A stretch of DNA of 64,000 bases from Gekko japonicus (lineage: Eukaryota). Made by a program: the position numbers and the translations under genes. The stretch spans positions 445,542-509,541 of the forward strand of contig NW_015172592.1 in assembly GCF_001447785.1 (NCBI RefSeq). The letters are read 5' to 3'. Below the pieces are notes generated by a model that searched no databases, was not told the origin of the DNA, and was given only the letters and a program-made list of their open reading frames with translations. Within the stretch, counting starts at the first letter, position 1. Every line of letters begins with the position of its first letter. Positions 1-64,000 of the stretch are shown here, piece by piece.

Positions 1-125
1 CAGTCCTTGGAGAGAAAAATGACTAGGCCTCATGTTCCACACTGTACTCAGATGTTTTTTTCCTTCAGTCACTAGCTACACACATTCCTCCCAATATGCA
101 AATTGAGTAGTTTCATTGGTCCACC

Positions 126-457
126 CAGGGGTCATTTCGTAGAAAAAGAGCTAGGGGAACTCATTAGCATAACTCATTAGCATATGCCACACCCCCTGAC
201 ATCAGGGGCCCGGCGGTGGACCTGCAAGGCCAGCAGGAGTGCGAGGAAGCCCCGCCAAGGCCCTCCCTGGCCCCAGGCAGGCAGGGGTGGGGAGAGGCGG
301 GGGGGAAGCAACTTACCCTCCCTCTTCTCCTGCCTCCTCCTGGCTGAATGAGGGCTGGAAGCGGGGCGGCCGGAAGCAGGGGGCGGGGCTTCGTCATGTG
401 TCCCGCCCCCCTGCACCTCATCCGGGGGAACTGTGTTCCCCCCCGAAATGACCTCTG
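126..457. mobile_element. Non-autonomous hAT transposon (MITE)
   Basis: TIRs CAGGGGTCATTTCG / CGAAATGACCTCTG (1 mismatch); perfect 8-bp TSD GGTCCACC at 118-125 and 458-465; GC-rich interior with no coding capacity. Confidence 0.9.
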
Positions 458-1230
458 GGTCCACCCAACAGCCTATATTCTCAAAGCTCTGCATACATCT
501 ATTCATATACTACATTATATTCAGGAACTCACAAGAGTCAACCTTTAGACAAAAACTGAACAGTAGACAATCCAGATATTTATTTATATTCACAGATTTT
601 GTACAATATATTCTCTTTCAACATTCACAATAATTCTTCTCAATATGTGCTTTCGCAGAGCCTCAGTGAAATTTGAGAAAAAGAAGTTATATCTAAAACA
701 CTGTTCTAGCTGTGCTTCAAGCCATTTCAATAAATGAAATTATGCTCACATCAAACAATCTTTTTGCTTCTAAAAGTGCTCAGTTTATCATATGATCCAT
801 GCTACAGATGTCACTTCTAAGACTTCTATACAAATTATGTAAGGGCTTCTGTACAGAAATAAAGTTGAAGATCTGCTTATAACTGCTGTTGCTCAGAAAT
901 ATACTGAGAACACACACAATCTGACAATGAACACAAGCATAACCATCATAATGTGAAGCTGTATTGTCTTTCTAAAACATAAAGCATACAAGAGGAAAAA
1001 CTGCACAAACATTTTGTCAAACACACACAATACAAGCACCACACAAAACAAGACCTGCAATCATCCTGAAAGTGAATGTTTTCAGTAAAACTAAATGGTT
1101 GGCAAAGACATGAAGTTATTTCAGGCATATTTTAATTATTCTATTACCCAATATTTTGCAGGGGGGGAAAACCCTCCAAAAATCCACAAACCCTTAGACA
1201 TTCAAGAAATGACTGTTAACTAGTACTTAC

Positions 1231-1261
1231 TGAAAATTGTGATTTGGGCTGTGTGTTGGAC
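1231..1261 (-). CDS. ROR2: ROR2 exon 4 (31-nt exon, (G)PTHSPNHNF(Q), Ig-to-Frizzled-CRD linker)
   Basis: Minus strand reads tttgtag|GTCCAACACACAGCCCAAATCACAATTTTCA|gtaagt; peptide matches the ROR2 PTHSPNHNFQ linker and is in phase with the upstream Ig exon. Confidence 0.95.
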
Positions 1262-1456
1262 CTACAAACATAAAAACAATAAATTAACACTTTTGCCTCT
1301 TGAATAAAATATATTAAAATATTTTAGAAGTACACTTGTGCTATGTCAAACAAATACTTTGTTTTTCCTGCACTACATCACGTTATTTTCAAAAACATAA
1401 ATCAATACTTTGTCTGCTAAAACAAATGCAACTCATATTTCAATTCATAGTTTCAG

Positions 1457-1655
1457 GTGGTAGCTGTGTTGGTCTGCAGCGGAAGAGCAAGATTTGAGTC
1501 CAGCACCTTACAATCAAGTAGGACAAGAAGAAAAGAAGAAGAAGAGGAAGAGGAGGAGGAGGAGGAGATTGGATTTATGCCTCGTCCTTCACTTGGAGAG
1601 GCTTACAATCTCCTCCCTCCCTCTCCCCACACCAGACACCATGTGAGGTAAGTGT
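1457..1655. mobile_element. Penelope-derived terminal repeat fragment followed by the 3' end of a MIR/Ther1-related (Squam3-like) SINE in minus orientation
   Basis: GTAGCTGTGTTGGTCTGCAG...GAGTCCAGCACCTTA, then a (GAA/GAG)n tail and ATTGGATTTAT...GGCTTACAATCTCC...GTGAGGTA. The poly-Glu ORF comes from the microsatellite tail. Confidence 0.6.
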
Positions 1656-2931
1656 AAGCTGTCAAGAGTTAAGCCTCCTTTGTCAGATATGACTCAGACC
1701 TAGCTCTTCAACTGATAGTGCTACTTTAACTTCATAACCAACCTCTTTCGGAACCATATAAAAATAGACACATCAAAATTTTTAGTAATGTTCACTGTTG
1801 TGTGGCCTTTTGTTACAAACAAATGTCCTGTGATGTACTGAATATTTTACACACAGTGGCAATATTAATTATAATAAAATCAGATATGTATAGAATGGGC
1901 AGCATAAAGTTTAATACCATTTGGGGTTAAGTGACAACTCAGGAATTCAAAAGTTGATCAATTACAAAGTATAAGATTGACTGTGTCGTTTAATATTTTG
2001 AACCAGATACCACTTACAGTTCCAGTGTACCAATGTATGCAAATGATTCTCTGCCCATTTCAATGGAGGGGCCCAATATGTATTTAATATTGTTGTAGCC
2101 GACCTCTCCTTGCCCATATAACCTCCTGCATTCAGATGGCAATCTCCCTGCCACCATGTAATCAACTTGTGCCATTTCTGTGGCTCCTTCCCCAATGTAC
2201 TCAAACATACCAATGTTCTCCACTGTTCTCATAATACTACCTCTTAGTCCCCTACTCTTACTGAATCTAGGCAGAAGTATGTGCACCTGGACTTTACTAC
2301 ATTATCTCTTCTTCCCATTGCTTCATCTTCCTTACATTAAATTTTAAAGTACAAGCATCTAATCTTCTGGAATAAAGCAACAAATGCTTCCTATAGAGAA
2401 TACCTCTATTTTGTCTGGATATTTGTACTCCACTTTTCCCCCCATTAGGAGCTCAAAAAGGCTTACAACATCAGAATAGTTGTGTCTTGATTTTGGGCAG
2501 ATATCAGGTTCCTGCAACTGCAGATACCATGTGTAACCTTACAAAGATAGGGACTCAAGCTATAAATACCATATGGAAAGTTGCTGCTTATTCCCTGTGC
2601 AGCAAGACCAGAATGAGTGGTACTGTGAAATGTGAAGTAATGAAAGTTTGCCTTTCTGTACTTTCAGCTATGGCTTATTTCACATTTATTCTGTTCTCTG
2701 AACTCCATATTTACAGACCATTCCATCTGTATCTACTTTCTTTTATTACTAGTAAATGGTATCAGGTTCAACCCAGACATTTTGTGCTGAGGAGGAGGCC
2801 TTAGGCAATGACTTGACTGATTTTCTTTCATGCTGCAATTTATTTTCTAAAAGAAAAAACCCAGTGAATTAATTTCTCATTTTGCTATTGTGAAAACTAG
2901 CTGTGAGTCTATAAAGCAGCAAAGCTACTTA

Positions 2932-3267
<336 letters not shown>

Positions 3268-3527
3268 TCAGAAAAGATCAAAGGTGAGCTAGAATACTTA
3301 ACTGCCTATGTATACTTATTTATGAGCCGCTTCAGTTTTTTAGTTAGACTACTCTGTGCATGTACACAGTTCTTCAGGTGCCAGGTTAGTATCAACAGTA
3401 GTCCTGTACTCTTGAGTAATTCTGTACTCTTGAGCTGTATTTTTATTTGATGTCATTTGATAAGAATTCCTCACAACGAAAGTGTATTTTTATTGGACTG
3501 TGACAATGTTTCTGTCAGACCCCGGTC

Positions 3528-3970
3528 CAGTTTGTAGAAAAAGCCCAGCAGGAACTCATTGGCATAATAGGCCACACCCAACACCAGAAACTCATTAGCA
3601 CATTAGGCCACACCAATGACAGTGCAGCTCATTAGCATATTAGGCCACATCCGCATGCCCAGGTGCCCCGTGGCTGCGGGGTGCCTGGGCAAGCCGGCCC
3701 TTGGACAGGCCGGGAAAGGCAAGGGGAGGCATCCCGGGACAAGCCGGCCCTTGGACAGGCCGGGAAAGGCAAGGGGAGGCATTTAAATGCCTCCCTGATC
3801 CTTCCAGGGCCCTCCCTGGCCCGCCTGCCTCGGAGTCGCCAGGGGGGTGTTGCTCTCCAGGCCTTCCCTCTGTAGCCAGGCACGCAGAGCTTTTGGCAGT
3901 AGTGGGCGTGACCAACTCTGAAGCCAGCTGGAACTCCATTCCTCTGCGCTCCTGCCCAAAAATAGCCCTG
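3528..3970. mobile_element. hAT-like non-autonomous element related to 126-457, left end damaged, with an internal ~50-bp-period duplication
   Basis: Shares the GTAGAAAAAG...GGAACTCATT(A/G)GCAT...GCCACAC motifs; right end AAAAATAGCCCTG; CAAGCCGGCCCTTGGACAGGCCGGGAAAGGCAAGGGGAGGCAT occurs twice within 3690-3782. Confidence 0.65.
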
Positions 3971-4836
3971 CTCAATAACTCTTGTTTTGGCAGTGATTAG
4001 TTTATTAGAGCATATGCAAGATCCAAAAGTCACCATGTTAGAACTGAAGTCTTTTGGCAGCTACAATCATATTATAGAAAATCAAACAGGTCTCATCCAG
4101 CCCACAAGCATACGTCACATCCACTCATCGCCTAGTTGCCATACCAACCAGGGAAGATATATGTCCCAGTAATCTAGAGTCCAAGCTGGTATAGGAATGT
4201 TTTCAAGGCCAATTCTCCTGGGAAAGCAAGAGGGGAGGAGAAGGGACTGTCTTGTGGAAAAGTTACATGGTCTAAAAGCAAAGGTCACATTCACACCTGC
4301 ACACACTCACCCCCACCCTCAGGAATACCCTCCCCCCAGCCATTATGGTCACCGAAGCAAGCATAGCATAGCAAGGTTTGACAATTTCAGTGACAGGAAT
4401 TGTGAGTAATTTTGATTCAGGTCCTTTTGCTCAAAATATGTTCTTAAGGGAAAGTTCTGGTTTACCTTCTCTACCTCTTATTTGTTAAGGCATCATTAAG
4501 TTTGCCAAAGAAAAACAAGCAATACTGAGAGAATTAAAGAACTACAAATTTAAAAGTGTCATGTTCATACTTCTCCCCTGCACCGATCTCCATGAAATGT
4601 TGCTCTCAGGGGACAGGGGACCCTGAAGAACAATGGGGGGTGGGTGGGATTCAGAAGGAAGGAGGAATCAGTGAACATTGCAAATCTAGTCTGGATCCAA
4701 TCCCAAATCAATCCTAAGAGATTAGCCCACACAATTAACTAAAATACAGAATGTGGTGTTATAAAAAAGATTGCTTTGTTGCTGGCTCTGTTCCCAATGG
4801 ATTGTCCGAAGTACAGAACAGAGTACTTAACACAAT

Positions 4837-4893
4837 CATGTTACAACCAGAACTTTAGTTCTTGTACTGCACTAAAGTTCTGGTTGTAACATG
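4837..4893. repeat. Perfect inverted repeat (23-bp stem, 11-nt loop)
   Basis: CATGTTACAACCAGAACTTTAGT (4837-4859) is the exact reverse complement of ACTAAAGTTCTGGTTGTAACATG (4871-4893). Confidence 0.95.
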
Positions 4894-6435
4894 CCGTGTC
4901 CATAATGGTAATATTTTTTATTCCATTTGGTAAATTCATTTGTTTTTTATATCCACAAAGGGATCCTGATTTCTGTAATCCATTAGGCCAAGAAGTCAAA
5001 GCACTATAACACAGGCAGCCATGGGAGGGGCTTGTTCAGTTTCAGCTCTTAGTCAAGCTAAAGAGTGACGTCACACCATATGTGTTCAAACTGAAATGAA
5101 AAACTGTCATAAGCATCATCAGAGACAGTATAACTAAATGCTCTGACACTATTTATGGCGTTTACAGATGTGGATAGCAAAGATATCAACTAAAAACATT
5201 TTCCTAAGATATCCCCAGCTGGAATTAATTTGCAATGGTTTTTCTTTTTTTGCTGCCATAGATACTTCTGTTGGAAAGCTTAATAGAATTCTAGAAAGTG
5301 CAAACAATGGTTTTAGCATTAATATTTTAAACGTTGTAGCAGCAGTGAGCTCCTCCGCTTCCAATAAGGGCAAAGCCTGATCCCAGACCGAAGAGCTCGC
5401 TCTCCCATCTCCAGGCCAAAAAGGCTCAGAATTAGGAACACATTGGCACTGTGGGTAATTTCAGTTTGTTTTGGCTTGCTTCTGCCTATTGTTATCTGCT
5501 TCTTTCCATGTTCCAAAATGTGGTATGCATTTTCTTGATCCTCCACTCGCATACATTTTGGATTGTTGAGTTTGCTGAAAAGTTCCTGGTGATGCTTGAA
5601 CAGTCCCCTCAAGCTGCAGCATAAATCAGGTGATAACAGGCACATATAATAATGTGCATCACTTTCTGCAAACCAAAACGGCCATGAGCGACAGGGAATG
5701 AGGCCAATAAGAGAAACAAGTGATTAAAGGACCCAACAACTACTAGCTTCAGATTCTTGTGATGCACACAAGTTTTTAAAGCAGTATAAGGGAAGCCAGC
5801 TACTTTTCAAAGCAGCCCAATATGAACCATACATGAATGCCCAGATGTTAGTGCAGACATTAAATTCAAGCATACATTGAATCCACTTTAGCCTTTTGCT
5901 CCAGTGGTTCCCAAATGTTACTATGGACACTCCCTTATTAATAGCTAGACTTGAGTCTAATAGCACCTCAGAGACCAGCAAGACTGGGGGAGGGTAATAA
6001 GCTTTCCAAGAGATAAGCAGACTTGTGTGGATTTTTGCTTCATTTGGAGACATTACTGTGTTCATCCTGTAAAGTTTGGAGTTTGCACCAGCAGGTCAAA
6101 GATATAAACACGCTTTATGCAGCACACAAAGCCTTAGCCAGGCATCTGTCTTGAAATCAGGCCTCAACTAAACTTACCTTTCTCAGAAGCATGCCAAATC
6201 TGACTGCTCAGCGCAAAGTATTTGCAACTCCACTCAGCCACTAGATGGCAATTAGCATATATTACACATACAGGAGCATGGGAGGGAAATTTCTGCCAAA
6301 TCCCCCCTTCCTGCTGCTACCTCACACCAAATTTCACACAAAACCTCACCAGTGCTTTTTAATGACTGCACAAGAAAGGTAAAAATGGCAGATCAATCCC
6401 AACAGATTATAGGATAATTATGTTTTCCTAACAAA

Positions 6436-6875
6436 AAAAGTCTGTATGGTAAAAGCAATGGTATTAGTAATGTATGGCTGCGAGAGTTGGACTATAAGAA
6501 AGGCCGAGTGCCGAAGAATAGATTCTTTTGAACTATGGTGCTGGAGAAGACTCTTGAGAGTCCCTTGGACTACAAGGAGATCAAATCAGTTAGTCCTAAA
6601 AGAAATCAACCCTAACTGTTCCCTGGAAGGCCAGATACTGAAGCTGAAGCTCAAATACTTTTGCCACCAAATGAGAAGGGCACACTCACTGGAGAAGACC
6701 CTGATGCTGGGAAAGATTGAAGGTCAAAAAAGAAGGGGACAACAAAGGATGAGATGGTTAGACAGTGTTATTGATGCAACAAACATGAACTTAAGCATAC
6801 TCTGGAGGATGGCGTGATGTGGTCCATGGGGTCGCGAAGAGTCGGACTCAACTGTGCGACTGAACAACAACAGCA
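6436..6875 (+). mobile_element. BovB (RTE clade) LINE, 5'-truncated 3' end
   Basis: ORF 6446-6817 carries the BovB C-terminus (VMYGCESWTIRKAECRRIDSFELWCWRRLLRVPWT, SLEKTLMLGKIEG, QRMRWLD), followed by GTCCATGGGGTCGCGAAGAGTCGGAC and a (CAA)n tail. Confidence 0.93.
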
Positions 6876-7019
6876 ATACATATTTTTAACCAAAATACCA
6901 AATACCATGCATTTAAACTGGTGTGGGCCAAGCCATTGTTGAGTAAATGTACAGCATATCACAGGCAGTTGTGGAGGGGCTTTAACAATGTGTTGCAGTA
7001 TAGAGGGTGGGGCAGGCAC

Positions 7020-7222
7020 TAGGAATCCCAGATCCAGGTTGGGAAATATGTATAAATTTGGGAGGTGGAGCTTGAGGAGGGTGGGGTTTGGGGTGGGGAG
7101 GGGAGGGACTTCAATGTCATAGAATCCGCACTCTAAAGCGGCCATTTTATCCGGATGACCATCGTCTGGAGATCAGTTGTAATAGTAGGTCTCCAGCCAC
7201 CACCTGGAGGCTGACAACCATA
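7020..7222. mobile_element. Degenerate TAGGGTTGCC-family hAT-like MITE
   Basis: Shares the internal motifs GGGTGGGGTTTGGG, CTGGAGATCAGTTGTAAT and CCACCTGGAGGCTGACAACC with the TSD-bounded copy at 27699-27904. Confidence 0.6.
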
Positions 7223-8200
7223 GTAGGCAAAAGTGATTTTTTTTAAGTGGGTGGTGCTTGCACAGTGTTTTTTAATAGAGGTGTTAGAGGCACAGTCCTA
7301 TTTTCATTTGTGAAAGTGTCATTAACAAGACAACCTAAATCCTATGCTAGAAAATATGTTAGGTTCATATAAGTCAAACGTATAAGTTTTCGGGAACTTC
7401 AGAATTGGTTATAATATTCATAATTAACTATGAACATTTATGTCAGTAAGAGATATATGTTCTGGAAATGACATTTCTATGAATTCGATTATTTTCAGAC
7501 ATTGTACCCAAAGCCCCTGGTATCAAAGGGGGTTTCTGCAGATGTCAATAGACTTTGAATTAAGGTCATTTCCCTGCAATGAATTCTTTAATAATCACTT
7601 TTTCTGGAGAAAAAGTATGAATGATACATTAAGAATTTTTAAAAATGTTTCATATTTGAATAATTGAGTCCCAAGGCTTTATTAATACTTGGAATAGATG
7701 ACATTTACAATTGTGTTGATATTGTTCAGCTGAAACTAATTAATGAGGTTTAAAATGTTTTTGTGCTTACATGTGTCACTATAAGAGTATACTAATACAT
7801 CTGTTTTGAGTTACAACAGTCTGAAATGTACAGCATGGTATACCATTCAACAAGACACTATTTTAATGCACACATAATAGATCTAAATTCTGTACCATTC
7901 TTTTCACAGACACAGAGTAAGTGGAAAGCAAGGCAGAGAGCAGAACATATGTTTAAATGCAAAGCACTCAAATCTACTTGCTAGTGAAATGCGAATGATA
8001 TTTATGATATATTCAACCCTCTAAAAAGCATCTGTAAATTAACAATACAACACTGAAGACATAGAACCTTTCGACAAACAACACATTAACATTTTCTGCT
8101 ATTTTGGGAGATCTACAATTACAAGTTTCAGGGTGCAAATTGCCTCCCAGGGATTTAAGGAATTTCCTGTTTAATGGACTCCCCCCTAACACAATCCTTA

Positions 8201-9156
8201 TCTCCCTTATACATAAAAGCCGAATGGTGGTGGCACTTCTCTAGAACATTCCACATGCTCTGGAATTGGTTGGTGCCCTGGTGTGTCACTCAGAATCTGT
8301 CCCTATCCACTGGCTGCATTGCTTGAGTCTCACCTCCAACATTCTAAACAGTTTGCTGTTCCCCTCCCCCCTATAGCCAGTAAGAACACAGAGGTTATTT
8401 GCATATGCAACCTCATTGGCCTTTGCCTCGGAACACAGAGGTCGTTTGCATATGCAACTTGATTGGCTTTTGCCTCTAACATTCTAAACAGTTTGCTGTT
8501 CTGAGGTAAAATGTGTCCAATCTCCAGGTGAGGGCTGGAGATCACTCAGAATTACAACTGCTTTCCAGATGGCAGAGATCAGTTCCCCTGGAGAAAATGA
8601 TGGGCTCTGAATCCTTATATACTGCTGAGGTGGCCCCCGTATGACAGCCAATGTGACATAGCAGTCAGGGTTTCAGAGCATGGGAGATGCTGCAGGTGTG
8701 TGGGGGGTGGAAAGCTGAAGAGTGAGGGGGAAATAAAGGTAGGTTGATGATTGGCTGGGAAGGAGATAAGGTTGCCAACCCCAGGTGGGAAATTCCTGGA
8801 GATGTGAGGGATGGAGCCTGGAGAGTGTGAAGTTTCAGGAGGCATGGGACCTCGGACAGGCACAAAGCCATAGACTCCACCCCTCCAAACCAACCATTCC
8901 CTTCTGGTAACCATCATTGCCAATCTCCAGGTGAGGGCTGGAGATCACTCAAAATTACAACTGCTCTCCAGATGGCAGAGATCAGTTCCCCTGGAGAAAA
9001 TGGTGGGCTCTGTATCCTTATATGCTGCTGAGGTGGCCCCTACCCTAGTGAGGTCGCCACAGCAAATTAACACTAAGTGTCCAAGGCCGGGGCACCTGCC
9101 CAGATCCTCTTTCTAGATGCCATTGTATTTATTTCCACAGCGGGCCTTTTTCCTAG
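8201..9156 (+). mobile_element. Non-autonomous Helitron carrying TAGGGTTGCC-family segments
   Basis: Inserted between A and T: 5' a|TCTCCCTTATACATAA, 3' imperfect hairpin then CCTTTTTCCTAG|t. Its 5' part (about 8226-8500) recurs inverted at 60810-61065. Confidence 0.65.
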
Positions 9157-9335
9157 TACATATTTTCAATTCAGATACTCTAGTTGAATATTAGAAAAAA
9201 AAAACCTGTCTTAAATAATAATACAGTTTCAATTACTAGTTAATATTTAATATCAATTTTATTTTATTGGTATCCCATCCTACCCTGCAAGTGGGTTCTG
9301 GGTGACTCAAAACACATAAATATCACAATTTAAAA

Positions 9336-10677
9336 CAAGGGTTTCAAACATGCGGCCCATAGGCCAGATCAGGCCCTCGGAAGGCCCCTATCCAGCCTGC
9401 AAGGAACTGGCTATTTCCTTCTTTCTCAGTTCTCCTGCTGCGGTGCAGCTTGCTTTACCAGATGTTCTCAGTCACACAGAAGAGACAGGCAAGCTTCTGT
9501 TTCCTACAATGGCTGAGGCATCTCCACCTCCTCCTCCCAGGGGGTGGGAGGGAATGAGCCAGAGCTTGCTTCCTGGCCAGGCTGATTCAATTGCACAGGA
9601 GATATTGGCTGATGATCCTCCCCTTCCTCCTGCCTTGCTTTGCTCAGCTGCCTCAATTGCATGGGAGAAATACAAAGCACCTTTAAGACCAACAAAGTTT
9701 TATCAAGGTATGAGCTTTTGTGTGCCTTGCTACAGTGTTTTGTTGGGCTCGTTATGCCAGGTCTCCTGGGTGCAACTGGGTCCCCCTCAATGCATAAATT
9801 AGTTTGCTCTGGAGCCATCCTTCCTGCACGAAGACAAAACTGTGTGAGCTGGAGGCTAAAAAAACTGTTAGCTTGCTCACACTAACTCAGCTTAGAGAGA
9901 ACACTTGTCCCCCTCCTCTTTTTCACAGTATTCATGCCTTCATGATCCAGTCTTTCTCAGCAGAAAAGCAATGTGAACTATTTAGATGAGGAATAACAAT
10001 AAGCCAGTGAGGTAGATTAGGCTAAGAGTGTGTGTCCAGACAAAGTTCACCGAGCACACTTCCTTGGTAGATTTTGAACCTAGACTTCCCAGACAGCAAG
10101 CTGACACTGACTATACATTGCTGTCTCTCTATTCTTACATTGCCTCATAGGAGTTGTAGTTATTTCTCTGGGGAAGACTATAGTTTTGTAAACAAACACA
10201 TAGCCCTCCAGCTGTCAGGATGCTTTCTCATGTTCTTGACCAGCACACAAAGCAATTTATTTACAAAACCTCGAAATGCCCAGCCATTTCATGTTTTTTC
10301 CCTGGATCCTAGGCTCAGAACACTCAACATGAAATTTCTGTAATGAATGTCAATAAATCAAAAGTAGTTTTCCAGCTCACAGATACACACCTGAACAGCA
10401 TATTCAAGATTGCCAGAGCACAGATATTTTAATGTAATAATTCAGAGAAAGAGCTGTCAATTACCAAAGACTGTTAAATAAACAAAATATTGTGAGAGTG
10501 TTTTAAGCATATTTTATTTAAAGTTAAAAAAAATCTTTAATTGTGTTTGTGAGCTTTATAACGTTTATATCTCCGCTACCTGGCATTACGTTTTATGACA
10601 AACATGGCCCAGTCCAACAAGGTCTCAGAGGTCTCATTTATGTCTGGCTCTCACAACAAATGAGTGTGATACTCCTG
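9336..10677. mobile_element. hAT-Charlie-like non-autonomous element with nested SINE and MITE fragments
   Basis: Ends CAAGGGTTTCAAACATGCGGCCC and GAGTGTGATACTCCTG; 8-bp TSD ATTTAAAA at 9328-9335 and 10678-10685; interrupts the 3' tail of the L2 element. Confidence 0.8.
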
Positions 10678-10685
10678 ATTTAAAA

Positions 10686-12530
10686 GATTTAAACGTAATA
10701 TAATAAGAGATTAAAATTTACATCCATATACAAATCACAAAATGGCGATAATACACTTAAAGTGCTCTCAGAAAGTTTTGACCCTTGTATGTGTGCTCAT
10801 ATATACTGAAATTCCCTCTGCTCAGTACATAAAAAGTACCTTGTGAGTGGCACAGGTGAATAGAATAGGTGGGGGGGAGGGTTAATTTAATATGGTGTCT
10901 GCCGCCTCAACCAAAGGCCTGGAGGAACAGCTCTGTTTTACAGACCCTGACAAATGTTTATAAATCCCACAGGGCCCTGATCTCAATTGGGAGACTGTTC
11001 GACCAGACCGGAGCCAGAGCCTCTGGTCGAGGCTAAGCAGACATCCCTCCGGCTGGGAATCACCAGTGGACATCCCTTGAGCCAGGGATCTGAAGAACAC
11101 AGAGTTCTTTGGGGGACATAGCAGTTGAGACAGTCCTGCAGATAAGATGGTCCCAGACTGCACAGGGCTTTAAAGGTTAATACCAGAATCTTGAACTTGA
11201 TCTGGTACTCAACTGGAAGCCAATGCAGCTAGCAGAGCACAGGAGGTCTATGTGCTTGTCCTGAGGTCCCAGTAAGGACATGTGCAGCTGCATTTTGAAC
11301 CAGCCAGAGTGTCCGAATCAGTCTCAAGGGTAACCCTGCATACAGCGAGTTACAGTTGTCCAGCCTGGAGGTGACCAATGCATACAATGCATGGATCACT
11401 TTGGCTAGGTCAAGGGGGAGAGATGGGGGCCAATTGCCTGACCTGCCAATGGTAAAAGGCTGATCTGGCAACAATCATGACCTGGGCCTCCACAAATGTT
11501 TATAAATCCCACAGGGCCCTGATCTCAATTGGGAGACTGTTCCACCAGACTGGAGCCAGAGCCTCTGGTCGAGGCTAAGCAGACATCCCTCCGGCTGGGG
11601 ATCACCAGTGGACATCCCTTGGGCCAGGGATCTGAAGAACACAAAGTTCTTTGGGGGACATAGCGGTTGAGACAGTCCTGCAGATAAGATGGTCCCAGAC
11701 TGCACAGGGCTTTAAAGGTTAATACCAGAATCTTGAACTTGATCTGGTACTCAACTGGAAGCCAATGCAGCTAGCAGAGCACAGGAGGTCTATGTGCTTG
11801 TCCTGAGGTCCTAGTAAGGACATGTGCAGCTGCCAGCCAGAGTGTCCGAATCAGTCTCAAGGGTAACCCTGCATACAGCGAGTTACAGTTGTCCAGCCTG
11901 GAGGTGACCAATGCATGGATCACTTTGGCTAAGTCACGGGAAAGAGATGGGGGCTAATTGCCTGACCTGCCAATGGTAAAAGGCTGATCTGGCAACAAAT
12001 GACCTGGGCCTCCACTGAAACTGAGGCATCCATTGTCACACCCAGACTCCTCAGCATTGACACTGGCGCTAGCAGCGCCTCATCAAAGGTGGGGAGCCAG
12101 ATCCCTGGTCCCACCCACCCCCAGCTCAGGCACAGGACCTCCATCTTAGATGGATTTAATTTCAGTTGATTCTGTTTCAGCCAATCAGCCACGGCCTCCA
12201 GTGTCCTAGCCAGAACCTCTGGGGAGGTATCTCGGTGGCCATCCATCAACAGATATAGCTCGGTGTCATCAGTGTGCTGATGACAACCCAGCCCAAACCT
12301 CCAGACCAGCTGGGCAAGAGGGCGCATGTGGATGTTAAATAACATAGGGCAGAGAATCGCTCCTTGGGAGACGCCAATACCAGTGGCTAACATGGTGAAA
12401 CCCTCTGCCCAAGTGCCACTCTCTGTCCTCTGTCTTGGAGAAAAGAGATAAGCCATTGAAGGCAGTCTCTCGTATCTCCATGCTGGCGAGGTGGTGGGTC
12501 AAAAGATCGTAATCAACCATGGCAAACACT
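10686..12530 (-). mobile_element. L2-clade LINE, RT and 3' region (decayed), with an internal 542-bp tandem duplication
   Basis: GVSQGAILCPMLFNIHMRPL...HTDDTELYL (YADD-like), WLKQNQLKLNPSKMEVL, ALVTSRLDNCNSLYAGLP...VQNAAAHVLTG; 10950-11491 is repeated at 11492-12013; the tail continues at about 9257-9335. Confidence 0.9.
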
Positions 12531-12879
12531 AAACATGAGCCTGCAGTGCGATGTGACTGTGAAGAAAGCTAATGCGATCTTATTCTCTCTTGCTCTGGAT
12601 TGCAAGACTAGATCTAATGAGTGGAAATTACAAGGGAGTTGATAACCGGCGAAATATCAGGAGAAACTTCCTAACTGTAAGAGTGGTTGAGTAGTGGAAC
12701 AGACTACCTTGGGAGGTGGTGGATGCTCCTTCGCTGGAAGTTTTCAAGCGGAGGCTGGATGAGCATCTTTCAGGATGAGCATCTTTCAGCTATCTTTTGG
12801 CTGTGCTCCTGCAGAGTGCAGGGGGTTGGACTAAATGACCTGCAATGCCCCTTCCAATGCTAATATTCTATGATTCTAT
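12531..12879 (+). mobile_element. CR1 LINE 3' fragment inserted in the L2
   Basis: AACTTCCTAACTGTAAGAG, GGGAGGTGGTGGATGCTCCTTCGCTGGAAGTTTTCAAG, GGGTTGGACTAAATGACC and terminal ATTCTATGATTCTAT repeats typical of CR1. Confidence 0.88.
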
Positions 12880-13960
12880 CTCATAGGCTTTGATAAACGT
12901 CCTATAAGATACTCTTGCAGCTTTGTCACAAGTACGCTGCCACACTTTCTCTAGCCATCTTAACTCCCTTTTCATCCTCCGTAGTTCCTAGTATATCAGA
13001 AAGCTAGGTTGGAACAGGAGTGGGCATTGGGGAGAGATTTTTTCGATGGCTTCAGGGAGTTGGCAATGCCAATCCTCTACTAGCTCATCTAATGAGTTGC
13101 TAGGGGGAATCGGATCCTGCAGAGCATTCTGAAACCAATTGGATCCATCTGGCTTCGTGAGCAAACATGAATTAGCTTGCCGCCTAACCAGGAGAAAGGG
13201 GGATGGGACACTCAGTTGGGGCTTCAGGACAAAGTGGTCTGACCGCCTTCAATATCATCCAGATCCACATTTATCCCCATCCCAAAAACCAAGTCCAGCG
13301 TGTGGCCCGCTCAGTGTGTGGGAGCTGATACAAACTGAGAAAGTCCCAGTGTTGCCATGGATGACATTAGGTCTGCAGCCTGTGATGAGGCGGCATCATC
13401 AGTATGGACGTTGAAGTCCCCCAGATCTAAGAGTCTGGGGAACTCCAAGGCCCAGCCTGATACTGCCTCCAGCAGACTTGGCAGGGTATTTGCTGGAGTG
13501 TTAGGTGTTCAGTACACCAGCCAGATAGGCAAACTCTCTTCAGCCTCCCAGGCCAGGCCCACACAATCAATGCCAGAGATTTTTGGTGCAGGGAGTGTCC
13601 TGAAGGAGAAAGACTCTCAAGTGAGTATTGCCACCCCTCCCCTCGCCCATTTGTCTTGGTCACGCATGCCAGGTCCACCTTCTGAGCTGCAATATAATCT
13701 TGCAGGGTCATGGTCTTATTATTAATGGACCTGGCATTGCACAACATCAATGCCGGAGAAGGGTAAAACTTCCTAGCCCCACAAACCAGCATGTCTCAGG
13801 ATGGGGCAAAGACTGGAAGGGGACCAAGCATAGCCATATGTCTGCCTCTTTCCATTATAAAATCTTGCCCCACTGCCATAACTCCCATTTCCCCAATTAC
13901 TGGAATCCCCAACTCCATGTAGAGCCCTCCTACCAGATCTTATCAATACCACTTATATAG
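12880..13960 (-). mobile_element. L2-clade LINE, APE endonuclease region (upstream part of the same L2)
   Basis: ORF 13427-13792 has LMLCNARSINNK...VDLACVTKT, the APE N-terminal motifs (NARS, ETW-like); collinear with the RT part. Confidence 0.8.
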
Positions 13961-13977
13961 ATGCAGCACTAAATATA

Positions 13978-15652
13978 TTTTTAAATTTTAATTATATTTT
14001 ATTGACTATATATTTCATATTTCATAAAAGTATTTCATACCCTTATATATTTCATTATTACAACAAAAAATGAGGTTACATTTCATCTGTATAACCAAAC
14101 AAGTAAACTTAATCCAAATCCCGATTGTATCCTCTTCTTTTTCTTATTCTCTTATCCTACTCGCCTAGTTCCATGAATCTATCTATTCCCCCTTTAAAGC
14201 TGTTTATTCCTGTGGTCATCACGACATCCTTCTCGCAGCGGATTCCATATTTTAATCACTCTCTGTGTAAAGAAGTATTTCCTTCTGTCTGTCCTGAACC
14301 TCCTGCCCATCAGCTTCACTGTCCCACCAAAATCCTCAGCTCTCAGCTGAAAGCAAGTAAAAAACCACTCACCTCCTGCTCAGAGCTCAGCTGGGTCTTG
14401 GGGGGGGAGGACTTGGGGGGGAGCACACCCTCCACCTACTTACCATGCCCTCTAGCTATAACAATTCAACTTCTATATTGTTTATCACTTTGTGTACTAT
14501 TACTGAATAGTTGCCACTTAATATATAGTTCTAAATTCCCTTCTTATACTCATTTAATTGCTCTCAACATGATCTATTACACTGTTTGCCTAAACAAACT
14601 ATCTCCTTTCAAACGCCTCCATCTGTTTGTTTAATCACTGCTTCCAATAGCTTCTTCCCAGTATTCTCATTGTGTGCTGTGAAAGTTTTGTCATATACGT
14701 TGACCACTACGTGGCCTAGTGCAAGCCATCTGTATTGAATTCCATGTTCTCTCAGTGTCTTTGCTGTATCTCGAAGCTTCTTTCTCGCGAGAAGTATCTC
14801 AGCTGGGACATCAGCAAATAGAAAAACAATCATGTCTTCAAGGCACAGACCCTCTTTTTCTCTCGCAATTTTAAAAAGTTTATTTTTGATCTGTACTTCT
14901 GTGAATTCAATCAGGATATCTGGTGTGGCATCTTCAGAAGCTCTTTTCGACACGTTTAAACAGGTGATCATTCTTTCGGAAGTCTCTGATTCCCCTGCTG
15001 AGTGAAGTATCTGCCACAGCCATTTATTTAAAGATGCAGCGAAATCTTCTGTTTTGGAAAAGTTTAATGAGACCCCAGGAAAAGTTTAATGAGATCCCAT
15101 GGAGTTTGGCCTTCCTTTCTCTTGATTTTATTTTTGGCCCAAGCCTCAAAATCCTTTACCTCCTTCATTTCGTCTGCTGTTTCCTTCGCACTCTGGTATG
15201 CTTCAGCTTTCTTCTCCATTGTCCTCATTGTTGTGGTGAGTTCATCGAGTTTCTTATTTATCAGCTCTATTGTTTGTTTAGAGCTGGCCAATTTCTTTTT
15301 TCAATTGTCTGACATCCCTGCTCACAATCTTTATTTCATTTTTAAGTTCATCTTTTATCTCTGTCAAAGCATGCAGAATCATGGTCTAGTAACTTGGGTC
15401 AGAATTGCTTCCTCCCATCGCCATGTCCTCTGGCAGAAATGTCTCTTGGTCTTCCGAGTCTGTATTACTCTTCCTAGGGGATCTGTAGGGGGGGTTGCCC
15501 CCTTCTTCCCCATGGTCCTTCCCATACCCAGCATTAAAGTTTGTTTCTAAATTAGTTTTATTTTTTGAGAGCAATTTTGATATTCCTCAGTGGGATTAGC
15601 AGGAGTGTGAGAGGGATGCAGTCAGCCAGAAGCTCAGCCGCCATGCCCCTTT
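13978..15652 (-). mobile_element. ORF1-only L1-derived retroposon (HAL1-like), decayed
   Basis: 5' end AAAGGGGCATGGCGG; frameshifted coiled-coil, RRM and CTD pieces of L1 ORF1p (PDILIEF...FLFADVPAEILLARKKL...LREHGIQYRW); 3' UTR, AATAAA and A-rich tail; TSD CACTAAATATA (13967-13977) / CACTACATATA (15653-15663); no ORF2. Confidence 0.75.
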
Positions 15653-16995
15653 CACTACATATAATAATTCACAATATCCTATCTAAATTATATCAACCCC
15701 AACATAACCTAAGTCCTTATAGCAATATCTAGCCCTCCCTCAGTTAATTAAACCCTCCCTACACAGACAAACCCACAGTAAATAATCCTAACTAACCCTC
15801 TAATTGATTTAATCAATTGACTAAGTAATGGTCAAGGGCCCTCTAATCAATCCAATTAATCAATTAATAATCACTAATAACAATTAATAGTCCCTCTAAA
15901 TTACTGGCAAATCTAAGAGTGGGGATCTATTAACAAGTTAAATTAAATTAAGTTCCCTGATCAACGGGAGGCAAAACAGTTCACAGACTCTTATGATTCT
16001 CTAGTTCCTTCAACTGTCCTTGGAACATACTAACAGTCCCATGGCACCGGGGGTTAAAGTTTGCAAATTAAGAGTCTATTTGTCATAAGATGGTGCAATG
16101 AACTTCCTTTAGCATAGTCTCACTCAGCTCAGTCCTGGAACTCAAGATATTCAGTCTGGTCATGGGTTTCTTGTCCTCAGAACTTAGAAGAGGTAGATGG
16201 AATGACAAAGGGTCAGAGTGGCCCATACAGAATGGCCCATACAGTCTCCAACCTCGCGTTCGCCTCAGTAGAACCAGCCACCGGGCCCACATCAACCAAT
16301 AGGCTTTGATAATCTCCAAAAGCACTGTGAAAGTGCCTGAGGCCAGCTGGAGACACACAATGCCACCCAAAGCCAGTCAAGACCCTGAAAGCCAACTGGG
16401 ACAGCAACAGGGTGGGAGGGGCTGGCTAGGTCAGGAACAGGCAAGTCCGCCAAACTGAGCAGTTGCCCCACTACAGAGGACAGCAGACCAGTGGGTACGC
16501 GGAGGATCATAGGCCGTGCTTCAGAAGTTGTCTCCAAGCCCCCTCCCCCCCACAACTAATTTAGTACTGAAGGGATGCCAGGAGAAAGGAATGAGTGCAC
16601 TTGACCAGGACCTATAGAGCCAGGATTTGAACGACTAGAAAATCCTGCTTAAGAATATATTGATGAAAACTTGTTTCATTTCAGTATATCTATGGATGTC
16701 CAATCTCATGAGATCTACTGGACTCAAAAAAGAAGCTGAGTTAGATCACAATGTTAGCAGCAATTATAACACAACAGCAATTGGCTTAGGCTCTCCTCTA
16801 GAGCAGGGATTCTAGGCCTTTAAGCTAGGAATGGCCTCAGAGTTTATTTATTCACTTTATTTGTCCCCTGCCCTCCACTGTATACCTCCTATTTTCCATA
16901 TATCAAATAAAATATTTCATTAACTTCTGCTTTTGAATGGGGATCCTCCCTTCTACTAGATACCCATGTATCCAGCCTTTGGGTCTATAGATCAT

Positions 16996-17213
16996 GGTGG
17001 TGGAAAGTGCTATTAAGTCACAGCTGACTTATGGCGACCCCATGGGGTTTTCAAGGCAAGAGATGTTCAGAGGTGGTTTGGCATTGCCTGCCTCCACATC
17101 ATGACCCTGGTATTCCTTGGAGGTCTCCCATCCAAATATTAGCCCAGGACTGAACAACTTAGCTTCCAAGACCTGATAAAATTGGGTTAGCCTGAGCTAT
17201 CCAGGTCAGGGCT
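16996..17213 (-). mobile_element. 5S rRNA-headed SINE with an RTE/BovB-type tail
   Basis: GGTCTCCCATCCAAATATTAGCCCAGG...TTAGCTTCC is the reverse complement of 5S internal promoter sequence; tail GACTTATGGCGACCC resembles RTE 3' ends. Confidence 0.75.
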
Positions 17214-18166
17214 CGAGCATGCAGTGCTGTATTTCTCAGATGAAGCAGTCATTTTTCCCCACTGAAGAGCAGATTTTTTTAAAAAATTCTGTAGCCTTTC
17301 ACCTCCTCCTAAAGTGCTTTTCTTTTCCTTCTCAAAGTGTTAAACAGTGTTTTCTCTTGCAAAATATTTGTAAAGGGCTTTTCTCTCCCTCCCCACAAAT
17401 GTCTTCCTCTTCCCATAAAAAAGTAAGGAGTTGCTCTTCAAGTTCTCCTTCCTTCTGCTCCCCTGATGGGTTTTATCTCAAAAAGAATGCAAGAAGAGCC
17501 AAATTGATCAGACCAAAGACCCACATAGTACAACATTCTGTTCACACGGTAACAGACTGGCTGCCTCCGGGAAGCCCACAAGTAGGATGGCTGCAACAGC
17601 ACCCTTCTGCCCCTGCTCTCCACCAGCTGATATGAAGAGGTATACCACCAAACAAGGCAATACAGAAAATGGGTGCTTGCGTTGTCATGTAGCTACTACT
17701 GAGTATACATTCTATATGATTACACATATAGCTCATGTGTCAAGATTGTATTCCAGGATATTAGCAAAGAGTAAATGTTTTCTTGATTTCTTCAAATAGA
17801 AATTAACGTCTTTAGAGTACAGAGAAGAAAACTATGCTATCACTATGCTATAGCAAATTGAAGTGCTCTAATACTCAATTTATAAGAATATCAGCTAAAC
17901 ATTATTAAATAGTGTCTATAAAAATGTCTGGGGAAAAGATCACCTCTGACCAAATGTGAACCTAGTAGCAACAAATTTAGTCAACGTTGACGGCAACAGA
18001 ATTGTATTACCTCAAATCTCATTTTGACCATTAAATTCTGTAGTTGCTTTCACTGGCAAGGACCCAAAGAGCTACTTTAGAAGCGCCGATGAGTTCGGGT
18101 ATGTCCAGAAGCACCCTGGAATCATCTGTTTTTTTAAAAAAAATGCATTTCATGCTATATAACAAA

Positions 18167-18882
18167 CTAGGGAAAAGGCCCATTGCACGAAGAGGCAATG
18201 GGCTCTAGTGAGAGTCCTCGTAAGGGCCTGCCGCCTCCCTGGCCCCTGTGGCGCCAGGCGAGGGAAGTGCAATGCGGCCGCCTGCCCTCGTCCCCAAGCA
18301 CAGCCTGGTCAAGATGCAGCCCCCCCCCAGCAGGGCCCGCCTCCTCTGTCGGCCAGGTGGCAGCAGGTGAGGGAAGTGCGGTGCGGCTGCCGCCCCCTGT
18401 CCCTGAGGCCAGCTGGGGCATGCTGCCAGACCAGCAAGAGCAGCAGAGGGAAGGCTGGCAGAGGCCGAACGCCGTCCCCAAAGAAGTGCCCACAGCGTCC
18501 CCAGGCCAGGCTGTGGTGGCCCCGGGAAGCCCGGTGCAGCCTTCCCTCCCCTCAGATGGGTTGGGGTGGCTGGAGGTGTCTGTGCGGCCGGACGCGGCAG
18601 CAGGTGAGCGGGGGCCTGAGTAGGCTTGGGGGGAAGGTGAGCAAGCGAAGGGCCAGCTGTCCAATTCACCCGGCTTCGTCCATCTCCCTACCAGCTGCTC
18701 ACTGCCCATTCCAGCCACGCGTGGGCCAAGATGGCTAGGCTTGTTCCTCTCCCCCCCCCCCAGCCAATGGTACACCAGGAGTCCTGAGCAGCAGCTGGTG
18801 GCCCAATGGCTGAGGGAGCGCATTTCTTCTCACCACCCCTTAGACGGAGGCCACCCCAAAACACAATTATTATAAGGAGAGA
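18167..18882 (-). mobile_element. Non-autonomous Helitron, GC-rich interior
   Basis: Minus strand starts TCTCTCCTTATAATAA and ends with the hairpin GCCCATTGC...GCAATGGGC followed by CTTTTCCCTAG|T. Confidence 0.75.
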
Positions 18883-20324
18883 CTAGTTTAGAAAGTTTTA
18901 GTTTCAAAATAGAGTTCTCATATGACATGGAGAAGGCTGCTATTTGAGAATCTCAAGTTCAAGAAGATTTTGGGCATGCAAAACTACTGATGCAGTTCTT
19001 GAGCTCCAAGCCATTAAGCTTAAATCAAATGCCTGAACACACAAAAGACTTAGATGGATTTCTATGATAACTAATGCATCTTTTGTAGCAGTGGAGAACC
19101 TATCCAGATATTGTTTGCAGTGAATATCGCACTCTTTTATGCTTGTTTCAAGCCTGGCTGATTTTTTGTTTTGTTTTTTGGTCTTGGTTGATGGAGCTGA
19201 ATTAGCATATGACAGCTGTCATGTCAGGTCCATCAGGTATTTAGCAATCTCCAGAATCTGCCTGGAAAAAGAAGCTACATGGCTACATCCTAGGTTTGTG
19301 TCAACATTTTATTTCTTCATTGTGGCTCAAAATTGGGGTGGGGAAAGACATAGGACATGTATCTCCTTAAGTGTGGACACTAGCACATCTTCCTATTGAT
19401 CTGGCTACCACCAATAAGCAATGGCACTGAGGTTCAGCACAAGGTTTAGATGTAGAGTGTGGGAATGAGCATCAACACAGAAATACTGAAGTGACATACA
19501 TCCCTCACTGTCCAGCAGCAAAAACCAAAAATATGTGGCATTTGATTAGCTGTCACAGGTGTTGCACTCTCTAAACTTGGCAGCGCATGGACACTGCTCT
19601 GCTACTGATGTTGTGCTTGTGCATTCTTTTAATTCACGTCACTATCTGAGAGATGACCTGGTAACTTTAAAGCAGGCATACACAACTTGCAAGTCAGCAA
19701 GCCAAAGACAGCCAATGAGTCACATGAGGCAGCCTAGAAGAAATTAAATCTCCTATTTTCACCACATGCACAGGATTGTAAAACCACTTGGTGGGCATGC
19801 TTTGTTCAGCATGGGGGGACCCAGTTGTACAGGGCTGCTCTAGAGCTACTTCTGAAGTCTCATTCCTCATGTGTTTTAACTTCTCCATTACATTTACTGT
19901 TTTCAGCCTACTTCATAAATGTTCCATGAGGTAGGTTACATATAGCTAATAATCCCTGCAAGGCAACACACAACCACTTGGCTTTAAGAGTTTTTGCCTT
20001 TTTTGGTTGTTGTTACTGTTAATAAGAAGCCTGATGTAGCATGCTTGTATTTTACAAGCTGTTTACATACTAAATGAACTATGTAAGAGAAAGCTGGATA
20101 TAAAACCCATCAAGTACTTATTCAGCACAGCAGGTACCCAATGTGTGTCTGATCCAGCTGTCTCAGTGATTCATTGAAAGCCACCCCATTTGTCAGTTAA
20201 AATACAGAAGTTCCACAATGCACTCAGAATTAATGTTCAACTTAGTGAAGAACACCTCAAAATGTGTATGTTTCTCCTACTACATTATTTTACTGGCAGT
20301 AAAAGATTACTGTAAATAATGGTG

Positions 20325-20682
20325 GCTACATTCACATTATCACTCTACGCCAACATTAAATTGGGAAGTGTATGAACCAGGCTTATTGTCATGCCTGTGT
20401 ACATGCCTCACTTTCCTCTTCCTTTCTCGTATGAAAAATTCCAGTTAGAGATTAGCTCTGCATACCTATGACACACAGATGTAGATGGATTAATGTGGAG
20501 TTAGTTATCCAACACAATCCAGGAATCTATTTCGCTTAACTGCATTCTCCAGTTACACATAATGGAAGCTAATTTCTAACCCTGAATCTTCCACATGAGG
20601 ATGGTGGAGAGAGGCATGTGTGGCAACAAGCCAAGCTTGTGCACATTCCGGCTTAGTCAACCCAGTGATGACTGAATGTACA
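20325..20682. mobile_element. Old degenerate palindromic (fold-back) MITE
   Basis: Ends TACATTCACATTATCACT / AGTGATGACTGAATGTA; inner arms TTCCAGTTAGAGATTAGCT / AGCTAATTTCTAACCCTGAA are also roughly complementary. Confidence 0.5.
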
Positions 20683-21084
20683 TCAAATGTACATCAAAAG
20701 CTACCAGAAGGAATGTGGTCTGGCATAAAGCATAAGGATATTTCACAGTATCTAGATATCTGTTTCCCAAGTGTGCCCTCATCTGTGGATATCTAAATCC
20801 ATGGATCAGCACCACACTTGCAATAAACAGGTTTTTCTGCAAACTTGGGTGACCACCTAAATTTGCATAAAAATCTGAAAAGTTAATAAAATTGCACAAG
20901 GGGGTTAACCCCCCCCCCAGTACTTTACTACTTACATTCTGTGGCACTGGCAAAGCATCCAGGCAGCTATAGCAGGCCAGGGGCTATGCTGGGCCCAGCA
21001 ACAGCTGCAGGAGAGGCCGGGGGCCTTGCCAGCGAGACAGTAGGGGAAGGAGATGGGACTTACCCCCACCTGAGTCCCATGGGC

Positions 21085-21585
21085 CTGGCAGCAGAGGCCT
21101 GGAGCCACACTGGGCTCTCCAAGATCGATGGTCGGAGGTGGGTGGTAGAAGCATGGCATCCCTGCAGCAGAAGCCTTGAGGGTGAAAGGGCTTCAGGAGC
21201 CTCCACAGGCCCAGCAGTAGAGGCCTTGGGCCATGCTGAGCTCTCCAAGATCGATGTCGGCGATGAGAGGTAGGAGCACGGCATCCCGGCAGCAGAAGCC
21301 TTGAAGGCAGAGGCACTTCAAGAGCCACCTTGGCCCAACAGCAGAGGCCTGGAGCCACACTGGGCTCTCCAAGATCGATGGCTGGGGCAAAAGGTAGAAG
21401 CATGGCATCCCGGCAGCAGAAGCCTTGAAGGTGGTGGGACTTCAGGAGTCATTGCGGGTCTGGCAGCAGAAGACTGGAGCCACGCTGGGCTCTCCAAGAT
21501 CAGTGGCAGGAGGTGGGAGGCAGGAGTGTGGTGTCCCAGCAGCAGAGGCCTGGAGCCACACTGGGCTCTCCAGGATTGATGGTAG
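21085..21585. repeat. GC-rich minisatellite, ~125-bp unit, about 4-5 copies
   Basis: CTCTCCAAGATC recurs at 21115, 21241, 21365 and 21490, with a shortened unit at 21566; units share GCAGAGGCCTGGAGCCACAC and GGCATCCC.GCAGCAGAAGCCTTGA. Confidence 0.85.
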
Positions 21586-22076
21586 GGGATTGGGGGGAGT
21601 GCAGCAGCCCAGCAGCAGTGGTTATGATGGGGGGAGGAGCCATGCTACTTGCGGGGGGCATTCCCTCTCTTAGCTGGCACTGTCTGGAGGGGATTAAGAG
21701 GATCCACCTTCCTATAGTAGAGAGAGATACCCTGCCACCCATGGAAGGCCTCCTGAGAAAAGAGAATCAGATTTTCTTATGGCCTTGGTTCTATCTATGT
21801 AATAACTCAGGGCCCGCTTAATGTCCAGGCAATGGCACTTTCTTTCCTGCGAATGTTTAAGATTAGGAGTGAAGGATAGTAAAATGATTTCCTGAGACCT
21901 GTGGAAACCTGAATTCACATGGTCCATCCTTAACATCACTTTGTCACTGTGGAAGACACAAACATCCTTATGCATGGAAATAGCATGAAACTTAGAGATC
22001 CTTGGACTGGAGATAATGCCCACTAAGAATACCTTTTTGAAGGTAAGTTCCTTCAGGAGACACGAGGCCATGAGCT

Positions 22077-22378
22077 TAGAGTTACCAAGTACCTACCGCA
22101 AATCGGCAGGGGACACATGGTCCCCGGTCGGAACATTCCTCCCTGTAACACACCCACGCTGCACCATGCTGTCACCAGGAAGTGACGCCGGGCGACACTC
22201 TGGCAATGGGGCTGGAAACTTGATGGTACTATCGAGTTTCCAGCCCCATTGCCAGAGCGTTGCCCGGCGTCACTTCCTAGCGATGGCATGGTGCAGCGCG
22301 TCTGTTTTCCACGTGGGAATGGTCCTGAGAAGAAGTATGTGTCCCCCGCCGATTCTCGGTAAGTACTTGGTAAGCCTA
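22077..22378. mobile_element. Fold-back hAT MITE inserted in the DIRS recombinase region
   Basis: TIRs TAGAGTTACCAAGTAC / GTACTTGGTAAGCCTA; near-palindromic over its whole length; perfect 8-bp TSD CATGAGCT (22069-22076, 22379-22386). Confidence 0.92.
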
Positions 22379-24040
22379 CATGAGCTTGAAGGTGTTGAAA
22401 ATATGTGTGTTGCAAGGTCTAAAGTCAGTCATTATAGGGTTAATGTGCTTACCTTCTGTGCTGTTGTTTAGACTGACCTGGAAGGGAACCTGGCAGAAAG
22501 CCAATGGAAAGAAAGCCTGGGAAATTGAGGCCTATTTACTTACAATCTTTGGTTAATGCATTCAGGTGATTTCCTTCTAGGGGTCAAGAACAAAGGAAGA
22601 ATCTCCATTACTATCTGTGTGTCTATTGTTGCAAGCATGTAGTCTTTAAGTGTTTGTTGTTTTGTAGATTTTCCTGTGCACCCTTCCCTTTAGAAATAAA
22701 GATTTTTACACAGAAAGAAAATGCCTCCTCTCCATTGCAAACTCTGAATATTTAAGTATTTTTACCTAATTTTCCAACAGAAGGGACCCTTGGAAAGTGC
22801 CTGTAGGACTATGTTCAAGTTCCATATGGAAAACCTGTGGATTACTGGTGAATTCAGAAAAGACGCTTCTCTAAAAAACCTCTTATGAAGATGGAAGGAG
22901 AAACCTTGCCCCTTTTTTTCTCCCACTGAATAAAAACACCTCTGGGTTCAGCTTCCACTCTAACTGGTCTAGCTTTCTTCAACTTAACCAGTCAGCCACC
23001 ACATTTCTGTCCTGGCCACATGTACCACCTTTTCAGATTTCATTTCCACTTCCTATATTAGCACCCTCATCTTGTGTTGGCTCTCCTTGAACAGGAAGAC
23101 CATGTCCAGGGAAGTTTCCAGCACCATTTCTAAGTGAAAGATCTGGTGCACTGGAAGGAAGCAGCTCTTCTCCCCATTGGCCACAAAGCCATGAATATGA
23201 AGGTATGGGGAAAGGAGGGGGACCTGATGTGGATGTTGCCCAGTTAAAGGAAGTCTGAGATTCCCATGTATGCAGACATGTCACCAGGGAAACCAGGACT
23301 TTGGTGAATACTTGGGGTGCCAAATTCAGCCTGAAATGAGGGCCCAGTATTGGAAATAGAGGCCAAAGTAGCCAAAGTGCAAGAAGCGCCAATGACCGTG
23401 GAGGAACTGGATGTGGAGGTAAGCATCCAATAGTTCTACCAAAGTAAGGAAGTCTCCTTTGTAGATAGCTGCCATTATTGAATTGAAGGTCTTTGTCCGA
23501 AACTTTCTGTCTTTGATCCATTTGTTCAACCATTGCAGGTTGAGGACTGCCCTCACATCTCTGTGTTTCTTGAGAATCAATTAAAGAATGGAATAGAACC
23601 CAGATGTCCTCTTGGTACTGGCTCTATATAGCTCCTATACAGAGGAGATGGTTTATCACCTGGAGAATGAGATGGTGTTTGATTGAATGGTGATACCTGT
23701 AGACCTGAATGAGTTTGTCAGGAGGCAGAAATTTGAGTTCCATGGAGTAGCCCTTGCAGATTGTGCCCAGCACCCACTGGTCTTGGAGCATTCACAAATG
23801 TATGCAAAGCATAGCAGATAGCCCCTGATATTGTTGGTGATTGCTGACTGTTTGGCATCAGACTGAGGATTTCTTTCCTTCTTGTCCAGCACTGGAGGAA
23901 GACTTGCTAGGAGAGGTTGAAGGCTTGGAGTATTGTCATTTGCCTTTAGGCCAGTAAGGTCTAATGCCAGAATTCGGTTGGGAGTTCCAAAAGGACTGAA
24001 AACCTTTTCTTAGGCCTGCCCTCTCTCTTATGGTTCAGCA

Positions 24041-24216
24041 NNNNNNNNNNNNNNNNNNNNNNNNNNNNNNNNNNNNNNNNNNNNNNNNNNNNNNNNNNNN
24101 NNNNNNNNNNNNNNNNNNNNNNNNNNNNNNNNNNNNNNNNNNNNNNNNNNNNNNNNNNNNNNNNNNNNNNNNNNNNNNNNNNNNNNNNNNNNNNNNNNNN
24201 NNNNNNNNNNNNNNNN
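24041..24216. other. Assembly gap
   Basis: Run of 176 N. Confidence 1.
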
Positions 24217-25850
24217 AAGCCCAAAGATAAATGGCTCTAGCCAATAATGATTCCGCTGATGAAACCTGCACTCCTGCCAAGGATGCATTAAAGTTCTTGC
24301 CGAAGGCCAGGTTGATCCTCACCCTGCAGGGATCCCTGAGAAGACCACTGGAATCCAAAATGACCATGCTGGAGGTCAGGTCTGCCATGGAAGTGTCGAC
24401 CATGGGAAGCTTGAACCATTCTGCCAGCTCCAGAACCATGGGACTGAGCTGGGAAATAATCTGGTGATTATCTGCAAGAGCCTCCCATTCTGACTTGAAA
24501 ACCATGTCAAAAACCAAAGGGAAGAGAAGGTACCTAGAAGTGGTTTCTGCATGTGGGAAAGCCATAGTTTAGCATGCTGGTCTAGCCAGATCTAGTTCTT
24601 CTAATTCTTTCTTGCCCTGTGGAATCTTGAGAATATGGAGAATCTTAGGCAGCAATTTTGGAAAGACGTCTTGCAGAAAAAGATGAGTCTGCATGTTCAC
24701 CAGCGGCTCTTCTTTCTCAGAGAGTTCACCCTCCTCTCTGTTCAAGAAGGCATCTGACCGGTCCGAGACCTCTGAGGTGGGATCCAGCAAAAGACTATGT
24801 TCTCTACTACGGATACTGGGAGAGAAATTCTGCTGCCATGACCTAGGGATTCTTGTGGGGTAGGGAGGATTATTGGGTAGGAAAACTTGCTTCTCCTCTC
24901 AGCTTTGTCCAGCAGAATAGCAGACAGAATGAGGCCTGCTTCAGCATTTAGGACGGCAACTGCATTTGGCCCCACAACGCTGAGCTTCAGCTAGGGTGGC
25001 AGAGCTGATTTCCTTCTGCATTTCTCCCTTGATCCAAGCCAAAAGGTTTGGTTGTGCATTTTCACCCAACAGATCAGGCCCTGGCAAGTCTGCTGGCCTG
25101 ACCTGGCTAGAGGAGAGGCAGTCTCTAGAAGAGGAGGGACTCAACTGGAAAGAGGAAGGACCACACTCCTCGCACCGTGGTCCAAATCTGCAAGACTGAC
25201 ACATGTCACTCTCTTGCCACTCTCTTTTCCCACTTTGTCCCTGAAGGAGACCAAGGGTGACCACCTCTCTTTTGGTCCCGCTGCTATAATGAGCACCCTT
25301 CAGCCGACCACTCTGAACAACTCTGGTGAAACACTATATGCTCAGCTGCAGGCTCCTGGGAAACGTGGGGGATGTGGAAAGCATCACAAGGCCTCAAAGT
25401 ACTCTCAGATGGACCCAGGTCAGGTGGTCACAGCGTTCCTCTGTCCAGTCCTGAGGAACAGGCACCTCAGCTGCAGCTGCCAATGCTCTTCCATTGCCTC
25501 AGATGGAGCTACGGGGAGCTACTGTGGTCAAAGCATGGAGCCCCCACAGTGTCCCTCCCCTTCTAGCGAGAGACCCTTGAAGTGAAGTGAAGTGGAATGG
25601 TATGCCAGAAAGGTACCCCTGGCCCTACTCCTGCAGCAACAGATGATAAAGCCCCTCAAGATAGGCAGAGAGGAGAATAACAAACAAGAACACTGTGAAA
25701 AAGCAGTGAGCGCAGTGAGATGGCCACCTGTCTGCAAGCCAGACAGGTCCGAAACTGGGGGTTGTGGAAGAAGCCACTCACACTAGGAGTCAGTAAAAGA
25801 CTGCTGACCCTGCTGGCCTCCAGGCGGAGCTTCTACCCATGAGTTGTAAC

Positions 25851-26056
25851 CAGTGTTCCCTCTAAGCTGAGTTAGTGTGAGCTAGCTCACAGTTTTTTAG
25901 CATCTGGTTCACACATTTTTGTCTCAGCTCAGGAAGGATGGCTCTAGAGCAAACTGATTTATGCAGTAGCCAAACCACTCGCTCACTACTTTAATGCCAG
26001 TAGCTCACAAAGTAGAATTTTTGCTCACAAGTCTCCATAGTTTAGAGGGAACATTG
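25851..26056. mobile_element. hAT MITE (CAGTGTTCCCTCTAA family)
   Basis: TIRs CAGTGTTCCCTCTAA / TTAGAGGGAACATTG; TSD GTTGTAAC at 25843-25850 and 26057-26064; splits the DIRS terminus. Confidence 0.93.
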
Positions 26057-26354
26057 GTTGTAACTGCCCACCCTGGACCACTGGAGAAACTCACAACATC
26101 CACGTCTACATTAAAATGACCCAAATGCAGAGGCAGAGTAATAGACTTGGGAGAACTGCTTGGTGTAAGAGGAATGCTTTTCCTGAAGCACAGAGCACAG
26201 CTTTTTTGGGCTGATAACAAATTCCAGAGAAAAGTCTGTAATAAGTAAAGAAGCCAGTGCTCCACTGTAAAAACACTCTAGGAGGCCTGGAATGGAGTGT
26301 TTGTGTTGGAGCTTACTTGACACAACTTTTGAAGTAAAAGAGACAGTTTATTAC

Positions 26355-26740
26355 GGCTCCGATCACACCACAAGTAGCCACGCATGAGGGACGAATGCCA
26401 GGTGGATTTAACAGGCGCAATCACATGGACACATCTGGCAAGCATCGCGCACCCGCTCCCGACCCGTACCACCCAGCCGAAGATGTGGAGTAAAAAAGTA
26501 TCTCGGAAAGTCCAGCAGCAAATTGTTTGCAATGGGCCTCAGATGGACTGTCTCCGTCTGATCGCTCCAGCGCGCTCCTACTGCCTCCTTGTTGAAGCAC
26601 GCCAAAATCCTCTGACAGAACCCCCCCCGGGTTAACGGCCATCGCGTCTGACCGCCGTAGTGGCACGTCAAATTACGATGGCACAAATAGCCTCGCCTCC
26701 CACCCCCCCCCCGTGTTATCTGATACGTGTGACCGCAGAC
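26355..26740. mobile_element. PIF/Harbinger-like MITE
   Basis: TIRs GGCTCCGATCACAC / GTGTGACCGCAGAC; 3-bp TSD TAC; CpG-rich interior. Confidence 0.75.
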
Positions 26741-27313
26741 TACAGAACTTACTCAAATTGTGCCTGTTCTGCAAGCCATGGCCAGGGCTTGTGTTTTCCT
26801 ACAAGCTGAGATGCTCAGGGTTCCATCAGCTCCCTCAGTGTTAGCATTAAGCCTTCCTGTAAATTCTCTGTGAATTGTTCAAAAAAGCTGCCTTCTGCTT
26901 TTTGATACTGATCTTGCAGAATACAGAAACAAAAATGCCTTCAATGTAAAGTTCTATGACATGAACAAAGGATGTGGGGAAAAGGCTCGTCATGTACCAA
27001 GCTGAGCCAAGAAGCTATAAAAGTATGACACCACTGCTCACTCCTCCAAGCAGTATTTAGAAAGGTGTAAGAGGCAAGAAAAGATCATTGCACTTGTGTT
27101 TTGTGCAAAGGAAGACAGTCTCCTTCCTTCCAGTCCTCTGGTGCAAGCAGAAAACTTGGGGAGAAGGTGGGTTGGTGGGGATCACAAATAGTGGCCAACT
27201 AGTGAGTCGAGTCAAGATTTGGAATTGCTAGAGATATTTGCCTATCAATATTAAAGTTTTTGCACTTTATAATGCATATCGATAATAATAGAAGACCAAT
27301 AGAATATTATTAC

Positions 27314-27391
27314 CTTTGTGCGTTGGAACTGGTCTATCATGCCCATCCATTTGACCTAATGGGTCATCAGAATCTGGTAGCTCCATTTCCC
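27314..27391 (-). CDS. ROR2: ROR2 exon 2 (78 nt, (G)EMELPDSDDPLGQMDGHDRPVPTHK(G))
   Basis: ttctcttag|GGGAAATGGAG...CACAAAG|gtaata; same 78-nt length and phase as human ROR2 exon 2 ([25 protein letters not shown]); joins exon 3 in frame (AAA G|GT TAC). Not in the ORF track. Confidence 0.93.
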
Positions 27392-27489
27392 CTAAGAGAA
27401 AAACACAAATATTTTAACATCAGACCCTAGGTCACATGTAATTTATTTGTTTCTCTCTCACCATTTTGACTTGCAAGCTTGGCTAGATT

Positions 27490-27920
27490 ATTTTGTTTTA
27501 TTTACTTCATTTATATTCTCTACTGTGGGATGCAGAAGCAGTTTACAACATCCTCCTCTCCTTTATTTAATATTCATAACATCCCTGTGAGGTAGGTTAT
27601 GCTGGGAATATGTGACTGGCCTGTGGTCACCCAGCAAACTTCCATGACAGACTGGGAATACAAATAAGAACCTAGTCCAACGCTCTAACCACTATACCCA
27701 GGGTTGCCAGCATCCAGATGGGTTCTGAATTACAACTGATCTCCAGACTACAAGATTGGTTCGCCTGGAGGAAATGGCAGCTTTGGAGGGTAGACTATAT
27801 GGAATTGCATCCCCACTGAGCTCCCTCTCGTCCCCAGACTCTGCCCTCCCCAGGTTCGACCCCTGAACCTCCAGAAATTTCCCAAGCCAGAGTTGGCAAC
27901 CCTGACTACACCACACTGGG
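27490..27920 (-). mobile_element. MIR/Ther1-related (Squam3-like) SINE interrupted by a TAGGGTTGCC-family hAT MITE (27699-27904)
   Basis: SINE motifs AACATCCCTGTGAGGTAGGTT...GGTCACCCAGC...CTCTAACCACTA; MITE TIRs CAGGGTTGCCA / TGGCAACCCTG; TSD ACTATACC / ACTACACC. Confidence 0.8.
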
Positions 27921-28598
27921 TCTTAACTCTCTGGTTCTAGGCTCTTGCAAACACCCTGATCACTGAAGGCCTGGGTCTGCGCATGCAACAGAATGAGGTG
28001 TTAGAACCAAGTGCAACACTTCAAATGCCCTGGGGCTGGAATCACATTTGTAATCCTCCTTTGTATCAGAATACTAGTGAAAGAGGCTCTGGTCTATGCA
28101 CTTGACAGCAAGTTTTTAAGTTCCATATCTAAAGGATTTTTGATACAACAGTTTCAAAGGACACTGTGTATATTTTTATGGATGAAATTAAAAAAAACAT
28201 TGCTTTGCTGGAAATTTTTTTTTATCCATTCCACAATAGAATTCCTTCCACGTTCTCATCAACAAGTGGAAGGGACCCCACCCCCATCGAGGAGTCAGAA
28301 GAAAGGGGGTTCTAACTGATGAACAACTCATGGTATTACAGCAGGGTTCCCTAGAGTAGTATCCATGGGCACCATGGTACTGTACAGATCTTCTTAGAAA
28401 GTGGGTGTGGCAAGTATAAGTCAGAGATTGTTACCGGCTGTCCTCATTCAAATGAAATGGTTTTCCATGGCTTCAATAGAAGCCACTGGGGGATTAGGAG
28501 AAGTGATAAGGATTCCTCCTCAGGCACTCTTGATTTTTAATCCTTCTCCCTGAACATTGCTTCTTCTCTTTTTATTTCCTAATCTTCCTCCCACCCCC

Positions 28599-28959
28599 TA
28601 AGGTTGCCAGGTCCCCTTGTTGCACCAGTGGGGGAATTTGGGGGGCATTCTGGGACATTCCCAACATGATGATATCACCTGGAAGTGACATCATCACATC
28701 AGAGACGTCGCACAGAGACACTCTGGGTTTTGGGCAGAACTCTATGGTAAAACTGGCTTCAAACCATAGAGTTTTGCCCTCAAAACAGAGTGTCGCCCCA
28801 GTGTGATTATGTCATTTCTGGGTGATGTCATTGTGTTGGGGACATCACAAAGCAATGCTGTTTGGAGGTGGGGCTCCCCCGCGGGCAAGATGGCTGGCAG
28901 CAGGCAGAAGCCCCAAAAACCAGGGGAAATCCCACCAGGACCTGGGGACTGGCAACCCA
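28599..28959. mobile_element. hAT-like MITE with GGTTGCCAG termini
   Basis: TAAGGTTGCCAGGTCCCC ... GGGGACTGGCAACCCA ends; loosely palindromic interior (AACTCTATGGT / ACCATAGAGTT). Confidence 0.7.
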
Positions 28960-29729
28960 GCCGCCTCCTCTCAGGCTTTCCTTCATTGCTTTTTATCTCC
29001 CTTCTGTAACTCTTTTGAAAAATGAGGACAGAAGTACTGTGTTTGGCTCTGCCTCTTAAGCCATTTTGTGGTAGCACTAGTCACCACGCCTCCTCAAAAT
29101 TTCTAAGGTACCTGGAAATTTGAAAAGTACTACACTACTACCCTGTACTACATGTTCTTCCTAGATTATCAAGATTTTTCAGAAGAAATATTCCAAACGT
29201 TTGTAAAAAACCTGTTCAGCATGCTATAATTAGGGCCCATACAAGATGAATGATGCGGAATGGACAGCTGAATTCTGATATCTTCTTGCCTAATTTTCCC
29301 TATTTGTGCAGGACTGTTGCATCCACATTCAAGGGAACTGATACCAAAAGCAAATAGTTTGTAACTGTCCCTAACAATATGTATCACAAATAAATGAAAT
29401 GCAAATTCCTTGCTTCCTTTAGAAATAACACAATGGATTGTACATGCAAGAGTAATTTCCAAAGCAACTTTGTCATTACATCAAAATCGGGATAGGGACA
29501 AAATGTGTTTTACTTGTTTAAGAAGTCTCATACTGGAACCTCACTTCTTTTCTAGACTGATAATGGAAAAGAGGAACCAGGAAAAAATGCTACGCCATCT
29601 AGTTTTGAACACAGAGTTGTACTGAGAACAAACGGAATGTAGGTTGGGAACTTGATGCAGAATCAGCAGGATGCTCTTGAAGCCCAAAGTTCCTTCCAGT
29701 TATACAGAACTCACTGCTGGGGTATAGCA

Positions 29730-31900
29730 CTCAGAAAAAATATGTACGCAGGTTAGGAAAGGCACAAATAGGTATAGAAAAAAGCCTGCATGGTTAACAA
29801 ACAAAGTAATGGAAGCTGTAAAAGGTAAAAAGGATTCCTTTAAGTGGTGGAAAGATAGCCACAGTGAGGTTGATAAAAGGGAGCACTGGATGTGACAAAT
29901 AAAATGCAAGTCTGTGGTCAGGCAGGCAAAAAGGGAATATGAGGCAAATATAGCAAAAAACATAAAGGCCAACAATAAAACTTTCTTCAATTACATTAGA
30001 AGCAGGAAACCAGCCAGGGAGGCAGTGGGGCCCTTGGATGACCAAGGGGTAAAAGGAGTACTGAAGGATGATAGGGAAATGGCTGAGAAGCTGAATGCAT
30101 TTTTTGCCTCTGTCTTCACTGTGGAAGATGAGAAGTGCTTGCCCACTCCAGAACCGCTGATTTCAGGAGGGGTATTGAAAGACCTGAGTCAGATTGAGGT
30201 GATGAGAGAGGGCGTTCTACGACTGAAAGACAACTTAAAAACTGATAAATCACCAGGCCCGGATGGCATACATCCAAGAGCTCTGAAAGAACTCTAATGT
30301 GAACTTGTGGATCTCCTTACAAAATTTTGTAATCTTTCATTAAAATCTGCCTCCATTCCTGAGGACTGGAAGGCAGTTAATGTCACTCCCATCTTTAAAA
30401 AGGGTTCCAGAGGAGATCCGGGAAATTACAGGCCAGTCAGTCTGACATCAATACCGGGTAAGTTGGTGGAAACTGTTACTAAGGAAAGAATTAGTAGGCA
30501 CATTGATGAACAAAAACTATTGAGGCAGACTCAGCATGGGTTCTGTAAGGGTTCTGTAGTTGTTTCACTAACCTGTTAGTGTTGTTTGAGGGAGTGAACA
30601 AACATGTGGACAAGGGGGACCCAACAGATATTGTTTACCTTGACTTCCAGAAAGCTTTTGATAAAGTTCCTCATCAAAGGCTCCTAAGTAAGCTCAATAG
30701 TAATGGGATAAAAAGACAGGTCCTTTTGTGGATCAAAAACTGGCTAATTAATAGGAAACAGAGAGTGAGTATAAATGGGAAATTCTCTCAGTGGAGGGTG
30801 GTAAGCAGTGGGGTACCACAGGGCTAAGTACTCGATCCAATGCTTTTTAACTTGTTTATTAATTATTTGGAATTGGAGTAAGCAGTGAAGTGGCTAAATC
30901 TGCAGATGACACAAAGTTGTTCAGGGTGGTGAGAACCAGGGAGGATTGTGAGGCACTCCAAAGGGATCTGTCAAGGATGGGTGAGTGGGCGTCAACGTGG
31001 CAGTGATGCACATTGGAGCAAAAAATCCTAACTATAAATACACGGTGATGGGGTCTGAACTGGCAGAGACTGACCAAGAGAGAGATCTTGGAGTCGTAGT
31101 AGATAACTCAATGAAAATGTGATAACTCAATGAAAATGCTGAGACAGTGTGCGACTGCAGTAAAAAAAAGGCCAACACTATACTGGGGATTATTAGGAAG
31201 GGAACTGAAAACAAATCAGCCAGTATCATAATGCCCCTGTATAAATTGATGGTGCAACCTCATTTGGAGTACCGTGTACAGTTCTGGTCACCACACCTCA
31301 AAAAGGAAAGTGCAGAAAAGGGCTACTAGAATAATAAAAGTGTTGGAACACTTTCCCTATGAAGAAAGGTTAAAATGCTTGGGGTCTTTACTTTGGAGAA
31401 ATGACGGCTAAGGGGTGACATGATTGAGGTTTATAAGATTATGCATGGGATAGAGCAGGTTGAGAAAGAAGTACTTTTCTCCCTTTCTCACAATACAAGA
31501 ACTTATGGGCACTCAATTAAATTGCTGAGCAGTCAGGTTAGAACGGATAAAAGGAAGTACTTCTTCACCCAAAGAGTGATTAACACATGGAATTCACTGC
31601 CGAAGGAGGTGGTGGCAGCTACAAGCATGGACAGCTTCAAGAGGGAACTGGATAAACATAAGGAGCAGAGATCCATCAGTGGCTATTAGCCACAAGGTAT
31701 AGATAGGAACTCTCAGTCTGGGGCAAGTGATGCTCTGTATTCTTGGTGCTTGGGGGGAGGGGGCAACAGTGGGAGGGCTTCTAGTGTCCTGGCCCCACTG
31801 GTGGACCTCCTGATGGCACCTGGTATTTTGGCCACTGTGTGACAGTGTTGGACTGGATGGGCCATTGGCCTGATCCAACACTGGCTTCTCTTATGTTCTT
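29730..31900 (+). mobile_element. CR1 LINE, 5'-truncated, ORF2 RT with stops and frameshifts plus full 3' UTR
   Basis: KSPGPDGIHPRALKEL, PIFKKGSRGDPGNYRPVSLTS, VYLDFQKAFDKVPHQRLL, SGVPQG, ADDTKL, HLEYRVQFWSPH, FTQRVINTWNSLP; ends GGCTTCTCTTATGTTCTT. Confidence 0.96.
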
Positions 31901-32729
31901 GTGTACTTAACTAACACATAAATTAACTGATAATGGCATAGAAATCAATACCCAGGAGTCATCAACACAACTTATCCATACTATGACTTGCAAATAAATA
32001 CTGCAGATTTTAAGAGACATTTAAAAATTAGTATTTTCATAGAAAATTTAACTTTTTAAAACAGAAAACTCAGCATCTTTTCTTGTGTTTTCAAGCCCTA
32101 TTCTTTGCTGGTGGAATCCTAGAGTCAAACAGGAGAATGGGGGGTTATTTCCCAGCTCCCACCCTCCTGCATTCCTAACTGATTTTTAAAACCCTCAAAT
32201 CAAGATGGAAAGAGACAAAAGTATTTGCTCATAAAAAACCCGCCTCTTAAATAGCAGCTTTGTGCAAGGCTTCCATGTGTTCAGTATGTTTATTTCTGGC
32301 AAAGCAAGCTACCTCCAGATGTGCCTTATCAGTGGATAATTACAAGGCACAGAAAGTACAAACAGAAAAAATCTGTATGAATAGTATGTTAAATTTGAAA
32401 GATCCTCTTTGCATTCTGCAAATTATATATCGGAAACAGACAAGTCATTTCTAACTTTCCCCTTTAAAATTACCTTTTTAAAAAGGTATTCTGACTTTGA
32501 ACATTCACCTTCAATTATAATCATCTCTGAATTTCAACCTAGACATTTTTCTAACTGGTAATCAATGCAACACCAGACTCTGAGCTGCAGAACTTAATGG
32601 AGCTTTAATAGTGTACTCATCAATAATCCATCAAAGCCAAGGAACATTTACTCCTTTCCAATAAAACAGTAATAGTTTCAGTACATATAGGTGCTTCAAA
32701 AATAGCCATATTTTCCTGTTGTTGACCAA

Positions 32730-33276
32730 CAGGGATGCCCCAGGTGGGGGCGGGGACCCCCCAATTTTTGGGTGTCCCCCAGATACCAGCCAGCCAGCTG
32801 GCGAGGGAAGCCCCACAACCCCAACAGTCATCTGTGGCCCAGTTGAAAAGCGCGGACACCATGCACATCTGCCCCCACAAGCCATGAATTGCGGCTTGGA
32901 GGGCAGGCACGCACGGTGCCTGCTCTTTTCAAATGGGGCCACCTGCTCCTGCCCCGCAAAGCACGAATTTGCGGCTTGCAGGGCAGGTATGCATGGCATC
33001 CACTCTTTTCAAGTGGGGGCCATGTGCGCCTGCCCTGCAAACCACAAATTCATGGCTTGCAGGGTAGGTGAGCACAGCACCCGCTTCCCCCCAACCATTT
33101 AAAGGGAACTTTCCCTTTAAATTGTTGGAAGAAAGCAGGGCGGGTGCGTGGGTGTGTGGGACTGTGTCCCTGACATCACGCTGTATAATATCATCATATT
33201 GAGGATGGCCCCTCCCCCTCCTGGAGTGCCCCCCCAAATCCCCCCACCGGGGAGAAGATGGGACGTGACAACCCTA
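32730..33276. mobile_element. hAT non-autonomous element with internal degenerate tandem repeats
   Basis: Ends CAGGGATGCC / TGACAACCCTA; TSD TTGACCAA / TTGACTAA; repeated AATT(T)GCGGCTTG.AGGGCAGG and CTCTTTTCAA.TGGGGCCA units. Confidence 0.75.
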
Positions 33277-34694
33277 TTGACTAATTCAACTATAGGCATA
33301 TTGTGCGGATGAAATGGAAAAGAGAAACATTTCTGCCATCTTGGAGAAAAGGCAGGATAAAAAATGTACTAAACAAACAAAGCAAGCAAGCAAACAACCA
33401 ATAAAGGAACCTCCACAACCACTGCTTTCTATATAGTGGATTAACATAACCTACACTACACATTCTCAGCAATCATGCCGGGGGGGGGGGTCATCAGTAT
33501 CTCCTCCACTGTGGACTTGCATGCCTGCCTAATTTTGTGAACAGTGACAGTGTTTGTGACATTGAAGCCAACCCTTTTACTAACATTTGAAGCCAAACTA
33601 TAATAATCTCTTTATGGAATTATATAAACTGGTTAACTAACATCAAACATTATTCAGTTGCAAAGTTACCAGGGCCACTGTGGAACTTGCAATAGGATTC
33701 TGTATAGATTTACTCCATTGTAAACCCATAAAATTGGACTGGAGTAGCTCTACATAGGATTGTACTACTAGCAGCCAGATTGTCAATAGCTTTCTTTGAA
33801 AATCTGACACACACACAAAAAGGATCCCTCAGACCTAAATGATCAATACAATAAACCTACATGGAACCCCAGAGACAACATACTAACATTATCCTTTTCA
33901 AAGCTTTATCTAAAAGATAGCATTCTGGAATAATGTTGCACTACTTCTTCAGTGACTGATTTATAGAGTGGTCATAAAAATCTACAAATAGGCCAGTATG
34001 TGAAATGAACTACTGACCTTTGGTGCTAAGCAATGAAAACGGGCTGATGGCCAAATTTGATATGGCAATTATATTTCATTATTATGTTCTCCTGCGAGGT
34101 TGAGCTAACAAAGGAATTTGCTAGTTGTGTAAAAGGCAAATTCAATAATTGCACAGCATGTACTAGTCAACAGGGCACATGGTGCAGTGCTACCATTCAC
34201 ATTTGCTTCTGCCTCACTAGAGCTTGTGGGAATGGAAACAAAGAAGGAGACGTACCCTATTACCACGCAATCTCTACAACTTCATGTCAAGCAGCGTGCT
34301 CAACACCCTGGTACCTTAGCGCACACGTTACACCTATACAGTTTAAGCATGTGCATAAAATAAAAGCAATTGTGCCCATCAGTCAGTTTGAAACTCTGTT
34401 GCTCAGCACATCCCTGCCAATCCTTTCTGTTCTACTGGGATGCAAGGCAAGAGCTCACCATATGATACCAGTGTGAGAGACTTAGGGAACTCATCCCAAA
34501 TATTTTTTTCATTAGTGTAATGAACAATAAAAAATGGGTTAAAGTCAGCCATTGCATTTACTACACTTCTCAAAATGGAACAGGCTAATAGCCCAGGACT
34601 CTGAGAGAAGCTGGGACACTAGTGGCAGGCAGGGGGAAAGAATCACAGCTTGCAACAGATCAATCACTATTGTTTGACCTGCTCCTTTTCTCTA

Positions 34695-34889
34695 AGAACT
34701 CTCAGTCTGGGGCAAGTGATGCACTGTATTCTTGGTGCTGGGGGGGGGCAACAGTGGGAGGGCTTCTAGTGTCCTGGCCCCACTCATGGACCTCCTGATG
34801 CCTCCTGGTATTTTTGGCCACTGTGTGACAAAGTGTTGGACTGGATGGGCCACTGGCCTGATCCAACATTGGCTTCTCTTATGTTCTTA
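34695..34889 (+). mobile_element. CR1 3' UTR fragment
   Basis: Nearly identical to 31707-31900 (GAACTCTCAGTCTGGGGCAAGTGATG...GGCTTCTCTTATGTTCTTA). Confidence 0.9.
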
Positions 34890-35530
34890 AGCCATCTCTA
34901 TATGGATAAATTAGTGAAATGATGAGTTAACATCCAGTTGAACCAGTGAACTTGCATACTGCAACAGATTGGACCTGCTCAATAGCACCTGCTCCAATTT
35001 CATGTAGAAGGGGAGTCTAAATTAGATGCAATGCCCCAGAAATTTTTTGAAGCTGTGGCAGAAAGCTCATGGAAAACTTCATATGCTGCAGCAGTGAAGG
35101 AAAAACTAAAGGCACTGCTAGAAAATATTGGGAAAGTAAAATGAAAACAGAAAGCAGAATGAAGTAGTAAGTAAGCACATTTAATGAACTATATCAAAAT
35201 AGTACAGTTGACATATACACAGTCTGTTTATCCCCAGGGGTCTTTTGGGGCCTGAGCATGCTGGAGCACCGCTCAGGGAGCCCAGGCGCCCGAGGAGGCG
35301 GCAGCAAGCCCCACCCCCAGCTCCCCACACTGCGACCCCCTGCTGCCTCCCTGGGCCAGTGCCGGAGCGCTGCGGCCCATGGGAGGCTAGAAGAGCCCCC
35401 CTGCTGCCTCCTAGGGCCAGCGCAGAGCGCTGCGTCCCGTGGGTGGTTAGAAGAGGCCCCTACCGCTGCCTCCTGGGGTAAGTGAGGGATGTGCGGGGAG
35501 GGGGGGTGGCGGAGGCTTGATTGGGGAGGT

Positions 35531-35611
35531 NNNNNNNNNNNNNNNNNNNNNNNNNNNNNNNNNNNNNNNNNNNNNNNNNNNNNNNNNNNNNNNNNNNNNN
35601 NNNNNNNNNNN
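35531..35611. other. Assembly gap between a GC-rich repeat and a CT-rich low-complexity tract
   Basis: Run of 81 N; (CTTT)-like tract follows to about 35740. Confidence 1.
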
Positions 35612-36193
35612 TCTTTCCCTCCTTCTTCCTTTCTCGCTCTTTCTTTCCCTCCTTCTTTTCTTCTCTTTCTTTTCCTCTTTCCTTCTCTTTCACTCTTTCA
35701 TTCCTTCTCTCTCCACACTTTCTCTCTCTTTCCTCCTTCTACGGCCCAACTCTAGTGAGAAGGGGTTTAAAGAAGAACTGAGTTGCTCCTGGGTTTGCAG
35801 CAGTTCAGGTGCACACCTAATAGCATAGGATGGCTTCTCCTATGGGTCACCTAGTATAATTGCATACTTCTTTGTGATAAAAGAACTGACCGGTTGTCCA
35901 CTGATGGCCAGACTCTTGTCTTCCCCCCCTTCCTAAGCCATTTTCTCACACCAAAATAGTGCTGGGCGTGGGGTTTGGAAACTCCTCAGGATAAAAGCCA
36001 GAGAGAAGAAGTGCTGAAGGTATCGTTCTCATTTATAGGTACACAACTTACTATTATTATATTTTATGATTTGTTATAATTTTAAAAATCACAAGAATAG
36101 TCAACTCATTTTTTTGTAACTGACAATAAAGGTGGATGACAACTGAAGTAAATAAATTGCTTTATCATGCTATGTAGTGTCAGAGAATTTGAT

Positions 36194-36322
36194 TGGGGGG
36201 GCAATAGTGGGTGGGCTTCTAGTGTCCTGGCCCCACTAGTGGACCTCCTGATGGCACCTGGTATTTTTAGCCACTGTGTGACAGAGTGGCTTTTCCAGCA
36301 TTGGCTTCTCTTATGTTCTTAT
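36194..36322 (+). mobile_element. CR1 3' UTR fragment
   Basis: GGGCTTCTAGTGTCCTGGCCCCACT...GGCTTCTCTTATGTTCTTA, same family as the end of 29730-31900. Confidence 0.85.
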
Positions 36323-37184
36323 AATGTCAATAATCCTCATGCCAACACCAAAGACGAATGTACAGATAAAGTGACAATACTCAAATCTGGAGACTTTGTT
36401 TCAGTTTACCACAACTTTTGGAAAAGATTACTTGCTATAATGTATAGTGCACAATAATATATTAACTCACCCATCAAATTAATATCCTCCAACTCACTAA
36501 TATTTTCCTTGGTTGCACTCTTGCTGGCATACCGTCAATTATCAACGTCTATAACTCCCCAGACAAAGGAGCCACTGTAGGTTTGTAATTCAGCTGCCAA
36601 TCCAATTACTTTGGCTGTGAAACGCAAGCTACTTAGGTTGCTGAATCACTGCCTTTCACTGGAATTCCTCCCTCCCCCAACATCTGCAGCTCCTGGCAAC
36701 AGACATCAAAACCCAGCAAAGGGTGTCGAAATGTCTACAAAGAGGCAGTTACTGCTACAAGCACATCCCTTTCATAGGGATGCATGGATAGGACCTCCAC
36801 TGTCTCTGCTACTTGCAGTTCCTGTCTGAAATAAAAACAAGGCCAAATGGGCAAGGCTGAAGACTTCCTGTTTAAATTATATGATAAACATAGACACACA
36901 CACAGGCATTTTGCTTCCTTAAACAAGCAAAGCTAATGATTTCAGTGTTGATTTATTTATTTATTTTTATTCTCACTGAAGAAAAGACTTCTGCATTCCT
37001 CTCATTTTGAATTCAGAGTAATGGTCCGTTAGCAGTACGGAAATCATCACGAATGGAGCAAAATTACATCATGTACACCTAAATTGCAATGAAGCCTTAT
37101 TCAAGGATTTTGAATCTATCAGCAATGCCAACTTTCAAAGAAAGCCAGCTCTCCAAGAAGCAGTAGGTCACAAAAAGTCATTTT

Positions 37185-37565
37185 GGCCCTGGTCACACGG
37201 GCCGGAAAACGTGGGGGGGGGAGGCGTGGCTATTTGTGGTGCCGCAATTAGACACGCAACAACGTGATTAGACGCATTGGCGGCAACCCATGGTTCCAGC
37301 CCTCGGCGTGTGCGCTGCAACAAAGACGGCTGGAGGGAAAAGCCGCACGGGCACGATCACACCGGGGGAGTCCGGACACAGCCCGTGGCAAACCGTTTAC
37401 TAGTACCTTCAAAGAAGTATTTTTTTATCGTGCATTTTCAGCGGCATGCCACGGGTTGGCCACGGGTTCGCTCCACTTGCCAGATGTTGTGGTGTGATTG
37501 CGCCTGGAAAAATCTGCCATTCCATCATGGCTCTCCCACAGCAAATTCACCTTGTGAACGGGGTC
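37185..37565. mobile_element. PIF/Harbinger-like MITE
   Basis: Imperfect TIRs GGCCCTGGTCACA / TGTGAACGGGGTC; TTT on both flanks; CpG-rich interior with inner inverted segments (GGCAACCCATGG / CCACGGGTTGGCC). Confidence 0.6.
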
Positions 37566-37694
37566 TTTATGAAGTTAAATTCTTCCTGACTATTCACAAG
37601 CAATCCTTAGATACATGTCACCAAAACCTTGCTCTCATAAGTCAAATTCCCTTTATTCCAGTTTACTTTCAACCATCTCATGCCTGAATGGTGC

Positions 37695-37890
37695 ATTTCC
37701 CACTTTTTTATCCCACCTTTTCTCTAAGAACCTCAAGGTGACTTCTATGGTTATTCCTCTTCAGTTTTATCTTCACACCAGCCCTATGAAAGGTTATTAG
37801 GCTGACACAGGGGCTGACCCAAGGTCATCAAGTGAGGCTTTTAACCTGGGTCTCCCTGTCCTAATTCAAAGCTGTAACCAATGTGCAACA
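37695..37890 (-). mobile_element. Degenerate MIR/Ther1-related SINE
   Basis: TTTTATCTTCACACCAGCCCTATGA...GACCCAAGGTCATC...AACCTGGGTCTCCC core motifs. Confidence 0.55.
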
Positions 37891-38113
37891 TTAACTACCA
37901 GAAATTAATTTTAAAAAAACAAAAACCTAGAACATATGTATTTCTGTAAATGCTAGTTTTATATTTGGGATCCAATAACTTGTGCAGTAGTAATATGACC
38001 AGTTTCAGGAGAGTAGGAATTTTCTGCAGAACAAAAACTTAAGACAGGCTGCTCATTTCTGGAATGCAGATTTAGTCTTCCAGAAGGATAGTAGAGTCAG
38101 TATATTGTAGTAA

Positions 38114-38246
38114 AAATAAACAGGAGCCTTGTGGCACCTTAAAGACTAACTAAATTTTATGTCAGCATCTGATAGTTTAACTCATGAAAGTTTAGGCAGA
38201 ATACAATTTAAATAGTCCTTAACGTGTCATAAAATTCCTGTTTATT
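38114..38246. mobile_element. Penelope-derived fold-back repeat with a decayed hammerhead-like centre
   Basis: Arms AATAAACAGGA...GGCACCTTAAAGACTA and TAGTCCTTAACGTGTC...TCCTGTTTATT flank CTGATAG...CTCATGAAAGTT. Confidence 0.6.
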
Positions 38247-38749
38247 GTTCAATGTTTTGTTGACTTTGTTGTTTGTTGTCAAGCTGTCTGAGCAAGAGGG
38301 CAAAACTTCTTGAAAAATGGACCTTCAGTTCAGGGTAATGGCTATACTTGCTGCTATTTAGACAACTAGCCTGGCCTTCAAATAACTACACGAATGGGAA
38401 GTCTTGTTAGAAGGAATACATTGAGGGTCTAATCACATTATAACCTTCTTATGAATTTATTTATTTCATTTCTATCTCGCCCACCCTGCATGCACGCTCG
38501 GGGGTGGTGGTGGTGGTTACAACATATAAAACACACAACAATAAAAACCAACTCTAATACTATAAAATCACTAACACCTTAAAACAAGATGACATTCTGA
38601 AAAACCATTTCCCAGTGCCCTGGCATAGTATAGCATTAGGAAGAAGACAGGCCAGAGCCTATAAAATACAGTTCATTGCTCTCAGATAGATCCAGAGGAG
38701 GCATTTTAGTCCAGTGACCCAACAATTTACAGTGAATTATGGGAGGAGG

Positions 38750-39392
38750 GTTATACGTAGGTCAGGACGTCACACTTGCCACCCTCCTTGTCTCTTTTCA
38801 AACCTACAGAGAATCATGACCATTTCACACCTCAGGTTCTCTCTAAGTCCCAGAGACATCCACAGACAGGGTAACCCAGCCCCCTTTAATAATCAGCCAT
38901 CACTTACACAGAGCTACTGGGGTTGGGGCTCAAACACTGTTCCAATCACGCACTGCCACCATTCATTCATATCTTATAATATACGTGTATAGGCCAAGAT
39001 ATTAAAATGTGTATGTATGTACTTCTTTCCCTTAGACACGCAGCCCACAGAGTTAATCAAAACAAGAGACTTCTATTTATATGAACAAAACGCTCAGGAA
39101 AGTAAAGTCTAAGGAACATTTCACTTCCACTGAACTTTTAAACTGAGGTCCTATTCCTACAGCCGGGATCCTTTCGTTACAAATGTACTATTTTCAGCCT
39201 GCTCCAAGCAGCTCTTCTACACAGTTCCAGTCAGCCAGAAAACCCCTTTTCACCACAGCCTCTGCGATGTCATCCTCTCCCTGCTGCTCCTGTCCTCCTC
39301 AACTGCTGTCCTTCAAGGCTCCCTCTCTCAACGTTCTGTCAGCTCTCATTGGTTGCTCTTAGAGAGAGGCAGAACCTAGCCAGACCCTCACA
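38750..39392 (-). mobile_element. Possible solo LTR
   Basis: Minus strand starts TGTGAGG, contains CCAAT and later an ATAAAT signal-like motif; the other end (CGTATAAC) lacks a clean CA and no TSD was found. Confidence 0.35.
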
Positions 39393-39477
39393 CCTAGCCT
39401 TGCTAACAAGGACTTAAAGGCAGCCCAAACTATATGGGAGGCCCTTCATTCAAAGTAACTAACTTCATGAATTCTGA

Positions 39478-39662
39478 AGCAGAGATCCATCAGTGGCTAT
39501 TAGCCACGAGGTATAGTATTCTTGGTGCTTGGGGGGGGGGGACAGTGGGAGGCCCCACTGATGGACCTCCTGATGGCTCCTGGTATTTTTGGCCGCTATG
39601 TGACAGAGTGTTGGACTGGAGGGGCCATTGGCCTGACTCAACATTGGCTTCTCTTATGTTTA
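39478..39662 (+). mobile_element. CR1 3' fragment
   Basis: AGCAGAGATCCATCAGTGGCTATTAGCCAC...GGCTTCTCTTATGTT matches 31664-31900 with deletions. Confidence 0.85.
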
Positions 39663-41028
39663 CTTGAAATCAGGCCACACTTGGAGTCCTTTTCTTTTCG
39701 CTCCTCTGTTGGGCTCCTACCAGACCAGAGGCTTACAGGCACTGAGACAAGGAATATAAAAACATGGTATATTCCAAACAGCTGGGGTCAATGGGAAAAT
39801 GAAGTCCTTGACAGCACCTCCACCTCTCTCTCTCTCTCTGTGTTTTTTTTGTTTTGTTTTTTTGCAGACTGGTACTGAACAACAGCCACACACACATTCA
39901 CATCAGTCATGTCTCAGTAATACAGATCAGGTCAACAGCCTCATTCATTTGGATAGCAGATGCTGTATAAGCCACCTACTTGGCACTAATAAAATGCCAG
40001 ATGAGGAGAGGCCATCACAGCATACTCAGTATAGTTAGGGCTGCAGAGACAACTGAAAGGGTCAACTGCTCTCAATCTTTGCTATATTTGCTTTCTCCGC
40101 ATTACTGTATTTATTGGGATGTCACTCAACTTGCCATCTAGTCCATCAGACACAAATTTTGGAACAGGCTTACAAGCCCTCATTTATTTTTATGCCATTA
40201 AACTCACTGCTTAGATAACAATTGCACGTATTTGTTTATAGGAACTGTACCCGTTACCAATACTTAGTGTAGAAAGCACTTAGGTAAAATCCAGGAGTTT
40301 ATGAAATTATCACACAGAGAATCAAGTGCTTGTTTGCCTTCCAACAGATGGCTACTGTTAGTTAAGTCCTGCGCCAAATAAAAATACTTTCTGAAAACAA
40401 GGAGGCATTCCACAAACTTTTCACTCCCTGAGCCTTAAATGCATCCAATAGCAGCATTAGAGACACCTGCAGCTCAAAGCACACTAAGTAACATGATAAT
40501 TATCCGTGACGTTATTGAATGATTGATTATTTTACTGCTTCTGGCTGTGAAAACAAAACAAAAGCAGGACACCCAAAAGACTGTAAATAATAATAATTTA
40601 TGAGGCATACACTCCATAAATCTGATGGGCAAATGATTTTTTCAGGGTTTCTTTCTCTGTTAAAAGGCTAAAAAAATAAAATAGCAGTAACATTTTCGGT
40701 CTTGGAATTAAATCGTTAAGGAAGAACAAAACCACGTTCCTCAATGTTCACATGCTTTGCTTTTGGTCAATTTGACAAAAAAAAGGGTTCAGTGTTAAGA
40801 ATGTAATTACATGAGTAACATAAATTGGTGTTTTTTTAAACTTCAAAACTACATTTCTGAATCACCAATTTCATTACTTTTTCAGAATAGGTAACTCATG
40901 AGATTCCTTGAAGCCAGACAATCTTATTGAACAAATTACTATGATACACTGTTTAGTTAGCAGTTATTCCACCATGAAGAAAACAGACAGCCTCTATGGG
41001 AGGGGGGCCAAAGCTGCAGTCTCCCTAA

Positions 41029-41525
41029 GGGCAGGCCCATAGCCACAGTGGGGCATTTGGGGGCAGAGGCCCACTATGAAGGAGCCCTTCCACTTCTGGT
41101 CAGTTTCACTCCCCCCATCCGCTGTTAGATTTAACAGCTGATTGGAGGGGAGTGAAACTGACCAGAAGCAGCAGGGTGGCTTCCCTTTCTTTTACCAGCC
41201 TCCCCGAAGCGGGGGGGGGCTGGGGAAGGAAACAGAGGGAGAGAAAGCATGTGTTGTCTCTCTCTCTCTTTCCTTCCCCAGTCACCCCCCCATGGCGAGG
41301 GGGCTGTGGAAGGAAAGGGAAGTCGCCCTGCTGCTTCTGGTCAGTTTACTTCCCCAGTCTCCCTGCTGATGGGGGGGGGGCTGGGGAAGGAAAGAGAGAC
41401 AAGGCATGCCTTCTCTCTCTCTTTCCTTCACTACCCCACTTAATCTAATTAAGTTCCCTACTCCATTGCCCCAGCATCCTGGCCCCTGCACCACCAGCCA
41501 GAAATTTCTGGCCTATGGGTCTGCC
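41029..41525. mobile_element. PIF/Harbinger-like MITE
   Basis: TIRs GGCAGGCCCATAG / CTATGGGTCTGCC; TAA on both flanks; internal inverted repeat CTTCTGGTCAGTTTCACTCCCC / GGGGAGTGAAACTGACCAGAAG. Confidence 0.8.
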
Positions 41526-41835
41526 TAAAGGCCACAGTGTTCCAACTTTTAAAAAGATGCAGCTTAAAAAATATGTAAGAAAACCTCAGCAGCATAAAGA
41601 AACAAAAGAAATACAAACCCAAACCAAGACATCAACGGCTGAACCACTGAATGGCAGAGATGGCGAATAATTTCCATTATGTGAACATATTGTCCTTTGC
41701 TTAGAATAGGTGTTGCAGAAAAGTAAACGTATACACACACACACACTCATATTCCAGGATATCAGTTGCCACCATATATAGGTTTACGCAGAGGAAAAAA
41801 CCTGAGAAATGCCTTGAGGGAAAAGAGTTCTTGTA

Positions 41836-43460
41836 GGGGACTTCTGGCCTGGAGTGCTGAGGAGAACCCCCTCTGAGGCAATGGCCAAGGAATTGGGGCC
41901 CTCCTTGGTCCAAGAGGCCTTGCCACCGTGAAGCCATCATGGCAACTAGAGCTGGCTACTGGAGGAAGCAGACAAGCGATCCAGTGTGAATGAGCTCCTA
42001 TAGTAACTTAAAGGTGATAAAACTGAGTTAATCGATCCCCTCTACAAGCGGCTGAGCCTTTAAGGTGAACAGCAGCAATTCATGAGATAAGCGGTGAGCA
42101 GGGATCCCCCCCACGAAATTAAATGGTTCCTGGACGATAAACTGAGAGGGAAAAAGCGAAACTGACCATGACAGACAGCAAATGAGACTGAAAGGTGCAA
42201 AACAGTCCAAAACATTTTCAAATCAGAGAACTTTCAGTTTAACTTTAAAAACTTTCTCCTTGTGTAAACAATGTCTGGTAGAGAGAGAAGAATGGCACCA
42301 GAAAAGAAGCCTCTCACAGGAAATAATCAACCAGCGACTCCTTCACAGACATAGGAAGCAGCTGCTGACTTTCCTAATATGCTGGCACTGGCATTGTGCC
42401 CTCTGCTGGAACAGATGTCAAATATCAACAGCAAGCTGGATGGAGTCCAAAAGCAATTGACACGGATGGATAAAAGAGCAGATACTGAGAAAGCCATTAA
42501 GAAAGTTGAGATAAAAACAAAAGATAGTAAACTGGAAGGAGTGGAAAAAGAAGTGGAAAAACTGTTGCAGCTTCAAATGGAAAGATCAATGTATGTCTTG
42601 CGCTTTCAAGGCATTGCAGAAAAAAAGGAGAAAATTTAAAAGAACTTTAAAGCGAAGTATTAGCACCAATGACAGAACTTAAGATGTACTGCAAAATGAT
42701 ATGGATCTGACATATTGGAACTACTCAGATTTCATCAAGAGAAATATGCTACCTGGTGAAGTATTTGTGAAATAGTGAGATCCACTAGAGAAGCTGTTTT
42801 GAAAGCTACATCTGGGAAAACCTTGAAAGTAAAAGATGAAGAAGTGAAAAGGATATTCCATTTGAGGTGTAGAAGTGAAGGCGGCAATACAAAGACTTAA
42901 CTTTCTTCCTTCATAATAATTCAATTTCATACAGATGGACATTTCCAGAAGGACTTGTGTTCAACTATAAAGATAAGACCAAGATTGACTCTGTTCAGAA
43001 AGCCAAAAAAGTTTTGGATCAGCAACAAAACCCGAGCAAAGATGAAAGGAAGACTGAGGACAACAATGAAGAAGATGATAGAAGTGACTGTGAATCTGAA
43101 GATATGTCAAGTAGCTCTGACAGTACCTCTGAGGTTTCGGATTCGGAAAAAGGAACAGCTGCTCCCAAACCACTTAAAGTTAAACTGAAATACAAGAAGA
43201 AAAAGCATGGAAAATAAACTGGAAGTTCAATAGAACATAATTGACTATAAAACACCTATAGATTTGTATTGAAGACTCAAGCCAGCTTTATCTAGAAATC
43301 AATACCTTGACATAGTACCTTTGTTATTATTGTAGGTCCGATATATAAGAATGTAATTTCTGAAATACGATCCTTGTCTTAATTTAGTTTCTGTATTAGT
43401 TTTAGAGCTTCCTTTACCCCTTTCCCTTAGGATATAGTATATAAAAGCAATAAAAAAATT
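41836..43460 (+). mobile_element. Second ORF1-only L1-derived retroposon (HAL1-like), decayed
   Basis: 5' GGGGACTTCTGG; ORF1 pieces from about 42292: coiled coil, MERSMYVLRFQGIAEKKE (RRM entry), SYRWTFPEGLVFNYKD...DSVQKAKKVL (CTD), then acidic/basic tail ending at 43217; about 240-nt UTR and AATAAAAAAA at about 43449; no ORF2; TSD not resolved. Confidence 0.72.
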
Positions 43461-43744
43461 ATTTACTATGATCTTAACAGTTAGAAGCAGTTTATAATAT
43501 ACAGCATTTTTCAGCTTTCCAAAAAAGTTTTATAATGACTTTTTGGTTCCCCCCCTCCCCCCAAAAGACAGATGGAACATTTAATTTGCTCCTGCCCAGC
43601 TGTAAGGAACAAACCTGAAATGGGTAAGAAAGTGGGAGAAAGGTCTGTATTGCTAATATTATTAGGTGTATGCTTTGCTAAATGGAGGGCCTTAGGATGC
43701 TACAGCCCCTGTGACAGTTGACTGCAAAAGCCCACTATGATTGC

Positions 43745-43935
43745 AGTCTCCATTAAGTTGCAGGCGACTTATGGCGACCCCGTAAGGTTTTCAAGACAAG
43801 AGAGTAACACAGGTGGTTTGCCATTGCCTGCCTCTGCCTTTTGACCCTGGAATTCCTTAGTGGTCTCCCAGCCAAATACCAACCAGGGCCGACCCTGCTT
43901 AGCTTACAAGACTTGACGAGATCAAGGCTCTATCA
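43745..43935 (-). mobile_element. 5S rRNA-headed SINE with RTE-type tail (second copy)
   Basis: GGTCTCCCAGCCAAATACCAACCAGGGCCGACCCTGCTTAGCTT...GACGAGATC is antisense 5S; tail GACTTATGGCGACCCC. Confidence 0.8.
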
Positions 43936-44604
43936 AGATATTATGAAGGTTATGCATAGACAATCCCTAGTATTGCCACAAATTCACCAATGCAGGGGTC
44001 AAAACTGTGAGAAGCAGCCCCCAGTCAGGGTTCCTAGATCTCAGTTATAGATCCAGCCTCAGTGATGGTGTACATTATAACAGAAACAGTGTAAGTAAAA
44101 ACATACCCACTGATCTCCACACAAGGCCAAAAGTGACTTCCCCTACCGCTATTATTACCTGTTCCATGTACAAATTCCTTTGCAGAGGAGTGAATTCTGA
44201 CTAGCTTCAATCATGCCACACAACAAGTAATGTATAAATCCTTTCATATGATAAGGTGCACAGCATGGAACGATCTCTCTCCTGGCTTGTGTAGACAGAA
44301 TTTAGGGCATACAAGTGAAGGCTTTGATGTTGGGTAACACAGTGAAAACCTTGGCACAAAAACTAAATAACCTGGCCCGATAGCAAATACAGGAAGAGCA
44401 TGTTGCTAATGCTGACTGTTCAGAACCCGCATAGCCATCCATCAGGAAACATGACTGCATTCCATCTGCAGATGTAAGGACAAAACACTACAGTTAATAT
44501 GTACTATGCAGAAATAGGGGCCTCATTCAGCATGTTCCCCTATAACCCATAAAATTGCACCAGTGAAGACAATGGAGAGCACAGACCTTTCCCTTGGCAA
44601 TTAA

Positions 44605-44925
44605 CATAAGAAGAACATAAGAGGTGCCAACACTCTGTCACACAGTGGCCAAAAATACCAGGTGCCATCAGGAGGTCCATGAGTGGGGCCAGGACACTAG
44701 AAGCCCTCCCACTGTTGCCCCCCCCAAACACCAAGAATACAGAGCATCACTTGCCCCAGCCTGAGAGTCCCTATCTATACCTTGTGGCTAATAGCCACTG
44801 ATGGACCTCTGCTCCATATGTTTATCCAATTCCCTCTAGAAGCCACCCATGCTTGTAGCTGCCACCACCTCCTGTGGCAGTGAATTCCATGTGTTAATCA
44901 CTCTTTGGGTGAAGAAGTACTTCCC
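44605..44925 (-). mobile_element. CR1 3' fragment
   Basis: Reverse complement of about 31555-31900 (AAGAACATAAG tail, GAAGAAGTACTTCC). Confidence 0.9.
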
Positions 44926-46893
44926 AGGGCATTCCATTCCAACTACTGCTGCTACTGGCCAAATACTCAGGACTTCTTTTGCCCTTTAACAGGTGCAAAA
45001 GACAAGAATGTTCCTTACTTGCAGAGCAATGTAGACCACAAGTGAGATCTGAAGCAAGATCAGTAGCAGCCATGATTCATGTGCATCCAAGCTGTTCTTC
45101 TGTAGGTCTGTCAATTTTTTTTTAACTATGCACAGTACTTTTAAGAAGTTATATGGAAGGCAAATCCATACCAACACAAGGATGCAGTAATAGGAAAACT
45201 GTTACCCTCTGTCAAGGGGATTTCTGCATGGGTTTTGTTCCATTGGTTCTAGCCCCATACTGCTTTCATTTATCCCGATTTCTGCACATATTTTTTGTGC
45301 CTTCAGCTTTCACTTTGGGTTTGTTGTTGTTTCTCCTGTTTTTTCCCATTTCTTTTGAGACCAGTTTTAATCTTATCTTTTTCTGGAAGCCAACTCTGAG
45401 TTGCCTTTTCCTTGTGCCTAATGTTTCTGATGGTTTTCTTTGTCCTTCCCACTCTCACCTACCTCCAGCCCACTTTTTGATGACTGGACTGTTGTCATCG
45501 TCAAACCACTACCTCCCCCCCAAAGATGAGTAGTTTGGTTTTTAAGTGCTTTAATACAACCTTTACATTGATATAAACATGCACGTGCACCCACAGGTTT
45601 AGCAGGTTTTCTGAATTCCCAGCTTTCATTTTTTTTTTAAAGCAAGTCTCTAGGCCCTTTTCCTTGTGAAGATATGCCTTTCTGGGAATTTAGAGAACCT
45701 GCTAAACCTATCATGGCAACGTTATATCGCTATAACAATATTTAAGTGCTAATTTTAAAAAAATGGGTTGTTGTTTTTTTTTGCAGGTGGCTACTTCCAG
45801 CACCAGAGAAAAGTGGCAGGGTTTGAAAGGAACATAGCATTTCACATATAGTTCATAAACAGATGGGTGGTAGGCCTGCTCCTTTTTTTAGGCTTCCCCA
45901 TGCAAAAACACTGGAGTTTCTACAAAGTCACTGACATAAAAGAAAGTGTTTAATTTACAATCCAGCTGCATGCATGTAGGAAGATAAGATATGGCCCAAA
46001 GATTCACTATCCACTGAAGAACGTGGTATTATTTCTAGAGTTGCTCCACAAATATTGGAACAACTGTGGCCCAGAAACTGAAACGATTACTGCATTTCCC
46101 ACTGACCTTGCCTTGTTCTTCTACTTTCTTCATATCTCCAATCTGGCACAGCTAGCTGACTTTTTATAGATATTGTGTTTTATAGATAAACAGTGTTACT
46201 GGGACACAGAGCGGCTGCTTAGGTACAGAACAGCCATGACTTTTCTCAGAGAAGCTAACTCCAATGACCATGACATATGGAAAATGGTTCTTGGAAGCCT
46301 CCTTGGTTTCAAAAAGAGTCTGCCATATCTGATGTGGCGTGGCTATTTAAAAAACACAACTCTAAAGCCTTCTTCTCAAGATGCTGCCTGATATGCTCCC
46401 CTGCTTATGCCTGTCCCTCACAAAACCAAACAAGGACCCACGGTAAGTAGGAAAACCAACATACAACAAGTACCGTGGACAGATTATTATAACATATCAT
46501 AAATAATTTTATATTTTTTGAAAAATATTTTACAATGATTTCTACATATATAATTAATCATCTTAATCACAATGGAGTTCCCGGCCTCCCGGCAAAGCCG
46601 GTGAGGTCCGGGGGCTTTTTTGCCACCTCGGAGGAGCCGGGGCAGCAACAGAATCATGACGCATGGCATCATGACGTGGGTGGGGTGGATGGCGCCAGCT
46701 TGGCTCTCCTTAAAGTCTCTTTATAACATGTGCTCTGTCTTCCTCCAACAGAGGTCCAGATATCCTTCTGTTTCAGAATCTTCCTCAGGGAGTTCAACAA
46801 CAATTTTCAGCACAAGGTTGCCACATACCAAAGTTTTAATCCAAAGTTCTCTTTCAATCAATTCTGCAAAAAAAATTTTTGATGAGCTACAAG

Positions 46894-47097
46894 TAGGCTT
46901 ACCAAGTGGCGGCGGGGGATCCGCATGTCTTCACAGGATCGCTGCCCCGGGGACGGCGATACGCGCTGCACCCGCCGTCGCCAGGATGTGACGCAATGCG
47001 TCACTCTGGCAACGGGGCTGTGCAACGCGTGTCGCCGTCCCCACGGCAGGGATCCTGTGAACACATGCGGATCCCCCGCCACCACTTGGTAAGCCTA
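46894..47097. mobile_element. Fold-back hAT MITE, same family as 22077-22378
   Basis: TIRs TAGGCTTACCAAGTGG / CCACTTGGTAAGCCTA; near-palindromic throughout; perfect TSD GCTACAAG (46886-46893, 47098-47105). Confidence 0.93.
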
Positions 47098-47164
47098 GCT
47101 ACAAGCCTCCTCCAAAGTGAAAAGCACGTAAGTGAAAAGTAGCTCATCAAAAAAATTGTTTGCA

Positions 47165-47406
47165 GCGTTCATATAATGTAAATGTAACTGATAGATAAAT
47201 GTAGTAATTTGAGAACGCAGAAAAGATAAGCTTAGTAAAATAGATAATGAATTTAGAAATTTAATAAGCAGAAGAAATAATAAAGTCTCTTGTTATATGT
47301 TGTGGGGGGTAGTTGGGGGTTGTTTGTATGTATGTCTGTATGTCTGCAGTATATAATGAGGAAAAAAATAATAAAAGTGTACCCTCGGGTACTTAAAAAA
47401 AAAAAA
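47165..47406 (+). mobile_element. 3' UTR fragment of an L1-type retroposon
   Basis: AT-rich then GT-rich tract, AATAAA and an A12 tail at about 47395-47406; same layout as the end of 51573-53776. Confidence 0.5.
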
Positions 47407-48136
47407 GCAGACAGGCTCAAGTTGCTGATGTCCTGAGTGGTGCATGAGTGAGCAGCAGTAAGTCTGCTCCTTGCCACCACTGCCTCCCCCATTAACCACT
47501 CCTCAGGCAAAGGAGAGAGCAGCGGCAAACGAATTCCTTAAGAGCAACAGTGACAGGATTCAGTCATCCCATAAAAGGTTGGCCCTACCTTTAAATACCT
47601 TAGGAGGTCAACTAAGCCTTACACCAGCATATCTCAAAGATATGCTGGCATATCTGGCGATACACTGGTGCCAAGTCAACATTAAGCGGATATAACTCTG
47701 GCACTGGTGTTTTTTTTTAAAGGTTAAAGTCAGCAACCTAAAGCCCCCTAGTCTTGGACAAATCATTGGATCTAGTGCAACCTTATGCCAGCAACCACCC
47801 TGGTATTCCTTTTTTAAAATCCCCTGAATTGTTCCCAAAGCCCTTTCAGTAACTGCCAAGAATTCCAGAAGTGCAAAAAGTGTGTTTTCAAGTCTGGAAA
47901 ATCCTAAAATAGTGCCCTGCTAGGCTGAACACAGAGTCGTTATCTCAGTGTCTACATGCACTGTACCTCTTGGCAAACTTGTGTTTTTTCTTCTACATAA
48001 GAAAGCATGTGGCAATTTGGCTTTTTCTGTTAACAGCCACCTGACCTACTATTATTCCAGACCTCTTCTGAATGGAAATTCAAATGCTCAGGGGTATTCA
48101 TTAAAAACCAAGTACCTTAAACCTTATCTGAATGTA

Positions 48137-48491
48137 AAAGGTAAAGGTTCCCTTGCTCGAAAGCCAGTCGAATCTGACTCTAGGGTTGCGGTGCTCATCT
48201 CCGTTTCAAAGCCGAAGAGCCCTCGCTGTCCGAAGACGTTTCCGTGGTCATGTGGCCGGCATGACTAAACACCAAGGCGCACGGAACGCTGTTACCTTCC
48301 CACTGAAGTGGTACCTATTTATCTACTTGCAATTTCTTGCTTTCGAACTGCTAGGTTGGCAGGAGCTGGAACTAGAGACGGGAGCTCACTCCATCATGCG
48401 GCACACTCGGGTCTCGAACTGCTGAACTACTGACCTTCCACAGCCTGCAGTTCAGCGTCTTAACCACTTGAGCCACCGCAGCTCCTTTAAA
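48137..48491 (-). mobile_element. Sauria SINE (Squam1), full length
   Basis: (AAAGGT)n tail, CCGTGGTCATGTGGCCGGCATGAC, GGAACGCTGTTACCTTCCC, GTACCTATTTATCTACT, tRNA-like head (CTTAACCAC...GCCACC); TSD TATCTGAATGTA (48125-48136, 48492-48503). Confidence 0.92.
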
Positions 48492-48990
48492 TATCTGAAT
48501 GTACATTACGTTTTATTGTATTTAAACATTTTGCATCCAAATTGACAATTACCCACCGAACAGCACTATGTTAACAGCTACAACACAGGAGGAAATATAG
48601 AGTGTTGTCATCTACTGTGAAAATGGCCTTAGGCTGCGATCACACACACCTTTAGATCTGACATAGGTGCAAATGCCTGACGGATCTAAAGGGAGTGATC
48701 AGACGGCACCATCTGGGAAGCATCCTGCAGTCATCGGCAACCCATGCTGCTCTGCAGCAGAAGCGGAATTAAAAGACACCGGGGAAAGTCCGGTAATAAA
48801 TGGGTTCCGACGGGCCACGGATGGACTTTCCCCTGTCTGATCATTCCAGCATGCTCTCAAGCCATTGATGATGGTCTGATCAGGCCATCCAAGCTCAGTG
48901 CTGTCCCCCCCCCTCACAGTATGCACATCATTGCATACTCCATAGGGGGCCCTCTGTGCAGAGGTGCAATTCCTCATTTATGCACATGGG

Positions 48991-49196
48991 CAATGTTCTC
49001 TCTAAGCTGTGAAGTATTTTGAGCAAAAATTCTACTTTGTGAGCTATTGCCATTAAAGCTGTGAGTGAGTGATTTGGCTACTACATAAATTAGTTTGCTC
49101 TGGTGCCATCCTTCCTGAGCTAAGACAAAAATGTGTGAGCCAGAGGCTCAAAAACTGTGAGCTAGCTCACACTAACTCAGCTTAGAGGGAACACTG
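48991..49196. mobile_element. hAT MITE (CAGTGTTCCCTCTAA family), inverted relative to 25851-26056
   Basis: TIRs CAATGTTCTCTCTAAG / CTTAGAGGGAACACTG; TSD CACATGGG at 48983-48990 and 49197-49204. Confidence 0.93.
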
Positions 49197-49911
49197 CACA
49201 TGGGAAACTAATAGCCAAAAAAAGGGAGACTCACCCGCAATTGCATCTGATCACACAGTGGCTGTGATCACACGGGCGGCTTGGTGCGATATTGTGCTGC
49301 CTCTAATTGAACCGGGTTAAAGTGTAGTGGGATATATCAGGCACACAGCACACCCTGCTGTGGGTTACCCATGGAGACATCCTGTGGTAAAGCCGCCACA
49401 TTATTGTGGCGCCTCAGCCATGGAGCAAACTGCAAAAAAATAATAATCCAAAAACCATGTGTGTGCATAGTGTGCATGCGCACATAGGCAATTCTTTTTT
49501 TAAAAAACTGCCTCTGTAGCGGCAGAATGGATCTGCAGATTCACATTGCCTAATCTGTTCTGCGCGCACTCCCCTATGTTCAGCAACCTAAAGCCCCCTA
49601 GTCTTGGACAAATCATTGGATCTAGTGCAATGAATGCGCGGGGAAACAAAAACACCACTTCGGAGGTGGTGGCTTTTTAACCCGGCTCCAAGTCATCCTC
49701 TGACAGGGTGAGTGTATAGAAATATTGATTTCTATAGGCTTCATGTCTTCCCTGGAATGTATCTTGCTGATCCCCTGCTGAGTTGATTTCCTATTGAAAC
49801 CAAATGGCTTGAACATTTGGTCAGAAAAGCTCAATTGCCTGCCATATAACCACACATTCTTCACACTCTAGATGGAAGAGCTAGACCTGATGGCGCCTGG
49901 CTGTGCCTACA

Positions 49912-50783
49912 TGTCAGGAGTCACGTAAAGCATAGAGGAGTGGTTAGAGTTGGGGATCACATAACTGCAGGTGTGGCCTTCAAGACAACTGACCATTCAG
50001 AAATTGTACCCATGGCAACCCTACCATTGGGCACTCCCAGGTCTTCTTCAATTGGCCCCTGGCCAGGGCTAATTTGAAGACTGAATTACCCAATATCTGC
50101 TTAAAACCTATGAGAGAACGCTCTCTCCCTCTTCTGTTCCTGCTATGATCTCTGCAGCTCTGTGTCTGTCTATCTGAGATGCTGTGATGCCATGTGGCCT
50201 GGGAGAGAACAAAGGACTGCTTTGTGAGCTCAGCTCATGGTTGGCAAAGATGGACTTCTTGCTCCAAATCCCTTGGGGCTATTGGATTATTACCATGGAC
50301 TATCCTGGACTGGTAACTGTTCCTGACTTGGTAAATATGAAGCATTATGTTTAGTTAAGGCAAACACTGCCCTAGTCTTTCTTATTTTGGAAATCCTTAT
50401 TAGTCTGTGTTAAGTTCTGTGCTAAATAAATTTATTCTGGTTTTCTAATTTGTCTGGATTGTGGTAACTGGACTTCAAGATAAATCCTGTAGCCTAAACC
50501 GCTGACCAATTGTGCTACCTGTGTAAGATTAACTGCACACTCTGGATTGAGTGGCTAATGTGTAAAACCCACATGCCAACTGAGATTCTGGGGATCTCTA
50601 ATCTCAGGTTGGTGAAGGATTAAGTTTAGAGATCCCTGGTGGCTATTGTGTTTAAATCCAGAGAGCCTACCTTTCTGGGTTATTGAGTAATGTATTGTGC
50701 CAGTGTAGAATTCTTTCCCCCATCCCTGGACTGGCCTGGGGGGCAGAATCTATACAGTGAGTACGCCCAGGGAATGCTTGACA
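49912..50783 (+). mobile_element. Probable solo LTR
   Basis: TGTCA...TGACA termini, internal AATAAA at about 50425 followed by a GT-rich U5-like stretch; TSD not evident. Confidence 0.5.
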
Positions 50784-51572
50784 GATATGGCTGTGTGATC
50801 GTGCCTGTTTAATCCGTTTGTAAAATGTGCCTGGTTTGGGTCAAACTGCCAGTCTGAACACAACCAGTGATGGGCTGCACCCGCATCTATAAAGGGAAGT
50901 GTGATCTCGCAACTGTGTGTCAAATTCCTCCAGAGGGAATAGCCTCACTTCCCCTCTGCTTCGACTGGCGCGTGTGACCGCAGCCTCAGACTAGTTAAAA
51001 TATGGGCCAGTTTCTGATTGTAGTAAACTAAGGAAGACGTCTACGAAGTGGATGTTCTCTGCTTGGTCCTCAGAAACAGAGCTACCACACAAACACAAAG
51101 CACACTGTGACAAGTTCAGGACCCCAGAAAATCATGGATGACAAGAAACAAATTAAAACGTCAACTTCTGCCAACTCAAAGAATTAAATGTGGTGGCAGC
51201 AAGCTATTACTAAATTCATTTGAAAGTGTATTTCTCAGGCTTAAAATATTTGGCAACTTGAAGTTCCGTATACGCTCATTCAACACAATATAAGACTCAC
51301 AACAACATATACCTGTGTGTGATGAAAAGGGAAAGAAAAGGTAAGCCACATGACATCTGTGAAATTCTGTCATTCTGTGTTGAGAACTCATCATATTTAA
51401 GAGAAAAAGAAATGGGTAATCACACCAAAACCGTTCTTCAACACCGTTTATACAAGAGAGCTTTCCAAACAGATACAGAAAGCCCCTCATTGTCTGTTTA
51501 TGTGATAGACATACATACCAAACCAGTGGCACCTTTAAGACAACAAAGTTTTATTCAAGGTATGAGCTTTCG

Positions 51573-53776
51573 AGGGACTTCCGGTACGGCGTTTCGACGG
51601 ACGGGGGGAGCGAGACGAGCTCCGTCCCCACCCGAACTGTTCCCGTTTTTTTTTGAGCCCCCCGAGGCTCGGGGGAGCTTGACCATCCCCCCGAAGGGGG
51701 GGATGGAGCAGGGGGCGTCTTTTTGGCCCTTTCCCGCAATCGGCAGGGCGGGGGAGGTGTCCGAAACAGCCCCGAGGCTGAAGCGGGCAGCAGGGAACAT
51801 GGCCGCCATGTTCCGGAGAAACAACCATCCGCGTTTTTTTAATCTTTCCTATCGTTTAAATTTGGATTATAAAAGGCAGCAACGAAGAAAAAAATAGAAA
51901 GCATACCTATCTTCAAGAGGAAAGAAAAGAATCCCCGAATTGGCTTGGCATGAATTGGAAAGCGGCCGGTAAAGAGACTTGGCTAAGTATCTATAAACTT
52001 TTACTTTTGGTAGTGCGGGGAAAAGATACGGAGCTCTGGGGACAGGACTGTTAAGATTGGTCTTACAAAATATAAAAAAATGGCTGGAATAAGGGAAGAG
52101 GGACTGATTGAATTGTCTAGAGAAATGATGGAACAATTCTTTAAGGCAATGGTAGAAAAAATTCAGGAGGGCATTAAAGAAGGATTTAAAGCAGCAGCTG
52201 AAACCTCTCAAGGACCTTTTAAGCCTCCAGAGAATACTGAGACGGTGGAAGTATACAGTCAGAATCAGGAGAACAAGGAACAGATAACAGAAGTTGAATG
52301 GAAAACGGAGAACATGGAGTTAACAAATATTTTGGAAAACAAGGAACAGATAACAGAAGTTGAATGGAAAACGGAGAACATGGAGTTAACAAATATTTTG
52401 GAACGGAAACAAAATAAAGAAACAAAGAAGGGAAATGTCGGGAAGAGAAAAAAGTTAAAAAGAGAAAGAAAGAGAGGCAGAATGAAGAGAAAATGGAGAA
52501 TGAGGCGAATTGTGTGTAAGAGACTAAGCATCAGGAGACAAGCAGTTTCAGAAAATATAGAGAAGAGACTGGGAAAAAACCATCATGTATGCAAAGGGAG
52601 AGAACATGTGGACAGGTTACTGTGGCTAGAGTTATTAATGATATATAGAAGGCAATACAAGTTAAATGATATTGTATAATGATGCCTAAGAAATGTCTGA
52701 TCTGTAATAAAAGAGAGTAGGTTCTAGAACTTAGGAATGAAGTATAGATAAGTGCTGATAATGGTGCCTAAGAAATGTCTGATCTGTAACAAAAGATAGT
52801 AGGTGCTAGAACTTAGGAATGAGGTATAGATAAATGCTGAGATGGAAAATTTAATTTTCAGAAATAAAAACCTAGATGTAGGTATTAAGGACTTTAAGGT
52901 GAGGGTAAGGAAAACTGATAGAAATTTAAAAGAAACCAGTTTATCAATGATTGTCTACATTGTGTTATATCGTGTTTATATGGAGATCTAAAAATGAATT
53001 ATTATAAGCAAAGAGAAGGAATTTAACTATTGTTTAAAGATTTATAATCTGATGCAATGATATAAAGAAATTTAAATAATATGAGTGGAAAAAGGTCTGT
53101 GATGGAAACTACATGATCCTATAAACAAGTGTTTAGGTTTTGATTGACAAAATGAATTAATATAAGTTTAAGAAGAAGATATGTCTGATAATATAAGTAT
53201 CATTTAATATTTGGTGGTGTTTGAAAAGGAAATGAATTAAGTGTTTATGTTTTGATTGATAAAATGAACGTTTGATACTATCAGCATTATTTATTATTTA
53301 GGTGTGTTTAAAAGGAAATGAATTAAAATATATTAATTATAATGGGTGTGTATAACAACTATGTAGACTAGAGTAAAATTTTGGAATAGGTGTTAAATGG
53401 GAGGTGTAAAGTTTGAAAGTACGAAATGTGGTTAGGAAGATAAATGAAAATAATAGACAGAAATTTATTTATTTAGTTACTCAATTTTCTCCTTCTAGAG
53501 CTATTTATATTTTGTTGTTAAATGAACTGAGCTAAATGCTACAAATAGGACAGAAATGGATTCTCATCTTTATAAGAAGTTAGAGGTCTATCCCGAAAGG
53601 AGCAAGAAAGATAATTATATTTAGTATAAATATTGGATGCTGGTAATCTTGGAAGAAAATGTGTATGTTGCTGTCTTGAAGCAATTATGTATAAGTGGCA
53701 ATGGTGTGGTGTTGTAGGTGGTGGGTATTTGTCTGTTTAAAAAACCCAATAAAAATATTTACAAAAAAAAAAAAAA
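51573..53776 (+). mobile_element. Young non-autonomous poly(A) retroposon (L1/Tx1-mobilised type) with a single 199-aa ORF
   Basis: Perfect 16-bp TSD AAGGTATGAGCTTTCG (51557-51572, 53777-53792); CpG-rich 5' UTR starting AGGGACTTCCGG; ORF 52080-52679; about 1.1-kb AT-rich 3' UTR; AATAAA at 53748 and poly(A). Confidence 0.9.
52080..52679 (+). CDS. Element-encoded 199-aa protein (helical/acidic N-half, 22-aa duplication, very basic C-half); possibly a reduced ORF1p
   Basis: Uninterrupted ATG ORF in good Kozak context (AAAATGG) after the 5' UTR; exact 66-bp frame-preserving duplication; no recognisable RRM, EN or RT motif. Translation unproven. Confidence 0.45.
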   Translation: MAGIREEGLIELSREMMEQFFKAMVEKIQEGIKEGFKAAAETSQGPFKPPENTETVEVYSQNQENKEQITEVEWKTENMELTNILENKEQITEVEWKTENMELTNILERKQNKETKKGNVGKRKKLKRERKRGRMKRKWRMRRIVCKRLSIRRQAVSENIEKRLGKNHHVCKGREHVDRLLWLELLMIYRRQYKLNDIV

Positions 53777-55254
53777 AAGGTATGAGCTTTCGTGTGCACA
53801 CACAATTCTTTAGATACAATGAAATGGAAACAGACCAACACGGCAAACTAAAGATGGCTCTAAAATGCTGGGAAAGCAACAGGCACCTCTTCCTCCTTCA
53901 CAAGTCAGTCTCGTCTAGCATGTCTTGAAGTAACTGTATTACAGCATTTTATAAGATGCCAGCTTATAAACAAACCAAGAGTAATAGCTATGGAATGTGC
54001 CAAAAATGAGAACACGAAAAGTGAAAGCGCCAAGTGACCTTTCTGCCACATCTTGTGCATGTTTTTCCTCATGTGCAGAGACTGCAGCCCTGTGGTCTTC
54101 CTGGTATTGGCATGTACAACTCACAGTTCAAGAATCTGCTGCACATTCTTTTATAAAATTTCCCATCCACCCAAACATATATCCATCTTGTTTAAAATGA
54201 CACTGAGTCAGAGCCAAAGTTTGCTTTAGCTGGATGTCAGGAACAGGTCTATGCCGGGATTTAATTTGTGGATGAAGACTACCCTTTTTAAAAACTGGAT
54301 TATTTCTTTTAATCAGCCTTGATGGACTATTTGGTTGTATGTAGAAAAGAGGTGATGGCATGCAAATCAGCAGAAAAGAGTGCTGCTAAGGACAGGAAAG
54401 AACTCACCCAGGTCCCCCCCTTCTTATTTAATGAGAGCTGCTTCTGAGTAAAGAGTAATATCCCAGGCTACTTTCCCCGATCCCTGGATCTTACCAAGTT
54501 TTTGTTCTGTCCCAGAAATGAAATATGGAGTAGGAAGAGCACCAGAAATGAAGTTATCTGCTAAGCAGAGCAGAGCAAAGTCATATGAAATAAAAAGATT
54601 TTTTTGTCTGTCTGGGTTTTTTTTTTTTTAAAGACCAGGGCATATATTTTTCTTGTTCTCCTAAGGAATGCATGAGTTACTCGTGCAGCAGCCAGCTAAT
54701 TATGAAGCTCACAAGCTACCTGTTGGAAACCCTTGCCATAACATGTACATAACTCTCCCCAAACCTTATACTCATTCCTATGCAAAAGCCTGTGTACAGC
54801 TTGCAGTATAAGTTGATTGCCTTTGCATTTGTACTTCTTTAGATGTAGCTAATGGGGGTGTGGTGGGGAGTAAAGATGAATTTTAGGATAAAATAAGTTG
54901 GAAACCAACAAAGACCTGTGGGGAGCTTCTCATTTCACCCTCTCTCACTCTTCCTTCTTTCCCTTCCCTGGCAACCCCCATAGGTTCCCCCCTTTGCTTG
55001 CTTGTTTTTTTCCTTCCCACACACCAACTGACTTTTATCTACCCCTCTATCTTTAGTTTTTCCTCTTTCCCATCCCCTGGCACTCTCTCCCTGGGAAAAC
55101 TATAGCCAAGTTTCACAGTGACAGATAGACCTGCAATGACTCACTTTCCTCTGTATCAGCTCCCCACACCTCTGTATCACCTCCCCATCCTTCCCTATTC
55201 CTGGCAACCCCCATATCCTCAAGAGAAAATAATAGGACAGTATCAGTTGCTATG

Positions 55255-56980
55255 TAGGGATTTTCCACTTTTTGACTTCGTACAATGGCTCAATTCAGTC
55301 CATCCTACTATAAGGTTTTCTTATCAGAGTAGTCATAATAGTATTGATTTTCTTGATACTACAGTTTTTGTTTCAGAGAAGGGTACTTTAGCTGTTAAAC
55401 CATTTTCCAAGAAAACAGATAAGAATACTTATCTCCATTACCAGTCCCATCATGTTAGACACATATGTGAAAACTTGCCTTATGGGCAGTATTTGAGGGC
55501 CAAAAGAAATACAACATTGTATGAACATTATGAGATGGAATCTTCTAAATTATCTTTACAATTGAAAGAGAGAAGGTACCCCAGTAGAATCATCCAACGT
55601 GCAGTAAGTAGAGCCAACAGTGTGGCCAGGTTGGATCTCTTTAAACAGACAGAGCATAGTGCACCATTATGTTCTTTTTCATGTGCCTTTGATTTTACTC
55701 CACTGGCTTCCCAAATTAAAAATACAATATTGAAACACTGGAATATTGTGGAGGGTATTTCGGGCTGTCAACATCAGCCCCCCATAGGATTTAGAAGAAC
55801 TAAGAATGTTCATGATTTAATGGTACACTTTGACTTAGAGCAGGCAATTCTAATACTACAACACCTAGTGACCATTTTCCATGCGACAGGTGTTCCGTAT
55901 GTTCAATGGTATGGCAAACAAATAAGATTAAGATCCTGAGTAGGGACTTTATATATGAGATTAGATTTTTCTCTTCATGTTACACCAGAAGGGTAATTTT
56001 TCTCCTAAAATGTGTTTGCCAATCCTTGTATGTGGGAATCTCAACAAGAACCATTAGAGCCCGTATTATTGAACATAGGTCTTGTATTAGAAATTTACAT
56101 TCAGAATCTTGACTCAGCATTTTATTGAAAAACAGCATTTCCCTGATGCTTTTCAGTTTGTAATTTTGGAGGTCTTAAAGACACACCCATATTCATATAG
56201 ATGTACAGAGAAATTTGAGACAACGAGAAGCGTATTGGATATTTCATCTCAAAACATATTGTCCTTATGGCCTCAACCAGTCATTGGAATTTAGTAGCTA
56301 CTTATGAATAGCAATATGGTTTAGTTTTTGTCCTTTACCACTTTAAGAACCTGAAAGCTATGATACCAAACACATGTCCCTTCTTGTTATATGTAGCTTG
56401 TAAGTGTAGGTGGAATTCAGAGGCTTACTGACAATGTAAGAAAGTTTTCTACTGATGATCGGTTGCCCTGCTTAAACTAGTTTTATGTGAATTGTGGTAA
56501 GCATTTTGTCCTTTTATAACATCTGTCTATAACATGTTTTTAAATTTTACAAAGGTATTATGAGAGCAACTTTGTTGTATTTTGTTATAGGATATTTTCC
56601 CCTGAATAATAACATGAAGGCTTCTGTATATTGAGCACTAGATGAAGGTAAATATTGTGAACTTATAAATTCTATATGACTGTGTTGTAAATATTAGTAT
56701 TAATTGCCGGGCTGATTATTATTGTAGCTATATGGTACAACTGAAGAAGTATCAACGAAACGAAGACTGGAATCTGGAGTCTTTGTCCATGTCCTTTGTG
56801 CCAGCTTCCTGTATACACTCTGTGTTGTTGTATGTTATTTGTATACACTATATTGTAGCTGTTTGTACACATTTTGTTTTGTATAAATATTTTTTCACTT
56901 CAGTATAATGCCCTGGATTGTGTTATGTATATAGTGCTTTTTTGGTTTATGTATATTATACTGTGTTATCACTTTTGTAT
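55255..56980 (+). mobile_element. Penelope-like element (Neptune type), 5'-truncated: RT thumb, Cys knuckle, GIY-YIG endonuclease, 3' region
   Basis: LNSVHPTIRF...IDFLDTTV...KKTDKNTYLHYQSHH...LPYGQYLRAKR; frameshift into FPCDRCSVCS; VIFLLKCVCQSLYVGISTRTIRARIIEH (GIY-YIG); hammerhead-like motif downstream. Confidence 0.92.
56731..56795 (+). ncRNA. Type I hammerhead ribozyme-like motif (stem I degenerate)
   Basis: CTGAAGA (56741), 2-bp stem II GT-ATCA-AC, GAAA (56757-56760), 9-bp stem III (56760-56768 with 56778-56786), GTC triplet ending at 56787. Confidence 0.6.
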
Positions 56981-59900
56981 TTCATTGAAAGATAATTATC
57001 AGGAGCTGTAAATGAGGTGCCAGTTGATGCTACTTACTTTTATAATGAGTTTCTGGAACATTTAATACAATAACATTCTAATGTCTGTCAGGGTAATAGG
57101 AATGATCATTTATTTCATAAAAAACCTAGAGGTAGTTATGCCTATTCATTAATGTGGTTAACATAACTAATCTGACTACAATATTTTACAGCATTAGTAA
57201 CACTATGAAACAATCAGATCCAACAGATATTCTGGTGTGTTGCTATCTGCCCTTAGTTGGGTGGGGACACTGAGAGGCTTGAGCAAATATGTAACTTACA
57301 GGGACATTGTCCAACCCGAACAGTTTGCTGATGTTTCCACCAAACATGATAGTCTTGCTTGGTATTTCTGTGTATAGTGTTTCGGCTTTCTACCAATCAC
57401 TGCACTGTCTCAGTAGCTTTTAGATGGCTTTCATATTCTATATAGACACAGATCTTATTTACATGAACTATTTTGCAGTCTGGGATAATCAATCAGGCAA
57501 AGGGCAAGATTTGCTTGTATCTGCTGGTAGGAAAGGCTGTAGGCAAGGCTGTGGAAAGTTGGGTGGGACAGGAGCAGAGCCCAAGGCTTTGCCCTCCTCA
57601 TGATAAAATGTTTACGTGTTTTGCAGATGATGGAACAGAGATAGAGGCTAACACTGCCTAAACAAAACATGTACACACACAGGATGCACAAGATCTATGG
57701 TGGCAAAGAATCAGATAATCTCTCTTTGCAAGAGAGAACTACTAATTTATGATCTGAGATATCCCAGTATCTTTTAAAAACAATTGTGCCTCCCCTCCCC
57801 CTGAAACAAATTATACCCCTTCACACCTACTTTAAGCTTCAGAAAGGAAAATCTCTTGTAGAGAAAGCACATGTGGATGGAAAAGTCTATTGTTACACCC
57901 AAATGCACTGTGTAGGCAAGGGAAACTGAATCCTGCAATTTTTTCATGAGCTTGAAACAGGTTTCCACACTGATATGAGAAATGAACAAAGTTGGCATAG
58001 AAATCAACCAACCACAGTAAGGGAATGCTTTTGCAGAATATTGTTCTCATTTTCATGCTAAATTTTTATTTTAAATTGTATGGGTTTTTTAATTATATGT
58101 TATTTTAAATTGTATGTTTAACACCTGCTTGGGGATCCTAGAAAAGAGGAAAAATCGGTTCACAGCCCTCATTTCTCTCATCTGCCTGAAATTTGGCAGG
58201 AAGGACTGCTTGGATAAGAGGTACACTGCCTGAAATCTCATCACAGTTGGGTGGAAAACAAACAAAACGACAACAACAACACATACACAAACTGTATAAA
58301 GAAGTGTAACCTCCACTGACATTAGAGGAAATGAACAAAACGACCCTTTTCCTAACAGGTGTAATAACTATAAACAAGAAAACAAAAAATAAGAAATTAC
58401 CCAAATACCCACCTCATAAGATACAAAGTCATTTTAAATCAACAGCTTGTATCACTTCAAAGGTTTGGGTCCAAAAGATTCTGTTGTGAGAATAGATATG
58501 AGACTTGCTGACTTTCCTCTGCATATTGGACCCAGGCCATTATCACCCTGTGCTAAGGGTCTACAATTTCAAAGTAGGTTGCACTGTGCCTGCAAATATT
58601 TTGGATGTGTGCCATAATATGAACCAGGCTCTGTCTGGGTTTTTTAAATCCCTAAATTTATGAGTTTGCCTTTATTAACCACTTTCCTCTCCAATATTGA
58701 AAATACCCCTTCCCCCCAATCATCACTGTAAAACTTCAAACTAAACACTACTCTGACCAATAATTTTATTCTTGGTGTTTCAAATGAGGATTGAGAAAAT
58801 ACATACTTATCCTTCAATCTTAAAAAATATGATAGCATCAAGCCAGCAAAGCTGATGCACACAGACTCCAGAAAAGCAGCAGCTTTCCTGTTCATTCTAG
58901 CATCAGGAAACGCCGGGCTAGAACTAAGAGGAATTTAGAACAGCAAGGACTCTGCAGGCACTGATTTCCACTAGGGAACAGGTATAATAAATGGTTTTGC
59001 TTGTAGGTAGAAATGAAATTATAGAAGAGGAAACATTTTGGAAGATTTTCTGAAACTTACTTTTTATCTACAGTATAACATATTTTAAATTGATGCAATA
59101 CCATATTCTGCCTTCCTAGTCTGTCAAGGAAAACAAAGTGCCCCATCAGCAGAACCAAAGTACTTTGAGACAATAAGTTCTATGACTTGAAGTTAGCATT
59201 TCATATTTAATTATCCCGCAGGTTTTGACACATACAGTTCGAATTCTGTTTTAATACTATTTTTTAAAACTCAGTTTAAAAGTACACGTTTAACATTTAA
59301 TCTGTGATAAAGTGTTAGTAGAAAACTATAGAAAAAGGCAGTGTGAGTTTGGAAGATCTAGCAATGTCACAAGGAAATCCAGACAGATCTGAATGGAAAG
59401 CCTCCTTAAAATACAGTTCTTTCAACAGCTAAAACTAAGCCTCCACTGAAACCCTGAAAAGATGTTGTCTCAGAAGAAAACTCTATTTTGGTGATGTGAA
59501 GCCATTTCTTCATTCAACTTCATTTGAATATTTTGGCTTAAATACATGTGGCCAGACAAGTGGAGGTGAGTGACAAGGGCAGGATTTGTGTTGTTCTTTT
59601 GCTTTCTATGAAAATGCCAAGTTTTATAACTTAAAAACAACAACAACTGTTACCTAGTATATATTTAAAAAGAGTTCTAAATGGGTCTTGGGCAGAAAAG
59701 CTTCTAATGAATTATCCCCAATTATGATTTCTCTCTGCTACCATTCCCATTATCTTTGCTATTGCTAACAGCTTTGTTATTCACCAATATAATCATATTA
59801 GGAGTAAGACTCATTGTGGGAAGAAATACGAGTTCTAGAAAATAGAGGGAGGCAAGCCCTCCCCAGGCTCTACCCCGCAAATCTACAGATATTTCCCAAC

Positions 59901-59989
59901 CCAGAGTTGGCAACCCTGTAACTGGGTATGGAATCGCATTCCAGACCCTTGGAACTCAGAAGACAAGGCATAGGAGGAGGTGCTTTTCT

Positions 59990-60255
59990 ACCTTAGCTGC
60001 CACTGCATAACCCCAAATCAACATAAGATGGAATGAACCATACCTGTTACCATGAGGCTGTCCTCCCATACTACCTACTTGGGGCAGCAAAATTACTTGA
60101 GACAGCCCTGCCTTATGGATAAGCAGAAGGAAATAAACACGCCTCCCTCTATTTTCCCTTCCCTCTGCCGCCCCACCAGCCACAGCCGGGACACTCACCT
60201 GGAGCTTCCTTCTAGAACTCATTGTATTTCTTCCCACAACGGGCCTTACTCCTAG
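59990..60255 (+). mobile_element. Helitron 3'-terminal fragment
   Basis: CTAGAACTCATTGTATTTCTTCCCACAACGGGCCTTACTCCTAG|T closely parallels the 3' end at 9113-9156; left boundary uncertain. Confidence 0.5.
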
Positions 60256-60261
60256 TAATTC

Positions 60262-60745
60262 CATAGAGTCCATTGCCCAAAGCAGCCATTTTCTAAAAGA
60301 GAACAGATCTTGGAGATCTCCAGGTGCTGCCTGGAGGCTGGCAATACTAAGGAGAGGGCCAGACCTGTAGGTTTGAGGGGTAGAGCCTGGGGAGGGCAGG
60401 GTTTGGGGTGTGGAGGGACCTCAGACGGATATAATTACATAGAGTCCATTGCCCAAAGCAGCCATTCTCTCCAGGAGAACTGATCTTGGAGATCTCCAGG
60501 TGCTGCCTGGAGGCTGGCAATACTAAGGAGAGGGCCAGACCTGTAGATTTGAGGGGTAGAGCCTGGGGAGGGCAGGGTTTGGGGTGTGGAGGGACTTCAG
60601 CAGGGTATAATGCCATAGAGTCCACTGCCCAAACCAGCCATTGTAATAGCTGGGAAATTTTCTGTAGGGGAAATGATGTGCTGTGGTTGGGGAACACAAT
60701 GATTTCTGGGAGATCTCCAGGCCCCACAGGGAGATTGGCAACTCC
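60262..60745. repeat. Tandemly duplicated TAGGGTTGCC-family MITE segments (~176-bp period)
   Basis: CATAGAGTCCA(T/C)TGCCCAAA at 60262, 60438 and 60615. Confidence 0.8.
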
Positions 60746-60809
60746 AGTGACTGTTTAAGGGGAAATTGGGATATGTATTTTACCTCAGGATATATTCAAT
60801 GACTCCCAA

Positions 60810-61065
60810 CAGCAACAACAAACTGTTTAGAATGTTAGAGGCAAAGGCCAATCAGGCCACATATGCAAATGACCTTTGTGTTCCGACTGGCTATTGGGGG
60901 GAGAGGAACAGCAAACTGTTTAGAATATTGGAGGCGAGACTCAGGCAACGCAGCCAGTTTATAGGGTCAGCTTCTGAGTGACAGATCAGGGAGCCAACTG
61001 ATTTGGGAGCGTGTGGAATGTTCAGGAGAGTGCAACCACCAAAACAGAATTATTATATAGAGAGA
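60810..61065 (-). mobile_element. Helitron 5' fragment, same family as 8201-9156
   Basis: Minus strand starts a|TCTCTCTATATAATAA; collinear with about 8226-8500, including ATTTGCATATG and the ATTCTAAACAGTTTG repeats. Confidence 0.65.
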
Positions 61066-64000
61066 TACCTTACATAATCATATGAGGTTTGTAAACAAAA
61101 CATACATCTTTATACTCTTTTAAGCTACTATTTATATGTATCCCTATTCAAATAGTGCAGAGTTAAAGATGCGCAACCATGAAGCCCTCACTTTTGGCAA
61201 AGTGACAAAATACACATTCACCAAATGTTGACTTCCACAGTTCACATCACTTGCACCTCTCAGTCTTCAAGGACCTACAAATTACAGCTGTTGAAGCTTT
61301 TGCATAACCTAAACTTTTAGCTCTAAAGAACTTTTACCTGTCTTGGTTTATTTACATTAATGGTAATAGAGTGGCTCATTATTTATACTAGTTGTTAAAC
61401 AGTAATATGGCTATTTTAGGAATTATAATACTCTCTAAGCAAATGCATATCTGAACTGATGCGACACTAGACAAATTTGCTGAGTTATTTCCACATCATA
61501 TAAAACAGTACTGTTAATTAATGGAGACTTTCCATTAAGCTGGTTTTTAAACTCTATTCTTCCTATTTGATTATTTTACATTACAGCAAGTTTTTATTTT
61601 GTTTTGTTTGCAACTTGGATCATATGTAAAAAAAACATTTTTCCAATACCTTGGTGGATGAGCTTTATGGGTTCCAAAAACTTTTAAGAAGTCTAGTTCC
61701 TAAAACTTACTAAACCAAATTAGCCAGTGCTCAGGACAGCAGCTCTACAGTTGAAGTAAAAAATTTAAGGCACAAAGAGACCTCAGCAACTATAAGCAGA
61801 TTCATTTCATACATTTTAAAGCCAAGTAGAATTTCTAGGATTTCAAACAAATCAATCATACTCTTTCAGAAACCATGCATTAGCTAGAGATGGTTGGCAA
61901 AATTATCAACATGCTGATATACATTACGCACTTTCCCCCTATTTGGATTTACCTCTCTGGCTCCGTTTCTCTATATGCAGTGAATCCTAAATGCAACATT
62001 AATTCAGCGACATAGGGTCTGGAGTCATTCTGTAACCTTGTGAACATACAGAACATCTATCACGTTTATCTAGACACAAAGAAAACTAAAATCCTCAAGA
62101 CATATAGGCATACTGTATAACAAGATTTTTACTATTTTTAATCTGGCTGCCTAGTTCTTAGCCCACCTAACACTGATGTTGTGGAAGGAACTCATAATTT
62201 AACTTCATAAGGCGCATGAAGGTGAGTGTTTATGACCTCTGTGGAATGGGATTTCCTTTCAGAAGCCAAGACCTTAACTGAGGGTTCTTAACTAACTCCT
62301 GTATAGAAGCTACCATTGGGACAGAGGTTTGCTATGGTGGGCCAAGATCAAAAAGAAGCCACCTGGACTCTGTGATAAGTTATGTGTGTACCAACAGATA
62401 GGTCAATGCATGATCTCAAGTAGGGTTCTTAAACAAAGGCAAAGTCAGTGACAAAGCACCTTCTTACACAAGAGCAGTGTGCCGCTTTGATGCTTCTACT
62501 AACTCTCACATACCTTGACCTGCACATAATAATATTGAGGGAGGGTGATGATAATGTTAACGGACCATCATGTCCCATACAGTAGCTACAAGGTCAACTG
62601 GGGGGGGGGGCTGAATATACTACGAATCCAAAACAGAAGTGCACATTTAATAATCTGCTTGAAACTTTTATAATCAAAATTTAGATAGGTTCTTGTATAT
62701 GTGAAAGTGAGTTACAGTCTCCCTAGAAGTGAGTATTATAACTGTCTTCTGCAGAAGTTTTATCAGGCCCTATATCTGTCTTCCTAGCAATGCTGTAAGA
62801 AGCACTGCTTAATTCATTAATATGAGCTGTCATCTCAAAAGGTAAACTGAATGCATTTGAAATAGAACATGATACCACAAAGTAGTTCTTGAGAAAGAAC
62901 ATTAAACATTTAAGGTAAAAGTATATACATTTCAGTGTAGAATGAAGCACTAAATCAACTAAAACCTGTTTCTGACAGACTAGTGATGAATTACGGGATT
63001 TTCACTAATCCTCAAATAAACAAAGTGAACACTGTTCTTGAAGCAGGACCTGCCTGTTAACTCATACAGCACAGATTGTGTTCCTCTGCTGGAAAATGTA
63101 ATATTTCCTTGATTGTCAGGAGACTGAAACACTATGTTTTCCAGCTGCCCTTTGTGTAAGCACACAGAGTAAAGACAAATTATGTGGCAAAAGACGTAAG
63201 AGCAGAAAGCACCAATCAGACACACAAAATACTCAACTCAACATTTGCAACAGAAAAATACATAAAGTTGGGGTTATTTTATTTTAAAATATAGAAGAGA
63301 ATGTTTCCATCACCAATGACCAGAATCTAAAGATTCCTTAGTAATTGCAAGCTACTTACCTCCATTTGAAACCCCAAGAGGCTTCTGACACCTTTAACTC
63401 TCAAATTAATTGTGGTGTATGCTTTAAAAAGCAAGATGAATTACATATATTAATATGTAAAGAAGAACAATTACTTTGTGCTATGAGCCACTCCTGGTCC
63501 CTACTAATAGAACAAACTACATGATAATTTTTCCCTGCAGCAACATGGCAGTTTCCCCAACTGCTGTAGGACCCAATTCTGATTGGTACTGCAGTTTTGG
63601 GGGATAAGGAGCTCCAGCCACCCCTACCATGCCATTTTCCCAAAGTGAAAGTGTGAGACAATGCTTTTGCCCTTTTGTGCTCTGGAAAGTGAGTCAGACT
63701 GGGGAAGCCCTAACCAAAGTTGTTTTAAAAGGGGATTGTATAGTTTGGTCTTAAGGCCAATCACAAGGGTTTTTATAGCAAATGAATACTTATTTGTTTC
63801 TTCTACACCTTTGTCCCAAAGGGAACCAAGGCAGATTAGCCCTGCAAGATAGACATAAGCACCTTCACTTAGCCTGTCTTTTCCCCCTATCCAGGGCCGA
63901 CAACAGCATGCAGTGGGGAAGTGGAACGGTTAAAACCATTCTGTCTTCCACACCACAGCCCCAAATATATAAATATGCATTGTTAAAAAGGATGGGAAGA

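Follow-up and report, generated by a model that had tools for sequence, protein, structure and literature searches.

Several described elements depend on the machinery of LINE-1 (L1). SINEs, SVA and processed pseudogenes borrow this machinery via a poly(A) tail (PMC2666806, PMC3747384) and keep no selected protein of their own. HAL1 of mammals is a non-autonomous element with a single long-kept ORF, no ORF2, L1-type TSDs and a poly(A) tail (PMC5753468, PMC3627910); its ORF1 encodes a recognisable ORF1p and has been kept for tens of Myr (PMC3627910). Since Pol II transcripts require ORF1p plus ORF2p for retrotransposition (PMC2666806) and the L1 proteins favour their own RNA (PMC3747384), a Pol II-transcribed parasite gains from an RNA-binding partner of its own, a benefit that has been proposed for HAL1 (PMC3627910). 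Residues on which L1 mobility depends, those for RNA binding and chaperone activity, lie in the RRM and the CTD of ORF1p (PMC6428221).

The family analyzed here is represented by a 2,204-bp copy in a 64,000-nucleotide stretch of Gekko japonicus contig NW_015172592.1, the whole of which is referred to as the window. Like HAL1 it is non-autonomous, with a single long-kept ORF, no ORF2, L1-type TSDs and a poly(A) tail. With high confidence it is mobilised by L1 and equipped with a selected protein, and the protein sets it apart from SINEs, SVA and processed pseudogenes. Its host is a gecko rather than a mammal, and in its protein of ~200 aa neither an RRM nor a long coiled coil is detectable. Although the family behaves as HAL1 does, it is not classed as HAL1, since no RRM could be recognised and homology to ORF1p is unproven. 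With lizard LINE-1 clade 1, described from the anole (PMC5381506), and with the L1s of its own genome the family shares the GACTTCCGG 5' terminus, a CpG-rich conserved head, an A-rich sense strand, the AATAAA-poly(A) end and the T(C/T)|AAAA target; it differs from L1 in having no ORF2, in a length of ~2.2 kb versus ~6 kb and in UTR sharing that is limited to terminal motifs. HAL1-type (ORF1-only) elements of the same genome have the same terminus, a 5' UTR of about 500 nt, one ORF, a length of 1-2 kb and TSDs; unlike the family, they encode an ORF1p that comprises coiled coil, RRM and CTD or is clipped, and that an ORF1p profile finds. A SINE-type head (tRNA, 7SL, 5S, snRNA) was searched for in Rfam, and the three matches in the element (E 0.04-0.52) all lie under the gathering score. 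No description of such a family was found in the literature covered, which excludes most subscription papers and Repbase Reports.

The copy in the window and its surroundings

The copy consists of the following parts, given in window coordinates:

51573..53776, + strand: full-length non-autonomous retroposon copy, 2,204 bp
51557..51572, + strand: left TSD, 16 bp, cut site TTC|AAGG of L1-endonuclease type
53777..53792, + strand: right TSD, 16 bp, 100% identical to the left TSD
51523..51556, no strand assigned: left half of a high-copy short repeat, split by the element and resuming past 53792
51574..51585, + strand: 5' terminus GGGACTTCCGGT, resembling anole L1 clade-1, zebrafish L1 and same-genome HAL1-type termini
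51591..51822, + strand: head rich in CpG and conserved across the three clades; covarying RNA secondary structure; putative internal Pol II promoter
51683..51706, + strand: best-supported hairpin, 7 of 10 pairs altered on both sides, 92% of cells paired
51703..51897, + strand: 64-aa upstream ORF within the 5' UTR
51795..51812, + strand: palindromic AACATGGCCGCCATGTT block, conserved, with little covariation in its core
52080..52679, + strand: main ORF, 199 aa, under purifying selection
52107..52205, + strand: conserved N-terminal helix, residues 10-42, EQF..EGI..G motif, dN/dS 0.24
52268..52399, + strand: 66-bp in-frame tandem duplication, acidic linker, missing from 29 other aligned ORFs
52404..52574, + strand: Lys/Arg-rich region, 27 of 57 residues, whose composition suggests nucleic-acid binding
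52536..52667, + strand: conserved C-terminal segment, K..R.H motif, dN/dS 0.31, weak likeness to the ORF1p CTD
52676..52839, + strand: 82-bp tandem duplication at the ORF/3' UTR boundary, 93% identical
52680..53747, + strand: AT-rich 3' UTR with a terminal GT-rich stretch and AAAAAACCC, L1-like terminal layout
53748..53776, + strand: AATAAA (53748-53753) and poly(A) (53763-53776, 14 A)

An earlier note, made from the letters of this stretch, had described the copy as a young retroposon without reverse transcriptase, and most of its anatomy is confirmed. The perfect TSD (AAGGTATGAGCTTTCG), the single intact ORF, the Arg/Lys-rich half (27 K+R among residues 109-165), the AT-rich UTR with its duplication of about 82 bp, the AATAAA and the clean poly(A) are all present as claimed. 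The 507-nt 5' UTR, which had been called uneroded and CpG-rich, has a CpG observed/expected ratio of 0.97 versus 0.25 across the window, and the two motifs named there were located (ACTTCCGG at 51577-51584, ATGGCCGCCAT at 51799-51809); the AACATGGCCGCCATGTT block is one that we take to be YY1-like. Only the word 'exact' fails for the 66-bp duplication, which is in frame and 98% identical, with one mismatch.

The insertion lies within a high-copy short repeat (51523-51572 and 53793-53830, and also 9677-9718) that reaches thousands-fold the flank depth in reads. Its other copies hold the target motif once, so the TSD of the window copy is not a chance repetition. No contig bridging the 5' junction was obtained from two DNA runs, and such a hole proves nothing on polymorphism. 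A ROR-type Ig-domain exon, presumably of ROR2, lies on the minus strand near 3000-3250, and the element is thus antisense to a ROR-type gene; the proposed orientation of its promoter, antisense to ROR2, is borne out to this extent.

Other features of the window include two decayed ORF1-only elements, one at 41836-43460 (+), likewise starting GGGGACTTCTGG and carrying remnants of the ORF1p RRM and CTD, and one at about 14000-15650 (-) with an ORF1p-like frame. A 277-aa open frame at 55106-55936 (+) presumably resembles a Penelope-type RT/GIY-YIG region, and a tandem duplication of about 540 bp with 94% identity occupies 10950-12015.

A multicopy family with a conserved open reading frame

The genome contains hundreds of copies of 2-2.5 kb, and this figure, like all copy counts given here, is a lower bound. 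A DNA search of the 2.49-Gb genome returned at least 84 matches (40 of 529 candidates scored), a protein search at least 144 (150 of 669 candidates scored), and four distant family queries 91, 136, 89 and 86, in partly overlapping lists. Three clades are joined by profile comparison, namely the window clade, a second one with a C-segment probability of 69% and a third with 97.7%; the same 260-nt head is common to all three. No EN or RT is encoded in any family copy examined, and gecko L1 ORF2p used as a tblastn query has zero matches within the window element, in agreement with the earlier claim.

The hallmarks of target-primed reverse transcription noted for the single copy extend across the family. 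Copies start GGACTTCCGG, as lizard L1s do, and finish with AATAAA-poly(A); TSDs, mostly of 12-20 bp, were detected at 51 of 109 loci, with a median element length of 2.19 kb (among these rows, L078 is a false TSD and L032 and L033 include extra flank). Across the 51 TSD loci, position -2 of the cut site is T 35 times and position -1 is T or C 40 times; position +1 is A 34 times and position +2 is A 38 times. The resulting target, T(C/T)|AAAA, is of L1 type, and full-length L1s of the same genome have like sites.

The ORF of ~200 aa stays open across lineages that share only 15-50% identity, and its layout comprises a helix, then an acidic linker, a basic region and the conserved K..R.H segment. 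Among 38 intact ORFs (37 of 72 loci plus the window copy, with ORFs containing N-runs, stops or shifted ends excluded) the median pairwise dN/dS is 0.36 (676 of 703 pairs), a descriptive value given that intact ORFs were preselected and that the pairs share ancestry and are not independent. The two conserved segments have lower dN/dS values, the N-terminal helix 0.24 and the C-terminal segment 0.31. For the five remaining frames the values are 0.84, 0.87, 1.07, 0.56 and 0.97, with 4-14 stops per sequence, the value of 0.56 belonging to an antisense frame with shared codon positions. In 21 copies picked by DNA similarity, 21 of 31 indels in the ORF are multiples of three, versus 11 of 69 in the 5' UTR, some events being counted more than once in this tally. 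Since the frame stays open in divergent lineages and its dN/dS of 0.36 compares with 0.56-1.07 elsewhere, the protein is under purifying selection, and the check proposed earlier, of dN/dS and ORF retention among copies, comes out in favor of a maintained ORF. Much of the ORF is of low complexity and tolerates large in-frame duplications; lineages L054, L062, L110 and L241 carry duplications of 40-50 residues of the basic/C-terminal module.

The age of the family and that of the window copy have to be distinguished. In head and ORF, identity to the nearest assembled siblings of full length is 93-94% (dS 0.14-0.21), so that the window copy has no near-clone among these siblings. One 229-bp 3' piece, 98% identical to it, adjoins an assembly gap, and two other DNA runs contain pieces with 0-4 differences at ~3-4x flank depth, once 7x. 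These reads suggest that a few near-identical siblings exist, the read depth giving no copy number. In a tree of 47 ORFs (midpoint root) the window copy is the tip of a ladder, and five Gekko kuhli proteins occupy five separate places. As judged from these sequences, the family is an old one whose branches go deep and include lineages that Gekko kuhli has as well, and the subfamily of the window copy looks recent; the description 'young' thus holds for the copy and its subfamily and not for the family. Some lineages whose ORFs are 66-70% identical to that of the window copy have tails 86-90% identical to its tail, while others at equal ORF distance have tails of 60-79% identity, a pattern which suggests that ends were exchanged between lineages. 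An apparent swap of this kind between ORF lineages is seen in the 3' tails of L047, L051, L055 and L057 compared with window 53640-53753. Raw RNA reads from three runs (3-12% of each run covered) cover the ORF at a depth of up to ~10, are mostly 90-99% alike and show opposite strand biases over the ORF in two runs, so that these traces speak for the family level only.

The structured head and the ties to L1

The first 278 nt of the window copy fold at a z of -4.1, and 16 of 20 family heads reach z values below -2. In an alignment of 40 of the 66 non-redundant heads, a structure of 45 pairs is paired to 90.4%, and 30 of its pairs change on both sides; none of 500 shuffles reaches this and slid controls reach 45-51%, although the structure is partly derived from the same alignment and the sequences are related, which inflates this comparison with controls. 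Clear compensating pairs occur at columns 139-155 (15 A-U, 15 C-G) and 140-154 (15 C-G, 13 U-A). The 5' 230 nt form a covarying RNA structure. The idea that such a head is unique to the family was rejected, as z is likewise below -2 for 9 of 11 HAL1-type heads and for 2 of 4 heads of L1s; the structure is a trait common to these elements and not a family mark. For the first 260 nt of these HAL1-type elements and L1s (L320-L333, L113 and L121), z goes down to -6.8 against shuffles, and among 10 HAL1-type heads both sides vary in 25 of 60 predicted pairs. As full-length copies share one start, the head is likely an internal Pol II promoter.

The family 5' terminus matches those of the anole L1 clade-1 consensus (GACTTCCGGTG) and of zebrafish L1 (GGACTTCCGGTT) (PMC5381506). 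Among the first 30 G(G/A)GGACTTCCGG sites in the genome, 13 precede an ORF1p match and 5 precede a member of the family's superfamily; the former include ORF1-only elements bounded by TSDs and a single L1 that has an endonuclease frame. The 12-nt terminus itself is not enriched genome-wide (746 occurrences versus 993 for a reversed control). When the anole L1 consensus pattern was tried as an L1 finder, it gave four matches, two of which are family members and none shown to be L1. On a matrix built from family tails, 11 of 11 L1 tails (about 4 distinct) rank in the top 1-4% of 2,118 AATAAA contexts. One L1 of the genome has an open ORF2 of 1,249 aa. Family heads and HAL1-type heads are alike over the first 20-60 nt only. 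Four TSD-bounded elements of 0.7-1.9 kb (L327, L331, L332, L325) have the same 5' terminus with ORF1 whole, clipped or absent, and at their 3' ends AATAAA and poly(A) are separated by a hairpin-like motif of a C-run and a G-run.

The site of insertion, the 5' terminus and the tail, compared with L1s alone, point to mobilisation by L1 rather than Tx1; of the 'L1/Tx1 machinery' that the earlier note had suggested as host of the parasite, it is the L1 part that stands. The search for an autonomous partner came out negative, as among 45 L1 loci none shares a 5' or 3' UTR with the family, bar one chimera. In this locus, L058, the first 205 nt are shared with the element and are followed by a complete L1 5' end; it was rejected as a partner and is regarded as a single chimera because the genome contains this junction a single time, at the very point where sister L1s begin. 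In the chimera (L058/L070, 620-4400), which would stem from a template switch or a nested insertion, the L1 part breaks off after the endonuclease.

Origin and role of the protein

Direct searches agree with the earlier statement that no ORF1 RRM or CTD is recognisable. Pfam returned no credible family for sets of 1, 5, 30 and 28 family proteins, a PDB sequence search with three family profiles reached best E values of 0.056-0.44 of compositional origin, and Foldseek with a low-confidence model gave no match at E 0.001. Two AlphaFold models consist of helix and coil, with no beta strands (pTM 0.24 and 0.27). The RRM search was blank in Pfam, PDB and both models, while the control search finds human ORF1p; the region compared with the CTD is predicted as helix and not as the alpha/beta CTD fold, and, as regards a coiled coil, conservation is limited to an N-terminal helix of 27-40 residues. 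Three copies of this helix, predicted as a complex without alignment, scored 0.21 where the mark is 0.32, a result that speaks neither for nor against a trimer. Among 1.84 billion representatives a profile search yielded 11 proteins; the 10 looked up, and one more from a word-indexed search, are Gekko kuhli hypothetical proteins scattered over several lineages, and no host parent gene is among these homologues. Word-indexed searches, a weak method for remote relatives, returned two and one matches, all from Gekko kuhli, and none among longer proteins. In the Gekko kuhli gene model P0006 the family N-terminus is fused to unrelated host-like sequence, presumably reelin-like, by mis-prediction or exonisation.

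Profile comparisons with ORF1p leave weak traces. The C-segment matches the ORF1p CTD with a score of 16.8 (P 0.007), higher than every one of 59 column shuffles and of 35 ORF2 windows, and that of clade 2 picks the same CTD register (P 0.002), while clade 3 has no match (P 0.33). The N-helix picks the ORF1p N-terminus (P 0.03-0.05) in an order collinear with the CTD match. These P values of 0.002-0.05 fall within the range of chance matches, ORF2 windows match or exceed the N-helix scores, and in a control the N-helix matched an RT motif by chance with a score of 23.4 (P 0.0001). The best hhalign probability is 4.5% at full length and 5-16% for the C-segment (1-16% overall). A true gecko ORF1p profile recovers human ORF1p at E 1.4e-6, and the three family profiles have no match to it at E 10. 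Two further ideas were dropped: the N-helix as a piece of ORF2 reduces to a four-residue chance word in the RT motif, and the C-segment as the second half of the RRM, an idea formed by eye, is unsupported in profile comparison. Taken with the L1-type 5' terminus and tail, the weak collinear N-helix and CTD traces leave a link to ORF1p unproven yet plausible, and moderately favored. The earlier contrast with HAL1-like elements holds for the unrecognisable RRM and CTD, and the family may all the same not be independent of HAL1.

The reading preferred here, with a little better than even confidence, is that of an old, multi-lineage gecko retroposon which is copied by L1 ORF2p and whose own protein is a much-reduced stand-in for ORF1p that packages its RNA in cis. 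Transcription by Pol II would start in the CpG-rich head, the ORF would be translated, and the basic half of the protein would bind the element's own mRNA; L1 ORF2p would then nick T(C/T)|AAAA and prime on the poly(A) tail. The ancestor would have been an L1 or HAL1 element in whose ORF1p the coiled coil and the RRM were lost, while the N-terminal helix and a CTD-derived end were kept. Three observations speak against a protein unrelated to ORF1p, captured or arisen de novo behind an L1-derived or convergent promoter end, with the packaging or helper role gained separately: HAL1-type elements of the same genome have the same layout, with a UTR of about 500 nt, one ORF and L1-type ends; two clades independently pick the CTD register; and the match of the N-helix to the ORF1p N-terminus keeps the expected order. 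This alternative, equally dependent on L1, fits the blank Pfam, PDB and fold searches, the models devoid of beta strands, the clade 3 C-segment without CTD similarity and the lack of homologues beyond Gekko among the 1.84 billion representatives; no host gene source was found for it either, and it is considered possible if doubtful. Somewhat less probable still is the proposal of an undescribed class of vertebrate L1 parasites, whose own non-ORF1p protein recognises the structured 5' RNA and brings it to L1 ORF2p, and which outlasted many gecko L1 families as parallel lineages swapping heads and tails.

The fast divergence of the protein, the ladder-like succession up to the window copy, heads and tails that are more alike than ORFs between some lineages, and the compensatory changes in the head would also suit a factor of counter-defence or competition, such as one that protects the RNA against silencing or diverts ORF2p from L1 RNA, perhaps via the structured head. 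Since defective copies would profit too from a benefit in trans, such a benefit would be harder to keep selected, and HAL1-type and L1 heads fold strongly as well, so that such a role is held to be improbable. Tolerance of large in-frame duplications in a largely low-complexity ORF might indicate that the act of translation alone matters, through ribosome contact or escape from decay, with an incidental protein sequence; the dN/dS of the two terminal segments and motif residues that persist at 15-25% overall identity leave this only a slim chance. Processed pseudogenes or retrogenes of one host gene, which a single ORF, a poly(A) tail and a TSD could also imply, are scarcely credible given that many lineages coexist, that in each of them young copies are nearly identical and the 5' terminus is constant, and that no parent gene is among the homologues; a single-copy processed pseudogene, named earlier as the outcome that would overturn the retroposon claim, is likewise at odds with a multicopy family and a selected ORF.

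A long-mobile family with a 200-aa protein that lacks a recognisable RRM represents a natural minimal version, which makes it testable what the function of the first ORF requires and bears on why Pol II retro-transcripts need ORF1p. If the protein proves unrelated to ORF1p, it would represent cargo of a novel type for an L1 parasite. For genome annotation it matters that the copies are numerous and are annotated as hypothetical host genes, as were all ten looked up, and that they can enter gene models.
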